From the IMG/VR virus record IMGVR_UViG_3300031718_000003, positions 10,760-74,759 of that record: a stretch of DNA of 64,000 nt. The stretch is one strand, 5' to 3'. This stretch comes from a virus. The position numbers and the translations under genes were made by a program. A model generated the notes under the pieces. It did no database searches. It was given only the letters and a program-made list of their open reading frames with translations, and was not told where the DNA came from. This document shows, piece by piece, positions 1 through 64,000 of this stretch. How positions within the stretch are numbered: the first letter of the stretch is position 1; each line of letters opens with the position of its first letter.

Positions 1-125
1 AACCGCATGAGCGAGTTCTGTAGAATCGCCACAGGGTTGAGTAGTTCGTTTGCCATCTTGCCTTTTTTGGTTTGGCGATCACCGCACGCGCGGGACGCCT
101 GGGTTGAACAAACTGCAAAAACGAT

Positions 126-1385
126 TTACCGCGTTGCCTCTTCGGCTTCGTACATGCGCCGGTACACGTCGGGATCCAGCGCCTTCAACTGCTGGGCATT
201 CAGATCCTTCAACGAACGGCGCGCGGTCGTGCCGCGGCTGCCCACGGGCCTGATGGGCGTGGACTTCGCGGTGTAAACGGGGGCAGGAACCACAACAGGA
301 ATCGGGCGCACTGGTCTCGCAGCAGCCACAGGTTCCACATGGATGGGGTCCTCGGGTACTTCTTCCGCCTGGGCGCCAGCTTCAGCATCAGCCAGCGCTT
401 GTTGCTCCTCGGCGGTTAATCCGGCAAATTCTTGAGCTTCAGCCTCAGCCGCTTCCGTAGCCAGCTTCAGCGCAATGTTTTCAACTTCCCGATAAGCCAG
501 GCTCAACAGGCGGCGCTGCTCAAACTGGGAGCTGCCAGCTTTTTGCATGGTCGCGTCATTAATGCGCTTCAGCTCTGCGTCGTGTGTCGCGAGGTAGTAC
601 AGCACTTCGCCGCCTGCGTCCGAGTCCCTCACGGCGAGCGTGAGAGGGCCAGAGAAGGGGCGATTGTTGTTTTCCGGTCGCTTCAGCACTTCGGGAAAAT
701 CAGGGTGTTCCGCTACAGCCGCGTCAAACTTGGTCTTCCAGCGCTCGGTTTCCGCTGCCTGCTCGGCTTCCGCTGCGGTGCGGGCCTCGCGGGCGGCAGT
801 CGATTGACGCTCAGATTCCTCGCGTTCGCGCGTTTGCCGCTCGGTTTCTTTCTCGATCCTCCGGTTATCGCGGTAGGTCCAGCCTGCTAATGCTTCGATG
901 AATTCTTCGTAGCTTGCGAAGTTCTCGAGGGCGGGCTTGCCTTCCGCGGCCGGCGGTTTGACTGCTTCCGGTTCGAGCTTCTTAACAGGTTCCGGGGCTT
1001 TTTCCACTAGCGGTGCAGCAGCTTGTGTAGTGGTTTTGGCTGCCAGTTCCCGTTTTAGACGCTCGTTCTCAGATTGGAGATTGACTATTTTCTTTCTGAA
1101 TCCGCCCAATTTTTTATGAGGGACTACCGGAACTTCTTTTCCTTCCGGGTCTTGACCATCGGCACTCTCCAATTCCGTACCGTCCGGGGATAAGTTCGCC
1201 TGATCGGTCGCGGGGTCTGCGGCTGCTGGCTCTGCAACAGCTTCGGCAGTTTCAGGGTCCGGCTGATCGTTGACGGTTTCTGTGTGGACGTCGTTGAAAC
1301 CTTCGTCCAGAATCTTCTGGATCGTTTCGGCGGATTGGGTGCGTGAGGTGACGATTAACTCGGGTAGTTCTTCGGTGACGCGCAT
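126..1385 (-). CDS. Phage scaffold-like protein
   Basis: 419 aa, acidic, Glu/Ala-rich and coiled-coil-like, with a KPALENFASYEEFIEALAGW segment; lies downstream of the portal, the usual scaffold position in P22-like head modules. Confidence 0.65.
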   Translation of the reverse strand: MRVTEELPELIVTSRTQSAETIQKILDEGFNDVHTETVNDQPDPETAEAVAEPAAADPATDQANLSPDGTELESADGQDPEGKEVPVVPHKKLGGFRKKIVNLQSENERLKRELAAKTTTQAAAPLVEKAPEPVKKLEPEAVKPPAAEGKPALENFASYEEFIEALAGWTYRDNRRIEKETERQTREREESERQSTAAREARTAAEAEQAAETERWKTKFDAAVAEHPDFPEVLKRPENNNRPFSGPLTLAVRDSDAGGEVLYYLATHDAELKRINDATMQKAGSSQFEQRRLLSLAYREVENIALKLATEAAEAEAQEFAGLTAEEQQALADAEAGAQAEEVPEDPIHVEPVAAARPVRPIPVVVPAPVYTAKSTPIRPVGSRGTTARRSLKDLNAQQLKALDPDVYRRMYEAEEATR

Positions 1386-1554
1386 GAGTGGTATGGTTCC
1401 TTTGATACAGGCCGCAGATCCCTAATTTCTTAAGGCCAGGTCTGTTGGGTTGGGATTAGGATTCCAGAAAGATAAAAATGCTTGTTGCTTCGGGGTCAGA
1501 CACAAACTGCTTTCAGCCCCCAACGTTTGCGCCTGATCTGTCAGAATAAGAAGC

Positions 1555-1977
1555 ATGAGATCAAGTTCGGATGTTCGCAGGAGAATAAAGGTGGCCCGGA
1601 ACGTTGTGAGACGGTTCGTTCGCCATACGCCGAATGCAAAGATCGTCGAGCTGCTCGATGCGGCACGTCAAGGTAAGGTCACGTGCTTTAAGGCTGGGAC
1701 CTGCCTTGTGGATAGCGTCTATGGGCGCAGGGCGTGGATGGACAGAGCTGGCTTCCACTTTGGTCAGACGACTTACCATGCCTGGGTCTTGCTTGGTTTC
1801 AGGGGGAATGAGAGATCCTTTTCTATCCTGGCTGGAGGAGACGATCGTCTGCGCAATCGGAGGCTGGTGCCTATCATTCTCGCGGAAGTGAAGCGGCGCA
1901 ACGCTATCCATTGGCATTCCCCGGCAGTTGGGCTGGCCGGCCCTGCAGGCACGACCGTACTCGTATCTTGGCAATAG
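1555..1977 (+). CDS. Hypothetical moron-like protein, antisense to the head operon
   Basis: 140 aa ORF filling the portal-scaffold gap; starts about 20 nt after a bipartite element (1488-1534). Confidence 0.5.
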   Translation: MRSSSDVRRRIKVARNVVRRFVRHTPNAKIVELLDAARQGKVTCFKAGTCLVDSVYGRRAWMDRAGFHFGQTTYHAWVLLGFRGNERSFSILAGGDDRLRNRRLVPIILAEVKRRNAIHWHSPAVGLAGPAGTTVLVSWQ

Positions 1978-1995
1978 TCCCACGCACCCATGTGG

Positions 1996-4221
1996 TTATT
2001 GTTCCCCTTGTGGCTGGCCCTGCTGTGCCTGCGCCTGTTGCTGTTGCGTAGCCATATCCTGCTGGTGCTGCTGATCGGTCTGCTGCATCCCCTGCTCGTG
2101 CTGTTGCTGTTGGTCGGCCTGCTGGGATTCCGCCTGGATGCCGACGTTGGCTTGCAAGAGATCGAGGCGATGCTTGATGGAACCAAATTCCAAGGCCGCG
2201 AGCTTCTGGGCTTCGGCGCTCTTAGCTGACAGCTCGGCGACGACGATATTGGTCGCGTTGTTCTGGCTTGCGATGCGTTCGCGGCTCTCGAGATCCAATT
2301 GCTTGGTCTCGATGATCTGGCTTAGCTTGTGAAGCTGCTGGGTCATCATCTGGATCATGGTCTGTTGCTGCTGCATCTGGGCCTGGACCTGCGGTGGAAC
2401 GGGGTCTTGGTCGCCGCTTTGTGCGACACCAGGGGGCATCAGGCGATCGGCGAGCTCCTGGGCTTGCGGGATGTCCAACATGCGAACCAGGATGTCAGCG
2501 CCGCGCGCCATCACCTGGGGCATGGCTTGCGCGAGTTGCATGAGTTGATCGGCGCCCTGCTGACGGCGAGAGGCGTAGCTCGGCCCGGTGCCGATTGTGA
2601 CGTCGTAGCGCGCGGGCCGGTGGTTGATGCCGATTTTGAAGATCCTCTGGACCGCGCCTTCCTTAAACATCTGGTTGATCTTGATCTGCTTCACCGTTTG
2701 GTCCGGGTTCACGATGTTCATGACCCGAGGCTCGGAGTAGACGTAGGGGATCAAGTCCAGCTTGATTCGCGCATCGTGCTTCATGGCGCGCGCCAGGTTG
2801 TCGTGATAATTGAAATGGGCGTTGTCGCTCTGCCTCTGCCGGGCATTGATTGCCACCCCGGACTTCTCCGGGGCGGGAGCGCCTAACGATGGATCAAACG
2901 TCGAGAGCGCGGCCTTGGTGTCGTCGGAAGCCGCCCTGATCGCCTGGGTGATCGCCTGGACGGCCGGCTCGGCGTTGATGCGAATCGGGGCCGGGATGGG
3001 GTCGTTCTGGTCGCCGATGTGTTTGTATTCGAGGTAGCTGAAGGCTTTGCGGTTCGCGTCCGCCCATGTCGCCTGATGGCCTTCGAGCTGGCCTTCTGCC
3101 ACGAGCCATTGCGAGATTGGCGCGAGGCCGATGGCTTCGGCTTCCTTCGACCGCATGTAGTCGTATTGCAGGTTGGCATCCTGGGCCATGCGCACCATAC
3201 CGTGCAACTGGCGTTTGCCGTCCTTGATGATTTCGCGCCCCAGTACCGGTACGAGCGGTATCCACTTACCCGGCCAATCGACCTTCTCGATGATGCCCAT
3301 GCCGGTTAATTTCGCCATTTTGACCGTACGCTTCTCCACTTGCCGCTCACCCAACTGGCGCATACCATCGGGGACTTTGTTCTTCGCAACTACCTTCCGG
3401 TTATCGAGAAGGACGACGGTTTCCAGGTCGGTTTCGACATACCAGTACTCCGCCACTCGCACGGCGCCGTTCGGGAACCACTCGGTCCGGACTTTGTCGC
3501 CGGTTGCCGAGAAATCGGCGAGTCCCGCTGCATGGGCGTCGGGGTACAGGTCTTCGAATACGTCCTTGTCGATGTCCTCGGTGACAAAGCAATAGCGCAT
3601 GTCCGAGTAATCGAACTGGTCTGCGGCCGGGTCCGGATAGACACAGAACGGGTTTGCGATGCGGCCGACGACGATCTTCTGCTCAAACGAGTCGTCTGCT
3701 TCGTACTCGAATAGAATCCTCCACCACGCCCGCCCGATCTGCACCGCAGGCTCGTAGGCGCTCATGTAGGCGATTTCGGCCGAGGAGTCCTGATCGATGT
3801 TGCGTAGGATGCCTTCCAGAATTTCCGCGGTATCTTTATCGGCGCCGGCGCCTACCGGGGAGATCCGCGCCTCGGGCGGCGATTGCCGCATGTCGTTGAT
3901 GACTTGATCGATACTCGGGCCGATCTTGTCGAACACGAGACAGGGACGCCCCTGACGCTCGGCCTTCATGACCGGGTCCCAGTGGTCGCCCGCGAGGAAG
4001 TTCAGTTCGCTTTGGGCTTTGATGCGCCATTCCGATTCGTAGGATTGGACGGTGCGGAATCGCTCGAGCGCCTGGTCGTGCAGGTCCTGATCGGCTTCGG
4101 AGACCGGTGCATCGCCCGATTTCACGCGGCTCGCAATTCCCACGGCCATCGGTTGGCGCACGCTTGCACTGGTGGCTACGGTGGCTAGGGATTGTTGGGT
4201 ATTAGGAGGAGAAGGAGACAA
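1996..4221 (-). CDS. Portal protein, P22-like
   Basis: 741 aa; motifs FLAGDHW, RPCLVFDKI, WPGKWIPLVPV, SGVAINARQRQ, RYDVTIGTGPSYASRRQ; Gln-rich C-terminal barrel. Confidence 0.92.
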   Translation of the reverse strand: MSPSPPNTQQSLATVATSASVRQPMAVGIASRVKSGDAPVSEADQDLHDQALERFRTVQSYESEWRIKAQSELNFLAGDHWDPVMKAERQGRPCLVFDKIGPSIDQVINDMRQSPPEARISPVGAGADKDTAEILEGILRNIDQDSSAEIAYMSAYEPAVQIGRAWWRILFEYEADDSFEQKIVVGRIANPFCVYPDPAADQFDYSDMRYCFVTEDIDKDVFEDLYPDAHAAGLADFSATGDKVRTEWFPNGAVRVAEYWYVETDLETVVLLDNRKVVAKNKVPDGMRQLGERQVEKRTVKMAKLTGMGIIEKVDWPGKWIPLVPVLGREIIKDGKRQLHGMVRMAQDANLQYDYMRSKEAEAIGLAPISQWLVAEGQLEGHQATWADANRKAFSYLEYKHIGDQNDPIPAPIRINAEPAVQAITQAIRAASDDTKAALSTFDPSLGAPAPEKSGVAINARQRQSDNAHFNYHDNLARAMKHDARIKLDLIPYVYSEPRVMNIVNPDQTVKQIKINQMFKEGAVQRIFKIGINHRPARYDVTIGTGPSYASRRQQGADQLMQLAQAMPQVMARGADILVRMLDIPQAQELADRLMPPGVAQSGDQDPVPPQVQAQMQQQQTMIQMMTQQLHKLSQIIETKQLDLESRERIASQNNATNIVVAELSAKSAEAQKLAALEFGSIKHRLDLLQANVGIQAESQQADQQQQHEQGMQQTDQQHQQDMATQQQQAQAQQGQPQGEQ

Positions 4222-4347
4222 GGCGAATTACTCAGAAAGGGGAAAAGCAGTTGATAACCGACACAAAGACAGATGATTTCTTCGGGGTCCGTGGTCGATT
4301 GCCCTCCGCGCTCGACGTTTGCGCCTAGAGGGTCTAAACTGTCAGAT

Positions 4348-4626
4348 ATGCCTTGTTCCGACTACCACGATCACGGGCCGACCCCAGAAGAGGTCCGCCG
4401 TCAGGACATCATGTGCCGTCTGGCGTGCGAGTACTGTTCGACGCTAAAGACCACGGGTAAGGAAATTCCGCTCTACGCGCGAGAGTGGTGGCAGCAGCAC
4501 GAACGTGACGATAAGGCTCGAATTGTCACAGAAGCGAAGCGCGAGCGCGTGCCTCAATTGGTGCGCTCCGGCCTTGCAAAACTGACCCCGAAGGAGTGCG
4601 AGGCGCTGGGCCTGCGGAAATTCTGA
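4348..4626 (+). CDS. Hypothetical phage protein (moron)
   Basis: ATG at 4348 just after element 4280-4326; WWQQHERDD...LAKLTPKE..ALGL pattern. Confidence 0.6.
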   Translation: MPCSDYHDHGPTPEEVRRQDIMCRLACEYCSTLKTTGKEIPLYAREWWQQHERDDKARIVTEAKRERVPQLVRSGLAKLTPKECEALGLRKF

Positions 4627-4629
4627 CCT

Positions 4630-4965
4630 TTATGAGTACCCCGTTGTATCCAGTTCCTGCGCATGCCGCCGCATCCGGCTGAACATTGGGACGCGCGTGC
4701 CGGTTTTATTGCCCAGCCACACCGATTTCGCGGTATGGGCCACGTGGTTGGACATCGCCTGCAATGCGCCTGGGTTTTTGAACACGAAAGATTTCGTGGC
4801 CTTTATTGCGTTCGGCCCCGAGCCGAAGTGGTGCGTGGCCGTGAATCCGTTCGCCGCGGGGTGAATATGGATCGAGGTCAGCTTGGGCGCGTGGACCGAC
4901 AGCACCTTTGGAGGGTGCGGAGGCTTGGCGATAGCTAGCGTGGTTTTGGGTAGAGGCGCGAACAT
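4630..4965 (-). CDS. Hypothetical protein, paralog of 5739-6047
   Basis: IHIHPAANGFTATHH...FVF resembles MEIEPADNGFVAMTHH...KVF in 5739-6047. Confidence 0.55.
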   Translation of the reverse strand: MFAPLPKTTLAIAKPPHPPKVLSVHAPKLTSIHIHPAANGFTATHHFGSGPNAIKATKSFVFKNPGALQAMSNHVAHTAKSVWLGNKTGTRVPMFSRMRRHAQELDTTGYS

Positions 4966-5080
4966 TTAAGTTCTTCCGTTTCCTTTTTTCTTCGGGGTCG
5001 GCCCGGAACTGCCATGAGCCTCCAACGTTTGCGCTCGGTCCTTTGGTTTGATACTAATCAAAAGCGAGGAAAACACAGAA

Positions 5081-5467
5081 ATGGACAACATCCCCTTGGA
5101 GGAAGTAATTGCGCGTGTCTGCCACGCCGCTAATCGGGCCTACTGCGAGTCCATGGGCCACAATTCACAGCCGCCGTGGGACGAGGCGCCCGAATGGGAG
5201 AGAAGTGTGGAAATCCGGGGCGTGCAACTTCATTTAGCAACCCTCAAAGCTGGTGAAAAGCCTGGGCCTGGGACGTGGCACGAGAAGTGGATGGAGAAAA
5301 AACGTCGCGAAGGATGGTGCTACGGCCCGGTGGAAGATGCGGTTACGAAGCGTCATCCTCATTTCCTGCCTTATGTCGATCTGCCTATGGAGCTGCGGAT
5401 GAAAAACCACATCTTTGTCGGTATCGTCGGTGGATTTTTCGAAGCGCTGGAGAGTTTCAGGAGCTAG
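5081..5467 (+). CDS. RyR-domain-like phage protein (moron)
   Basis: IARVCHAANRAYC...WHEKWMEKKRREGWCYG...HPHFLPYVDLP resembles RyR-repeat proteins; preceded by element 4990-5036. Confidence 0.7.
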   Translation: MDNIPLEEVIARVCHAANRAYCESMGHNSQPPWDEAPEWERSVEIRGVQLHLATLKAGEKPGPGTWHEKWMEKKRREGWCYGPVEDAVTKRHPHFLPYVDLPMELRMKNHIFVGIVGGFFEALESFRS

Positions 5468-5738
5468 GAAGTGGAAACTCTGGATCGAGCACCCATCCTT
5501 TCAGCACACGGCATCCATCGGCCCTGATTCGGCTGACCTCGAGGCCAAGCGGCAATTCTTCGCCGTAGTCGATCCTTACTAGCGCCAGCTGGTGGGCGTC
5601 AATGAATACAACGTTGTGCTCAATGGAATAGAATTCCGGCACTTGTCGTCGCTCAGTGGTTTGATAGAGTCCGGCCGGCAGCGTGTCGAGATCGTAGCCA
5701 GGTGCGAGCGCCTGGCGCGCAAATTCCCGCCCTCGCAT

Positions 5739-6047
5739 CTACGCCGCCTTGGGTTTTTCCTTACCCTGCGCGGGCTGCGTTTTGACGCTCTTGGCCGGCG
5801 CGGCAGCATCTTTTTCCTTTGACTTCGGTTTCTTGCCGCCACCGAAGGTGTCGTTTACGTGCGCTCCCAGGTCCTCCGAGTCCATGAACACTTTGCGTTC
5901 CGGCTCGGGGAAGGGGTCGTCTTTGGAGGTGGGGTGGTGGTGGGTCATGGCGACGAAACCGTTGTCGGCGGGTTCGATTTCCATGCGCCGTACCCCTTTA
6001 TGGGCGGCTGCTGGCTTGCGGGCTGAGGCTGTGACTACTTGTTGCAT
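5739..6047 (-). CDS. Hypothetical protein
   Basis: AAGGAG RBS upstream, 102 aa, paralogous to 4630-4965. Confidence 0.6.
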   Translation of the reverse strand: MQQVVTASARKPAAAHKGVRRMEIEPADNGFVAMTHHHPTSKDDPFPEPERKVFMDSEDLGAHVNDTFGGGKKPKSKEKDAAAPAKSVKTQPAQGKEKPKAA

Positions 6048-6166
6048 GAGGTGTGTTTCTCCTTTGAGATTTGGGTGAAGATGATTTCTTCGGGGTCAGA
6101 CAAGACTCGCTCTCGGCCATCAACGTTTGCGCCTAGAGGGTTTAAACTGAATTCAAGAGTCCCACT

Positions 6167-6448
6167 ATGAATCGCCGCCACTTCTTCGCGCTGGTTGCCG
6201 CTCTGTTCACGGGCCGGAAGGCGCTGGGCGCGACCCCGACTCCTGAGGCGTCGGTGGTCGAATACTCTTATCACCTTGTGAATGCGATGCCCGCCAACTT
6301 TCATCACTGGATAAGCCCGATGAAGCAGATGGGCCCCGAGTACTTCTTCTGTGATGGAAGCGACATCTATGTTTGGCCGCCGTTGCGGAGGATCACCGAA
6401 GAGACGAGGCCCGCGAACAGCAGGAAGAAGCCAAGCGGCGGAAGATAG
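6167..6448 (+). CDS. Small protein with twin-arginine-like N-terminus (moron)
   Basis: MNRRHFFALVAAL start; preceded by element 6088-6134. Confidence 0.5.
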   Translation: MNRRHFFALVAALFTGRKALGATPTPEASVVEYSYHLVNAMPANFHHWISPMKQMGPEYFFCDGSDIYVWPPLRRITEETRPANSRKKPSGGR

Positions 6449-6469
6449 TCGAACTTCGACGCGCTGAAA

Positions 6470-6952
6470 TTACGAGCCACTGACGATCGGCTTCTGCGCG
6501 ACCGGGTGCTCGCGACCCTTCGCCACCTGGTGGATCGGGACTACCTGCCCGTTCTTCACATGGTGGTAGAGCGCATCCGGGTCGTTCAGGGCAGATGACA
6601 ACAGGTGGTACGGCCTGCCCTCGGGATCGTGAATCACGTGGCTCCCGTCGGTGGGAAGATGGCAGTGCTCGAGCAGCTCCTGGATCGACGTGTGCTGTTT
6701 CACTGTCGCGGTCTGCCGCTTCTTGTGCTCGCCGTATTCCAGTTCGATGCGCTTCGGCGTGAAGATCTCAGGTTCTTCCTTCTTGGCTGCGCCTTCTTCA
6801 GCCAGGGCGTCACCGAGCGTCGCGGCGTCCTGTTTCAGCTTAGCGCCCGATTCAGAGTCAGGGTCAGACGGTTCATAGTCAGGGTCAGACGGTTCATAGT
6901 CAGGGTCAGGCGTTGGATCGTTCGGGTCTGGAACAGCATTTTTGTTGGGCAT
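6470..6952 (-). CDS. Hypothetical protein with DPDYEPS repeats
   Basis: AAGGAG RBS upstream; 160 aa. Confidence 0.6.
   Translation of the reverse strand: MPNKNAVPDPNDPTPDPDYEPSDPDYEPSDPDSESGAKLKQDAATLGDALAEEGAAKKEEPEIFTPKRIELEYGEHKKRQTATVKQHTSIQELLEHCHLPTDGSHVIHDPEGRPYHLLSSALNDPDALYHHVKNGQVVPIHQVAKGREHPVAQKPIVSGS
6856..6909. repeat. 21-bp tandem repeat (about 2.5 copies, AGTCAGGGTCAGACGGTTCAT)
   Basis: Directly visible; encodes DPDYEPS repeats. Confidence 0.9.
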
Positions 6953-7115
6953 TCAGGTTCTCCTTATTGGAGTTAAGTCTACTTCTTTTCTTCGGGGTCC
7001 GTGGTCATCGCACTGATCGGGCGTTCGTTTGCGCCTGATCTCTCGACCAGTCCGAACGCAAACGGCGGATTGGTGAGAGAGACAGCTACCCCGAAGCCAT
7101 GATCTTTAGCTTTAT

Positions 7116-7652
7116 CTAATCCTCCAGCACAGCCAACACATGCTGCGTGGTCTCGGCATCTTCGTGGAGGATCATATACTCCTTGCCTTCGAACATCACT
7201 TCTGAGCCTGGCCTCTGGAGGTAGAGGATGCGGTCGCCGATCTTCAGCTCCATGGGCCGACGCTCGGTATACAGGTGGCCATCAGCTCCCGTGTGCAGTA
7301 GCTCGGTGTTGTTTGATCCGCAGTGTGGGCAGTTGGCTACGGCGTGACCGAAATCATTGGGGCCGCTGACGCGTCGAATTGTGCTCGTGTAAAAAGGATC
7401 TCTATGACCACTCACATCGCTACAGTGTCTACACCACAAGCCAATGGCGCGGTCTCCCGGACCCACCGCGATCACCAGGCCGGTGCGGTAATAAACTTCC
7501 TCCTGGCGCGCCCGCTCCGGAATCCAGATTGATCCGCGCATCGCCGGCGCTTCGTCTGGGAGCACGAGCACCTGGTCTTCGAGGGGTTCGAAGGTGGCGG
7601 GGTCGAAGAATTGCCCCACGTATGCCTCGGTACGCTTATATGTGAATGGCAT
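7116..7652 (-). CDS. GroES/Cpn10-like co-chaperonin with a Zn-finger-like insertion
   Basis: EPLEDQVLV, IWIP, GLVIAVGPG, LKIGDRILY, GSEVMFEGKEYMILHE..VLAVLE; CRHC and CPHC inserted after AVGPG. Confidence 0.85.
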   Translation of the reverse strand: MPFTYKRTEAYVGQFFDPATFEPLEDQVLVLPDEAPAMRGSIWIPERARQEEVYYRTGLVIAVGPGDRAIGLWCRHCSDVSGHRDPFYTSTIRRVSGPNDFGHAVANCPHCGSNNTELLHTGADGHLYTERRPMELKIGDRILYLQRPGSEVMFEGKEYMILHEDAETTQHVLAVLED

Positions 7653-8150
7653 AACTAAAATCTACTTCATGGCTTCGGGGTCGGTGGGCAGAAACAATCC
7701 GCAACCCGCCGTTTGCGCCTGGAGCGTCGAGTACCATTGGAAACCCCGCTCTGCGCTCATTGCTCCGCGGAGATATTGCTCTCGGACTTTTGGTTCGTTC
7801 TTCACGCATGCGTCCAGGAAGTCGTGAATGTGTGCAGTAAGTTCCTCAAGGGCCGGGGGTCTCGTCAGCCCAGGCGCAAACGTTGAGCGCGGGGAGCAGC
7901 GCCGGGCGGACCCCGAAGTAATCGGCATTGCGTTCATCTTGGAGTTAATTCAGCCTCGCGAGAGCTCTCTCAACACTGGTAACCACGGATCGCTGCCAGT
8001 TTTGATCGACCATTTGAAAATAAACGCGCAGCGCTTCAGCCAAGCTCATGGTTCGAACGGCGCCGATCGAGGAATAGCCACTGCCGAATAAACCGCACCA
8101 GTAAGCTTCTGGTGGTTTGCCAACAGGCAGAATGCGGAGGCTGGGTTTCA

Positions 8151-8573
8151 TCACACACTCCGCGCATACTCCAGGCATCGGCTGTCATCTTGGCGTATCC
8201 GCTGCTGCGCCGCCCAGATAAATGCGCCGTGAATCTCGCGATGCGCTTTATCCCCCCGAGGTTTTACGCTCGCGAGCAGCCTCACGTCCTCAGGTTTCAT
8301 CGCCGCCACCTGGTCGTGGGCGAGCTGAAATACGTCGGTCGGCTCCGGCTCACGAAAGCTGAAGCCTTCCATGCGCACTGGCTCGTACACCCACTTGGCG
8401 GAGCCACTAGCGGCTTCGGCTAGAACCGCCTGCGCGGTTGCGGTCGAGAACCGGCTGTCGAGCAGCATCTGGGTGTAAGTGTAGAATAGCCAGTGCGATC
8501 GCTGCCATTCCAGCTCCTGAGCGATCAGGCTGACACGGGTTCCGCGCGTGAAGGTTGGATTTTTTTGTCGCAT
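8151..8573 (-). CDS. Hypothetical protein
   Basis: 140 aa ORF in operon orientation. Confidence 0.45.
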   Translation of the reverse strand: MRQKNPTFTRGTRVSLIAQELEWQRSHWLFYTYTQMLLDSRFSTATAQAVLAEAASGSAKWVYEPVRMEGFSFREPEPTDVFQLAHDQVAAMKPEDVRLLASVKPRGDKAHREIHGAFIWAAQQRIRQDDSRCLEYARSV

Positions 8574-8584
8574 TCGCAGCAGTT

Positions 8585-8824
8585 TTAGCCGGGTAATTTG
8601 GGTTCAGCGGCGACGGTGGCCGCCTCGGTTTCGGCGATTGTCGAGTGCGCGTTGAAGTCCTTGCTCATGACGCCCATGGCGGCAAGGCCGCCTACCATTG
8701 CGTATTTTGAAATCGCAACGAGCCAGGGCATATGCACGAACAGCTCCGGGGAGAACACTACGAAACCGAAGCTCGCAGTGATAACGGACGTTACCGACGT
8801 CTTCCAGTTCTTCCAGAGGTTCAA
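8585..8824 (-). CDS. Small two-TM membrane protein (holin-like)
   Basis: C-terminal part of the listed ORF (probable TTG start at 8824): WKNWKTSVTSV...two hydrophobic segments...SKDFN. Confidence 0.5.
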   Translation of the reverse strand: MNLWKNWKTSVTSVITASFGFVVFSPELFVHMPWLVAISKYAMVGGLAAMGVMSKDFNAHSTIAETEAATVAAEPKLPG

Positions 8825-9261
8825 ACTGAGGCCTCGGCAAGAACCAGTGCCATGGAATACAACTGGCCCGGCGATACCTCGCGCGCCAGGAAGCCGGGGA
8901 AGATTCCATCCTGTTGCAGCGCGAGCACGCAGGAACCCGAGCACATCAGATCGTTGCGCTCGTCGGGGAGAAACGGCAGCGCAAACCCGATATCGGCGGC
9001 CCAGTCGTAGCCACGGCCGGTCTGAGCCTGCGCCCATGCGCGCACTGGAGCTTCGGGATATTTCGACGGGATCTCGACAAAGTCCCAGAGCTTGTCTGAT
9101 CCGTCGAACGGCAAAAGGTTCACGGCGGGCGTTTTTTCCGCGCGCGCGCTGAACGCCACACCATCGGTAAACACCAGCTCTACGTGCGAATAGGGGGAAT
9201 GCGTGCCGTATTCGATGGCAACCGACAGGATGCCGGCGCCTTTGTGGAATGCCAGTTTCAT
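8821..9261 (-). CDS. Permuted papain-like (NlpC/P60, YiiX/YebB-like) amidase
   Basis: SPYSHVELVF (His), GRGYDW and LMCS (Cys) in permuted order; probable start MKLAF at 9261. Confidence 0.75.
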   Translation of the reverse strand: MKLAFHKGAGILSVAIEYGTHSPYSHVELVFTDGVAFSARAEKTPAVNLLPFDGSDKLWDFVEIPSKYPEAPVRAWAQAQTGRGYDWAADIGFALPFLPDERNDLMCSGSCVLALQQDGIFPGFLAREVSPGQLYSMALVLAEASV

Positions 9262-9436
9262 TGGAATTTGCCCTAAAATGGAAGAATCTGTGGCCCTTTG
9301 TCGCGGCCAGTGTTCGGGAGACACTGACACAATAAAACACAGATGAGCAATCGCATCGAATCGAACGCGGGAAACAACCTCTTCCCAAAGCCTAGTGGGC
9401 GAGCCGTCTTAATCGGGCCGGACGGCTCCAGGGCAT

Positions 9437-9637
9437 TCAAACTTTTGGATGCTGCTCCCGAATCTCAGCCTGGAAGAACTTTCCTTTCGAACCGGATTCC
9501 AGAAATCGCTTGACCTTCGCGAGTGGAATTATATGCCTGCTGACTGCGCCGCTATGCCAGTGAATGCGGACCTGGTTGGTTGCGGGATCGTGCTCGATCG
9601 CCTGGATCGCAGAGGAGTCTACGGGATGGAAGTTCAT
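9437..9637 (-). CDS. KTSC domain protein
   Basis: PVDSSAIQAIEHD...FLESGSKGKFFQAEIR, 66 aa. Confidence 0.8.
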   Translation of the reverse strand: MNFHPVDSSAIQAIEHDPATNQVRIHWHSGAVSRHIIPLAKVKRFLESGSKGKFFQAEIREQHPKV

Positions 9638-9912
9638 GAGGCACTGTCGCCGCGCGCGGCATCAGCCATCCGCTTCTTCCAGTAGGTGACGACAAACTTG
9701 ACCATGGACTCGCCAGCGATGCCGAGGAGTGCGCGTGCGCGGCTTACCTGCACCTTGACCGTAGCCACCGAAGTGCCAAACCGCTCCGCAATCTCCTGAT
9801 AGCTCAGGCCCTCCTCGCAGATCAGTTTGATGATCTCACGCTCGCGCGGGCTGAGTCCGCGCTCGTGTTCGCCGGTACGGCCATCCAGGCTGATGCGCGC
9901 ATCCCCTATCAT
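9634..9912 (-). CDS. LuxR/sigma-region-4 HTH protein
   Basis: LSPREREIIKL...GLSYQEIAERFGTSVATVKVQVSRAR. Confidence 0.85.
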   Translation of the reverse strand: MIGDARISLDGRTGEHERGLSPREREIIKLICEEGLSYQEIAERFGTSVATVKVQVSRARALLGIAGESMVKFVVTYWKKRMADAARGDSAS

Positions 9913-10202
9913 TTTACCGGCTCGACATACTCGGCGGGCATCAACCGCACGCGGTTCGCGATGATTTGGCCGACGTGATTCACTTTAGCGGGAATCTCAA
10001 TGTGCGCGAGGCCGTTCTCGATCTTGATGAGCTTGCCGATTATTTCCATGCTCGGGTCGAACGCTGTGGGACCGCGGTAGCGCACGGCATCGCCGGGCCG
10101 GAGATGCGGGTGCAGGATGAGATTCTTGACGCGCTCGGCTTCGCCCGCCTGGCGCGCCGTCCACAGTTCGGCTTGGGTTGGGGCTACCATAGATCCATCC
10201 AA
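9909..10202 (-). CDS. Hypothetical protein
   Basis: 97 aa, stop overlaps the next start. Confidence 0.5.
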   Translation of the reverse strand: MDGSMVAPTQAELWTARQAGEAERVKNLILHPHLRPGDAVRYRGPTAFDPSMEIIGKLIKIENGLAHIEIPAKVNHVGQIIANRVRLMPAEYVEPVK

Positions 10203-10290
10203 ATAAAAGACGGGGCCTTGCCTGGCAATTGATCGCGGATGGCTCGTTCGGACACTCTGCGCCGACGGCAGGTAGGGCGGAAGCCTAACG

Positions 10291-11721
10291 TCACGTCATC
10301 CAGCTCCGATCCCCGCCTGGCACATGGACAGCCGACGGCCTCGGCTGCGGCTTCGATGTCAAAGTTTTCAGACCCGTGGTGGACAGGACGTACCGGACGC
10401 AATCCATCAAATGGTCGTTTTTCTTCACGATCTTGCCCTTCTCGTCCCGATGATAGCGCGAGATCTCGCGGCGAAAGTTCTGAAGATGCTCCTGAACCTT
10501 CAACCTCCCCGATACCAGCCGCTCCCACACGATTTGAATGCCGGTCTCGACAGCGTTCTCACAGGGATGGAGCATCAGACCGGCCTTGCGGTAATGCTCC
10601 ATCAGAGAACGGCCATCCACCTGCGAGCTTTGGAGGCAGCCGGGATCGACTACGCCATGTATCCACTCGCCCCTGGCGCGGATCGCCATCGCGTGGGAAG
10701 CTGGCTCGCCGGCGCTTTGATAGTGTTCGTCGTAGAGGACCAACTGCCCGTTGCCGGGATTCTCGGCCGCCCACAAGGCCGCCGTGAGCCGCCAGCCCAC
10801 ATCGAGTGCATAGACGCGCCGCCAGGAGGCGGGAATGGGCGCGGTCTTGATCAGGAAGTCCTCTTCCGGCAGGGGATAGATGGCGCCCGCGCCGAGCGAC
10901 GGCTCGCCGAGTGTCCGCGCTTTGATCTGGTAGGCGGGAGTCGTGGCAATCAGGATGTCCTTCTCCGCCTGCTCCATGTGCGGAACGTCCTTCCAACCGG
11001 CCTGTATCCAGAATTTGTGCGCCGCGGCGCCTTCCTTCGGCTCCAGAAATCCGGTTACAACCTCACTCATGCCCTGGAGCGGCGTGAAAGTGGTGTAGAG
11101 AATCCCGCGGGTTGTGACGGTGCGAAACAGGATCTCGGTATAGATGTCCTCCGGAGGCTCTTCGTCGAGCCATGCGAAGTCCAGTGAGACTCCCTCGAAG
11201 CTCTTCCGGCCCTGCTCGTAGGTCTTCAGCCCAACGCTCGACCAGGCGCCAGAGACGTGCTTTACCCAGATCGTCTCGATCGATCCGCTGAGACCTGAGC
11301 GGCGCGGAAGCGTCTTCACGATCCGGTCCGCCGGGATCATGCCAGTGCCCTGCGCTTCGAGTGTGCCTGCGAGTTTGAACTGCACGATATTGCGAGTGCT
11401 CTCCGAGGTCGTGCCGCACGCCCAGCCCGCGGTAGGTCCACTGAAGCGCTTCCCCGTCCACCACACCGGATAATTTCCAGTTAGATGACAGGCGGTCTCG
11501 TACGCGCCCGCATCTGACTTCCCGATGCGATTCGCGGCGCAGAATAATCTTTCCTTGTACGTCGCGCCGGCGGCGAAGAATTCGAGCTGCTTCGGATAAA
11601 GCGCGCGCCGGCGCGGCCCCGTCTCCGGGAAATATCCCCGCCACTTGTTGCGCTTCTGGAAGTCCAGGGCCGCCTGAATGGTGCCCAGATCGACCATGTC
11701 CGGTAAGCTGACAACGGTCAC
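10291..11721 (-). CDS. terL: Terminase large subunit
   Basis: Walker A AANRIGKS, Walker B AWLDEEPP, coupling motif TTFTP, nuclease motifs ALDVGW and NDHLMDCVRY; probable GTG start at 11721 (ORF track extends to 11832). Confidence 0.95.
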   Translation of the reverse strand: MTVVSLPDMVDLGTIQAALDFQKRNKWRGYFPETGPRRRALYPKQLEFFAAGATYKERLFCAANRIGKSDAGAYETACHLTGNYPVWWTGKRFSGPTAGWACGTTSESTRNIVQFKLAGTLEAQGTGMIPADRIVKTLPRRSGLSGSIETIWVKHVSGAWSSVGLKTYEQGRKSFEGVSLDFAWLDEEPPEDIYTEILFRTVTTRGILYTTFTPLQGMSEVVTGFLEPKEGAAAHKFWIQAGWKDVPHMEQAEKDILIATTPAYQIKARTLGEPSLGAGAIYPLPEEDFLIKTAPIPASWRRVYALDVGWRLTAALWAAENPGNGQLVLYDEHYQSAGEPASHAMAIRARGEWIHGVVDPGCLQSSQVDGRSLMEHYRKAGLMLHPCENAVETGIQIVWERLVSGRLKVQEHLQNFRREISRYHRDEKGKIVKKNDHLMDCVRYVLSTTGLKTLTSKPQPRPSAVHVPGGDRSWMT

Positions 11722-12143
11722 TAGCCTCCCGAGTCCGCAATCGCCTCGCGAATCTGTTGCGCCGCGAGGCCGGGCCACTGCGCTTCCGGCATCCGCACGT
11801 ACGTCCATGCGTCGAGGCCGGCAATGCGCCACTGCCCGCGCGGCGTCTGGTAGAAATATTGCTCCGCGTTTGCCGAGTAGGGTCCCGTTCCATAGGGATT
11901 TTCAGCCTTGATCTGCCCGTTCCCGAACGTTTCAGCCATATACTGGGCCGTCGCCTCGGTCGCAAAATACATGGGATTCAGGCCCGTCGATTGCCCCGTC
12001 TGTGAATTGGTTACCGCCGGCACGATGAACGTAGGGACAAACGGAGGCGCAACCGGAGCCGCGCCCGGCGTGGGAGCAGGCGAGGGCGCAGGTCCGGAGA
12101 TCTCAAATGGTCCCCAGGTGGGGGGCGGCGTGGAATTACTCAC
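11721..12143 (-). CDS. Hypothetical Pro-rich protein between terS and terL
   Basis: 140 aa, AAGGA RBS upstream, stop overlaps terL start. Confidence 0.6.
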   Translation of the reverse strand: MSNSTPPPTWGPFEISGPAPSPAPTPGAAPVAPPFVPTFIVPAVTNSQTGQSTGLNPMYFATEATAQYMAETFGNGQIKAENPYGTGPYSANAEQYFYQTPRGQWRIAGLDAWTYVRMPEAQWPGLAAQQIREAIADSGG

Positions 12144-12223
12144 AATGTGTTTTCCTTTTTTGCTTCGTGGTCAGTAGACTGCGCTCTCAGCGATCCGCCG
12201 TTTGCGTTCGGACCCGTCAAGAG

Positions 12224-12408
12224 ACTCGAGGTGCAGTTTTCCCTTGCATTTCCACTGATTCCCATTTAGACTGTAAAGCGTTGATAGAGCGCAGTTTATG
12301 TGAAAATATTTCATTGAACACTTATCGCCCCCCGATAAGTGTTCCGTTCGATTTCCCAATGTTTTGGCACTTTGTCGATTTGCGCTCGGCTGGGCATAGA
12401 AAAACAGG
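12224..12408. repeat. ~185-bp near-identical copy of 30018-30202 (AT-rich, origin-like part of the replication gene)
   Basis: Direct sequence identity with a few substitutions. Confidence 0.95.
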
Positions 12409-12426
12409 AAATCAGCGTTGTCTTTA

Positions 12427-12463
12427 GTTGCAATATCCAGCTCACGGAAGAAGGTAGTGAGAC
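12427..12463 (+). CRISPR. Solitary CRISPR repeat (GTTGCAATATCCAGCTCACGGAAGAAGGTAGTGAGAC)
   Basis: 36/37 identical to array repeat variant 51201-51237; abuts the terS stop codon. Confidence 0.95.
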
Positions 12464-13045
12464 TCAGCTTCTGCTTTGCGCTCTCATCAGTTTCTGCTTT
12501 GCGCCCTCAAGCTCCTCTGCTGTAAATAGCTCCGCGAGCGCCGTAACGGCTACTGGGATCGCTTGGCCGCCTGGTCCGCTCAGTTCTTTGCGATCCACCC
12601 AGTCGCCCATCTCGTGCGCCACCTGTTCCTCGTGGAGGCGCATCTCGCGCAGTATCCCGGTATCGACGAGGAACTCTTCTACGACTTGGCTCTCATCGCC
12701 CGCGCCGATCGACTTCAGTTGGCAGATAACCAGCCCGGTGCTGCCGCCTGGCGCTTTGCCGGCCAGCTTCGCGGCACGCTCACGGACGACCTGGTCCATG
12801 AGTGCGAGCCGCCGGTTCAGCCGCGCGAGGCGAACTTCCTTGACCGCAGCGCCGGACTCCTTCACGCGCTTGCGCCATTCCCCGACCCAGTGGTCCACCT
12901 CGCGGGCGAACTCCGGGGTGGCCTTCCAGCGTTGGATCTGCCGCGCGCTCACTCCGAGCCGCTTGCCGATTTCATCGTTCGTCAGGCCGCCGAGCGACAC
13001 CATGCGCGCGGCTTTGTAACGCGTTTTATCCCAGGCCCAGTCCAC
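12464..13045 (-). CDS. terS: Terminase small subunit (N-terminal HTH)
   Basis: LTNDEIGKRLGVSARQIQRWK HTH and C-terminal ELSGPGGQAI motif; upstream of terL. Confidence 0.8.
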   Translation of the reverse strand: MDWAWDKTRYKAARMVSLGGLTNDEIGKRLGVSARQIQRWKATPEFAREVDHWVGEWRKRVKESGAAVKEVRLARLNRRLALMDQVVRERAAKLAGKAPGGSTGLVICQLKSIGAGDESQVVEEFLVDTGILREMRLHEEQVAHEMGDWVDRKELSGPGGQAIPVAVTALAELFTAEELEGAKQKLMRAQSRS

Positions 13046-13049
13046 GAGT

Positions 13050-13254
13050 TAGCGCACCCGGGGCACAGACCCCATCGAGCCACTGAAGATGCCGAAGACA
13101 CTCAGCAGCCACAGCACGACGCAGATGATAACCACGACGTTCAGGAAGTTCTTGATGGGCGGGGCCATCGGAATTAGGGCGCATGTCATTCAAGGTCATC
13201 CCACAAAAGCAGCACTATGACGACCAGGGTGATGATGAGACTGATAATCGGCAT
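13050..13254 (-). pseudogene. Frameshifted Thivi_2564-like small membrane protein
   Basis: MPIISLIITLVVIVLLLW, then a stop and frame change, then IPMAPPIKNFLNVVVIICVVLWLLSVFG in another frame. Confidence 0.55.
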
Positions 13255-13301
13255 GGCTTTTTTGTTCCTTTTTCAGACATTCCCATTTAGACTGTAAAGC
13301 G

Positions 13302-13338
13302 GTTGCAATATCCAGCTCACGGAAGAAGGTAGTGAGAC
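13302..13338 (+). CRISPR. Second solitary CRISPR repeat, identical to 12427-12463
   Basis: Exact 37-nt copy. Confidence 0.95.
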
Positions 13339-13341
13339 TTT

Positions 13342-13740
13342 TCAGACCTTGGCAGTTTCCGCCGGCAGCATGGGAAGTATGATCGGCGCCGTATCTCCCG
13401 GGCTCAAAGCAACGAGTTTGGCCATTCCCTGTCGCAGCAATTCCATGCGAATCGTTTCCATCAGCACCATCTGATGTGTCGCGGCTTGGCGGGCGAGCTC
13501 GGCAACCTCCTTGGCGGACGTCACCGCTGTTGCGTTGACAACGGTCGCGGCTTCGAGACGGTTCATTTGGTCCTTCAGGCTCGAGCCGGTATCCGTTTTG
13601 AATTCCATCGCCATCGCGAGAAGCACGGGATGCAGCCTGGCGACCACGCCGAGAAAACTAATCAGCTTCCAGAGCGCGGCAAAAATAGCGATTGTGCTTA
13701 CAGCGCAGCCAGCGACCGCGGCTAAGGTTACCCAGTTCAT
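13342..13740 (-). CDS. Membrane-anchored hypothetical protein
   Basis: N-terminal TM segment and a GSSLKDQMNRLE motif, as seen in phage lysis-region membrane proteins. Confidence 0.6.
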   Translation of the reverse strand: MNWVTLAAVAGCAVSTIAIFAALWKLISFLGVVARLHPVLLAMAMEFKTDTGSSLKDQMNRLEAATVVNATAVTSAKEVAELARQAATHQMVLMETIRMELLRQGMAKLVALSPGDTAPIILPMLPAETAKV

Positions 13741-14286
13741 TCACTCCCTCCCCACTGGCTGATCTTCGCGCGGTGAGCCATCCGCCGTTTGCGCCTGAAC
13801 TGTTCGCTACCATCTAGATAAGGCAGCGCGAGCGCCGCCGCACGCAGCCCGAAAAAGAAGACGGCAACCACCACGATGACAACAACGTCAGTCATTCTCT
13901 GCCCAACCGGTACTCCGCCATCCCCAGCTCGCAGACGACCGACATCTTGCGGCACAGGACTCCCAACCGTATGAGCACCTGCTCATGCGGTAGGCGCCGG
14001 TATTCGGCGTCAGACGCGGCCACCCTGATCTCGGCGCGCAGCATCTGGAAGCGTGCAAGCAGTGACTCCGCCGGAGGCTCGTAGTCGCGCGAGAAGGCCG
14101 CAGCGAGCTCCGCGGCTTCGCTCTCGTCCTGCGCCATAGATTTCACTGCGCTTAAAGCGGTCATCGATCGCCCGCGTCCTGCCTTCGTTTTGGGCTGCGC
14201 CCGCATCGCTGAAAAAGGAGAGTTGCGCTCGGTTCAAAATCGCGATATGCTCTTTCGGTCCGCGTCCCTCGCGAAGGACTACGGCA

Positions 14287-14928
14287 TCACTTATCGATGT
14301 CGATAAGTGACTGGCTGGCCGCGCCCGCGCCTCTTTGGGGATCTGACACGGTAAAGCCGGTCCCGCGCCCGCCGAGCGCTACGGCTGTTTCACAGTCGTT
14401 CGCGCCAACTCGCACCACGTCGTGATCACGGACCAGAAGCTGGTACCAAGCGGGCATTCCCGCGGGCGCTTTCTTCTGCGCCAGTGGCAGCAGCGTGTTG
14501 AGCACCCCGGCTGCTACATTGCCCGTCTTCACCAGCGAGGGCTTCGCTTTTACGACGTCCAGATTCATCAACGCAGCCAGGCCCGCCGCGGCGTAGGAGC
14601 CATACGCAAACGCCTGCGCCCAGAACGACTGTGTCTCGACGGTGGCTAGCAAATCGTTGGCTTGAGTGTTGATCAGAAAACCTATACCGTGCGCGGCCAG
14701 CTCCTGGTATATCTGGCCCGCCGGAACGTCCTGCTGCCCGCACGCCACAACGTTCCAGACTGTGTAACTTGGCTGATCTTCGCGCGGTGAGTAGGTACGG
14801 CTGACCGCGCCAGGCACGGGCATACTGGTCGCGACACGCGGCTCTGGCGGAAGCTTCACCGCCGCGCGACGCGCGATACACGCGGTAAGAGCCAGCAACA
14901 AAATAGGAACGAATGCGCGACGACGCAC
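14287..14928 (-). CDS. Putative lipoprotein
   Basis: MRRRAFVPILLLALTAC lipobox-like signal. Confidence 0.6.
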   Translation of the reverse strand: MRRRAFVPILLLALTACIARRAAVKLPPEPRVATSMPVPGAVSRTYSPREDQPSYTVWNVVACGQQDVPAGQIYQELAAHGIGFLINTQANDLLATVETQSFWAQAFAYGSYAAAGLAALMNLDVVKAKPSLVKTGNVAAGVLNTLLPLAQKKAPAGMPAWYQLLVRDHDVVRVGANDCETAVALGGRGTGFTVSDPQRGAGAASQSLIDIDK

Positions 14929-14931
14929 CGC

Positions 14932-15294
14932 TTAGAATTTATCCTTGTCTTTCTCGATCCAGCCCGGATCGGAGAATAATTTCCGCCACGCTTGCCTCAC
15001 GATGTGCGCTTGCTTCGCGTTGAACGTGCCCTTGGCTTCGAGCTCGTCTTTGAGACGATTCATTTCGGTCGCAACTGCGTTGAACTTCACGCGGAACTGC
15101 TCGAGCGCGTATTCGGTGGCGCGCCTGTTGGCTTCGCTGCTTTCGGATCCCCGATCCTGGAGCATCCGCGCAAACGCCTGGCGGTTGTACTCCACATCCT
15201 GTTGCGCGGTTTCCTGGTGGACCTGCTGAGCCAGGATGCTCGACGACACCAGCAAAACAAAGCAAGCGGCAACGCGAATAGCGGTGTGTGGCAC
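14932..15294 (-). CDS. Secreted hypothetical protein
   Basis: Signal-peptide-like N-terminus, helical body. Confidence 0.55.
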   Translation of the reverse strand: MPHTAIRVAACFVLLVSSSILAQQVHQETAQQDVEYNRQAFARMLQDRGSESSEANRRATEYALEQFRVKFNAVATEMNRLKDELEAKGTFNAKQAHIVRQAWRKLFSDPGWIEKDKDKF

Positions 15295-15582
15295 GGGGCA
15301 CGCTGAGGAAAAGTGGAATTGGGACTCAGGAAGATTTAAGGCAGGACGTTGCCGCTAGCCTGGGGACGGTCAAGTACAACAAACGTCACCATCGGCCAAA
15401 TAGTGTCGAGCGTCAGGACGCTTTCCAAGCCGGTCCATCCGTCCACGTAATCCACCGGGCCCAGATCGTGCCGCCTGGTGCGCAGATGAATGCGTTCCCG
15501 TGTGAATACTCCGTTTCGCCGGATCGTCTCGCGCCCCACGACGCCCACGTCGCCGGCGCTGAAAGCGGTCCGCTGATGACTG

Positions 15583-16107
15583 TCAACGTGCATGAGCGGC
15601 GCGCGCGTCCCTGCGGACGGGAATGATTTCAACGTCGGAAACATCGACTTCAGTTGACGCGCCGGAACGCAGCAGATCGATCGCTATAACCAGCCGATGC
15701 TGCTTCTTAACACGAATAAGAACGCCCTCCAGGCCTTCGAGGGGTCCGCGCTTCACCCGTACGCGCGTGCCGGCCGTGAGTCCGGCGTCCCCATGGACCG
15801 GCTGCGGGGAGCTCATGAGTAGACGAAGCGCTTCAATCTCGCTATCCGGGATCGCTTCGATTTCCATGCCATGCCCCAGAATACGCGAAACTCCGCTGAT
15901 TGAGAGCACGCTTACGCGCTGGTCGGCGGTGTCGGCAAATTGGCAAAACAGGTATCCGCGAAACAGTGGGACATCGACGAGGAGCTCGCGGCGCACGATC
16001 TGGATGCACGGAAGGAAGACGCCTAGCGCGGGCTTGCGGGTGATTTCGACAGAAACGCGTTGCTCGCAGTTGGAACGGGTCTGAACCGCATACCATCGAC
16101 TCAGCAA
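15583..16107 (-). CDS. NusG paralog (RfaH/UpxY-like antiterminator)
   Basis: WYAVQTRSNCE, PLFRGYLF (NGN domain), GTRVRVKRGPLEGLEG (KOW); upstream of late genes. Confidence 0.92.
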   Translation of the reverse strand: MLSRWYAVQTRSNCEQRVSVEITRKPALGVFLPCIQIVRRELLVDVPLFRGYLFCQFADTADQRVSVLSISGVSRILGHGMEIEAIPDSEIEALRLLMSSPQPVHGDAGLTAGTRVRVKRGPLEGLEGVLIRVKKQHRLVIAIDLLRSGASTEVDVSDVEIIPVRRDARAAHAR

Positions 16108-16306
16108 GGCAGCGCTTCGCCCCTTTCATTGCAAGCACGATCCGGTCATTTGGATATATCGGCAGGGAGGGGTACGTTGTCCCAAAATCCAAATGCTTAT
16201 GGCTTCGGGGTGAGTCGTTGTCGCACTGAAGCCGTCCGCCGTTTGCGCCTGATCACTCGAGCGCGCAAAGAACCAGGGCGCGGAGGGATAGCCAAAGCGG
16301 TAAGCG

Positions 16307-16939
16307 CTACTTGATATTCTGCGCCAACCGCGCGAGCGCGATTGCGGCAGGTGTGATCGCCGTTCTGTGGGTGGCCGCTCCCATATCCACGCCGTACGTA
16401 GGGTCCATCAGTGGATCACCGACAATGTGCGGCACGCCGAGGATGTGCCCGACTTCGTGCGCCATGATGGTGTACGCGTCCATTCGGTCTTGATCCAGGT
16501 TCGTGACTACAATTCCGCCATTCGTCGCGCACGCGATGGATTGCGGGCAGGCACAATTGTTTCGCAGTAGTTTCGGCGCCTTGATCTTTACCCCTAACGC
16601 AATCTCCCAGTCGCGCGTGGCTGTGGTGACCGCTTGGCGCAGCGTCGGGTCGAGTATTTCGTCTTCGTAACACACCTGGTCATAGAGCACCGAGAACACG
16701 CGAGCAGGAGCAAACAACGTATTCCCGCCCACCTCCGCGAATACGCCCACCGTACCTTCATTGCGCATTTCTGTCCTCACGTGGTGGCCCCACGCGACGA
16801 ATATCGCCGCGCAGATGAAGGCACCCGGAGGCGCCAGGAGCGCCACCAGCACGACGCAGTAGTACGCTCGGCGGCGGCGTTGCTCGCGACGCTTCTCGAC
16901 AAACTGTTGCACCGTCCAGGTGTCGAAATCGTGTTTCAC
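16307..16939 (-). CDS. Membrane-anchored metzincin (matrixin-like) metallopeptidase
   Basis: HEVGHILGVPH zinc motif followed by LMDP Met-turn. Confidence 0.75.
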   Translation of the reverse strand: MKHDFDTWTVQQFVEKRREQRRRRAYYCVVLVALLAPPGAFICAAIFVAWGHHVRTEMRNEGTVGVFAEVGGNTLFAPARVFSVLYDQVCYEDEILDPTLRQAVTTATRDWEIALGVKIKAPKLLRNNCACPQSIACATNGGIVVTNLDQDRMDAYTIMAHEVGHILGVPHIVGDPLMDPTYGVDMGAATHRTAITPAAIALARLAQNIK

Positions 16940-17151
16940 TTCGCCTCTTTAAACTTTCGGAACCGCGACATTTGCGGACGGAAGGGACAAATTTCCGCTT
17001 CTGCCGATATTAACGATGGTAGAACATTGTTAACCGGAAAAGGTTGACGGCCCAACTTTCGCGTTTCGCCGATTTCCCCGGTTTGGCGCGGCGTTGAGCG
17101 GTTTCCGCCACCGAAGCGCTACTCTCAAACCAAACAGAACGGAAGGGCAGA

Positions 17152-17796
17152 ATGCCATCCAAAACCAAAAACATTGACCAAAACAGCCCTATTTCAGCCC
17201 CAGTCGAACAGAATTGTCAAACTGTACGCCTCAGACGCCGAAGTTCGCCGGAACCGCCGAAACACCTCTCTCCTACGCAGCTCGAGGATCTGTTCCGCGT
17301 GATCTACTCGAAACGCGACGAGGCCATCTTTCGCATCGTCTATTGCAAAGCCCTGCGCGCGAGCGAAGTCGGCCGCCTGGAACTCAGTGACTGGGATGAA
17401 CGCGAGAAGATGCTGAGCGTACATCGACTAAAAGGATCTCGCTCGGCGGCCTTCGCGATGCACGACAAGGAGCTGCGCGCGCTGCGCGCCTGGCTAAAGG
17501 TCCGCGGCCGAGCGCCGGGCCCGCTGTTTCCCAGCCGCAACCATCGCCCAATCTCGCGCATTCGCATCTGGGAACTGATGCGGCAGTACTGCAAAGAAGC
17601 TGGCATCCCCATGCGTCTCGCACATCCGCACGCGCTCAAGCACTCCCGCGGCTCACACTTACTCGAGGAGACGGGCAAGATCCACGTGGTGCAGGACGCG
17701 TTAGGACACAAAAGTATCGCGTCTACGATGATCTACGCGCAAGTTTCCAACCGCGATCGGACGGAGGCCATAGCGCTCAATCGCAATAAATACTGA
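17152..17796 (+). CDS. Small tyrosine recombinase, FimB/FimE-like
   Basis: 214 aa catalytic domain only: LRASE (R), RLKG (K), HPHALKH (HxxK variant), LGHKSIASTMIY (H,Y). Confidence 0.9.
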   Translation: MPSKTKNIDQNSPISAPVEQNCQTVRLRRRSSPEPPKHLSPTQLEDLFRVIYSKRDEAIFRIVYCKALRASEVGRLELSDWDEREKMLSVHRLKGSRSAAFAMHDKELRALRAWLKVRGRAPGPLFPSRNHRPISRIRIWELMRQYCKEAGIPMRLAHPHALKHSRGSHLLEETGKIHVVQDALGHKSIASTMIYAQVSNRDRTEAIALNRNKY

Positions 17797-17812
17797 TGCG
17801 CTCACTTTTCTC

Positions 17813-17841
17813 TTGACGCTGTTTGCGCATTCTGCTATGAT
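17813..17841 (+). promoter_or_regulatory. Sigma70-like promoter TTGACG-N17-TATGAT
   Basis: Near-consensus hexamers with 17-bp spacing, upstream of + strand ORFs 17895 and 18170. Confidence 0.65.
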
Positions 17842-17894
17842 ATCTTTGTGATCGAGAGATCAAAAGCCCGAATCCATCGGGCGGGAGAAAGAAA

Positions 17895-18134
17895 ATGAAA
17901 AAAACGTGGACTATCAACAACGGCTGGAACCGGCTTAACAATTGTGGCCAGATGATTCTTTGTGAGGTCGGCCCGCGCGACTTCGACCCAGACTGGGAAC
18001 GGCACGAACAGAATGCTGCAGCTGGTGTGCATACAGCGCCTTACGTAAACAAAGGAACCGCCTACGTTTTCGCGAGAAAGCGAGACTGGGAGGCCGCTGT
18101 CGAGTACTTGCGCGCGAACGGGTTTCTGGGCTGA
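17895..18134 (+). CDS. Hypothetical protein
   Basis: GGAG RBS, downstream of the promoter. Confidence 0.6.
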   Translation: MKKTWTINNGWNRLNNCGQMILCEVGPRDFDPDWERHEQNAAAGVHTAPYVNKGTAYVFARKRDWEAAVEYLRANGFLG

Positions 18135-18169
18135 CTGGGCTGACTCAGGAGAAAGAGGAGAAAGAAAAA

Positions 18170-18424
18170 ATGAGCCAAACAGAAACAAACACAAGATGTG
18201 CGCGCATGAAGAAGATCGGCGGAAACGAGTTTTTCTCGACATTGCGCGGAGCGAAAAGCGCCGGCAAGCGAAGGGGCTATGCGAGTGGCGCGAAAATTCT
18301 CGACACGGAAGAGGGATTCTGCCTTTTAGCTTTAGGGGAAGGCGCAAGCCAACGGTCTTATAATCTTCTGCGCCACTCCTCGACCATCGCAGAAATGCGC
18401 AATGGACGTTGGGAGGAATACTGA
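18170..18424 (+). CDS. Hypothetical protein
   Basis: GAGGAG RBS upstream. Confidence 0.6.
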   Translation: MSQTETNTRCARMKKIGGNEFFSTLRGAKSAGKRRGYASGAKILDTEEGFCLLALGEGASQRSYNLLRHSSTIAEMRNGRWEEY

Positions 18425-18565
18425 CGTGTCCCGCATGGTCAAAAGTGCGTAACAAGCTCCGCCGCGTGCCTCGGTCGCGCGAGCGATCCTCCGCATAAGC
18501 AGAGCGTCCGAAGGGAAATCGGGGCCGGGTACGTAACTCCGGCGAAAGGTTCTAACACGGAAAAA

Positions 18566-18718
18566 ATGAGCCGAACCCTGACATCGACCGCTGCTCGCCG
18601 CATGGCCGCAAGACGCAAGACCTACGCCGGCGGCAGGCCTCGTAAACCGACAGCCTGTCCGAAATGCGGCGCCGACTGCAAATCCTACCGCCTCGCCCAG
18701 GTCCACTGCGCCCGCTGA
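18566..18718 (+). CDS. 50-aa AT-hook / Zn-finger-like peptide (not in ORF track)
   Basis: Translated by hand: MSRTLTSTAARRMAARRKTYAGGRPRKPTACPKCGADCKSYRLAQVHCAR. Confidence 0.5.
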   Translation: MSRTLTSTAARRMAARRKTYAGGRPRKPTACPKCGADCKSYRLAQVHCAR

Positions 18719-18722
18719 GCCT

Positions 18723-19178
18723 CTACGCCGCTTTTGCTTTCGCCTTCGGCACAAACTCCACAGACCGCTCGCCGATCCGTTCCTTCGCAATGAATTTCGC
18801 GTGCTCGTGTTTCGGCAGCAGCTTGCGCAACTCGCCCAGTGGTATGCTCACCCACTTTATCGCTTCCTCTTTGCCGAGCCTCGCGATTACCTTCGCTATG
18901 TCGATGATGCTGGATTTGTTGCCGCGCTCGCTAACCACAGCCATGTACTTGTTGCCCGAAACGCTTACGGCTTCGGCCGCACGCTGTTTTGGAAACCACG
19001 TTGGGATCGAGAGCCGGATGAATTCCAAGCGTGCGCGACGGGTTGCGGTGGCTGCATCATGGGCTATGTCTTCCTTATTGAGCGCTGCTTTTAGTGCTCC
19101 TCCTTCATCGATCAGCCGTATACGTTCGGGTGGTAATTTCATAACGCTTCTTTCTTCGGGGTCGGCCCGGCGCTGCAC
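18723..19178 (-). CDS. Hypothetical protein
   Basis: Probable start at MKLPPER after element 19154-19202. Confidence 0.55.
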   Translation of the reverse strand: MQRRADPEERSVMKLPPERIRLIDEGGALKAALNKEDIAHDAATATRRARLEFIRLSIPTWFPKQRAAEAVSVSGNKYMAVVSERGNKSSIIDIAKVIARLGKEEAIKWVSIPLGELRKLLPKHEHAKFIAKERIGERSVEFVPKAKAKAA

Positions 19179-19512
19179 TCAGGCTTTCCGCCGTTTGCGC
19201 CTGATCGGTCGTGCAACTTTAATCGGGCCTTCCGCCGGAGCGTACAAGCGCGCTACGGTCCTGTACAGCGCTGCCACCTCCCTGGAGCCCAGCAGAAAAC
19301 TGCGCCGATACGGCCCTGGACCGCCCGTGCCGTCGATTTTCACTGTGATCACCGCACCGCCGCGTGGAATATAGTGTCGAAGATATGGCCGCTCGAGGGT
19401 GAAGGTCATAGTCTGGGCGTCTTCAACCGCGAACAGCCTCAGGGAGACGCCTTTGGTGCGAGCCATATCTTCGCAATCCAACGTAACTCTCTTTTTCTTC
19501 TGACGCGCCATT

Positions 19513-20187
19513 TTACGCTGCCTTTCTGCCCCGCAGCTCCATGTGCCTCCGCATGTGATCGAGCGCACGGCGGTGCAGCCGGCTCGCATCGGAGCGCTTC
19601 AGCCCCAACTCCTCGCCGGCGGCCCTGATGCTTGTTTCCAGTCCGAAGTAGTGCCTATCGATCATGGCCAGCTCGTCGGCGCAGAGGCTTAGCCGTGCCT
19701 GCCGGATGTCTCGCCGCTGCTCGTTACGCTCGGTGAGATGGTGCGCCAGGCCGCCACCCGCCCGGTCGGCCGCCGGCATCTCCACCAGCTCGCCGTCCCG
19801 CAGCCGGTGATCTCCCCCGCAACGCACGGAATCCATGATTGCGTCGTGGATTCGCAGCTTCGCGAAGACCCAAAACGGAACTTTACACCGGGGCGCCTGA
19901 TACCGTTCCGCGGCATGAATCAGTCCGATGCACCCGGCGCCCTTCAGATCATCCAACTCGAACCGGCGCGGGAGTTTTGCCTGCATGTCCTTGGCAACGA
20001 TGTCTACCAGATGTAGATTGAGGAGAACGCGGTCATCGCGGACACTTAGAGACGCTAGGTCAGGGAAATGGACGAGTTTGGCGTGAGATTTGATGCTTCT
20101 ATTATCGGCAGGATGGGAGGATTTGTCCCAATCACGCGGAAACTGCTTATGACTTCGGGGTGAGTAGCTGTCGCTGGCCATTGGCAC
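19513..20187 (-). CDS. FliA/WhiG-like sigma factor (regions 2 and 4); true start probably downstream of 20187
   Basis: NLHLVDIVAK...ELDDLKGAGCIGLIHAAERY...FAKLRIHDAIMDSVR plus C-terminal HTH. Confidence 0.85.
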   Translation of the reverse strand: MPMASDSYSPRSHKQFPRDWDKSSHPADNRSIKSHAKLVHFPDLASLSVRDDRVLLNLHLVDIVAKDMQAKLPRRFELDDLKGAGCIGLIHAAERYQAPRCKVPFWVFAKLRIHDAIMDSVRCGGDHRLRDGELVEMPAADRAGGGLAHHLTERNEQRRDIRQARLSLCADELAMIDRHYFGLETSIRAAGEELGLKRSDASRLHRRALDHMRRHMELRGRKAA

Positions 20188-20267
20188 GCGGGAGGTCCCT
20201 GCTTATCCGGGGACAAGGCTGAGTATCCTGCTGGCCTGTGGTCAAATCCGCCGTTTGCGCCTGATCC

Positions 20268-20630
20268 TCAGTGCGCCAACATCGAGCGCCACCGTTCCGC
20301 CGTCAAGGTAGGGTTTCCGGATGGTCCGGATACGGTCTCGCCAGGAAACTCGCGGCCATTACTTAGATTGGCGACTATCCTTGCGTGGCCAGCCAGAGCC
20401 TCGGACTCGCTCGCATACGCCTCGTGGTACAGGCCCTTACACGAACCCTCGTGAAACACCATTGTTTCGAAAGGCCACGGCTCCTCGGCAGCATAATCGG
20501 ACTCCCAAAACGGACACAGGGCAGGCCGATTGTCTCCGCCGCCGCCTGAGTAGGTTCGAATGGTGCTCACGTCAAACCGTTCGCCTTGTGGATTAGCTAC
20601 AGAACCAGAAAATCTGACCTTTTCACTCAT
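20268..20630 (-). CDS. Hypothetical phage protein
   Basis: VSTI...FETMVF...YASESEALAGHARIV pattern. Confidence 0.6.
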   Translation of the reverse strand: MSEKVRFSGSVANPQGERFDVSTIRTYSGGGGDNRPALCPFWESDYAAEEPWPFETMVFHEGSCKGLYHEAYASESEALAGHARIVANLSNGREFPGETVSGPSGNPTLTAERWRSMLAH

Positions 20631-21374
20631 AGTTGGCCTTCCCCGTCAAACAGCGGCAGTCTTCGTTTTTCGCAGTGCCCACGGTGGTGGCGCTCGTAGT
20701 GCCGGCCGGAGAAATAGCGCGCGCAATCCGGGCACAGGATGAGCCGGATCGAGCGCGAACGCGACTTCAGCCGCTCGGGCTGGCCGCGCCACACATGGAA
20801 GCGAATCGGTAGTGGATGCACCTAACGTGTAATATATATGGGAATGGGGAGTTTTGCTAGGGTCTTGCCGGAATCGCGTCAGTCTGGCTTAGCACTCGTC
20901 GGTGGCCGCGCCGCCGTCGCGATCCCCCTGCGCGAAGAGTTACGCGCTCTGTTATGGGACTCGCACCTTCAGCGCCAGCAGCAGTTGCAACGCATAGAAA
21001 ACGCCGAGGAGCGCCAGCTTTTTCTCATCGCCCTCACTCTCGATCTACAATTCGAACTCGCCAACAACATGCTCGTCTCCAGAACCCAGACCCCCTTAAT
21101 TAACCCCGGTCCGGGATCAGCACCAGAACAAGGCAAGTAAGATCCTTACGATCTGCGTCTCTAATTTCGGCAATTATATACTTGCCTCAAACACGGCACC
21201 GGGCGTACAATGAATCCGGACGAGGAGCCAGTTTCGCACGAGGCAGAAAATCATGGTAACCGGTCCTGCCGCCTTCGATAATTTCAAGCGGCTAATGCAG
21301 GCGTTGCTGAGGGCACCGAAGGAAAAGAGCGCAGGCGCTAAGCCGCCCACACGGCGAAGAGCGCGTCGCAAAGC

Positions 21375-21809
21375 GTGAACGTCTTTCGGCGGCTCGTCGT
21401 TATGATGCGCTGGAATCTTCTCTGGCTGCGGCTCCCTGTGGTTTTCTTCTTGCTCTTGGCCGCTTACGATGGATTGGAAGCGTACAAGTATGGCCGCGTT
21501 TTAATCGAGCATTGGACATGGGGCCTGCTACTTTCTCCCGCTGCTGACTTGTGGATTATGCTCAATTTCGTCGCCGTTCTATTGCCCGTACAAGCGTCGC
21601 TTGTGATTCCAACATTCTTTGATCCCAAAGCGGAAGAATTATACGCGCACCGTACGCGCAACACGCTGACGTGGGCATTCGGTCTTCCGGTCGCGGTGTT
21701 TGTTCTGTGGGTGCTCATGTGGGGATCTTTCCCGCTGGAGAATAACGCAGATGGCACCTACATGCGGATGCTCCCGTTTATTCCGTGGCCATCGGCTCCG
21801 TTCTTCTAA
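21375..21809 (+). CDS. Multi-pass membrane protein (IS cargo)
   Basis: Three hydrophobic segments. Confidence 0.6.
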   Translation: MNVFRRLVVMMRWNLLWLRLPVVFFLLLAAYDGLEAYKYGRVLIEHWTWGLLLSPAADLWIMLNFVAVLLPVQASLVIPTFFDPKAEELYAHRTRNTLTWAFGLPVAVFVLWVLMWGSFPLENNADGTYMRMLPFIPWPSAPFF

Positions 21810-21821
21810 TGGGCGAGCTTC

Positions 21822-22754
21822 TTAGCTTGGCTTGCGAAATCCGACCTTCATGTCTCGGTCGAATTTCTGCTCCATAATAACGTCAAGGTTAAACGGCTCT
21901 CCGGGTTTGTGGGTGGCGACAATTCTCAATAGATTCGCTTTATCGGCATACTGTATAAGAAACACGGCCCCCGCATCATCCAAGATCTCGAACTGCTTTC
22001 GCAAATATCCTTTTCGTTGCCCGAGTTCCAGGTTGAGCGCTCGACGAATCTCGAAGACAACTGCGTCCGCCGCTTGTAGGGGGTCGCATTCTTTCTCGTT
22101 CATTTTGGAAAAACTTGCCATGTATTTCGCGGCGTCTGGATTGGTGCGTGTCAAATTATCGTAAGCATCGCTCGCAAGCGCGCTGTGTTCTTCGTCTTGG
22201 TCGCAGACGTAGGACACCCTATCGGGCTTTTCTAGCCCCTTCATGGCCCTGGCACACTGAATCATCGCCAAATCGTATGCTAGCCGGTAGGGGTTGTCGC
22301 CTAGAATAGCGCGGGCATTTGCATCCTGAATGACATCGTAAAAATCTTCCTGCACGATACCTATGCCAGCAAGTGTTCGATAATTCCCGTATGAGCGCGG
22401 ATCGACGATCACCTTCAGGAATTCGTGACTGATCGAGTCAAGCCGTTCACGTTCGGCAGGCGTGATGTTCTTTTCGTCCGCAACAAACTTTGAAAATTCC
22501 CCGGTGCCCCGTTCGCATTGGGATGCCTTGAAGTACTTAATGCCGATGTCGGGCCTCTTTCGCAGGGCCTTCCACGCGCGTTCCAGCTCAAAGATTGCAG
22601 TGCCTCGCGCGAGTAAACCGCCCACAGCAAAAATACCCGACTGTCTCATGTCGAAACTTTCGTCCATGTACGAGTCGATCACAGCGTAACAGCTTTCTTT
22701 GAATCTGCTTATGCGAATAGCTTTCGCCAATTCCTCGAACGGCCACTCCTGCAT
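21822..22754 (-). CDS. DUF3800-like RNase H-fold protein (IS cargo)
   Basis: SYMDES near the N-terminus, VCD, and PLQAADAVV motif. Confidence 0.75.
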   Translation of the reverse strand: MQEWPFEELAKAIRISRFKESCYAVIDSYMDESFDMRQSGIFAVGGLLARGTAIFELERAWKALRKRPDIGIKYFKASQCERGTGEFSKFVADEKNITPAERERLDSISHEFLKVIVDPRSYGNYRTLAGIGIVQEDFYDVIQDANARAILGDNPYRLAYDLAMIQCARAMKGLEKPDRVSYVCDQDEEHSALASDAYDNLTRTNPDAAKYMASFSKMNEKECDPLQAADAVVFEIRRALNLELGQRKGYLRKQFEILDDAGAVFLIQYADKANLLRIVATHKPGEPFNLDVIMEQKFDRDMKVGFRKPS

Positions 22755-22914
22755 CCCACTCCCTTCCGGGAATTTGCTACACTTCCCTGCAGGAAGGGCT
22801 TTGGATGCAACGGTGGCACGCTGCGGCCAGCTAAGCCCGCCAAAAAAAGCACAATAAGACGGCCTGTAAACTCAGGCCGTTCTGCGTTTCGGTCTCCGTC
22901 CTCGCCGGATGGCT

Positions 22915-23853
22915 TTAGTTCGCGGTGGCGCCCACCTTGCCAGTCAATTCCGCATACGTGAGCCGCTTGCCAGCGATCCGCGACAGCACGGTCGTGAATC
23001 GCTCCGTGTCGCTAGCTTCATGGCGATTGTTGTAGCGAAAAGATTGTTCGTCGATGTAGCGGGCTAGGTGATAAGGCTCGACGCTAATGTACGTTCCGTG
23101 CAGCCCACGCTTTAAGAGCGACCAGAAATTTTCCATCGTGTTGGTATGGACGTTTCCGTTGGCGTACTCAATGGCATGGTTGATGACAGCGTGTTGATAA
23201 TCAGTCTCTAGCCCTTCATACGATTTTAGTTCGTCGCTGAAAATCGCCGATCCAGCTTCCACATGCTCGCGAACCTGCTTTTGCAATTGCTTCTTGCGGC
23301 GGTTGTCCACCACGAAAGCCCGAACATCGCCGCCGCGCTCAACCATACCGAGGACAATGGTCTTGTCCTTACCGCCGGTTCCGGTGATGACGCGCTCTCG
23401 TTTCTCCTTGTGCATGTTGCGCGCTTTGCCGCCGATGAAACTCTCGTCCACCTCGACCTCGCCGCCAAGCTTCGTAAACCCGCCGCTGCGCATGACGCGG
23501 CGAATTCGGTGAAGCATGAACCATGCGGTTTTCTGGGTCACGTTCAAATCTCTGGCAACCTCACAGGAGCTAACGCCGTTCTTGCAATTGGCGATCAGCC
23601 ACGCGGCGGCAGCCCACTTATCCAAGCCAATCGGGGAGTCCTCGAAAATCGTGCCGACCTTAACCGAGAACTGCTTCTGGCAGGCTCGGCATCTCCACAG
23701 ATCGCGGGTGGAGATAACGGCAATGTTTTTGGAATCGCAGCGCGGGCAGATCGGGCCGTCCGGCCAGCGCCACTTGGCGATGAAGTCCAGCGCGTTCTTC
23801 GGATCGGAAAAGAATTGGATTGCTTCGAGAAGGCTTCCAGGTGCGCTGTCCAT
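22915..23853 (-). CDS. IS1595-family transposase
   Basis: N-terminal Zn ribbon CPRC/CRAC, VEVDESFIGG, FSDE, VHTNTMENFWSLLKRGLHGTY, FRYN. Confidence 0.95.
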   Translation of the reverse strand: MDSAPGSLLEAIQFFSDPKNALDFIAKWRWPDGPICPRCDSKNIAVISTRDLWRCRACQKQFSVKVGTIFEDSPIGLDKWAAAAWLIANCKNGVSSCEVARDLNVTQKTAWFMLHRIRRVMRSGGFTKLGGEVEVDESFIGGKARNMHKEKRERVITGTGGKDKTIVLGMVERGGDVRAFVVDNRRKKQLQKQVREHVEAGSAIFSDELKSYEGLETDYQHAVINHAIEYANGNVHTNTMENFWSLLKRGLHGTYISVEPYHLARYIDEQSFRYNNRHEASDTERFTTVLSRIAGKRLTYAELTGKVGATAN

Positions 23854-24505
23854 GTATCAACTATGCGCTTTTTTTGTGTTTGAGTCAAGTATATAGTTGC
23901 CCTAATTTCTTGTTGTCAAGGGATAATTGCCATGATCATTAAAAAGCAGGGGGGGGGGAACTGCGGGCCGCAGATGGCGCATCCCCTGCGGCCCTTCGCG
24001 TTGATAGCCCTCCGGTATCGATCTTTCGACGAGCAGCTCAGCAAACCGGATGCGCCCGGTACACGCTGGCCTCTAGGTCTGCACCAATCGACTTCGGCAG
24101 ACTCACACCGCCCGGAACTGCGGGCCTCTCTCTCAGTGGTATGTCGAGATTACGAAGACGCTCCGGCTCCGGCTCCGGCCGCCATGGTTTTCGGCTGTGC
24201 TCCGATCGGGGCGCTCGTCCGCGCGATCTGGTAGTAGTCGAAGGTGATGCGGTTCCCACCGATGCTGAGCGCGATATTGCGCAGCTCGTTCAGTTCGTTC
24301 TCGTCGACCAGGCATTGGCCATGATCGTTCAAGCGCGTCACGCTCATGTGAAACCCTGGCGGAGTTCCCTGCGAAGCCGCGGTATTCTGTTGCTTTGCTT
24401 TCCATCCTGTTGGACGTGGCATTGATTCTCCTTACGAATAAACTATATAAAGCACTATATAACAAGTTGAAGCATCATGGCTTCGGGGTCGGTCAGGCTC
24501 TGCCG

Positions 24506-24721
24506 TCAGCGATCCGCCGTTTGCGCCTGGTCCGTCGATGGCCCTGAAGAAAACGCTTTTCCGACTAACCGCACGGCAGGCTCAACACATCCGGGCGACT
24601 GCAGTTTGTGCTCGTAATAGATTACGGTCCGCAGGGTGTGTCTGGTCGCTTCGCTGAATTCTACCGAGCCGGAAGTTCTGCAATTAGCGCAACGCCACCG
24701 TTGATGAAGACGGGGAAGCAT
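24506..24721 (-). CDS. Small Cys-containing hypothetical protein
   Basis: CANC motif; ends in element-encoded QAQTADR. Confidence 0.5.
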   Translation of the reverse strand: MLPRLHQRWRCANCRTSGSVEFSEATRHTLRTVIYYEHKLQSPGCVEPAVRLVGKAFSSGPSTDQAQTADR

Positions 24722-24722
24722 A

Positions 24723-25037
24723 TCAGCAAGACGATTTCTTCGGGGTCGGTGTTCCTGCGCCTTCAGCGCTCAACGTTTGCGCCTGTTCCAGCTCCAGCTC
24801 AGACTTCACCAGGTCGAACTGTTCCTTGTCGGCGAGTACCAGGCCACCGACCACCTTCCGGTCCAGCAGGACCGCGACGAAATCTCCTCCAACGCCAAAC
24901 GTTAGTTGCGTACCAGCTTTTACTTTGCGCGCTCGTAGCACGTTCGACAGTGGAGCATACCAGACAGACATGGAACGCTCGCACATGCTCTTCAGCACAT
25001 CGAAGCTGTTGATCATCGCTCGGCCCTCAAGGCGCAA
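24723..25037 (-). CDS. Hypothetical protein bracketed by inverted bipartite elements
   Basis: Elements at 24738-24784 (+) and 25030-25077 (-). Confidence 0.6.
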   Translation of the reverse strand: MRLEGRAMINSFDVLKSMCERSMSVWYAPLSNVLRARKVKAGTQLTFGVGGDFVAVLLDRKVVGGLVLADKEQFDLVKSELELEQAQTLSAEGAGTPTPKKSSC

Positions 25038-25258
25038 ACGGCGGGTTGCGGATTGCTTCCGCCCACCGACCCCGAAGAAAAACGCATTTGCTTCATAGTA
25101 GTTTCCTCAGTAATCTCAACCCAATGACCCCTATTGAATACCCACCAGGGATGAAACAACATCTGAATCTGGTAACTCAAAAGCCGTTTCGGACGGAAAC
25201 TGAATTGGTGGATCAACTTTCCCCGTTTTGTCCAGAGGTTCACTACCAGCACCTAGAT

Positions 25259-25684
25259 TCACTCCATGGCTTCGGGGGTCTTGACGCTGCTCGCGGCGTC
25301 AAAGATGTCGGCGAAAAGGGACGTTTCCTCGGCTGGTTCGACGTGTGGAAACTCCACCGTTTGCGCCTGCGTATTCAACTCCCATCGGGCCCAATGCCCG
25401 TTTCGATAAGACAAGAAGCGTATCGAGTAAGGCGTGCCCCTGATCAGGGCAGCATGGGTCGCCTCTCGCATACGCGCGAGGGCTGCTTTGACCGCAGATA
25501 TAGTGGTGCAGCAAAGCCCCCCGTCGAGCGAGTACCAGCCGTTCGAAACGCGCCGAATCGGTACAACGGAAATGTAGAAGCGGATGTGGCCGAGTTCTTT
25601 ATCCCATGCCCAGCGCTCGTCTGGCGATGGAGCGGGAGGCTCCTGCATGTGCCAAGGCAGGATATCGGCGTTATGTGTGGGCAT
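25259..25684 (-). CDS. Hypothetical protein
   Basis: GAGGAG RBS; C-terminus encoded by a long element variant. Confidence 0.5.
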   Translation of the reverse strand: MPTHNADILPWHMQEPPAPSPDERWAWDKELGHIRFYISVVPIRRVSNGWYSLDGGLCCTTISAVKAALARMREATHAALIRGTPYSIRFLSYRNGHWARWELNTQAQTVEFPHVEPAEETSLFADIFDAASSVKTPEAME

Positions 25685-26261
25685 CTGATGACTCCTCGAT
25701 ATCTACCATCCCCTGGACCGCCTGGACCGCCCTGCGCAACGCCCCGAGCGTCACGGTCAGATTGCCGTGGATTTCGCTCTCAGGGTTAAATGGCCAGTCG
25801 CGGAGCAGTTTCGTCGCGAGTTGCGTCTCGCGCAGCGCCACATGGAGCATCGAGAGCTGCGTCGGTGGGGGTTCGGGATCCGCGCAAGTATTCTTGCCCT
25901 CGCTATGCAAGGATGCTTGCGCCATTGCGGAAGAGTTCGGATGTGCTTGCGGGTTACTGTTTCGTGGTGCGGTGTGGGCGGTGTGGGGCATGGGTTGGCT
26001 TCTCTTCTTCCAATCGGGCGGAGTGAAGGGCTGTTCAGTGGGGGGGAACCAGAGGGATTTCATATCGGTTATCTCGCCTCGCGATTAGTCACTGCCGGCG
26101 ATATCAGACGATCCAGGCCGAATGACATCTCGAAGACCGGCAGCCTGAAATCCTTCCATTCCCCGTCCTCGTGCTGGTGTGCCCCAGGGGCTTTTAGCTG
26201 CCGGCCACAGTCCGGGCACTCATAGGTCATGATCGTCATTTAGACCCTCCAGGCGCAAACG

Positions 26262-27452
26262 GGTAGTTCGCTAAATCTGCGTTGATAGTTCTTCACGTAT
26301 GCTCTCCGGTACAGGCAGGCCCTTCGCGATCAGATCCCGCACGATCCGAATGGAGTTGTCCAACTGATCGACCCGCCGCGCCGCTTCGTCACGCTTGGCC
26401 TGGATATCGCGAAGCAAAGGCAGCCATGGACTTTCGGCACTTTGCACGTTCTCTGTTTTTTCTCTTGCATATCGTTTACCCATGATGCGAACCCTACTCC
26501 TATTCGTGTCTCTCTGTCCTGTAGCATCACCATTCACCCCTCAGCCACCGGAACGTCCACCAGCTCCACCAGTGGCCAAACAACAACGCACTGAAACCGG
26601 AGCCAGAAAAGAAGACCCCGACGGCCAAGGCAAGAACGCCAGGGATAGGTCGTCCCCTGAAGATCAAAAGGTCAAAGCCAACGAGGAAAAAGGCGCCTCC
26701 AAGACCGAGTCCGATGAGAATTTGGAGGTAAATAGGCGGCTCGCGACGTTCACTGGATGGTTGGTGGCCGTCGGCGTCGTCCAGTTCGCGGCCCTCTTTG
26801 CTCAAGCTATTATCTTTTGGCGCACCCTGAAGGAAAACCGCAAACTCATTCACGCTAGCCAGCGTTCTGCGGATGCAGCTAAGCTGAGCGCCGATGCCGC
26901 GATAAAAATCGGTGATACCCTCATTGGCGGCGAGCGAGCCTGGCTTCTTCCAGTAGATATCAAGCCGCCATCGCTTTTTGAAATGGGGGCCGGTGGTAGC
27001 GTATTCAACTCGTTTACGTTCGACCTGATAAACCAAGGCCGAACCGTAGGACGGCTGACCGGTCCCTTCAAAGCGAGATTCCGTTCGCTCCCGCGAAGTG
27101 CGGATCTGGCAGATGTTCCAGATTACGGCGGAATGGGTTCCATAGCTCCCGAAGCCATCTTCGGGCGTGTTCTCGCTCCCGGAGAGCGCAACGGCCTTAT
27201 ATCCATCCCTCTCGGAGAAAATGTTGACAAACAAATGCTGGCCCGCATCGAATCGCAGGAGACACTGCTCCACGTATACGTTTCCCTGACGTACTTCGAT
27301 TCTTTCGATAAGAAGCGGGAGCTTCAGTTCGGCTACATGTATCGGCCCACAAGAGGCAGCGAGCCGGCCCGTTGGGATCTGATCAATAAACAGGAGTACA
27401 ACAAGCACACGTAAAGCAACGAACGCGACCAACGCACATTTAGCGCAGTACC
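26262..27452. mobile_element. Non-autonomous TIR element with cargo, inserted into a bipartite element
   Basis: 23-bp TIRs GGTAGTTCGCTAAATCTGCGTTG (20/23 match); 8-bp TSD CGCAAACG at 26254-26261 and 27453-27460; no transposase inside. Confidence 0.85.
26482..27414 (+). CDS. Membrane protein (cargo)
   Basis: Signal-like N-terminus, TM segment, SADAAKLSADAA linker, soluble C-terminal domain. Confidence 0.65.
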   Translation: MMRTLLLFVSLCPVASPFTPQPPERPPAPPVAKQQRTETGARKEDPDGQGKNARDRSSPEDQKVKANEEKGASKTESDENLEVNRRLATFTGWLVAVGVVQFAALFAQAIIFWRTLKENRKLIHASQRSADAAKLSADAAIKIGDTLIGGERAWLLPVDIKPPSLFEMGAGGSVFNSFTFDLINQGRTVGRLTGPFKARFRSLPRSADLADVPDYGGMGSIAPEAIFGRVLAPGERNGLISIPLGENVDKQMLARIESQETLLHVYVSLTYFDSFDKKRELQFGYMYRPTRGSEPARWDLINKQEYNKHT

Positions 27453-27697
27453 CGCAAACGGCGAATCGCGCCAGTGCGCCAATCACTGACCCCGAAGAAA
27501 TCGTTTTCATGTTCTTAGAAATCGCCTTTTTTCGTGAATTGGATGGCAATGTTCCTCCATTCTCCAAGCCAGATCCCACACCCAGAAGAGCTGAGCGTTG
27601 TGGGTGTAGGGATTCTCGCTCTGGGGTACGCCTGTATTGTGGTGCGCTGCCCCCAGGTTGAATACCGTGTCCCATTGGGATTCTGACCAGGCCATGA

Positions 27698-28270
27698 CTA
27701 CTCCAAACCCGATGCTTCTAATTGCTTCGGGGCCGGCCCGGAGCCGCTATCAGCAGTCCGCCGTTTGCGCTCGGAAAAGTCGTGGTCGCCTTTGTGCTTG
27801 CGCTGTAGCGTGCAGCGGCGTTTGTGGCCGCCGATGTCCGCCCGGCCCATACAGCGCCGGACGGGCTTCTCGCCCAGCATGAACGCGCGGAACTGGTTCC
27901 AGCCCCTGAACCGCTTCGGGATTCCACCGCGCATTCCACGCCACGCCTCGCGCAGCTTTTCGATCTCGCGGCGGCGCTCGGCCGCGAGGAACTGTTCCCA
28001 TAGCTTGCGCCGGTTCTCTTTTGAGCGCGCCCGGGCCTCTGGCGTAGCTTCCTCGTCCAGTTCCGGGTGGAACCTCCGCAGCTCCTTCACCGCGCGCGAG
28101 AAGGCTAGTTTCCGGCCCCGCTCGATGCTATAGGTATCGCCCGGCCGGCAGATCGCCCTGACAGTTACAATCTCATGGTAGTTTTCGTCCGCGGTCCTCA
28201 ATGACTGCTCGATGATGATGCGTTCAGTGCGGTGGTACTTGGTATGTTCGTTTACTCGTAAATCTGGCAT
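27698..28270 (-). CDS. Hypothetical phage protein
   Basis: GGAGG RBS; AICRPGDTYSIERGRKLAFSRA motif. Confidence 0.6.
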   Translation of the reverse strand: MPDLRVNEHTKYHRTERIIIEQSLRTADENYHEIVTVRAICRPGDTYSIERGRKLAFSRAVKELRRFHPELDEEATPEARARSKENRRKLWEQFLAAERRREIEKLREAWRGMRGGIPKRFRGWNQFRAFMLGEKPVRRCMGRADIGGHKRRCTLQRKHKGDHDFSERKRRTADSGSGPAPKQLEASGLE

Positions 28271-28536
28271 TTAGAAACTCCTCCTTCTTTCTTCGGGGTC
28301 GGTAGCTGTCGCTCTCGATGATCCGCCGTTTGCGCCTGATCGATCGAGCGCTTCGCAGTTGTCGCACTTTCGCCGGCCACGGGGGTAGTGCGAAATGTCC
28401 ACACCACAGCGGGCGCAGAAGTGTAACCAGTTGGCGCGTTTGTTGGCCGACGCCGGCACTTCACCCATCTTGAGCAATCTGTCCAGGTACCTAAGGCGCT
28501 GGCGCCCGGCACGCAACGCGTATGTCTCGCGCCAGC

Positions 28537-28788
28537 TCATTGGATTGCTTTCGCCGGCTGCGTGTTGATCCACGCGTCCCTTTGTTCCTGCTGCTCTTTG
28601 CTCAGTGGAAAGCCCATCTCCCGCGCCACACCCCAGCATTGCCCCCATGGAACCTCGGCAAAGTTCGTCACGCCTAAACGGCTTTTGATGGCGCGCCACA
28701 TCAGCTCGTCGAGGTTTGGCCAATACTTTCCCTGCGCCTGGAGATCGGCGACTTCCTGCGCCGCGACATCGTACTCGCGGCGGCTCAC
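28537..28788 (-). CDS. Hypothetical protein
   Basis: Start overlaps the upstream stop. Confidence 0.5.
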   Translation of the reverse strand: MSRREYDVAAQEVADLQAQGKYWPNLDELMWRAIKSRLGVTNFAEVPWGQCWGVAREMGFPLSKEQQEQRDAWINTQPAKAIQ

Positions 28789-29477
28789 GGGACGCGCTCC
28801 ATGCTTCCATGGAGATTCGCTTCTAGTTCACGAATTTCGCGTTCCCGCTCTTCGTCGCTTTTTCGCGGCGTTTTTGCCATGGAGTCGGCAAGTTCCTTCT
28901 CCATAACCCGCGAGTTGCCAGGCGCGCACTGCGCGATCTTCCGTTTCTTCTGTGCGGCCTGATACTCCTCTTCCGGGTACAGGTGGCGGATCGCTTCGAG
29001 GTCCGCAGCTTGTGGGCGGGGTATTCGGGAGTGCTGGATCACACGCGCTACGAGTTTGTCGGATTGAGCGTCGTTACTGGCGATCTGGCCGGGTAATAGC
29101 CTCGCTCTTGGTGGCGCTTCAAGTTCCGGGGTGATCACGGCGCCCAGCAGCTTCTTTTGCTCCGCTGCGGTGAGGATCTTCGGGCCGGCCCAATTCGGGT
29201 TCTCGGAAGGGACCCCGTCCGGATATACGGTGGAGTGGACTTCAAAGCCGTCGAGGGGTGTGAATTTTGAGCAGTACACCGCACGTAATTCGAGTGGGCC
29301 AGGCCATTCATTAAATAGAGCCACAGCGCGCGCTGCTAGCCAGCAGACCTGTGTATCATTCGCGCACATGCGCCCGATTAGATTGCCGATCTCCGCCCGC
29401 GTGCCGGGTTCCGACGGGAAGAACTTGAGCTGCGCCAGGACGTCGAGAGCTTCGTTTAAAGCAAGCGCGCTAACCAC
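28785..29477 (-). CDS. Replication-associated protein (possible helicase loader)
   Basis: Directly downstream of the replication initiator; function inferred from position only. Confidence 0.45.
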   Translation of the reverse strand: MVSALALNEALDVLAQLKFFPSEPGTRAEIGNLIGRMCANDTQVCWLAARAVALFNEWPGPLELRAVYCSKFTPLDGFEVHSTVYPDGVPSENPNWAGPKILTAAEQKKLLGAVITPELEAPPRARLLPGQIASNDAQSDKLVARVIQHSRIPRPQAADLEAIRHLYPEEEYQAAQKKRKIAQCAPGNSRVMEKELADSMAKTPRKSDEEREREIRELEANLHGSMERVP

Positions 29478-30675
29478 GGGGTTCCTTTCTCATTTGCCGC
29501 GCGTAGAGAATCTGCATCGCTTCCTGGTTTTTACCCGCTGCCCTTCCGCCGCGCGGATCCGGCGGAATTGACTCCCATTGCCGGTTATCGATCATGTCGC
29601 TCAGGGTGGGTTTGCAGAATTGCCAGCCTTTTATATCCCAGTACACGGCCCATGCAGCGATGCCGGATTCAATGTCATCGAGACGCACGCCGAGTCTGAC
29701 CGCATCGCGAATCATCGTCTGGCAGGTATCGCGGCTGGCCCGGCGTCCAGCGCCGGTTTTTTTCCAAGAACGAAAGAGCTTGTCGAAGCGTGTCCGAAAT
29801 TCCGGGTCGGAGAGTGTAGGCCGAGGGGGGGGGAATTCGCCGCCCCCCGCTTGCGGGGGGTAGGGGGGTTTCTCCTTAGTAGTTACAGTAGTCACATCCT
29901 TATATGTAGTTATCGGGGGGAGAAAGTGTTCGAGGGTCTTTTCGATAAGTGATGCGACCCCGGCTTCGATCTCTTTTTCGATAAGTGATCGCTTATCGAT
30001 TTCGATAAGTGATGGTAACTCGAGATGTAGTTTTCCCTTGCATTTCCATTGATCCCCGTTTAGACTGTAAAGCGTTGATAGAGCGCAGTTTATGTGAAAA
30101 TATTTCATTGAACACTTATCGCCCCCCGATAAGTGTTCCGTTCGATTTCCCAATGTTTTGGCACTTTTTCGATTTGCGCTCGGCTGGGCATAGAAAAACA
30201 GGCGTGTAGGAGAGCCGGGGCCACCTCTCGATCCACGGCGAATCTCACCGTCTTCGGCCATCGCCGTCAGCTCTGCGGACACGTTCGGCAATAGAATCCC
30301 CGTGTCTCTCGCGGCGTCCTGTGGCCCGGCGGGGACTTTCGCCAACTTGCCTTGCCGGTTGACGAGTTTCATGGCTGTCCGGCCGTGAAAGCGCGGCACG
30401 CCGGCCTTTGTGATGGAGTGCTGAATACTTCCGATGCCAACCGTGGCCAGAGTGAACCAGGCGCGTAACCGCTCCCGCCGGGAGCATAGGGGACTGCGCA
30501 TGATGTATTCCGCCCGGCGGCGGATGTCCTGAAAATAGCGTCCGGCGTCAAGCCCTAGATCTTTCGCGAGCACTTCATCGCGAGCGAGCCCCAGGCGCCG
30601 TAGCCAACTGGGATGGTCGGGCCCTTCTTTACCGACGGGTTTTCTTGCCTGGCGTTCCGCGGCGGAACCGAGCAT
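29470..30675 (-). CDS. Phage replication initiator-like protein
   Basis: wHTH-like N-terminal region, internal iteron-like repeats, KEKPPYPPQ linker, C-terminal FDKLFRSW...NRQWE domain. Confidence 0.7.
   Translation of the reverse strand: MLGSAAERQARKPVGKEGPDHPSWLRRLGLARDEVLAKDLGLDAGRYFQDIRRRAEYIMRSPLCSRRERLRAWFTLATVGIGSIQHSITKAGVPRFHGRTAMKLVNRQGKLAKVPAGPQDAARDTGILLPNVSAELTAMAEDGEIRRGSRGGPGSPTRLFFYAQPSANRKSAKTLGNRTEHLSGGDKCSMKYFHINCALSTLYSLNGDQWKCKGKLHLELPSLIEIDKRSLIEKEIEAGVASLIEKTLEHFLPPITTYKDVTTVTTKEKPPYPPQAGGGEFPPPRPTLSDPEFRTRFDKLFRSWKKTGAGRRASRDTCQTMIRDAVRLGVRLDDIESGIAAWAVYWDIKGWQFCKPTLSDMIDNRQWESIPPDPRGGRAAGKNQEAMQILYARQMRKEPRG
29941..30138. promoter_or_regulatory. Putative replication origin (iterons plus AT-rich tract)
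   Basis: TTCGATAAGTGAT at 29941, 29977 and 30001; palindrome GAACACTTATCG-N5-CGATAAGTGTTC at 30110-30138; inside the initiator gene, as in lambda O. Confidence 0.65.
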
Positions 30676-30869
30676 CTCTTCTCTCCCTCTTTTCTCTCAG
30701 CGTGTGATGTAGGCTATCCAGGCGCTGAGGGAGCCGATAGCGAGGGCGACTGCTGTGGCGATAGTCCTGAGTTTTCGGGTGGTCATAAACACATTTCTTT
30801 CTTCGGGGTCGGTAGCCTGCACAGTTCGGCTATCCGCCGTTTGCGTTCGGAACGATCGAGCGATCAGAC

Positions 30870-31112
30870 TCATGCCGCACCTCGCGCGATCTTCTCGAGC
30901 TGCCATTCGCGCACCAGCAGCTTGAGCACTTCCGATTGGCGCGTCCCGATCGTCAGATCGGCATACCAGTCCTTGACCGCGTGAGCCCAGACTTCGCGGC
31001 GCTCTATATCTTCGGCGTTTGCCTCGGCCCACTCGAGAATGCGCAGCTCCGCTTCGCGCAGGCGGTCACGCTCGGGTAGGGAAGTGGCGTTGCAAGTAGC
31101 TGGCGCGCTCAT
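30870..31112 (-). CDS. Hypothetical protein
   Basis: Overlapping start/stop with neighbours. Confidence 0.5.
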   Translation of the reverse strand: MSAPATCNATSLPERDRLREAELRILEWAEANAEDIERREVWAHAVKDWYADLTIGTRQSEVLKLLVREWQLEKIARGAA

Positions 31113-31605
31113 GACTCTCGCTCCTGGCTCTCCGTGATCCGGAAATGCTTCACGTTTCCGGCCATGGCCTCAAGCTGCTTCAACCGCGCCTTCATGTCCG
31201 CGAGATGTTGCTCGCCCTCCTCAATCCATTTTTTGAGCTTGGGGCGGTCCTCTTCAATTTGTTCGCGCGTTGGACTCAGGCGGCGCTCCAGGCGCTCGGC
31301 CTCCCGGCGTTGCTCCTCTTCTTCTCTTTGCTGCCGCCAGCGTTCGCGGCGCTGCTTACGGGTCTCGTAAAACTGCGGGTCACATAGCAAATCGGCTGTT
31401 TGTTTGATTCCGCGCTCGGCGCCGACCGCAAAACTGTGAGCTACATCGCGGACGACGCATTCCGTGTACGTGGTCAGCCAGCGCAAAACGTCGGGAGTTC
31501 GCAAGGATGCGGGTGCTCGGTTCGCATACCGCTCTACCAGGCATGCAGCCGAATCAAAATGATTTCGTTTTGAAACCGCAGGGGGCAATTGGGCGTTCTC
31601 CGCGC

Positions 31606-31875
31606 TCATACCGCCCCGCCCGCCGCACGCACGCGCTGGCGCGGATCGATGTAGCGATTGCGCTTGCGGTGTTCCTTTTGCTCCAGCTCCACAACTGCGC
31701 GCTCGTAGCTCTCGCCGAAGTGAGGAATGCGAATGTAGAGCGCGCTCTGCGTCTCCGGCGCCAGCCGGTGGAAGCAACGGCCACAGAATGCGTGCTTGCG
31801 CTTCTTGCTGCGCCCGCAGTGGCAGCGCTCGCTTTGCAGGATGGCGTATTGCTCGCGCTCGGTGAGGGTTGTCAT
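31606..31875 (-). CDS. Small Zn-finger-like protein
   Basis: CHCG...FCGRCFHRLAP. Confidence 0.55.
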   Translation of the reverse strand: MTTLTEREQYAILQSERCHCGRSKKRKHAFCGRCFHRLAPETQSALYIRIPHFGESYERAVVELEQKEHRKRNRYIDPRQRVRAAGGAV

Positions 31876-32635
31876 GCCGCGCCTCCTGTTTCAGGGCGAC
31901 ACGGAGCCCGCACCAGCGACGGCGCAGCGCGCCGAAGCGGCATCAACAAAACAAGCTTTTCTAAGGGATCTCCGACTTGACTATCAAGCCGATACAGGAC
32001 AGAATCAAAAAAGCACAGCATCGTGTTTGCCCTCCTTTTTTGGGCACAGCATCGTGTTTTGTGTACCTGTGGCTGGTTTGGTTTTCGTTCGCTCTCAAGC
32101 CCTTCGAAAAGTTTAGGAGTGAACGAAAGGAGGACTCAGTTGCGGGGGCGGCCTAGCGGCCGCCGGCATAATACACGTTGTCGGGAGGCTTTTCTCCCGG
32201 CGACCGGGTGAGTCAGCCTCCCGCGACTTAACCGTGACTTCCGATAACGAATAACTTGTCCCGGTAACTTCCCCACCCAATTTCCACTGCTGTAAAACGA
32301 GAGCGCATGAGGTGCGCCTCTCGTGCGCATGGCGCAAGAAGCTATGGAATACGTACGCGACATCTGCGAGGAGCTTCATTCACTCTCCAGAACCGAGAGC
32401 CTGGCGAGCGGGGGTGTTCTGAAGGGCCTTAGGGAAAGCCCATCCCCCGCTGTCAGGATCCTTTACTGCTATCCAACGGGCTGGCCGGCCACGTCGAACC
32501 ATTCCACTATACAGGATTCCACAAATTTCGCAATTGAGTTTACTAGGGCATCCCCGTCGCCAATAAACTTCGGTAGGCGTTTTTCCAGGGTACGTCCACA
32601 GCAATTCCACCGCAAGGGCACCCGTCGTTTCCCGG

Positions 32636-33163
32636 TCACGCGATTCGCGCGAGCAGGCTGTCATCGAGCATCGCGCACAAACGCCGGTCACCCCCAACCG
32701 GAGCGCCTTCCAGCTCCATCTCGAGGAATCGGAGCACCCTATCCCGCGCGCCCTCGTAGTCGAACGGAACAATGTGCTCGGGATCGGCGCGTAGTTCCCG
32801 GACCGCTATCGGCCGGATGGCCACAGCCCATTCATAGCCCGTGGCACGCACCTGGGCGAGATCGCGAAACTCGCGCCGCTCGCGGTCGTAGCGCCACAGT
32901 ACCCAGAGATATTCCCGCCCGCCAGCGGACCCGGCATATTCGAGCAGAATCGCCGGCTCCGGGAGTTCCACTCGCGGGATGGCGTCGCCAGGCCGTAGTA
33001 CTTTACCCTCGAAACCGAACCCGTCGAACGCTTTCGGATCGACGCGGGACAGTACTTTGATCCAATCGCCCGCATGGCGTTTCCGCGCCGACCGCGGCAG
33101 CCGCACATCGTCTTCGCGGCAGATCGCGCGTCCGCGGATAAAGGGTTTGGGACTTATATACAT
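32636..33163 (-). CDS. Hypothetical protein
   Basis: Probable start MYISP with GGAG RBS. Confidence 0.55.
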   Translation of the reverse strand: MYISPKPFIRGRAICREDDVRLPRSARKRHAGDWIKVLSRVDPKAFDGFGFEGKVLRPGDAIPRVELPEPAILLEYAGSAGGREYLWVLWRYDRERREFRDLAQVRATGYEWAVAIRPIAVRELRADPEHIVPFDYEGARDRVLRFLEMELEGAPVGGDRRLCAMLDDSLLARIA

Positions 33164-34272
33164 GACTCCCCGAGCCTCTGTATAGATTCTGCCGATGCTC
33201 CGACAGCGCTCATCCCGAGCGCAAGGTGATTCAAAGCTGCGTTGTGATCGCGTCCAAGCGTTAGCCCGCAGGCGCACGCGTGCGTTCGTTCGGCGAGCGT
33301 CTTAGGAACGATCTTTCCGCAGCCAGAACACTTCTGAGATGACCGCCATGGATTGACCGGCACAGCCCAACGCCCAGCTTGTTCGGCTTTGTACGTCGTG
33401 CACCAGATCAATACTCCCCAGGCAGCATCCATGATCGACTTTGCAAGATTCGACCGCGCCATGTTGCGAATCGTTAAATCCTCATAGGCGATCAAATCGT
33501 AGTTTGAAACCAGCCACTTTGAAACGTGATGAATGTAATTCAGCCGGGCATTCGCAGCTCGCTGATGAGTACGCCGCAGCGCTTCACGGGCGCGTACGCG
33601 ATTCTTTGAGCGTTTCTGCTTACTGGATAGAGACCGGCTCGCCGCCGCAATCCGGCGCTCGTGTTTCCGGGTCCAGCGCGGATTCTCGATGGCCGAGCCG
33701 TCGCTGAGCGTTGCGAGTGACGTTAAACCTACGTCGATTCCAACAGGATTCGAGACGGCGCACTTATCCGGCGCGGGGCCGGCGTCGCACACTACCGATG
33801 CCGTCCAGCGCTTGCCGCCGCGCTTGATCGAACAAACCTTCGCGCGCCCTTCAATCTTCCGGCCGCCGCGCGCGCGTATATCACCAACGTTGGGAATCTT
33901 AATGGACTTCTCCCGGCACACTGGGAGACCGAACGCGAAGGAATCGTAGCGCCGCCAGGATCGGAAGCGTGGAAACCCCGGCTTTTCGCCGGCCTTGCAT
34001 CTCCGGAAGAAAGCTTTGAACGCCCGGTCCAGCCGCCGTAACGGGTCGCGTTGGATATCGCACGCCATCCACTGGAATGCCGGATCTTTACGCAACTCCG
34101 TCAGTTCGTCCTGTTGATCGCGATATGTGATGCTTTTTCGGGCCATGCGCCAAGCGTCCCGTCTCTCCTGGAGCGCTGCGTTGTATGTCTCGCAATTGTC
34201 AGTCAGGATGCGTTCCAAGGCTGCCGTTTGCGCAGCATTCGGACGAAGACGGAATTGAAATGTCCTCAGCAT
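33154..34272 (-). CDS. tnpB: TnpB (IS200/IS605 family RNA-guided nuclease), no tnpA nearby
   Basis: MLRTFQFRLRPN HTH, GFPRFRS, RuvC motifs VGIDVG / IAYEDL / RDHNAALN, Zn ribbon CSGC..CACG. Confidence 0.95.
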   Translation of the reverse strand: MLRTFQFRLRPNAAQTAALERILTDNCETYNAALQERRDAWRMARKSITYRDQQDELTELRKDPAFQWMACDIQRDPLRRLDRAFKAFFRRCKAGEKPGFPRFRSWRRYDSFAFGLPVCREKSIKIPNVGDIRARGGRKIEGRAKVCSIKRGGKRWTASVVCDAGPAPDKCAVSNPVGIDVGLTSLATLSDGSAIENPRWTRKHERRIAAASRSLSSKQKRSKNRVRAREALRRTHQRAANARLNYIHHVSKWLVSNYDLIAYEDLTIRNMARSNLAKSIMDAAWGVLIWCTTYKAEQAGRWAVPVNPWRSSQKCSGCGKIVPKTLAERTHACACGLTLGRDHNAALNHLALGMSAVGASAESIQRLGESCI

Positions 34273-34275
34273 AGG

Positions 34276-34593
34276 TCAGTCACGGGAATTATCTATATAA
34301 ATCCCCTTATTTTCACATCCCACCAACCGTTCCCTCACGGCAAACAATACTGCTTCCACAACCGAGTGAATCCCAAGTTTCAGGTACAGCCGGCTTCGAT
34401 GCGTATCAGAAGTTTTAGGTGAAATACCCATACGGAATGCTACTTCCTTGTTGCTTAATCCATGGGCTAATAGGATGAGTACCTGGGTCTCTCGTGAGGT
34501 TAAGGATAGAACCTTTAAGATCTCGCTGCGTCCTTCTTCGGGGTGAGCCAGGAGCTGCTCCCGGCGGTCCGCCGTTTGCGCCTGTGGCGTCAT
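34276..34593 (-). CDS. LuxR-family HTH regulator
   Basis: LTSRETQVLILLAHGLSNKEVAFRMGISPKTSDTHRSRLYLKLGIHS. Confidence 0.9.
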   Translation of the reverse strand: MTPQAQTADRREQLLAHPEEGRSEILKVLSLTSRETQVLILLAHGLSNKEVAFRMGISPKTSDTHRSRLYLKLGIHSVVEAVLFAVRERLVGCENKGIYIDNSRD

Positions 34594-35563
34594 AGGGTAT
34601 CCTTTGCATCGATTCTCCTGAGCAATTCACGCGCTCGTATCACAGCGGGCGGATCATTACCTGGTTGGTCCCAGACCACACCGGAGCGATATAGGGGTCC
34701 CGCGATCCATGCGTCAAAGAGGCTAAGAAGATCACGGAGCGCCTGGGCCAGCTCCCCGTCAGCGGCTTGTGCCCGTGGTGTCATGCGGTCTCCTTTGCTT
34801 CGGGGTCAGTGGTTGTCGCACTGGGGCGATTCGCCGTTTGCGCCTGTGGCGTTGATGGATCAGGCGCAAACGTTGAGGGCTGACTGCTGCCGTCTACTGA
34901 CCCCGAAGAAATCAGCGTTCGTGTCTGTGAAATTGTAGTCACCTGGGGGTACCGTGTGTGCGTCTGGGCCCCGGATTCCCATTGAATAACCGTGCATTCA
35001 GGACACCTACGGATCTTGGAGGGCACTGGGAATACGTCCATTTCCGCGCCGCACGCTGGGCACAGGTACGTCATTGGCGCCGCCCTCCTATCAGTCTCCG
35101 CACTGTCGCAAGAACCGCGACGGCAATCAGCAGACCGATCATCAGATCGGTGTTAGGCGCATTCGGGATCTGACACTCGGCCAGGGCCATCTGACCAAAG
35201 ATCCCGCCGGTGCACAACAAAATGATGAACACATATTCAGTCCAATCGCTTTTCATGCGCTCCTCCGCGCTGATAGTTGCCCTGCGGCGAAGCCGTGTTG
35301 CCGCACCTGGTGAAATAGGGCGCGCACGGCATTGTCTACCACGAGGATGGCTTGGTAATCGCCCTGGTTCCAGCCGCACTGCGCCAGGCGCTGGGCCAAG
35401 TAGTGATTGACGCTGAGCAGAAAAGAGAGTGCGCTGAATTCGTTGCCATCGAATAGCAGGGAGTAGCGCAGCCACGCTATGTCGTCGCTGGGGCGGACAT
35501 CGGGAACCTGCATCTGGCGACGAGCGCGGGCTTGATTGAATTTCGTAAAATCGTTCGGCATGA

Positions 35564-35788
35564 TTACTTCGCTTTCCGCCGCAGTGCGGCTTTCTCTCGC
35601 ATCCGTTCTTCCGCTACACGCCGGGCTGCGAGCCACAGGGCAGCATCGTAGGCCAGGGTATAGCGCTGGCGCGTGCCCTTAAACCGCATCTCCATGTGCC
35701 GGGGATGCAGCGTCACCAGGAGCGGCTTGCCGTGGTCGATGAAGGCGGTTTCTCGGGTGAGTGGGGAGTCTGGTTTGATCAGGGTCAT
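35564..35788 (-). CDS. Hypothetical phage protein
   Basis: 74 aa, follows element 35806-35853. Confidence 0.55.
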   Translation of the reverse strand: MTLIKPDSPLTRETAFIDHGKPLLVTLHPRHMEMRFKGTRQRYTLAYDAALWLAARRVAEERMREKAALRRKAK

Positions 35789-37064
35789 GAATCAACTTCT
35801 CTTTTCTTCCGGGTCAGTGGGCGGAAGCTGTGGCCGGTCCGCCGTTTGGGCCTGATCCGTCTTTCGCGGCCACCACGGAGAGTTGATGATCGGGTTGAGC
35901 GCGCATTGCATCCACCGCGGCTCCTGACCATTGATTTCCATCTGGCAAGGGGCAAAGCGATCGGAGATCAGGGCGCATTCGTTACCACCCTGTCCCATGA
36001 ATCGCCCAGCCATTAGCGCCACGTGGGACTTTCCGTAAAAATGGCAGCTCATGCTATACCTCCGTCTCATCCGGCTCGACTTCCAGGATCTCGCCTACCG
36101 CCAGCAGGCGCTCGATATCCAGTTCCGCCTCGTGGGCGATCCTCGCGACGCGGATTCGGGCTTCTTCTCCGGTGTCGGCATCGATGTTCAACCAGACTGT
36201 CAGATTTACGAGAACTTTCATCGTCCTTCCCCCACACAGAGACTGAGTTCCTTCTTTAACGGCGACGCGGGCGAGATCCTTTCCGCAAAGCCAGGCGGAA
36301 AAATATAGCACGGCGGGACGATGTTGAAGCGCGATCCGCATTCCGGGTTGGCGCACATGATGTTCTCGCACATGCCGCCCTCCGGACCATGGAAAAAGCC
36401 ATCCTTCCCATGACAGTCCGGGCATTTGCCGTTCGTGAAAAGACTCATCCTCAGGGCGTCCTCCTCCACGGCAGACTCTTCAGGCGCAAACGGTGGAGCA
36501 CTGAGGGTGGAATCCTGGCTCACCCCGAAGCCATGAGCATTTTTATGTTTCACTGAACCTCCTTGGATTGACGAATTGTACGGCTAACAGGGTAAGGCAG
36601 CGCAATCTGCCCCTTCAACTCGCTCACCTCGAATACCCGATGCGTTCCACGGCGATACGCCCGGCGGACGGCCTCCACGTGGCGCCGGCAAAGATTGGCA
36701 CAGCCGGTTCCCCAAAAGCAGTGCTTGGCCGCTGGCTCGTGGCCATTGTCGAAGGCGCAGCGGTCGGTGTGGCGCGAGGGTTTCAAGTAGCAGGGCATCA
36801 TAGCTGCACCTTGAAATTCGGCCCTGCTGTCTCGGGATGCTCGACCACGTACTCGGCTTGGGCCTTGGTGCAGGGATGGTAAACCACGACGACCGGTCCG
36901 TCCGTGCATACGTGGGATTTGTTGTTATACGCCCGCTCCATCTGCCTCACGATGTCGTCGTCATCGAGCAACACCTCGAACAGCCCTTCGATGCGCCGGT
37001 TCATGCGGTCGGTGCAGCCGAATTGGAGATGAATGCGGCGGAGATTGCGTTTTTCTGGCATAAG

Positions 37065-37511
37065 CTAACTCCCTTTTTCTTCGGGGTCAGCCGGGTTCTT
37101 CTCCCGGCGGTCCGCCGTTTGCGCCTGGGGTTTCCAGTGGTAGATGTGGCCCTCGAAAGGCAGGCGCCCCGCCCAGAAGCCGATCATGTCCAGGAAGGAG
37201 TTGAAGCCGTCCCGGCGAGCGAGCAGCTCCTTTTCGGAGTCATCGAGCGCCACGCCGTTAATGTATACGTCCGCATAGCAGCCGCGCGGGCCCGGCGCCA
37301 TCCGGATTTCCTCCACCTTCACGCAGAGCGCCCGAAGCAGTAGTCGCGCTCCCTTGCGCCGCAGCCCCGTATACAGATGCATCGTGCCGCCGACGAGGTC
37401 TATCAAGCCTGGGCGTCCCCTGCGCGAGCGGCGCGGAGCGCGGATGGTATGCGTCTTCCGTCCGTCCAGGATGAACGGCACGAAGCGCGGCTGGAAATTG
37501 TAGATGCCCAT
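37065..37511 (-). CDS. ASCH/PUA-like domain protein
   Basis: NFQPRFVPFILDGRKTHTIR, LYTGLR, ARRDGF. Confidence 0.8.
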   Translation of the reverse strand: MGIYNFQPRFVPFILDGRKTHTIRAPRRSRRGRPGLIDLVGGTMHLYTGLRRKGARLLLRALCVKVEEIRMAPGPRGCYADVYINGVALDDSEKELLARRDGFNSFLDMIGFWAGRLPFEGHIYHWKPQAQTADRREKNPADPEEKGS

Positions 37512-37725
37512 TAGATCCCCTGTCCGTTCGGCCAGTCAGTGAATGGCTCACGTTCCCGAGTCAGTGGCTCGCCGAGTTCGAGGTATCGGTCGTCCCTCCA
37601 CGCTCGACGCGCCTCGCGCAAACAACGCTGATGCGTTGGCTCGTCCAGGTATCCAGCGAATTGCCGCTCCCCATCGGCGAACTGGTCTCCGCACCAGTCG
37701 CATCCTCTCGACGCCATGTACACGC

Positions 37726-38112
37726 TCATAACGCCTTCCTCACCTTCTGGCTGAACGCCTTCTCCTCCTGATACTCCTCCCTCAATTCCTGGATCGCATC
37801 GTCCAGATTGATGCCGTAACGCTGCTCCCATGCCCGCCGGCCATGTTCAATCGAGTAGCGCCCGAATCCGTGTAGGTGTTGGCATAGTGGGAGTGGTACC
37901 GTCCTGTGATCGTTTTTCTGCGCCCCAGCGCACTCTTTGACGTGGTGGGCGGTGGTGTAGCAGCGTCCCGAGCAGAGCGGATCGTGCTCGGTGACGAGCG
38001 GGGCCTGGGCGTGAATCCAGTGGAGATATTTGCGGTCCACGGTCCTACCGCGACGCGGCCGCGCGCGCCGGAAGTTTGGGCGCACGCGGCGAAGGATGGA
38101 GAAGAAGCTCAT
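37726..38112 (-). CDS. DUF968/NinG-like putative HNH nuclease
   Basis: KYLHWIH..., AHHV...KNDHRTVPL, HG...WEQRYGI. Confidence 0.65.
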   Translation of the reverse strand: MSFFSILRRVRPNFRRARPRRGRTVDRKYLHWIHAQAPLVTEHDPLCSGRCYTTAHHVKECAGAQKNDHRTVPLPLCQHLHGFGRYSIEHGRRAWEQRYGINLDDAIQELREEYQEEKAFSQKVRKAL

Positions 38113-38723
38113 TTGCGCACCAGCGACAGCTTACCGAAAGCCATTTCTGCGCCCATGACCGGCTCTTTCGCATCCAGGGCCTTCTTCACAGCAGTTTTGC
38201 TGATTACCAGCTTGGGATTCTTGACGGCTTCCAAAACCTTGGTATTCAGGTCGATGTCGAGCGAGCCGATCAGCTCCTCCCACAGCACGGCGGGTAGGCT
38301 GACGGTTGCTGTCTTGTAGTCGGCGGGCACGGCGGCTTCGTCCGTGATGTTTACCGTATCGGGGCATTGGCGTACGCTGAGTGTAGAGACGTTACCTTCC
38401 AATTTTCTGTAGCGCCCTTTCTCGTCCAGCCCGATCGCTTCGATGACGTGGCAGACATAGCCTTCGAGCCGTTCCTGCTGCCGCTCGTACCACGCTTTAC
38501 GTTCTATGAGCCGCTTGATCTCCTGGGCGGCGAAAGCCTGCTGCATTTCCAGATGCGCGAGGTAATGCGCCACACGGTCCCGCTTGTCGGCCGCGGCGAG
38601 TAGTGCGGCGCCGAAGTCGGCCAGAAACTGCTCCTGCTGCTCGGGGGTCACGGTTTCGGTGGATTCCGCCAGGGCGAGGACATTGTCCTCGCAGTCGTAT
38701 AAAGTCAACGCTTGGGCAGCCAT
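38109..38723 (-). CDS. Siphovirus Gp157-like protein
   Basis: LTLY..., QEIKRLIERK, VNITDEAAVPADYK, ISKTAVKKAL...VMGAE; adjacent to the SSAP. Confidence 0.85.
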   Translation of the reverse strand: MAAQALTLYDCEDNVLALAESTETVTPEQQEQFLADFGAALLAAADKRDRVAHYLAHLEMQQAFAAQEIKRLIERKAWYERQQERLEGYVCHVIEAIGLDEKGRYRKLEGNVSTLSVRQCPDTVNITDEAAVPADYKTATVSLPAVLWEELIGSLDIDLNTKVLEAVKNPKLVISKTAVKKALDAKEPVMGAEMAFGKLSLVRK

Positions 38724-39739
38724 TATTTGGCCTCCTTTTCAGCGATCCCGACGAGCTCGCGGTATGCCTTTACTGCGTCTTCGGTTGAGGTGAATTGGGC
38801 GGCATTGGTCAATGACACGCCGGTGGCGCCGTGGTAGTGATTCAAAACAGCGAAGTACTGGACTTCACCGACACGTTCACGGAGTTGATCCATGAGTACG
38901 ATGAATTGCCGCTTGCCTGTCCATGGCTTAACAAAGGCAACGCTTTTTGCTTCCGGGTGAGTGGTCGATTGCTGTGCGCTATTCGCCGTTTGGGCCTGAA
39001 CTTTCGCTTTCAATTCGGCTTCGGCTTTATTGAACGCTTCGACCTTGGCGTCCGCCACGGCCTTCTGGGCTGCGGTTGGGGTTACCGCCGGGCCGTCGGT
39101 GGCTTCCGGGTCGGAGGCGTTACGGCGGCGGCGCGTTTCCGTGGGCGGGGGATTATTGTCCCGGCCCTTGTAAACCTCCATGCCGATCCCCAGATGGGAA
39201 GCGATCTTGGTCAGGGCGTCGGTGCAGGCGCCCTTGTAGGCGTCGCCGCGATCCTCGTTGTCATTGCCGCCGTAGGCTTCCATGTGTATGCCGTAGCGCG
39301 GGACTGTGAAGTACGCCTTCATGACCACCATGGTGGCGGGACGCTCGATGGTCTTTCCATCCTTGGTGATCGTCTTGGTGAATGCCTGGGACTCGACGAA
39401 TTCGTACACTTCGTGCCATCCGCCTGGCCCGAAGACTTCGTTCAGCCGCTCGATGACGTACGCGGGCTTGATGCTGGACAGGTAGGATTTGGTGGGGTGC
39501 GGGGTAATCGCTCGCGCCGGCAGCGGGGCATTCAACTTCTCGATCATCGCGGGGGGTACTGGTTCCGGCTGTGCTGGAAGGACCACAGGGCGCGGCTGCT
39601 TCTCCTCGTAGACTTTCATGATGGAGGCTTCAAGCATGCGCTCCATATCGGATTTCGGGGTGAGTTCCAGGCTGCTCATTTGCCTGCTCCTTTCGTCGCC
39701 AGCGCAAAACCGAAAAGAAACATTTCCAGAAGGTTGCAA
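38723..39739 (-). CDS. Rad52/Rad22-like (Sak) single-strand annealing protein
   Basis: LNAPLP, YVIERLNEVFGPGGW, DAYKGACTDALTKIASHLGIGMEVY. Confidence 0.88.
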   Translation of the reverse strand: MQPSGNVSFRFCAGDERSRQMSSLELTPKSDMERMLEASIMKVYEEKQPRPVVLPAQPEPVPPAMIEKLNAPLPARAITPHPTKSYLSSIKPAYVIERLNEVFGPGGWHEVYEFVESQAFTKTITKDGKTIERPATMVVMKAYFTVPRYGIHMEAYGGNDNEDRGDAYKGACTDALTKIASHLGIGMEVYKGRDNNPPPTETRRRRNASDPEATDGPAVTPTAAQKAVADAKVEAFNKAEAELKAKVQAQTANSAQQSTTHPEAKSVAFVKPWTGKRQFIVLMDQLRERVGEVQYFAVLNHYHGATGVSLTNAAQFTSTEDAVKAYRELVGIAEKEAK

Positions 39740-39919
39740 CCGGGCGCGGGAAGCGGTATGGTTTCCTGTATCCGATTAACGACGACAACATGATCAACCG
39801 GCCCTGAGCACTTATCGGCGTCGATAACTGATAGTGTTCGGGGCCGGGCTTCGGTCTTTAATTCCTGCATTTTGCTTCGCTCCTTTTCCCCCCTGTAGGG
39901 GAATCTCTGTACCGCAACC

Positions 39920-39949
39920 ACTATAATGCGTAGCGGCTTCGCATGTCAA
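39920..39949 (-). promoter_or_regulatory. Leftward sigma70-like promoter overlapping a palindrome
   Basis: Minus strand TTGACA-N18-TATAGT; palindrome ATGCGTAGC-G-GCTTCGCAT in the spacer. Confidence 0.6.
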
Positions 39950-39987
39950 GGAAAAACTGCGGAGCTGCTGCGCATAAAAACCTTGCA

Positions 39988-40016
39988 TTGCTGAGCGAAC
40001 CGGCTTAGCATATACT
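39988..40016 (+). promoter_or_regulatory. Rightward sigma70-like promoter overlapping a palindrome
   Basis: TTGCTG-N17-TATACT; imperfect palindrome TGCTGAGC...GCTTAGCA; ATG at 40025 suggests a leaderless mRNA. Confidence 0.6.
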
Positions 40017-40024
40017 TGTCGCTC

Positions 40025-40177
40025 ATGAGGAAGCGGCAAAAGGTGAAACTGATCGATCCTGCCAAGATTGGGAAAAAGGGAGGGAAGCAGCGCGCCAAGA
40101 ACATGACGGCGCAGGAACGCAGCCAGAGCGCGCGCAAGGCAGCGCAGGCGAGGTGGAAGAAGGAAGCGGGCGCGTGA
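40025..40177 (+). CDS. 50-aa basic KGG-type protein (not in ORF track)
   Basis: MRKRQKVKLIDPAKIGKKGGKQRAKNMTAQERSQSARKAAQARWKKEAGA; similar to 50467-50727. Confidence 0.7.
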   Translation: MRKRQKVKLIDPAKIGKKGGKQRAKNMTAQERSQSARKAAQARWKKEAGA

Positions 40178-40440
40178 GGCTGAGGAAGCTGTGGCCTTGG
40201 CTGAGGGCTGTGGCGCTTTGGTTATTCAGCGTGGCGATACTGCTGGTCTGGAACCATGGGTTTCATTTGTTCTATCCCGACACCTGGGAAGGGTACCGGA
40301 ACGGCCACTACAACAAGTCGGCGTTCTCGCTCGTGGTGCTCGCCGGGGTGACGTACTGGCTGGTTTGGATGACGCGAAAGAAGAAGGCGGGCGGCTAAAG
40401 AGGAAAAGCTCAAAGGCGAAGAAGAGGGAAAAAGCAGACT

Positions 40441-40986
40441 GTGGCTGAAGTAGGTCATCCATTTCGCTACCACTCAGGAGTGGTGAATACCAAGAAGGAA
40501 ATCCTGGCGCGGGCCATCGAGCTTGTTCGGAACGCCATAATCCTTGCGCCCGATCTCCCGTCCCATGCGCTCGCTGCGCAGGTCATCGAAGAGGCCGACC
40601 ACGAGTTACTCTCCCCGCTCGGTACCGGTCTTGTGCAGACCTTTTTCGTCCGGTTGATTTATCAGGAACGTGCAAGGATTGCGCGCCAGGCGCAACTAAA
40701 GTTGCCGGGGTTTGAGGAACTTCCGCTCCGTATCTCGACTCCAGAGGGAGGCCGCCCGCTTCTGGAGAGGTCTAGAATTACGCAGGTACGCGGGTACTTG
40801 GTGGTCCTGAAAAAGCGTCACCATGAACGCTTAAGGAACGATCCAAAAATCGCGCTGGTTGAGGCGCTAATCAAACGGATGCTCAAGTACACCCGCAAGC
40901 ATCCGGGTATAACAGTTGGCGAAATCGTAAAACTGGAAGTGGAAAACCGGGATTTTACGCAGGGCGGTTTTACGGGAAATCAATAA
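40441..40986 (+). CDS. Hypothetical protein
   Basis: 181 aa ORF in the rightward operon. Confidence 0.55.
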   Translation: MAEVGHPFRYHSGVVNTKKEILARAIELVRNAIILAPDLPSHALAAQVIEEADHELLSPLGTGLVQTFFVRLIYQERARIARQAQLKLPGFEELPLRISTPEGGRPLLERSRITQVRGYLVVLKKRHHERLRNDPKIALVEALIKRMLKYTRKHPGITVGEIVKLEVENRDFTQGGFTGNQ

Positions 40987-41321
40987 CTTGCAGAAATGCA
41001 ATATATCCCAAACCCGCTACAGAAACGACGTGGGGCGAAAGAGGAAGGCGGCAAGAGTGAGTGACAACCAAAATGCAGTAGCCAGATGGAAGCGCTACCC
41101 GGTACGGATCAGCCAACTGATTGAAGAGTTACAGGAACTGAAGGCGGAGCATGGCGATCTCGAAGTCTGGCACGAGTACGATCCCCTCAGTTGCTCTGAT
41201 GATCCAATACGCGAACCGGTCTTGCATATCGAAGAGATCGACGATGCAGGCGACCAGGAGAGGAAGCGCGTGGTGATCGGTCGCGTTTGCGTGGACGACG
41301 TGGACGACGACGAAGATCCCG

Positions 41322-42044
41322 GTGAAGGGAAGGAGGGCCGATAAAGTGCGCAGGCGGTTCTGGAGCGATGCCGAGGTCGCTCGCTTGCGGAATCTATTCC
41401 CAACGCGGCCCACCAAAGAAGTTGCCCGGATGCTGAACCGCACCGTGTGCGCGGTCAACGGAACAGCCCACAAGTACGGCATCGCCAAGTCCCAGGAGTT
41501 TCTCGATAGCGGGGAAAGCGGCCGCTTGCGCAAGGGCCATCACGATGGACGGGGAAGCCGCTTTCGATTCCAGAAAGGCATCGTACCGTTCAACAAGGGT
41601 CTGCGCCGGCCACGCTGGCACACGGGGCGCATGCGCGAGACGCAATTCAAAAAAGGCGAGCGGTCGGGAATGGCCGCCCGGAACTACCGGCCCATCGGCA
41701 CGATCATGCCCGATACCCAAGGGTTCCTGCACATCAAGGTGCAAGACCACGAGGGGCGGATGGGCTGGCACCCGGAAGTCTGGCCCATGTACAACCGATA
41801 TCTGTGGGAGCAGCATCACGGCCCGATCCCTCCGAAGCACCTGGTCGTGTTCAAGGACGGGAACCGCGCGCATTGCGTGATCGAGAACCTGGAGCTGATT
41901 TCAATGGCCGAGAACGCGCGGCGCAATCGGATGTGGAACATTCTGCCACGCGAGTTGGCGGAGGTGATTCAGTTGCAGGGCGTACTGAAGAGAAAGATCG
42001 GGAGGCTGAGAGATGGCAAAGAACAAAATCAGCGACCTGCGTGA
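41322..42044 (+). CDS. HNH endonuclease-motif protein
   Basis: RFQKGIVPFNKG, TQFKKG, HGPIPPKHLVVFKDGN...ENLELISMAENARRN. Confidence 0.85.
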   Translation: MKGRRADKVRRRFWSDAEVARLRNLFPTRPTKEVARMLNRTVCAVNGTAHKYGIAKSQEFLDSGESGRLRKGHHDGRGSRFRFQKGIVPFNKGLRRPRWHTGRMRETQFKKGERSGMAARNYRPIGTIMPDTQGFLHIKVQDHEGRMGWHPEVWPMYNRYLWEQHHGPIPPKHLVVFKDGNRAHCVIENLELISMAENARRNRMWNILPRELAEVIQLQGVLKRKIGRLRDGKEQNQRPA

Positions 42045-42300
42045 CCACTTGTTCGAAACGATTGAAGCGCTGAAGGACAAGGACAAGCCGATGGAGCTGG
42101 AGCGCGCCCGCACCATCAGCGCGGTTGCGCAAACAATCATCAACAGCGCCAAGGTTGAAGTGGATTTATTGAAAGCGATCGATGGCACCGCTATCGGGAG
42201 CAGCGCGTCCTTCTTCGGCGTTCCCGACGATGGCCCGGACCTCCGCAGGCCGAAGCGGATCAACGGAGGGGCGAACGGGCATGAGAGGTTCGCATCATGA
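42013..42300 (+). CDS. Conserved phage protein coupled to the HNH gene
   Basis: KNKISDLRDHLFETIEAL...ERARTISAVAQTIINSAKVEVD. Confidence 0.7.
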   Translation: MAKNKISDLRDHLFETIEALKDKDKPMELERARTISAVAQTIINSAKVEVDLLKAIDGTAIGSSASFFGVPDDGPDLRRPKRINGGANGHERFAS

Positions 42301-43139
42301 CCCACGAACCCAAATGCCGTATCTGTTCGTGCACCGAGGATCACGCCTGCGCCGGTGGGTGCTCCTGGGTGCATACGCCGCTCGATCGGAAGTTAGGGCC
42401 GATCTGCAGCACGTGCATCGGATTGATGGAGAAGTTGGCGGTGTTCACCGAGGATAGCCGGAACGGGAATCTGGCCGCTGTGATCCGGGCGTACAAGGAA
42501 GTGACGGCGCGGGCGCGGGCGCGGACAGACCAGGAAAGGCGGGAGGATAAACGGCATGAATCACGTTTACGAAGTGAAGTTCGAGACACGGTACACGGGA
42601 TGGGGATGGCTGGAGGATAGTGCCCGCGTTCTCGCAAATGGAAGCGCCACGAAGGCCGTTGAGATGGTTCGGCGGCACGAGATGAAAGAGTCTTTTGAGG
42701 ACTTCACCAAGGGCCACAAGCGCGTTATTCGCCGCGCCATTGGTTTTAGGATGACGGGCGTCCAACAGTTGACCCATGTCGACTACTAACGGAAGTGACG
42801 CGCGAGGAGATCGCGACATTCGAGCGCGAGCTACGAAAGGCCGGCGCATGACGAAGGCAAAAAGGCAGTCACCTCTTATCAGTTTGGCACGCGCGGCACG
42901 AAATAATCCGGGCGCGGCCTTGCAATTGGCTGCGATCAAATACCTGAAGGCCAAGGGCTGGAATGTGATTTTGATTGGTGAGATCGAGATTCAGACCTGG
43001 GACGCCGGAGATGCAGCCAAAGGGAAACACAAGCTGGCCGTCGGTTTCCAAGGTATCGGCGCTCAATCCTCTAGGCGCAAACGGCGGATCGGTGAGGGCA
43101 GCATCCGACCGACCCCGAAGCCATGAAGGAGACGAAATA

Positions 43140-43859
43140 ATGTTCTTTCAGCGATTGCTCACTTTGGCGCTGCTGGCAACAGCAGCAAATGCGGATTCCT
43201 TGAGTTGGACCCTTGGCACAGTACTACCTGCCGGGGAGTACCGGCTCGAGCCGTTTTCCGACCCGGCTGGTGTTTCCGTGGCAACAGCCGTAAACGGCGA
43301 CGGCATCATAGTTGGGGATGTAAGTCCTTTATGGGGTGGGCCGCCTGTCTATGGCGTAATATGGGCGCCTACCGAGGACTTTCAGGGGGATGTGTACCCT
43401 GAATTTGTGTTTCCCCCCTATGCAGACGGAGACTCGGGCACGCAAGCGCTGGATATTACCGATAGCGGGCTCGTTCTATTCTCGTACGACCTGTCCAATT
43501 CAGGGCGGCCTGGAGGGTACGATATCTATGACATGAACACGGGCACGTGGTCCCTGCCCGGAGATAGCCCCGCAGACCTCGGCTGGGACCACACGCCGAG
43601 CCTCACCAATGACAAGGGCTGGAAAATTGAGTACGGGACGATTTATGACCTACCGGAAGTAGGCCACCCGGTTATCGGCGATCAAGCGTTTCTTGTCGAG
43701 ACGCCGGAGCCAGGAGGATTGTGGTTGATACTGCCGCTAGCTATGCTCCTTGTCGTTGCGCTTAACCGTTCTTCCGTGAAGGGTCGCGCACCAAGCGAAG
43801 AGGAGATTGCCGCCAACAAAGCGGCTGAGGAAGAGTGGAATCAGATGGGAGGCATTTGA
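43140..43859 (+). CDS. Secreted protein with PEP-CTERM-like sorting signal
   Basis: AAGGAG RBS, signal peptide MFFQRLLTLALLATAANAD, TPEPGGLWL followed by a TM segment. Confidence 0.7.
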   Translation: MFFQRLLTLALLATAANADSLSWTLGTVLPAGEYRLEPFSDPAGVSVATAVNGDGIIVGDVSPLWGGPPVYGVIWAPTEDFQGDVYPEFVFPPYADGDSGTQALDITDSGLVLFSYDLSNSGRPGGYDIYDMNTGTWSLPGDSPADLGWDHTPSLTNDKGWKIEYGTIYDLPEVGHPVIGDQAFLVETPEPGGLWLILPLAMLLVVALNRSSVKGRAPSEEEIAANKAAEEEWNQMGGI

Positions 43860-43910
43860 CCCTGATGACGGTGGACGAGGATTCAGAGGGGAATTATATA
43901 GATAATTCCC

Positions 43911-45710
43911 GTGACTGACCTAATGCTAAAGATCTCAGACGATCTCTCTTTGCCAAGAAATGCTGTAACCGAAAAACTGGCATGGATCGGAAGGACTGGT
44001 TCTGGGAAAACCTATGGAGCCACGAAAGCGGCTGAGCAGATGCTCGCTGCTGACGCTCAAGTCGTTACTCTCGATCCTGTTGGAGTGTGGTACGGATTGC
44101 GTCTGGCTGCGGATGGTAAATCTCCAGGGCTGACATTGCCAGTATTCGGCGGCCTCCATGGAGACATTCCGCTTGAGCCCGGAGTTGGTGCGATGATGGC
44201 CGATTTAATCGTAGATCGTGGTCTATCTGCTGTTCTGGATGTGAGCCAGTTTGAACACGACACCGAGAAGGCGCGATTCGCCGGCGACTTCGCTAGCCGC
44301 TTCTTCTTCAGGAAAAAGGCGCGGCCATCTGCCGTTCATATCTTCATTGAGGAAGCGCAGGAATTTTGCCCGGAAGAGCCGCGACGAGGAGAAGAGAACA
44401 TGGTGCATGCGTTCACCCGCATGTGGAAACTCGGGCGTAACTTTGGCATTGGCGGCTCCCTAATTACGCAGAGGCCGCAGGAAGTTAGTAAGAAGGTGCT
44501 GAACCTGGCGGAATGTGTTTTTGCTTTTCAGTTAACGGGTCCCCATGAGCGTAAGGCACTAGAAAAGTGGATAGCGGAAAGAGGCATCGACGAGGATATC
44601 GGGGCGATTCTGCCGAAACTCACGGTCGGGCAAGTTCGCGTCTGGAGCCCTGCATGGCTAAAGATATCGAAGACGATACAGATTTTACCCAAATCTACGT
44701 TCGACGCATCGAGCACTCCGGGAGTCGGCAAGCGTGCGGCCGTACGAGAACTCGCACCGATCGATCTTGAAAGATTGCGCGTCGATATGGCCGCGACCAT
44801 CGAAAAAGCCAAGGCTGAAGACCCGCGTGAGCTGCAACGCCAGGTCCGCGAGCTGAAAGCGAAGATCGCGCAGATGGATAAGGCCGCACCGGTTACGAAA
44901 GGCGGCGCGCCGGCAGACGCGGAACAGTTAAAGCGCGAATTCGACCGTGGGGCGAATTCAGTGAAGGGCCTCCTGGCTAAGGAGCTGCGCGCCTGCTCGA
45001 AGACCGCTGCAGCCATCCAGCCCGCAACGCTTGCCGCACTGCGCGACATGGCGGCAGCGGCGGCACGGGCCATAACACATGTCGAGCAAGTCCAGATGCC
45101 ATCCATGCCGAGCCTCGAAGGTGTCATCGAGCAAGCGAAGGCAACACGCTCGCCAGCGGTTCTCCCGGTGCGCACAAAAGTTCCCGTGGAGCGCACGAAA
45201 ATGGCCGCCGCGAACGGAGAGGCATCCAAAATCGGCAATACCGGTCTTCGGCGCATGCTGATCGCTCTCGCGCAGCGCCGTAACGGGATCTCCACCAAGC
45301 AGCTTGGGGTGCGAGCGGGGATCTCTAGTAAAAGCGGAACCTTCGGGACATACCTCGGGCGTGGAAGGGCCAATGGCTGGATCGCGGGAGAACGCGGGCA
45401 GTTGAAAATAACCGAGGCGGGAGTTGCGGCGCTGGGAAATTACGAGCCGCTTCCGGAGGGTAGGGAACTGCTGGAATATTGGCTGAACGAATTAGGGGAT
45501 AGCGGGGCCGGGCGCATGCTTAGCGCGCTCGCTGAACGCTACCCGCAGGGTTTTACGGCGGAGGAGCTGGGGAAACAAGCGGATATCAGTTCTGCGAGTG
45601 GCACGTTTGGGACGTACCTGGGGAGATTGCGGTCGTTGGAGCTGATTAGTGGGTCGAGGAGTGAGTTGAAAGCTAGTGATGAGTTTTGCCTATGGCTTCG
45701 GGGTCGGTAG
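43911..45710 (+). CDS. HerA/FtsK-like (DUF87) ATPase with tandem C-terminal wHTH-like repeats
   Basis: Walker A GRTGSGKT, Walker B IFIEEAQ, ITQRPQ; SGTFGTYLG appears twice. Confidence 0.85.
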   Translation: MTDLMLKISDDLSLPRNAVTEKLAWIGRTGSGKTYGATKAAEQMLAADAQVVTLDPVGVWYGLRLAADGKSPGLTLPVFGGLHGDIPLEPGVGAMMADLIVDRGLSAVLDVSQFEHDTEKARFAGDFASRFFFRKKARPSAVHIFIEEAQEFCPEEPRRGEENMVHAFTRMWKLGRNFGIGGSLITQRPQEVSKKVLNLAECVFAFQLTGPHERKALEKWIAERGIDEDIGAILPKLTVGQVRVWSPAWLKISKTIQILPKSTFDASSTPGVGKRAAVRELAPIDLERLRVDMAATIEKAKAEDPRELQRQVRELKAKIAQMDKAAPVTKGGAPADAEQLKREFDRGANSVKGLLAKELRACSKTAAAIQPATLAALRDMAAAAARAITHVEQVQMPSMPSLEGVIEQAKATRSPAVLPVRTKVPVERTKMAAANGEASKIGNTGLRRMLIALAQRRNGISTKQLGVRAGISSKSGTFGTYLGRGRANGWIAGERGQLKITEAGVAALGNYEPLPEGRELLEYWLNELGDSGAGRMLSALAERYPQGFTAEELGKQADISSASGTFGTYLGRLRSLELISGSRSELKASDEFCLWLRGR

Positions 45711-45793
45711 TCCGCTCTATCAGCGGGCGTTCGTTTGCGCCTGATCCCTCGACCACAGGAGCGCAACAGTTAAAATGAGGGAGATTAGTAAAA

Positions 45794-47530
45794 ATGGCCG
45801 TGGAAACGAAAACTTATATCGCTTATACTTACGGCTGCCCCCAGCCCAATCACCAGGTATTTAATTATGCCTTGGCCGAGATGCGCCGCCGCAACGATCT
45901 CTGGAACAAACTAGTCGAAATAGATCGCCGATTTCGCCTAGCTTCCTGGAATATCTATGCGGATGTCCCCGAACAGAAAATCGCCGATGAGTTGGCGGGC
46001 GTGATCAGGGCGTGGCGCGAAGAACTCAAGGGCCGCCGGCAAAAGGCGCGCCGCCGCGTGGATGCCACGGATCTCGTGGAAAAGATCAAAACTGCGAAGA
46101 TGGAATTACGAGTCGCCTCTAAAACCGCTAGAATTGCCCGCCGTGCGGCCATCGAACGAAACCGGGCGGCGCTGAAGACCCTGGACGAATTACGCCGGTC
46201 CGAAGTCAATAAGGCGTGTCTTGCGAGCAATCTCTACTGGTGTAACTGGGATGAAGTGCTCGCAAAATACGAAGTAGCGCGAGTTCGCGCCATGAAGGCC
46301 GGGGTACTGCTACGTTTTCATGCATGGAGCGGCGTTGGAAAACTCACTGTGCGGTTCCAAAAAGGGCTCGCTTCCGATCTGGTGTTTGGTGGGGATACGA
46401 GATTGCAAATCGATCCCGTCAACAGTGACGCCTGGAATTCCCCGGCGCGCAGTGTCCGCGGAAAAAGTATGTATACAAAAATTCGTATACGCATGGGATC
46501 ACACAATCGCAAACCTGTATGGTTCGAAGCGCCCATGGCGATGCACCGCCCGTTGCCGGAGAGAAGCGTGATCCGCACCGCCGCGATCGCCTCCGAGCAG
46601 ATCGGAGGCGTTTTGCGCTGGCACGTCATCCTAACGCTTGAACTGCCATCTGCGCGTCAGGCGAGGATCGGTCCGGCGGTAGGTGTAGATATCGGATGGC
46701 GCTTACTGCCTGGAAGGCTGCGGGTCGCATACTGGGTCGATGAATATGGCGGCAAAGGCGAAATCGCGCTCTCCGACTCCATTGTCTCGCAATTCGCAAA
46801 AGTACGGGATCTTGATGCAATCTTGGGAAATCATTTCGAACTCGCAAAGGTAAAACTTGGTGCGTGGCGCGCGGGGTATTTCGAACCGCTGCCGGAATGG
46901 CTCAATCTCACCCGTATGGATCAGTGGAGAGATCAGCGCCGGTTCTATGAGCTTTGGACACTCTGGAAGGATTCCCGATTTGCTGGCGACACTTATGGAT
47001 TCGATACCGTATCCGAGTTTGCCGAGCGCTACGCTCATTTGCGGAACTGGCGCGAGAACTTACAGGATCAGGTCATCGCCCGCAGGAAGGACACGTACCG
47101 GAAAGCCGTATGCGATCTGCTCCGGAACCACGGGGACGTGTTTCTTGAGAAATTCGATCTTCGCAACATCGCTGAAACACCGGACCCGGAGACGAGTCCC
47201 ACAGTAGTAGTAATGGATTCGGCTCGCCGCCGCGTGATTGCCGCGCCTGCGAGTTTGCGTGAGATGCTGGTCCATAAGGGCCAGTGGATGGAGGTTCCAG
47301 CACCGGGGACCACGCAGGAATGCGCCTGGTGCGGTTATGCCGCTGCCTGGGATGCGGCCCCAAGCATACTGCATCGTTGTGGAGGATGCGGAAAGCTCTG
47401 GGATCAGGATGAGAATGCAGCAGTCAACATCCTGCGGCGTGGTTTAGCGCAGATTGGGAGGGATTGGAAGCCGGAATTCGATCCGCGAAAAGCGGACGGG
47501 ATGGAAGTGGCCGAAACCGTTGCGGGTTAA
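45794..47530 (+). CDS. cas12m: Type V CRISPR effector, Cas12m (V-M / C2c4 / V-U1)-like
   Basis: 578 aa, Arg-rich helical REC region, RuvC motifs VGVDIGWR / FLEKFDL / WDQDENAA, Zn finger CAWC..CGGC; array begins 14 nt downstream with Cas12m-like repeat layout (CCCAGCT...GGGCGAAGG...AGAC). Confidence 0.82.
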   Translation: MAVETKTYIAYTYGCPQPNHQVFNYALAEMRRRNDLWNKLVEIDRRFRLASWNIYADVPEQKIADELAGVIRAWREELKGRRQKARRRVDATDLVEKIKTAKMELRVASKTARIARRAAIERNRAALKTLDELRRSEVNKACLASNLYWCNWDEVLAKYEVARVRAMKAGVLLRFHAWSGVGKLTVRFQKGLASDLVFGGDTRLQIDPVNSDAWNSPARSVRGKSMYTKIRIRMGSHNRKPVWFEAPMAMHRPLPERSVIRTAAIASEQIGGVLRWHVILTLELPSARQARIGPAVGVDIGWRLLPGRLRVAYWVDEYGGKGEIALSDSIVSQFAKVRDLDAILGNHFELAKVKLGAWRAGYFEPLPEWLNLTRMDQWRDQRRFYELWTLWKDSRFAGDTYGFDTVSEFAERYAHLRNWRENLQDQVIARRKDTYRKAVCDLLRNHGDVFLEKFDLRNIAETPDPETSPTVVVMDSARRRVIAAPASLREMLVHKGQWMEVPAPGTTQECAWCGYAAAWDAAPSILHRCGGCGKLWDQDENAAVNILRRGLAQIGRDWKPEFDPRKADGMEVAETVAG

Positions 47531-47888
47531 CGATTTGCGGAGCCGTTGCAATACCCAGCTCACGGGCGAAGGAAGTGAGACAATCAGTCCGGTTGGTCCC
47601 GATTCAGTCCCGATTCAGGGTTGCAATACCCAGCTCACGGGCGAAGGAAGTGAGACGATAGACACGGCAGCATCGAAAACGACACTAAATATGTTGCAAT
47701 ACCCAGCTCACGGGCGAAGGGGTAGTGGGGTCTTTTGAATTTCCACCGTCTTGATTTTCAGTCATGCTGGAATTGTGATTCCTCCGGCGTTTCCTCACTT
47801 GCTGCCTCGCTTTCCCGGCGTCCCGTGGCGCTATCCGCGACCGCTCCCGCAGGTATATCCTTGGAAGGCTCCAAGGAGAGCAAGAGCC

Positions 47889-48692
47889 ATGACGATAGCG
47901 GTCGGGGTCCTGGCAGGTGATGGGGTGGTGTTAGCAGCGGACACGGAGTACACGTGGGGCTATCTCAAAACGAGCGGAGAAAAGATATGGACCGCTGAAG
48001 GCCACGGAGCCTTGGCCATTGCGGGCGCTGGCAATGGTGCGTACTTGTCCGCAATCGCTCAGCAGATGATTGATGCGTTTAAAGCTGCGCCGAAGACGAT
48101 CTCCGTCGAGCGCCTTTACGAGAAATTCTCAGAAATCCTGACAGACTTTCATAGCAAGCATGTCATAAGGTTCGCGCATCTCGGCAGTTCGGTCGCTATT
48201 TCGCTGCTAGTCGCGCTCCAACGAGGCAAGGAGGCGTATCTTTGGGCAAGTGAAAACGATTCCCTGGAGAGATGCGGACCCTATGCGTCCATTGGTTTGG
48301 GCTGCGAATACGCCAATGCCCTTTTGGGTGAGATGTTCGCGGGTACGGCGGTGTCTTGGAAGGCGAGCGTTCCGTTGGCTGAACGCATCGCGGCCTATGC
48401 GGTGTTTGAGACGAAAAACAACGTACGGGAGTGCGGAAAAAAAACCTCTCTCGTCGCCATCCAGAAGGGGCACATTGTGGAAACGAGCGCACAGAAGATG
48501 CTGCTCATTAATTCGCACCTCAATGCGTTTTCTGAGATCCGGATCTTGGGGACGAAATATGCTCTTGGGTTCCCATACCCCGACGCGACAAGTGCGTCAG
48601 AAAAACTCATGGCCTACTTGGGCGGATTGCGGCAAGACGTGCTCGCGATTGAAGGCCAAACCTTCGAAGGAAAAGGGCGGAGTCTTGAATAA
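47889..48692 (+). CDS. Proteasome-beta/HslV-like Ntn-hydrolase protein (IS cargo)
   Basis: M-T-IAVGV...GVVLAADT...KI...AGAG...SIGLG with N-terminal Thr; probable start 47889. Confidence 0.75.
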   Translation: MTIAVGVLAGDGVVLAADTEYTWGYLKTSGEKIWTAEGHGALAIAGAGNGAYLSAIAQQMIDAFKAAPKTISVERLYEKFSEILTDFHSKHVIRFAHLGSSVAISLLVALQRGKEAYLWASENDSLERCGPYASIGLGCEYANALLGEMFAGTAVSWKASVPLAERIAAYAVFETKNNVRECGKKTSLVAIQKGHIVETSAQKMLLINSHLNAFSEIRILGTKYALGFPYPDATSASEKLMAYLGGLRQDVLAIEGQTFEGKGRSLE

Positions 48693-48697
48693 CCTCT

Positions 48698-49546
48698 CTA
48701 GGCGACACGGCTCAGTTCTCTCGTCTCGGACAACGCGACGATCTCTTCGAACGACCACACATGATCCGCGATCCCGGCTGCCATTGCTGGCGTAACTCGT
48801 AGCGTCTGATGGATGCGCGCGAAGTTGTAATACATGTAGTGGAGGGCCACGGCTGCCTCGTGGTTCTCGATCTTCTTTGAAAAGCCGTTCGTCAACCGAG
48901 TGAAGCGGCGCATGGACATCCGCATTGTGAGATTCTGGCGTTCCACATAGCTCGTGCTGATATGCCTTGGTTCGGGATCGCCGAGTCGGATGATCTTCTC
49001 GGCGCCGGTGCAAACCGCAGGGCTGTACCGCTTTTGCGGCTCGGGTTCGTTGCCGAAGTATTTCACGAGCTGCGCGTAATCCACTTCGTCGGCGAAAGCA
49101 TCAATCACGGCGTTGAGGTAAACTTTGTGGCCGTCCGTGGTAAGTTGGACACGATGGGCGAGTTTGCGTTCCAGAGCGGCGATGAATTCCGTGGCGCTGC
49201 CAGCTCCCCTATCGCCCACGAGCCAGCATGGAACAAGCTTGGTATCCGCGTCGATTGCGACCCAGACCCAAGCGTCGCCTACGACGCGCTCTTCGGCCAT
49301 CTTCGTGGTGACGTTCTTCTGCTTGCAGCCGATATAGCTCCAGATCTCGTCACATTGAATACGTCGGCATTTCAGGTTGCGGAAGACGCGGTCCTGATAG
49401 CGGTAGCAGGCGATCCCGACCTCAACGAGGAGACGCGTCACCGGGCGCTTCTCGTGGCCCGTCATGCGGCAGATGGAACGGATGGAATTTCCTTCGACGA
49501 GTGCGGCAATGATTCGGGCGCGTTCTCCGATGCTCAGCCTGTTCAT
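48698..49546 (-). CDS. IS1-family transposase
   Basis: LVEGNSIRSICR HTH, IQCDEIWSY, QLTTDG, STSYVERQNLTMR...RRFTRLTNGFSKK. Confidence 0.93.
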   Translation of the reverse strand: MNRLSIGERARIIAALVEGNSIRSICRMTGHEKRPVTRLLVEVGIACYRYQDRVFRNLKCRRIQCDEIWSYIGCKQKNVTTKMAEERVVGDAWVWVAIDADTKLVPCWLVGDRGAGSATEFIAALERKLAHRVQLTTDGHKVYLNAVIDAFADEVDYAQLVKYFGNEPEPQKRYSPAVCTGAEKIIRLGDPEPRHISTSYVERQNLTMRMSMRRFTRLTNGFSKKIENHEAAVALHYMYYNFARIHQTLRVTPAMAAGIADHVWSFEEIVALSETRELSRVA

Positions 49547-49587
49547 AGGTCTATTATGCGCTAGCGCTCGCGCATAGTCAAGGGGAA

Positions 49588-50061
49588 ATGACGATGGCTA
49601 ACTGGATAGATGAGTTATGCGAGGAGATTCTCCGGGATGGCCGCCACAAAAGCGTGGCGGAGGAATTGCGATTACACCGCGCCGGGGTACTGGAGCAGGA
49701 GGGCCGGTTTTTCTTTGAAGAGCTGAGGCGAGAGGTTAAAGACGGGCTGCCGACCATAGGCACGCGCCTGGGCCTATCCCCAGCGGACCTCCGATTCGAG
49801 GGAAAGGACGATTTCTTCCAGATAACAAACCATTCTCACTACCCAGTGGTCACCGTCAAGGCCGAATACATGCTGAAGCGGGTTTTGCTCAATATCAAGA
49901 GGAAGCAGGCTGATGTCCGCACTCCAGCGGAAGAGACGCGGGATTCTATCGATTTTTGTGTCAAGGCTGACGATGAGCTTTACTTCTGCCACAAAGGAAC
50001 GACACTCCCGGGAATTGATGAGGCGGTAAAATTGGTATTCAGGCCGCTATTTTCCACCTGA
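49588..50061 (+). CDS. Hypothetical protein (IS cargo)
   Basis: 157 aa, divergent from the transposase. Confidence 0.6.
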   Translation: MTMANWIDELCEEILRDGRHKSVAEELRLHRAGVLEQEGRFFFEELRREVKDGLPTIGTRLGLSPADLRFEGKDDFFQITNHSHYPVVTVKAEYMLKRVLLNIKRKQADVRTPAEETRDSIDFCVKADDELYFCHKGTTLPGIDEAVKLVFRPLFST

Positions 50062-50080
50062 TCCTTCAGTGCCCGTTAGC

Positions 50081-50470
50081 CTATTCGCCGGGCTGTTTGG
50101 CTGCTTGTAGCGCTTTGCGCCGGGCCGCCGCCGATACACTATCGATCTCAGACTGAGGCGCGCCATTAGCTTTCAACGCAACGATCCGCAAGGCCTCCGG
50201 CACAGGAATCGCAAGATTCTCGGGTTCCTGATAGAACCGGTCTACGGCTTTTACTAGCTCAACCATGCTGAGCGGTTCTGGAATGTACGGGCGTGACGGA
50301 GAACGAGCTGCCCGTAACCCATCCAGAAAACCGACTAGGTAATTCCCCTTGTCCATGAAAACCTGCCAGTGCCGCCCGTTGCACATGCCATTCGTAAAGG
50401 GCGGAATGGCTGGCTTTTCCTGAGCTACAGAGAGCAGAGTTAACGCAAGCAGAATCAAGGCAGGTTTCAT
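50081..50470 (-). CDS. Secreted hypothetical protein (IS cargo)
   Basis: Signal peptide; NGRHW...YLVGFLDG...VDRFYQEPENLAIPV. Confidence 0.6.
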   Translation of the reverse strand: MKPALILLALTLLSVAQEKPAIPPFTNGMCNGRHWQVFMDKGNYLVGFLDGLRAARSPSRPYIPEPLSMVELVKAVDRFYQEPENLAIPVPEALRIVALKANGAPQSEIDSVSAAARRKALQAAKQPGE

Positions 50471-50727
50471 CGGGGATCTTTACCCGTTTTTCCCCACCGC
50501 GCCTGCGCAGCTCGCTTGGCCGAAGCCTTGCGCTGCGCTGGGCTGAGCCTTGCGTTCAAGGTGGCCGCGCCCTTTAGCCCGCCACGCCGCCCCATTTCGC
50601 GCATGATCTGAGAGACGGTGGAGCGGTCATCGAGATCTACGGGCAGTTCGGAGCCGGTGCTCTTAGCTACGATGGATGCAGCAAACTGATTGATGTCCTG
50701 CGATTTTGTCCGCGTGCGCTTGGGCAT
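50467..50727 (-). CDS. Small basic KGG / histone-H1-like protein (IS cargo)
   Basis: MGRRGGLKGAATLNARLSPAQRKASAKRAAQARW. Confidence 0.7.
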   Translation of the reverse strand: MPKRTRTKSQDINQFAASIVAKSTGSELPVDLDDRSTVSQIMREMGRRGGLKGAATLNARLSPAQRKASAKRAAQARWGKTGKDPR

Positions 50728-52129
50728 GACAGCTTCAAGTATGGCAGGTTACGGGCCAACGTCAAGCCTGTGGAAATTCAAAAGACCCCACTACCGGCGA
50801 AGGAAGTGAGACTAGGAAGCTGTATCCGGCTCCCCGCGTTCACATTCGTTGCAATACCCAGCTCACGGGCGAAGGAAGTGAGACCGATCAGTGCAAGGCG
50901 TACTCGCCGAATCACAAGGGGTTGCAATACCCAGCTCACGGGCGAAGGGAGTGAGACACGAAATCGGCAAGCGGCTCGGAGTGAGCGCGCGGCAGTTGCA
51001 ATACCCAGCTCACGGGCAAAGGGAGTGAGACCTAAACGGCGTTCCAGTTCCGGCGGAATGCACTCCGTTGCAATACCCAGCTCACGGGCAAAGGGAGTGA
51101 GACGTGTCAAGGCGTGGCTGAAAGCAGTCAAGCTGCTCGCCAGTTGCAATACCCAGCTCACGGGCGAAGGAAGTGAGACAGCATCACGACCGTAAGGCCG
51201 GTTGCAATATCCAGCTCACGGAAGAAGGAAGTGAGACGCTCAATCTCATGTCGCTGTGACGCCCGGATAACTGTTGCAATACCCAGCTCACGGGCGAAGG
51301 GAGTGAGACAAGATTTAGAAACAGGTTTAACTGGAAGCAGGAAGGGTTGCAATACCCAGCTCACGGGCGAAGGAAGTGAGACAATATGGTGCTGCTTCGC
51401 TTTTCAGAAGTTGCAATATCCAGCTCACGGGAGAAGGGAGTGAGACGAGACGAAAGAATCGCAGCAACAGCGGGGGTGGGGGTATTGCAATACCCAGCTC
51501 ACGGGCGAAGGAAGTGAGACTATTATGCCCCTCGGCATGTGTGAAAAGACCAACCGTAGTTGCAATACCCAGCTCACGGGCGAAGGGAGTGAGACCGTTA
51601 AAAGCATAGGCTAGGGGAAGACGGATTTTCGTTGCAATACCCAGCTCACGGGCGAAGGGAGTGAGACCGGAGCATATCCCGCTGAAGGTTCTTTGGAACG
51701 GAGTGTTGCAATACCCAGCTCACGGGAGAAGGGAGTGAGACTCGGCAGATTTCCAGCGGGACCAAAGCCCGCAGAGCGGTTGCAATACCCAGCTCACGGG
51801 CGAAGGGAGTGAGACACATCTTGAGGGTTTCACGACAGAAGAGATGCCAACAGGTTGCAATACCCAGCTCACGGGCGAAGGAAGTGAGACAAACAAGTGC
51901 CCAGGTCAACAAAAATGTTTGGGGAGTTGCAATACCCAGCTCACGGGAGAAGGAAGTGAGACGTGGTCAACCGTTCCGAACGCAAACGGCGGACCGCTGA
52001 AGGCAGAGCCGGGCTGACCCAGGAAGAATTATGTGTGCGTTGCCAATTGGGGTCAAATGGGTCTTCATCCGGCCAGCGATCATACAAGAAAATGTCATCC
52101 TGTAAATTCACGGCATAGCTTGGCATAGT

Positions 52130-52486
52130 TCACCGCTGCTCCTTTCGGAAATCGGTCAGACGTTTCTTCCGCCCAGCCAAAAAGCCATCGTCACCATCAG
52201 CCTTTCGAAATCCAGCCGGGACTCCCCACAAACGGAAATGCTCCTCGAGCGCCGCCCAGAATGAGCTAACCGGAGATCGCGGTTCCGGGCCGGTCCAAAC
52301 CTTGCTCTGATCAAATCGCAGCCGGTTGTGAAAGCGGTAATCTTCGGACCTCTGGAGTTTCCGTAGTGGTTCATTTTTAAGCTTGTCGCGCAACTCCTCT
52401 TGCATCTGAGCCAGTGGAATTTTCGGTGTGGATTTACTGCCCCGCGGGCGTCCTCGAACGGGTTTGGCCGTAAGTTGCGGTAGCAT
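52130..52486 (-). CDS. Hypothetical protein with AT-hook motif
   Basis: RGRPRGSK. Confidence 0.45.
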   Translation of the reverse strand: MLPQLTAKPVRGRPRGSKSTPKIPLAQMQEELRDKLKNEPLRKLQRSEDYRFHNRLRFDQSKVWTGPEPRSPVSSFWAALEEHFRLWGVPAGFRKADGDDGFLAGRKKRLTDFRKEQR

Positions 52487-52492
52487 AGCAGC

Positions 52493-54883
52493 TCAGAACG
52501 TCACTACCGAACCAACATTCACAACGTTCCCCAAAGTTACCGTTACCCCCGGACCCGCAGCCGATGACGAGACCACCAACTGGATTGGGGACACTTGCTG
52601 GAATCCACAAGCGTTGGTAGCCGTGATCGTTAAGTTGTAGACGTTAGGCAGTGTTGGCGTCCAGGTGAATACACCGCTACTGCTGATGCTGGCGCCGCCT
52701 GGAAGTATCCCCGTCCAAGTAATCGGGCTGTCGCCCGTAGCGCCAAATGTAATACTGTATGGACTGGCAACGAACCCTGAAGGTAATGGGCTAGTCGTAG
52801 TAATGACCGGCAACGTGCACGTCGTCAGCGACTCGGTAGATGACGGGTTGCCATTCGTCGAAGTTACCGACACGGTGAATGTCGATGTGCTCGGAGACGT
52901 GCCGCTAGGCATTCCGCTCACCACATTCCCCGACAAGGAAGCCCACCCCGGTAGTGAGCCACTCGTGATACTCGTGGATGGGGACGGGCAACTAGCGCTG
53001 GGCACGGTCACGCTGTAAGACGAACCAATATGGGCGCTCGGAAAGCCGTTGATCTGACAGGTACTTGCCTCGTAAGCTCCTACGGACGGTGGACTTGGCC
53101 GTACGATTCCCGCAAAATCAGCGATGGATTCCAGAACAGCCGTGCCACCCGCAAGTGCTGGACTGCTCGACTGTAATGTGAGGTCCCCCGTAGCCGGGCT
53201 GGTGTATTGTGGGTCCGTGATCGTGCCGAACGTTGCAGCTTGCAGTGTGCTCCCCGGAGTTCCCAGTGAGTAGAAGATATTATTGCTGGACCCGGCCATC
53301 AGGGTGAGCTGCTGGGCATTCGTAATTCCGCCGCAGATATAAACGTTCTGCAAGCTGGTATTGGTGTAGGAGAGTTGGGAAATGATGTTGTTGGTGTAAA
53401 GCCGCGTGACGCCTGGCTGATTGCCTTGGTCATAAATGCCACAGTCGGAATTTTCGCTGATGGAGTTTAGCGCCGATCCGGTGTCGTAAAACGAATTGTT
53501 GTAGATCTGAACGGTTCCCGTAGCCGTCGTCAACCCATAGGCTTTATACGAGAAACCACAATGTGGATCGGTGGCTGATCGGCCCGCTTCTAAGCCTAGC
53601 CCTACGTGGGAGACGACGTTATTGAACACCTTCACGTACCCCAAATTCGGCACAATCGTGCTCAGGTTAACGCCACAGCCGCTGATATCTGAAATTTGAT
53701 TGTCGTGGATTGAGATGTTGTAGAACCCGCCTCCAGGGGGATGAAGACTTGCCTGCTGGCTGTCATCGTGGATCTGGATTCCGTTGTATGCCCGTGTGTT
53801 GTAGATGTGGTTCCAGCCAAACTCAATAGGCGTGCCATCATTGCAACAGGCGGCATACATGGCGTGAAACGTTTTGCTCGATCCGGGAGACATATTCGTG
53901 CTAACGTTGTGTACTTGATTTCCGAAGACCACGGAATTTCCGCCGGGATGGTCGATGGCGCTTGCGGATTGATCGCAGTAGGCGCACTGCACATCGTTGT
54001 TAACAACGCGCAGATTCTTCATATCTCCCAATGCGATACCGGCTCCCGCCGAAGAGCAGGCGTTACCAGTGCAACCTTTTGGCTGATTCGCTCCATTGGC
54101 GTACAAACCGGATACCACCAGCCAGACACCGGTAGCACCGTCAGCTCGTATCCCATAAGCGGAAGTCCCTCCAGAGAGGCCGCCGCCAAGAGTTGCCGTG
54201 CCTCCCGGACGCCCCATAATTGTGACTGGATTCGTAGCAGTCCCGCTTACGTCGCCAATTGTTAGAGACGCGTGCCATCCTCGGCCATCGTAATACGGGT
54301 AGCTTACGCCGTTCAGGAATACGAGGGTGTCTCCAGCCACCAGGCAGCGATAGTAGGTGAAAGGCGTGTAGGTGTTCGTATAGGAATACGGACCCACCTC
54401 CGTCGTTGATGTGACGCTGTTCTGAAGTCCAAACGGATGCGCATAGCTCCCGTCGAACGTGGTTCCGCCTCCCCCTGTAGGGTAGACATGCGACGCCAGG
54501 GCGGTCGCGCACGTACTTGTGGGAACGCTGTTATCGACGCCTGGTCCAACGAAGTAAATGTGCCCGGTGCGTGCCGTCCATGTTGGCCCTGTTGCGGTGC
54601 TGCCACCCACTGTGACTGTAATCGCTCCAGTTGTCACAGACCCAACCTGGACACCGATCTGGACATTGGACCACGTGAGAACCTGAGCAACGGCAATACC
54701 GTTGATTGCGACTGAGGACGTTCCTTGCGAAGATCCAAAGTTATTTCCACCGATTGTCAGGTACGTTCCGTTATTGTTTTCACCGCCGGTAGTGGCCCCC
54801 GAGGTCTGGTCAACCCAGAAAATAAGAGGCGCAGCGGCCTGGAGGCTCACAGCAAGTAGGAATGCTAGAAATAGTCGCTTCAT
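52493..54883 (-). CDS. Large secreted-type protein: IPT/TIG, beta-helix and Ig-like domains
   Basis: Signal-like N-terminus, LTIGGNNFGSSQG (IPT), Asn-rich beta-helix repeats, LQSSSPA..G...P.VGAYE, ITTTSPLPSG Ig repeats. Confidence 0.75.
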   Translation of the reverse strand: MKRLFLAFLLAVSLQAAAPLIFWVDQTSGATTGGENNNGTYLTIGGNNFGSSQGTSSVAINGIAVAQVLTWSNVQIGVQVGSVTTGAITVTVGGSTATGPTWTARTGHIYFVGPGVDNSVPTSTCATALASHVYPTGGGGTTFDGSYAHPFGLQNSVTSTTEVGPYSYTNTYTPFTYYRCLVAGDTLVFLNGVSYPYYDGRGWHASLTIGDVSGTATNPVTIMGRPGGTATLGGGLSGGTSAYGIRADGATGVWLVVSGLYANGANQPKGCTGNACSSAGAGIALGDMKNLRVVNNDVQCAYCDQSASAIDHPGGNSVVFGNQVHNVSTNMSPGSSKTFHAMYAACCNDGTPIEFGWNHIYNTRAYNGIQIHDDSQQASLHPPGGGFYNISIHDNQISDISGCGVNLSTIVPNLGYVKVFNNVVSHVGLGLEAGRSATDPHCGFSYKAYGLTTATGTVQIYNNSFYDTGSALNSISENSDCGIYDQGNQPGVTRLYTNNIISQLSYTNTSLQNVYICGGITNAQQLTLMAGSSNNIFYSLGTPGSTLQAATFGTITDPQYTSPATGDLTLQSSSPALAGGTAVLESIADFAGIVRPSPPSVGAYEASTCQINGFPSAHIGSSYSVTVPSASCPSPSTSITSGSLPGWASLSGNVVSGMPSGTSPSTSTFTVSVTSTNGNPSSTESLTTCTLPVITTTSPLPSGFVASPYSITFGATGDSPITWTGILPGGASISSSGVFTWTPTLPNVYNLTITATNACGFQQVSPIQLVVSSSAAGPGVTVTLGNVVNVGSVVTF

Positions 54884-54898
54884 TGTTGTGGTCCTCCG

Positions 54899-56902
54899 TT
54901 ACTTCATAAAGCCGTTGTTTAAAATCGCATTATTCAGAACTGCTCCTGATGTGCCAGCAGGAGCCAGCGGCACATAAGCGCCGCACGTCATGTAGCCAAT
55001 CTGCGAAGACCCTGGCAATGCGCCAGGCGTCCCCGCCTGAAACGCGCCGCTCGTGTTCGTGATGGTGTAGTTGTCGTTGGCATGCGTCGGGTCTGCGTAG
55101 GGATTGGAAGTCAGGATGACGTCGTTGTGGTTGCGGTACGGGTAGGCGTTTGCAGCTTCCGTGATTCCTTCGTCTGAGTAGTTCAGCAGTGGCGTAGCAA
55201 CACTCCAATAGCAATTTCCATCCGCCAGCGCGGACGCCCGAAAGCCCGCCGAGGTCCACGCCTCGATACCCACGGTGGCATTTGTAATCAGGTTGTTGCG
55301 CGCGTTGAGAAGCGTGGCAGAGCCAGTAACGTGCCCCACAATAGCCACGTTGCAGCCGTCAAGGGTGTTATTAAAAATGCTGGTATCCACAACAAACGAA
55401 ATGCAGTTGTTGCTGGTGCCGTTGTTGTAGATCTTGTCGAACTCTATTAAAACCGAGCCATTCGTACCGGCAAGAGAAACAGGAAGGCAACTGTTCCCGT
55501 GAATGGAACTGCGGATGACGTTGTTCCCTTGTATAGAACCGGAATTGCTTATTCCCGCCGTGCACCCGGATTGCCCGTTCAAGATTTCGCTTCCTATGAC
55601 GCTGGTAGTATTGCCAGTGATGCTGATTCCGGTTGCGGTGAAAGTGTCGCACTTGATGTTGTGGAACAATACGTTGGAACCGGAAACCGCCGCGCAAGTC
55701 CCCACGGTGTTCGTGCCAGTGCCGTCGATGTGGAAATTTTCGATATCATACCCGCCGCCGGAGACCGTTAAGATGGTCTCGCCCGTGCTTCCCGGCTGTA
55801 TATCGACGCACGTACCGCAATTGGCGCTGGGGGTTTCCGTCCGGCTCGAAGTATACCCGATGATGCGAAATGGAGGTACAGTACTGGAGATCGTGTTCGA
55901 AGTCGCCAGCGTAAATGTGCTGCTCGCCGGAAGCGTCATCGTGCCGGTGGCTTTTACGAAGGCGGTGTTGCCAGTCACCGCCGCAGCCGCCAGCCCGGTC
56001 AGCGAGGCCAGCGCACCTCCCATGTTTGACGAAACGCTGCCAGTGCCGAGGGAGAACACGCTGCCGGGAGTGGTACATAACGGCACTGAGCCGTTCACCC
56101 CCCAAGCGCTCGAAGTCTCCGATATGATCTGGTAAGCCCCGGGCGCGATACCGGAAATGCCTGGCGGCACTTGTAAGATGTTTCCCAAATCAGCCGAACT
56201 CGGGGTATACCCGCTATTGAAAGTGATCGTGCTAGCTGTCGTGCAGGTGGCATTGGTTGTGATCGCAACTTGCGCTCCGGCTTGCTGGCTATAGTCCACG
56301 CCAGGGTACACACTCCAGCCGCCGCTTGAAGCCGATAGCTGCCCAGCCGCCAGTGGCAACACGGCTTCAGATCCTGATGACGAGATGATCTGGTAGAAGC
56401 CGAGGTTAAAACTCAGCGTAGCAGCGGCCAATGGAGTGGACGCGCACCCGGTCGGCGTCACGGTGACCGTGGGAATAGTCGTGTAGCCGGTATTCGTTCC
56501 ACTGACCGTGTAGCCGGTAACGACGCCACCGGAGACAGCGACTGTGATGGTTGCATTGCCACCTGCCGTCGCCGTGGCGCTCGTACACCCGGACCCGCCG
56601 TTATTCGCGCCGACGGTTTGCACGCTGTAGATCGGGCTGGAAGTGATCTTGATGTACTGCATCGCGTTGCCGGCGAACGTGCCGTGCCCGGAGCTGCTGA
56701 TGTTGGTGTTGGTAGTGGCGTCTATGGCCAAATCGGTTCCGGTTGTAGGCGTACCGACGCCAATCGAGAACCCGCCGCCGTTGGTATCGCTACCAACCGT
56801 TGGCCGGACTTCCCAAATCGTGTTAGCCGCAATCGCGGCAAAGAGTCCTCGCGGAAAGAATGTAACAGCGATCAGGAATACGGCGAGAATTTGTTTACAC
56901 AT
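54899..56902 (-). CDS. Tail or surface protein with beta-helix repeats
   Basis: 667 aa, T/S/G/N-rich, WEVRPTVGSDTNGGGF N-terminal motif. Confidence 0.7.
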   Translation of the reverse strand: MCKQILAVFLIAVTFFPRGLFAAIAANTIWEVRPTVGSDTNGGGFSIGVGTPTTGTDLAIDATTNTNISSSGHGTFAGNAMQYIKITSSPIYSVQTVGANNGGSGCTSATATAGGNATITVAVSGGVVTGYTVSGTNTGYTTIPTVTVTPTGCASTPLAAATLSFNLGFYQIISSSGSEAVLPLAAGQLSASSGGWSVYPGVDYSQQAGAQVAITTNATCTTASTITFNSGYTPSSADLGNILQVPPGISGIAPGAYQIISETSSAWGVNGSVPLCTTPGSVFSLGTGSVSSNMGGALASLTGLAAAAVTGNTAFVKATGTMTLPASSTFTLATSNTISSTVPPFRIIGYTSSRTETPSANCGTCVDIQPGSTGETILTVSGGGYDIENFHIDGTGTNTVGTCAAVSGSNVLFHNIKCDTFTATGISITGNTTSVIGSEILNGQSGCTAGISNSGSIQGNNVIRSSIHGNSCLPVSLAGTNGSVLIEFDKIYNNGTSNNCISFVVDTSIFNNTLDGCNVAIVGHVTGSATLLNARNNLITNATVGIEAWTSAGFRASALADGNCYWSVATPLLNYSDEGITEAANAYPYRNHNDVILTSNPYADPTHANDNYTITNTSGAFQAGTPGALPGSSQIGYMTCGAYVPLAPAGTSGAVLNNAILNNGFMK

Positions 56903-56903
56903 G

Positions 56904-59900
56904 TTAGTTCAAAACCTCCACAATCAATTGCCGTGCGGTGAAGCTATTGCTTGCGCTAGCTGCCGAGAACGTCACAGTTGTTTGCAGGAACAAAGCGCCA
57001 GTAGAGTCTATGGCGCTCACAGTCGCAGTGTTGGTATCAGCGAACAGGGAATCAGCGGTAAGGTTTGTCGTACCGAGATCTATCCCAAGCAGCCCATGGG
57101 ATTCATAGGCTGACGTAGCGCCTGCTGTCTGGGTCGTGATGTATCCAGTTAGGTTGGCTGCTAGATTTGTCACCGCCGTGGCCGAAGTTGCGGTGGACGT
57201 GACACTTAATGGAACGATGCTTGACCCGGTAGCGCATCCGGATACTGTGCAAAGCTTTACAGCCAGCGTTACCGTGGGAGCTGAAGTCACAACGTTCGAG
57301 TAAGTGCCCGCCAACCATACCTTGAATGTTCTGCCGGCTACGTTCAACAGATTGGCATTCAGAGAAACCGCCATCAAGTTCTGAGCTGTGGAGACGTTGG
57401 CGCTAACTGTGACCGGAGTGACGTTCACGGCGGCTACACGGCTGACCGGCATCGCGCCGGTGTTGTTGTTGTTGACCTCGACGGCGTGCTGCGCGGAGAT
57501 CGCTTGAAGATTGTCCTGACCTGTTGATGGAGTTCCGGCGGTTCCTTCAGTCAGGCACACCGGGCCGCCTCCGGTGCCTGGAGTAGCGCAGCTTGGCGGG
57601 CTACCTGCCGATACCGGGCCGTTCGGCACTGCTAGCCCTGCCGTATCCCCAATAGTGTGAACGTTCGCGGTGGTGATGCCTTCGTCATCCAATGAGTTTG
57701 CCGCCGTCGTAGCGCTGGCGGCTTTGATCAGGTAGCCGGTCGTGAGTCCGCTCAATCCTCCACCGCCAATCGACCCCCACGTGTTCGTCGCCGTGCAGCC
57801 TTTAAACCCAGCGCTTGTGCTGTTGAATTCGATTTGCCCAGTGGAACAGGCGCCGGGGTCTGCGGAGTGATTTGGCAGCCGTACGTCTACCGCTGTGTTC
57901 GAGAAGTCTTGCAGGCCAGTCGAGTACGTATTGGCTTGATTGTTTAAAACTACAGCGGTTTTAAGGTACCCGGCATCATCGATCAGATTCGTGGACGCGT
58001 TGATGCTGAGCACGTGATTTGCGGTAAACGTGCTGCTTGGATTCAGCAACGGCCAGACTGCGGCAGTCGCGTTGTTCCACGAGCATACCGGGATATGCGT
58101 GGTGGAATTTCCGTAGCAGCCATCCACCGTGGCCACCGGAAATCCTGAAAGGGTAGCGCTCGTCTCTCCAAAGAAAAATCCGCCGCCGCCTACGATGGCA
58201 GACAAAGCTGCAGCAGGGTTGCCGGCCTGCACGGGACCGTTAGTAGCCGCAATGCCGGATGACCCGGCATAGGCCAATTGGTTACCCACATCACTCAAAT
58301 TGGCATTACTGGCTATTGATCCACCTAGAGGCGACCACAAATAATGACCCGCTGTAACTGAAGTTGGATATGCCACCGACGCCAGACCAGCCGGTATCTG
58401 GAACCACGTTGCTTGATATGTGTTGCCCGTCGGCGTCAAAGGGAATGTCATTGCCCAGCCGTTACCTGTGCCGCTCGGTGGGGTCGTGGGCAGTAGGTAT
58501 GCAGCAGACGTTACAATCGCGCCTGTGCCTACGCCCCACCCTAAAAACCCGCTCGGGTTCGCGGCGAAGAAGGCAGTTGGCAATGACGACTGCGCGCCCC
58601 AAAATGTGAACCCCGCCAGAGATCCAGCACCGATCGTTTCCGAAGACGCTCCGGCCATGTTATTGCTCGCGTCAATGGATACGCCGGATGCAACCACATC
58701 CCCGGTCGCGTTAAACTTCGGCACTGCGTTCGCTGTGAACGGCGCAATCGCGCTGGCAATCTGCGTTCCAGCGGTCCCGCTTTTCAGCGCTGAAGCTAAA
58801 TTGCTGTTTACCACTACGCCTGGCTGCAACGTAGTGACGGTAGAGCCACCAGCGTTAGCCACCGCGCCGCTCAAAGCGGGCATTGCTGTGCCTGATAGCA
58901 AGCCATTGGAATCTGTGGGCGGGATGACTGCGCTCCACCAGTTCCCCGCATCGCTCCACCAGATAGCGCACTCCGGATTTCCGCCCGATGCCGCACCCAG
59001 AAGGCTGAGAACTACGTTGCCATTCACCGTACTGGTTGTTGGCGTGTCCGTGGCTGGAACGCTGCCAGTATTGCAGTGGATGAATGAAAAATGATCCCCG
59101 AACCCTGCTGCTCCGACTTGTGGCACGGTAACGTTCGTTTGCGAAGTATTATTGGTCGTCTGAAATACAGCGCCGCGATCCGTGTTCGGAACCGTGGGAC
59201 TTGCGCCGGATTGCGCATCCACATAGGTAGTCGGCGTGTAATCCACCAAGCGAAACATGGAACCGGCGTTGTCCCATTGAATCCAGTAGCCATGTGGTCC
59301 GGGTTGAATCCGCCCCGCAGATGGTTGCAGCCCGTTCGGTGTCATAACGTTAAACGCGCCCAACGCACAGACGTTTAGAGTCGGCTGTGTGGACGTATTG
59401 GCGGTATCCACACGAAGGAAGAATTGCTGCTGGTCGGTAAGAGCAGTGAGAACCGGACTCGGGCAAGCAGCGTAATTAGTTGTGCCATTGATCGAAGTGA
59501 GCGTGTTCCAGGCGCCGGCCTGCAATGTCACAAGGCTTGGAATGACCGCCGTATTGACGGCCAAAGCTCCACTGGCAACAGCCAGCCCGAATGCATAGGG
59601 CAGCTCCGCGCTAATGGAAGAGCCCGAGGAGTGAAATGTCACGTTGAGATTCGACGATCCCGCTGCGGGGGTCGCGGCGTTGAAATTCGGGCTGGGTACG
59701 GACGAACCATTGACGCCCACCGCCGCGGTGCCGGTGGTGTTCTGGTTCAGGATCGGGAAATCGGCGGCGACGGCGATCACCGTGGTGTCGAGCGTGGTTC
59801 TCTTGACGATGCCGGTCGCGCCGGGATCGGCCAGAGCAGCGCTCGGTGGCGCGTGGCAACTGCCATCGGCCCCTAGGTAAAGAGTGCCCGAGCAGTTGGC

Positions 59901-60683
59901 GAACAGGCCGATCACGTCGGCAGCCAAAGCGTCCGAGATCGCGCCCGTGGCCGTGGTGTTCTTCACGATCCCGGTACCGAGCGCTGGCCAGTTCTGATTT
60001 GCCGTGCCGAGTGTGAGGGTCGCGGTATTCGGTACGCCCGTGCCGCCGTTGGCCGGCGGGTTGACGCCTGTGATGCTCGCTGAGGTGCCGGTCGAGTTCT
60101 GGTTCAGAATCGGAAAATCGGAGGCGGCGGCGATCGATGGGGTGCCGGCCGTATTCTTCAAGATTCCGGTAGCGAGCGAGCTGAGCGCCGTCCCGTTTAA
60201 TTGATTCGCGTTGATGATGCCGGTGCCGGAGAAGGTAAATGATCCGCCAGATCCCACGGCGAGCGCCGCGCCATTCGTGCCTGCGAGGATATTGGCCCAT
60301 GCCGTGGTTGCCGCGCCGGAGCAACTGCCGAATGCGATGGGGCCGCCATTGGTCGACGTCACACAGTAGGTTCCGGTGCCGCTCGTGCCGGTGGTCGCGA
60401 GCCCGGCGCCATTCCAGTAGGCCGCCCCGTTGAGTGATGGATTGGGAACGGTTGCGCCACCGATGGCCGTCCAGGTGCCCGGACTCTGCCTGTTGGCGGA
60501 GGCGGTGCAGGCGTAGATGTTCTGTCCTGGTGCTGCATCGGTGATATAGGCGAGCTGTGGGGTCTGGCAGGCTTGGGCGAATACCTGGGCTGAGGGGCCA
60601 ATCTGGGAGAAGATCAGACTGCTTCCGGTTTGCTGAGCCAATAGAGATAGAGGGAGTAATAAGAATGCGACAAGGATTTTCAT
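56904..60683 (-). CDS. Tail fiber-like mosaic protein
   Basis: 1259 aa, A/G/S/T-rich, internal repeats (DFPILNQNxTGT twice, TGIxKxT three times). Confidence 0.75.
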   Translation of the reverse strand: MKILVAFLLLPLSLLAQQTGSSLIFSQIGPSAQVFAQACQTPQLAYITDAAPGQNIYACTASANRQSPGTWTAIGGATVPNPSLNGAAYWNGAGLATTGTSGTGTYCVTSTNGGPIAFGSCSGAATTAWANILAGTNGAALAVGSGGSFTFSGTGIINANQLNGTALSSLATGILKNTAGTPSIAAASDFPILNQNSTGTSASITGVNPPANGGTGVPNTATLTLGTANQNWPALGTGIVKNTTATGAISDALAADVIGLFANCSGTLYLGADGSCHAPPSAALADPGATGIVKRTTLDTTVIAVAADFPILNQNTTGTAAVGVNGSSVPSPNFNAATPAAGSSNLNVTFHSSGSSISAELPYAFGLAVASGALAVNTAVIPSLVTLQAGAWNTLTSINGTTNYAACPSPVLTALTDQQQFFLRVDTANTSTQPTLNVCALGAFNVMTPNGLQPSAGRIQPGPHGYWIQWDNAGSMFRLVDYTPTTYVDAQSGASPTVPNTDRGAVFQTTNNTSQTNVTVPQVGAAGFGDHFSFIHCNTGSVPATDTPTTSTVNGNVVLSLLGAASGGNPECAIWWSDAGNWWSAVIPPTDSNGLLSGTAMPALSGAVANAGGSTVTTLQPGVVVNSNLASALKSGTAGTQIASAIAPFTANAVPKFNATGDVVASGVSIDASNNMAGASSETIGAGSLAGFTFWGAQSSLPTAFFAANPSGFLGWGVGTGAIVTSAAYLLPTTPPSGTGNGWAMTFPLTPTGNTYQATWFQIPAGLASVAYPTSVTAGHYLWSPLGGSIASNANLSDVGNQLAYAGSSGIAATNGPVQAGNPAAALSAIVGGGGFFFGETSATLSGFPVATVDGCYGNSTTHIPVCSWNNATAAVWPLLNPSSTFTANHVLSINASTNLIDDAGYLKTAVVLNNQANTYSTGLQDFSNTAVDVRLPNHSADPGACSTGQIEFNSTSAGFKGCTATNTWGSIGGGGLSGLTTGYLIKAASATTAANSLDDEGITTANVHTIGDTAGLAVPNGPVSAGSPPSCATPGTGGGPVCLTEGTAGTPSTGQDNLQAISAQHAVEVNNNNTGAMPVSRVAAVNVTPVTVSANVSTAQNLMAVSLNANLLNVAGRTFKVWLAGTYSNVVTSAPTVTLAVKLCTVSGCATGSSIVPLSVTSTATSATAVTNLAANLTGYITTQTAGATSAYESHGLLGIDLGTTNLTADSLFADTNTATVSAIDSTGALFLQTTVTFSAASASNSFTARQLIVEVLN

Positions 60684-60783
60684 AAAAACTTTTATGGCTT
60701 CGGGGTCAGACAGGAGCTGCCCTGGGCCGCCAACGTTTGCGCCTATGGCTGGGTGCGCTACGATGTACAGGGAGGGCGGACCG

Positions 60784-61251
60784 ATGAAATCAGAGCTGGA
60801 AGTTCTGCGTGATGCGCGAGAATTACTGGCACAGTGCTACGTGAAGTGGACCGTAGACGATGACGCCGGAGGACACTGTGCGATGGGATGCGTCAACCTG
60901 GCTCGCGTTGGCTACGCCAGCGTGGCACCGGTCAAGGGCGATAACGCCCTCGACCTGGTTAACCGGGCCTGTGAGCGATTACATCCCGAGTTGCAGGGAA
61001 AAAGAGCGCCACGGATGGAATACTACGATGGCATATTCATGGATTGTGGCCACGAGGACTTTTTCGATACTCACCCCATGGTCTTCGTGAACAACCAACT
61101 GGGTAAAGAAGCGATCCTCGCCTGCTTCGACGACGCCATCCTGCACGAAGAAATGCGTGTGATGCTGGAGAACGTTCAGGCGCAAACGGCGGAATCTCCA
61201 GGGCAGATTCTGTCTGACCCCGAAGAAAAGAGCGTCGCCCTACTTGGCTAA
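60784..61251 (+). CDS. Hypothetical protein (moron) bracketed by inverted bipartite elements
   Basis: GGAGG RBS; antisense to the tail operon; elements at 60698-60744 (+) and 61178-61225 (-). Confidence 0.65.
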   Translation: MKSELEVLRDARELLAQCYVKWTVDDDAGGHCAMGCVNLARVGYASVAPVKGDNALDLVNRACERLHPELQGKRAPRMEYYDGIFMDCGHEDFFDTHPMVFVNNQLGKEAILACFDDAILHEEMRVMLENVQAQTAESPGQILSDPEEKSVALLG

Positions 61252-61755
61252 CCTAGCCAGCCATCCACTTAGATTCGGAGCCTCTGACGGATCTCTCGCC
61301 ACAATAGCTCTGTAGTGTTCCGCTGCTCTTTCTCTCAGCGCATCCAATACCGATCCGGCATTGAGCGCGTTCACAGCCTCGGCAGTCTCGGGGCCTAATT
61401 CCCCATCCACATCTAGCGTGGGCCGTTCCGCGAGCGCATCGACGGCTTGCTGCAGGAACCGGATTGTGGTTGCAGCTCCTTCGTTCGCGCTCAGGTCGAG
61501 CAGTTTGGTTGCGAGCGTGGCATTATCGATCCGGTAGATGCCCGCTGGAAACCAGAAGTACACCTGATAGAAGTGTGACGCCTGGTCGTAGGTCAGACCC
61601 GCAATTTGGCTCGGATCGGTGAAGAACCCGACAGCTTGCGCCGTCCGAAACGTGATGCCGTACTTGGACGGACCACGCCCGTGGTCTTCGGGAACGTAGC
61701 GGGATCCTTCGTCGTTTAGAAGAACGGCGGCGGCGGCGGGGAAATTGTCGGGCAA
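61240..61755 (-). CDS. Endolysin, glycoside hydrolase family 108
   Basis: EG..YV..D.G.GPSKYGIT, VDGELGPETAEA peptidoglycan-binding motif, GWLARL. Confidence 0.88.
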   Translation of the reverse strand: MPDNFPAAAAVLLNDEGSRYVPEDHGRGPSKYGITFRTAQAVGFFTDPSQIAGLTYDQASHFYQVYFWFPAGIYRIDNATLATKLLDLSANEGAATTIRFLQQAVDALAERPTLDVDGELGPETAEAVNALNAGSVLDALRERAAEHYRAIVARDPSEAPNLSGWLARLAK

Positions 61756-61761
61756 GTGATG

Positions 61762-62058
61762 CTACTTCTTAGTCTCGGGCTTGGCCGGTTCCGGCTTAGC
61801 GGGTGCTGGCGGCTTCTCTCTGACGACACCGTTACCGACCTGGCAGTCGTCGAACTTCACGTTGATCGAATCGCAGAGTTGCCGGGCGAAATTATCGAAC
61901 TGCAATTGCATAAGCTGCAGCTTGAGGTTCTCGGTTTCGGTGAGTGGCCGGAGTTTCGGCCCTTGGGTAGCGGGCGCTGTCTGCTGCGGTGGTTTCGCCG
62001 CTGGCTCCTGGGCCGCGAGAACCGAAGAGAAAAGTGCGATGAGCAACAGGCTGCGCAT
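61762..62058 (-). CDS. Small secreted protein
   Basis: Signal peptide followed by a helical body. Confidence 0.55.
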   Translation of the reverse strand: MRSLLLIALFSSVLAAQEPAAKPPQQTAPATQGPKLRPLTETENLKLQLMQLQFDNFARQLCDSINVKFDDCQVGNGVVREKPPAPAKPEPAKPETKK

Positions 62059-62220
62059 TTGGTTCTTATTCTAGCGCACTGAGGATCAGGCGCAAACGGC
62101 GGATTTGACCACAGGCCAGCAGGATACTCAGCCTTGTCCCCGGATAAGCAGGGACCTCCCGCGTGCCAATGGCCAGCGACAACCACTCACCCCGAAGAAA
62201 AAAGAAATATCCTGAATTTT

Positions 62221-63300
62221 TTAGCACCCACTGGTACTCATAATCATCCCATTGAGCACGTTAAACGTACATCCGGAAATATAGGGATGCACCGTGGCAA
62301 CTAATCCCCCAGCGCCTCCGATAGAAATGCTTCCGCCGCTTGTAATGAACAAGTTGGTGACGTAGGCGCTTCCAAAGGGCACTGAGCTAAGGCCAAGAGT
62401 TGACGTGCCTCCGCCGTTGCCTACGATGTTGCCTTTGATGCCGATCGCATTCGGGCCCGGGCCGCTGCTGGTCGCAGCGCCGGTTACCGCAAAACCTACT
62501 CCCCCGGAGGCATCCTGAATTTCGAACACGTCGCCATTGATATTGCCGGCGGTTTGCTTGATCGTAAAGGCAACCGCGCTGGTCGATGTAGCGTTGATGA
62601 GTGACGCGCCGGCAGAGACGACGTGCACTACACCTCCGGCGCAGAATTCGATCTGACTGGTATCGGTGCGGACCGCCATCCAGCCGTCGGTGATTCCGGC
62701 GCAGCTCGCGTCCGCTGTGGTGAAGGTTCGGTTGTAGAACGAGCCGCCGCCGCCGATGTAGATGGTCGAATTCGCACTGGATCCCACGGTGATTCCGCCG
62801 TTGAATGTGGCCATGTTCGGGAAGACCATGTTGCTGCATCCGGTCGATCCGCAGGATGCACCGTTGGCAAATGTCGCGGTTCCGGTGACGAGCAGCCCCG
62901 TGGCCGCGATATTGCCAAGCGCGGGTAGCACGTTCGAAGCGTTCAACCAGTCCACGGTCCAGACAGTCGCCCCGGTGTTGCCGGTGGCGCAAGCGCCGGC
63001 TGAGGGCGGCGCTGTGAGGACCATCTTGTAGTTCAAGGCCGAGAACCAGACGCTGGCCCGGCCGCCGGCGTCGAGAGTGAGAGGATTCGGGTTCGCTCCG
63101 AAACCGGTCGAGTCGGTGTAGGTTGCCTGTAACGTGGTCGTGCCGGCCTGATAAGAAAACAAACACCCAGCCGCGAGCGGCGCGCCGGTATTCGAAAAAA
63201 ATTGCATCTTCGGATACGGCATGATCATGAGATTCTGGGAAAACGCTGGAAATGCGGCCAGCGCGGCCAGGAGGATGAGGCGAGACAGTATGTTTTTCAT
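62221..63300 (-). CDS. Tail fiber / tailspike with head-binding-like N-terminal domain
   Basis: PKMQFFSNTGAPLAAG.LFSYQAGTTT.QATYTD...NPNPLTLDAGGRA, typical of podovirus tail appendage N-termini. Confidence 0.75.
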   Translation of the reverse strand: MKNILSRLILLAALAAFPAFSQNLMIMPYPKMQFFSNTGAPLAAGCLFSYQAGTTTLQATYTDSTGFGANPNPLTLDAGGRASVWFSALNYKMVLTAPPSAGACATGNTGATVWTVDWLNASNVLPALGNIAATGLLVTGTATFANGASCGSTGCSNMVFPNMATFNGGITVGSSANSTIYIGGGGSFYNRTFTTADASCAGITDGWMAVRTDTSQIEFCAGGVVHVVSAGASLINATSTSAVAFTIKQTAGNINGDVFEIQDASGGVGFAVTGAATSSGPGPNAIGIKGNIVGNGGGTSTLGLSSVPFGSAYVTNLFITSGGSISIGGAGGLVATVHPYISGCTFNVLNGMIMSTSGC

Positions 63301-63344
63301 GGGAAAATTGTTCCTAGGTGCCGTTCACGAAAGAAGAAGTGCGA

Positions 63345-63854
63345 ATGACAAAACTAAACGAAGCAATCCGACTAGCCGCCGAACTTCACGACGGCCAGAC
63401 GGATAAGGCGGGTGTTCCGTATATCCTGCATACCTTGCGTCTGATGGTACGCGTCAAAATCGGCGACGAAGCTAGCGAGGGAATGATGATCGCTGCCGCG
63501 CTGCACGACGTAGTGGAAGACTGCAACGTGCGGCTTGAGTACCTACGGGCGGAATTCGGCGATGCAGTCGCGGATACGATCGACGCAATCAGCCGTAGGG
63601 ACGGCGAGGACTATGAGGTGTACATCGATCGCGTTGCGCTCAACCCGGTGGCCAGGAGACTCAAGATCCTGGACCTCATGGACAATCTCGACCCGACGCG
63701 CGCGAGCACGGGCATTTTACCTATGGGCACGATTGCGAAATACAGGTGTTCCCTAGCGAGATTGATCGACGGAAAGTGGCCAGGTGAAACCGAGGAAAGA
63801 TCAGGCGCAAACCCGGTCGAGAGTTGCCGAAAGCTGACCCCGAAGAAATTCTAG
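63345..63854 (+). CDS. HD-domain protein (RelA/SpoT hydrolase-like)
   Basis: AIRLAAELHDGQTDKAGVPYILH, AALHDVVED, LKILDLMDN. Confidence 0.85.
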   Translation: MTKLNEAIRLAAELHDGQTDKAGVPYILHTLRLMVRVKIGDEASEGMMIAAALHDVVEDCNVRLEYLRAEFGDAVADTIDAISRRDGEDYEVYIDRVALNPVARRLKILDLMDNLDPTRASTGILPMGTIAKYRCSLARLIDGKWPGETEERSGANPVESCRKLTPKKF

Positions 63855-64000
63855 TTGTGTTTAGTGCGTGGCGCGCCGGCGTCAGTCTTTGTACGGGTCG
63901 AACTCGTTTTCGCCCGCCATCGCTACGCCGAGCGGTGTGAGTGTGTGTAGGACGCGGATTGAGTCCGCGTGCTCCGCCAGCACCTCGGGGAGACGCTTAT

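Follow-up and report, generated by a model that had tools for sequence, protein, structure and literature searches.

A spacer in a phage-borne Cas12m array matches the phage's own terS gene at all but one seed position

Introduction

In type V-M CRISPR systems the crRNA alone serves as guide, and the PAMs published for the effector, Cas12m, are TTN, YTN, YTTS, TTV or C-rich. The described systems (MmCas12m2, GoCas12m, MsCas12m and PmCas12m; PDB 8hhl/8hio, 8pm4 and 23vw) have in common an effector of ~580 amino acids with a RuvC domain and a zinc-finger TNB domain, an array that lies directly 3' of the effector gene and has 37-nt repeats with a 3' hairpin and a pseudoknot, the lack of an adaptation module, and carriage by a mobile element. 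Type V-M is known chiefly from plasmids, and from some prophages (PMC11656645). Characterised Cas12m proteins bind DNA without cleaving it (PMC11013384; PMC10442227), and dsDNA is bound and left uncut by D-E-D, H-D-D and N-D-D orthologs alike (PMC11013384). MmCas12m, which engages ~17 nt of its target, has very little tolerance for mismatches among the first 11 nt (10.64898/2026.10.26.761838), and a single mismatch no more than 12 nt from the PAM abolished the activity of PmCas12m (10.64898/2026.03.26.714355). Phage-encoded Cas12m has barely been described so far; a preprint of September 2026 presents a single phage case, called the first, for which no protospacers were found (10.64898/2026.09.14.751636).

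Virus-borne arrays directed against close relatives are an established phenomenon (PMC11656645). In the mini-arrays of the portogloboviruses SPV1 and SPV2 and in the arrays of huge phages (PMC11656645), spacers are directed against core genes of the carrier's own lineage; the copy that the carrier has is not identical to the spacer, and self could thereby be told from non-self. Mini-arrays of the SPV1/SPV2 type borrow the effector of the host, and their documented targets are in co-occurring relatives. Viruses also carry lone repeats far from any array, in the form of solitary repeat units and RNA anti-CRISPRs (PMC11656645). In type IV-A of Pseudomonas oleovorans and in the CreA/CreR, tracr-L and scaRNA systems (10.1101/2023.03.03.530964), a binding-only effector makes self-matches survivable and permits regulation; the CreA/CreR, tracr-L and scaRNA guides retain a PAM and PAM-proximal pairing, usually on promoters.

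Here we analyse a spacer from a soil phage that carries both a Cas12m gene and an array. The window under study is a stretch of 64,000 nucleotides, positions 10,760 to 74,759 of virus record IMGVR_UViG_3300031718_000003, and all positions below are those of the window. An earlier note on this DNA had pointed to a near-match between the fifth spacer of the array and the phage's own gene for the small terminase subunit (terS), and had offered two readings of it: defence against a close relative with escape of the carrier itself, or tunable repression of the phage's own packaging operon.

Results

The window belongs to a virus contig of 74,759 bp, which CheckV rates as 91% complete and in which no terminal repeat was found. 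The terminase and tail genes, like the virus record itself, place the array on a virus genome. The predicted effector (P0001) matches the Cas12m of PDB 23vw over residues 4–548 (E 5.7e-110), a full-length homology, as well as Cas12m2 (8hio; E 2.4e-29) and the GoCas12m-like 8pm4 (E 2.8e-26), and it has a TNB domain and matches to the TnpB family. It is compact, at 578 aa compared with the ~600 aa typical of type V-M, and its RuvC triad (D299/E452/D539) and the CxxC...CxxC zinc finger of its TNB domain (C510/C513/C529/C532) are invariant across 22 homologues. By analogy with D-E-D orthologs (PMC11013384), we infer that the phage Cas12m binds to dsDNA in a way that depends on the PAM, without cleaving it. 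Profiles of Cas1, Cas2 and Cas4, for which controls were positive, gave zero matches in the whole 74.8-kb contig, so that this locus, like other type V-M loci, is without adaptation genes. The phage locus differs from the described systems in that its carrier is a virulent-looking tailed phage rather than a plasmid, and in that its Cas12m is only 25–50% identical to the characterised orthologs. In the alignment with Cas12m2, the residues that read T(-3) of the TTN PAM are retained (W149 and Q189), and those that read T(-2) are changed (Y141 to V138 and N156 to D153).

The array comprises 18 spacers and begins 14 nt past the cas12m stop codon (Table 1). Unlike the arrays of described type V-M systems, it is split in two by an IS1-like element, and one of its spacers matches an essential gene of its own carrier. 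The ends of the element are 34-nt terminal inverted repeats that are 94% complementary, its 8-bp target duplication (GGCGAAGG) lies at 47713-47720 and 50796-50803, and it holds passenger ORFs as well as the transposase gene. Spacers 3–18, of 21–39 nt each, span 50813-51925. The element separates these spacers from cas12m, and we saw no promoter-like site on the + strand where the array is re-entered, so that spacer 5 may be unexpressed.

Table 1. Positions in the window of the Cas12m locus, the terminase genes and the elements associated with them.
Feature	Position	Strand	Description or evidence
terL (large terminase subunit), 513 aa	10291..11832	-	Terminase_6N, E 2e-22
Solitary CRISPR repeat 1	12427..12463	+	Abuts the terS stop codon; orientation as in the array
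terS (small terminase subunit), 193 aa	12464..13045	-	HTH_23, PHROGs, distant Terminase_2 homologue, terL downstream
Protospacer in terS	12939..12975	-	Codon 24 (second base) to codon 36 (second base)
Protospacer 5' flank (PAM position), AACG	12976..12979	-	Asn23 codon and first base of Asp24
Solitary CRISPR repeat 2	13302..13338	+	Identical to solitary repeat 1
cas12m (P0001), 578 aa	45794..47530	+	Matches to PDB 23vw and Cas12m2
cas12m-proximal array part	47545..47720	+	Two full repeats, spacers 1-2, first 28 nt of third repeat
Spacers 1 and 2	47582-47619, 47657-47692	+	Mini-array directly 3' of cas12m
IS1-like insertion, 3,075 bp, within a repeat	47721..50795		Inverted repeats, target duplication, DDE_Tnp_IS1
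IS DDE transposase	48698-49546	-	DDE_Tnp_IS1, E 2.4e-8
Main array part	50796..51962	+	Last 17 nt of split repeat, 16 full 37-nt repeats, spacers 3-18
Spacer 5, self-matching	50958..50994	+	Match search of the window

We oriented the array by comparison with 117 loci that encode Cas12m homologues, 65 from IMG/VR and 52 from genomes. In almost all of them cas12m is followed directly, at its 3' side and on its own strand, by the array, whose repeats are ~37 nt long, begin with a GTTGCAA-like sequence and end in a 5-bp hairpin followed by GAC. The repeat in the window folds likewise, with a 3' hairpin and then GAC, in keeping with the adjacent array of ~36-nt repeats with a 3' stem and pseudoknot that is characteristic of type V-M. 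The synteny and the 3' hairpin with GAC indicate that the guide reads 5' to 3' on the + strand, with position 1 beside the repeat. The numbering as spacer 5 holds if the two spacers of the mini-array behind cas12m are counted together with those of the main array. The 37 nt past the last repeat (51963-51999), considered as a further guide, gave ~30 partial self-matches and were set aside as a copy of a bipartite element dispersed throughout the genome.

The 37-nt spacer 5 has a single other match in the window when up to three mismatches are allowed. This match lies in terS and covers 36 of the 37 positions, as the earlier note had reported; a second match to the spacer was absent from all 100 of 100 dinucleotide-preserving shuffles of the window. 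The identification of the target gene as terS is also borne out. The N-terminal part of the 193-aa ORF matches HTH_23 (E 2e-7), the ORF matches two PHROGs of terminase small subunits (E 5e-7 and 3e-5), one of the few distant homologues of the protein bears the Pfam domain Terminase_2, and downstream lies terL, whose product is 49% identical to the TerL of EBPR podovirus 1. The protospacer falls within the HTH motif, from the second base of Asp24 to Gln36. It belongs to the coding strand of terS, which leaves the template strand as the pairing partner of the crRNA. The only difference is at guide position 2, where the spacer has C and the target T. In the frame of the ORF the difference falls on the wobble position of the Asp24 codon; the phage has GAT there, the spacer GAC, confirming that the change is synonymous. 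GAT and GAC are used equally in the phage (165 and 166 codons), so codon usage does not tell which state at Asp24 is ancestral and which derived.

The flank at the PAM position, read off the spacer-sense strand beside the protospacer, is indeed AACG. That this flank is not TTN, which the earlier note had stated, is true as far as it goes, but published Cas12m PAMs are both T-rich and C-rich. The earlier note had also looked to a search of all spacers against viral databases as a source of the PAM. None of the 18 spacers had a match in INPHARED or PLSDB, and with no non-self match to align, no PAM could be derived. Two of the TTN-reading residues of Cas12m2 differ in the phage protein and a PAM is not derivable, so the argument from AACG carries little weight.

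We searched for relatives of the phage that carry the GAC allele. A pattern of the protospacer degenerate at wobble positions had zero matches in IMG/VR, and patterns of the repeat and of four other spacers likewise had none there. The terS region and both array parts had no blastn match in INPHARED, the main array had none in PLSDB, and a Cas12m-based scan for close relatives found none. In the JGI metagenomes the degenerate protospacer pattern had a single match, in a 1,168-bp contig (L131) from a near-identical strain that is the same in 581 of 582 positions of terS and has the GAT allele, the AACG flank and both solitary repeats. A 91,611-bp ENA contig encodes an identical TerS and an identical Cas12m; other than such copies, the nearest TerS homologue is 37% identical. 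The region, whole or in parts, is present in three soil DNA sequencing runs, with no RNA run listed among those that contain it, and the contigs of these three runs have no alternative base at 12974, a contig-level result that minor alleles could escape. Breaks in the soil-run contigs coincide with repeats of at least 31 nt. Short pieces from the soil runs that are 80% alike come from other organisms. The relative with GAC that the earlier note had predicted was thus found in none of IMG/VR, INPHARED, PLSDB, the JGI metagenomes and the three soil runs, the sole relative recovered having GAT, and the GAC allele of terS remains hypothetical. In this respect the phage differs from the SPV1/SPV2-type mini-arrays, since we found no match of a spacer to a co-occurring relative, absence from the collections searched being weak evidence.

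To place spacer 5 among the spacers of similar phages, we surveyed 33 whole Cas12m-bearing IMG/VR contigs, joined from pieces, together with the window's own genome. The 26 genomes with a detectable array, which represent 24 independent lineages, yielded 254 spacers (the script detected no array in four of the last eight genomes added). Arrays were oriented by the 3' hairpin, and spacers were searched against all genomes with the arrays masked, a match of at least 30 nt to the own genome being counted as a self-match. Nine spacers from 8 genomes, in 7 of the 24 lineages, matched their own genome, and cross-genome matches of at least 30 nt occurred between sibling genomes only. Reversed-spacer decoys matched nothing longer than 16 nt in the own genome and nothing longer than 20 nt in any genome. 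The only identifiable targets of the phage Cas12m arrays surveyed are the carrier phages themselves. We found no cas1 in five other self-matching phages.

Four self-matching spacers are perfect: two abutting, divergent spacers directed against a Uma2-family nuclease gene (L007), a leader-proximal spacer (L060/L053), and a spacer directed against the phage's own cas12m gene (L057/G028). The other four are near-perfect, matching at 36/37 positions in the phage studied here, 35/37 in G001/L011 (integrase gene), 33/34 in G007/L020 and 32/34 in G018/L038. The five internal mismatches in these four spacers are at guide positions 2, 2, 1, 2 and 4, and all other mismatches lie at the very 3' end of the spacer from L011. 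The probability that all five fall within the first 4 of 34 positions is ~2e-5, calculated as (4/34)^5. The first spacer bases are variable in the surveyed arrays, so the clustering at positions 1–4 is no boundary artefact. Thus, as in virus-borne mini-arrays, the copy in the carrier differs from the spacer, here at guide position 2 of spacer 5 and in the same pattern in three other lineages. This family-wide restriction of self-mismatches to the seed implies that pairing over the first guide positions has a bearing on whether a self-matching spacer is retained. A seed mismatch is not a universal need for tolerance, given the four self-matching spacers that are perfect. The flanks of the self-matches (ACG, GCC, ACA, TGC, TGC, AGG, AGG and CCC) have no common motif; because a T-rich PAM is expected at 5–10% of random sites, its absence among them is uninformative.

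One of the surveyed phages indicates how such spacers arise. Five genomes, L011 and four siblings, represent one and the same 36-kb phage, and the array of L011 has two extra cas12m-proximal spacers that are missing from the siblings. The newest of these corresponds to the integrase gene of L011 itself, from which it differs at position 2 and at the 3' end. This shows a recent, polarised pickup of self or kin DNA. With extra spacers at the cas12m end and no cas1 in the phage, arrays evidently grow at that end without cas1 present. The 251-bp region around the target is 100% identical across all five genomes, and since the siblings without the spacer share the target sequence, the target in L011 has not changed after the pickup.

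The terS gene is further distinguished by the two solitary CRISPR repeats, which are the same variant of the array repeat and together bracket the gene. Between solitary repeat 2 and the stop codon of the gene upstream, at 13342-13740 (-), there are 3 nt. The phage thus resembles other viruses in bearing lone repeats far from any array; it differs from them in that its repeats match its own Cas12m array, not a host system, and bracket a gene matched by that array. The phage has no solitary repeats besides these two, and no self-matched gene besides terS, which they bracket; as the interval between the repeats takes up 912 of 74,759 bp (~1.2%), such a coincidence has a chance of ~1%. Both repeats retain a compensatory change in a pseudoknot pair, from C10-G22 to T10-A22. 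In strain L131, they carry 3 substitutions over their 74 nt, two in repeat 1 and one in repeat 2, compared with 1 substitution in the 582 nt of terS, and one of the three breaks the hairpin. These substitutions look like decay rather than function.

Discussion

We see about an even chance that spacer 5 is a piece of terS derived from the phage itself or from its kin, that the phage tolerates it by means of the seed mismatch, and that it acts at most on kin with the GAC allele. A piece of terS, whether from replicating DNA of the phage itself or from a very close relative, would have been added to the array without adaptation genes of the phage's own. The resident terS would then be left unbound, or negligibly bound, by the Cas12m-crRNA complex as a result of the difference at position 2, in the PAM-proximal seed. 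The phage could thus tolerate spacer 5, whose remaining target, if any, would be the GAC allele in kin; there a non-cutting Cas12m, placed on the template strand near the start of terS, could block the packaging genes of a co-infecting competitor. By analogy with MmCas12m and PmCas12m, whose intolerance of seed mismatches the phage ortholog presumably shares, the position-2 mismatch should prevent stable binding of the resident terS. Action on kin would further require continued expression of the array part beyond the IS, and the existence of kin with the GAC allele. Because the PAM of the ortholog is not derivable, the case for loss of binding to the resident terS is the seed argument. Should AACG be no PAM, there would be no need for the seed mismatch, and its place in the guide would be a coincidence (~2 in 37, counting only this phage).

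Defence against a close relative with self-escape, as the earlier note had put it, fits best in that the mismatch is in the seed and three other phages are alike, but no GAC relative came to light. With no such relative found and GAT in L131, we give about equal odds to a kin-derived spacer and to a self-derived one that a single seed substitution has since neutralised. In its likeness to virus-borne mini-arrays the phage stands apart in two ways: it brings its own effector, predicted to be binding-only, and its discrimination would rest on a single seed nucleotide.

A variant nearly as good as this reading, although in itself we find it rather doubtful, is that spacer 5 is a scar of autoimmunity: a spacer against the phage's own terS, costly when acquired, would have been disarmed by a T to C change at spacer position 2 and would now be targetless, neutral baggage. 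Such a history would explain the failure to find the GAC allele in any collection searched. It also accords with differences that are minimal (1–2 nt) and limited to the seed in the four mismatched spacers, since a diverged donor should scatter them along the guide, and with the L011 target, which did not mutate after pickup. Moreover, were the five seed mismatches changes in the target, three of them would be non-synonymous (in frames that are partly uncertain), which fits a change in an unconstrained spacer better. Against this, the mismatch in the phage studied here falls on a synonymous site of the target, for which the chance is 1 in 3 if it was the spacer that mutated; the two 3'-end mismatches in the very young L011 spacer come more easily from a diverged donor; and a useless spacer would be expected to vanish from an array that turns over. 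Less probable still, and very unlikely in our view, is that the terS region is a hotspot of pickup fed by DNA ends presumably made by the terminase, with spacer 5 neutralised in its seed and two further self-spacers neutralised by the pasting of a repeat (gene conversion): a repeat copied from the array onto the PAM side of a target would erase the PAM and leave a solitary repeat. This idea would account for the bracketing of the only self-matched gene by the only solitary repeats, both of which sit exactly at the PAM position of the native sequence that follows, and it is consistent with their compensatory pseudoknot pair and with a TerL of the Terminase_6N type. However, no array spacer corresponds to the DNA beside either solitary repeat, these repeats are more heavily substituted in L131 than terS is, with one hairpin broken, and a solitary repeat in L020 is not near the self-target of that phage.

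The other reading in the earlier note, tunable self-repression, would have the Cas12m-crRNA complex bind the resident terS weakly and so damp or time transcription of the packaging genes. We consider it unlikely and do not favour it. Because Cas12m binds without cutting, self-matches would be non-lethal; the crRNA would pair with the template strand 70–107 nt into terS, between the two solitary repeats that bracket the gene; self-matches are frequent in Cas12m phages, and the perfect ones to the Uma2 gene (L007) and to cas12m (L057/G028) are possibly regulatory. Regulatory crRNA-like RNAs with partial complementarity are also known in other CRISPR types (10.1101/2023.03.03.530964). The known regulatory guides, however, retain the seed and lose the distal part, and spacer 5 does the opposite, with near-full pairing and a broken seed. 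It pairs at position 1 and at positions 3–37 beside AACG, which is no described PAM, rather than over the PAM-proximal part alone beside a functional PAM, and its target is in codons 24–36 of terS rather than in a promoter or 5' leader. The mismatch sits at the end of the guide where it is least tolerated, single mismatches in the first 11–12 nt not being tolerated by characterised Cas12m. The site is within an ORF, a setting in which MmCas12m roadblocking was examined side by side with occlusion of promoters (10.64898/2026.10.26.761838), and insertion of the IS has severed the link between cas12m and the main array. For this phage, these features argue against a hard-wired CRISPR switch on DNA packaging; regulation by Cas12m is a live possibility for the loci of other phages with perfect self-matches, not specifically for spacer 5.

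What is new here is the seed-restricted mismatch pattern across lineages, in which differences from the resident copy occupy the very positions on which Cas12m binding hinges, together with the case of terS and the solitary repeats on either side of it. If the pattern is due to selection, it illustrates how a virus copes with carrying a CRISPR system that draws on the virus's own DNA, and one nucleotide may suffice to tell self from kin in phage competition. A broader proposal, which we regard as unlikely, is that Cas12m phages routinely take up spacers from themselves or their kin and tolerate them either by mismatches at positions 1–4 or by a repeat pasted over the PAM side, spacers from essential genes, here terS with its two bracketing solitary repeats, thereby becoming allele-specific weapons aimed at near-identical kin; if true, it would amount to CRISPR kin discrimination between strains that differ by one base. 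The self-matching spacers also provide natural guide-target pairs for measuring the seed and PAM rules of uncharacterised Cas12m orthologs, a group that attracts interest as compact programmable DNA binders. A single partial match, in a bacterial MAG (L067), is the reverse, pairing in the seed but not distally, and is of a different class from the seed-mismatched spacers.

Solitary repeats bracket terS and are also present in a near-identical strain

The window carries two copies of the CRISPR repeat outside the array, one on either side of terS, the gene matched at 36/37 nt by spacer 5; each lies next to a minus-strand gene, adjoining its stop codon. We compared this region with L131, a 1,168-bp metagenomic contig from a near-identical strain. 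The terS genes are identical at 581 of 582 positions, and L131 has both solitary repeats at the same sites, with three substitutions in total, one of which disrupts the hairpin of a solitary repeat. Relative to L131, the small membrane-protein ORFs situated between terS and solitary repeat 2 show an 11-nt indel and clustered substitutions (window 13147-13214). On the other side, terS and terL are separated by ~480 nt of mostly non-coding DNA, and a hairpin with a perfectly palindromic 12-bp stem and a C5 loop (window 12316-12344) lies between terS/solitary repeat 1 and terL.

Features of the array and of the terS and cas12m neighbourhoods
Feature	Window position	Orientation	Details
IS1-like element, 3.1 kb	47721-50795		inserted in third CRISPR repeat; 34-nt inverted ends; 8-bp duplication GGCGAAGG
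Solitary CRISPR repeat copies (n=2)	12427-12463 and 13302-13338	array orientation	variant repeat, both identical
HerA/FtsK-like ATPase gene, 599 aa	43911-45710	same strand as cas12m	directly upstream of cas12m

An insertion sequence separates most spacers from cas12m

Spacers 3-18 are cut off from cas12m by the IS1-like element, which carries a DDE transposase gene together with small ORFs and one ORF that resembles a proteasome subunit (47751-48692). The HerA/FtsK-like ATPase gene belongs to the sole block of plus-strand genes (about 40150-47530); the rest of the genome is coded on the minus strand. Two spacers are unusually short, at 21 nt (window 51180-51200) and 27 nt (51383-51409), among neighbours of 35-39 nt, and the repeat that follows the 21-nt spacer, at 51201, is a variant (T10, A22, A23) that the solitary repeats resemble. 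The segment directly after the last repeat (51963-52026) is not a spacer; it is a copy of a dispersed bipartite element, with a 13-26-nt core (…CGCAAACGGCGGAC…) common to about 30 other sites in the genome.

Self-matching spacers and spacer gain in other Cas12m phages

Two spacers of a single array in another Cas12m-bearing locus, L007, perfectly match the carrier's own Uma2-family nuclease gene (9112-9184; 17941-18013 in the whole genome, G010). Their targets lie on opposite strands, with PAM-proximal ends overlapping by 5 bp, which suggests that the pair was picked up from either side of a single DNA end or break. In L057 (genome G028), a spacer matches the carrier's own cas12m coding region at 33/33 positions (11461-11493), making autoregulation a candidate role; the array (17935-18472) is inverted relative to cas12m. 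Polarised spacer gain is seen in a 36-kb phage: by comparison with L002, L004 and L061, the strain L011 (11728-12427) carries two additional spacers, both at the end of the array nearest cas12m. No cas1 is present in the 36-kb phage, and the spacers were presumably inserted by an adaptation module of the host, working in trans.
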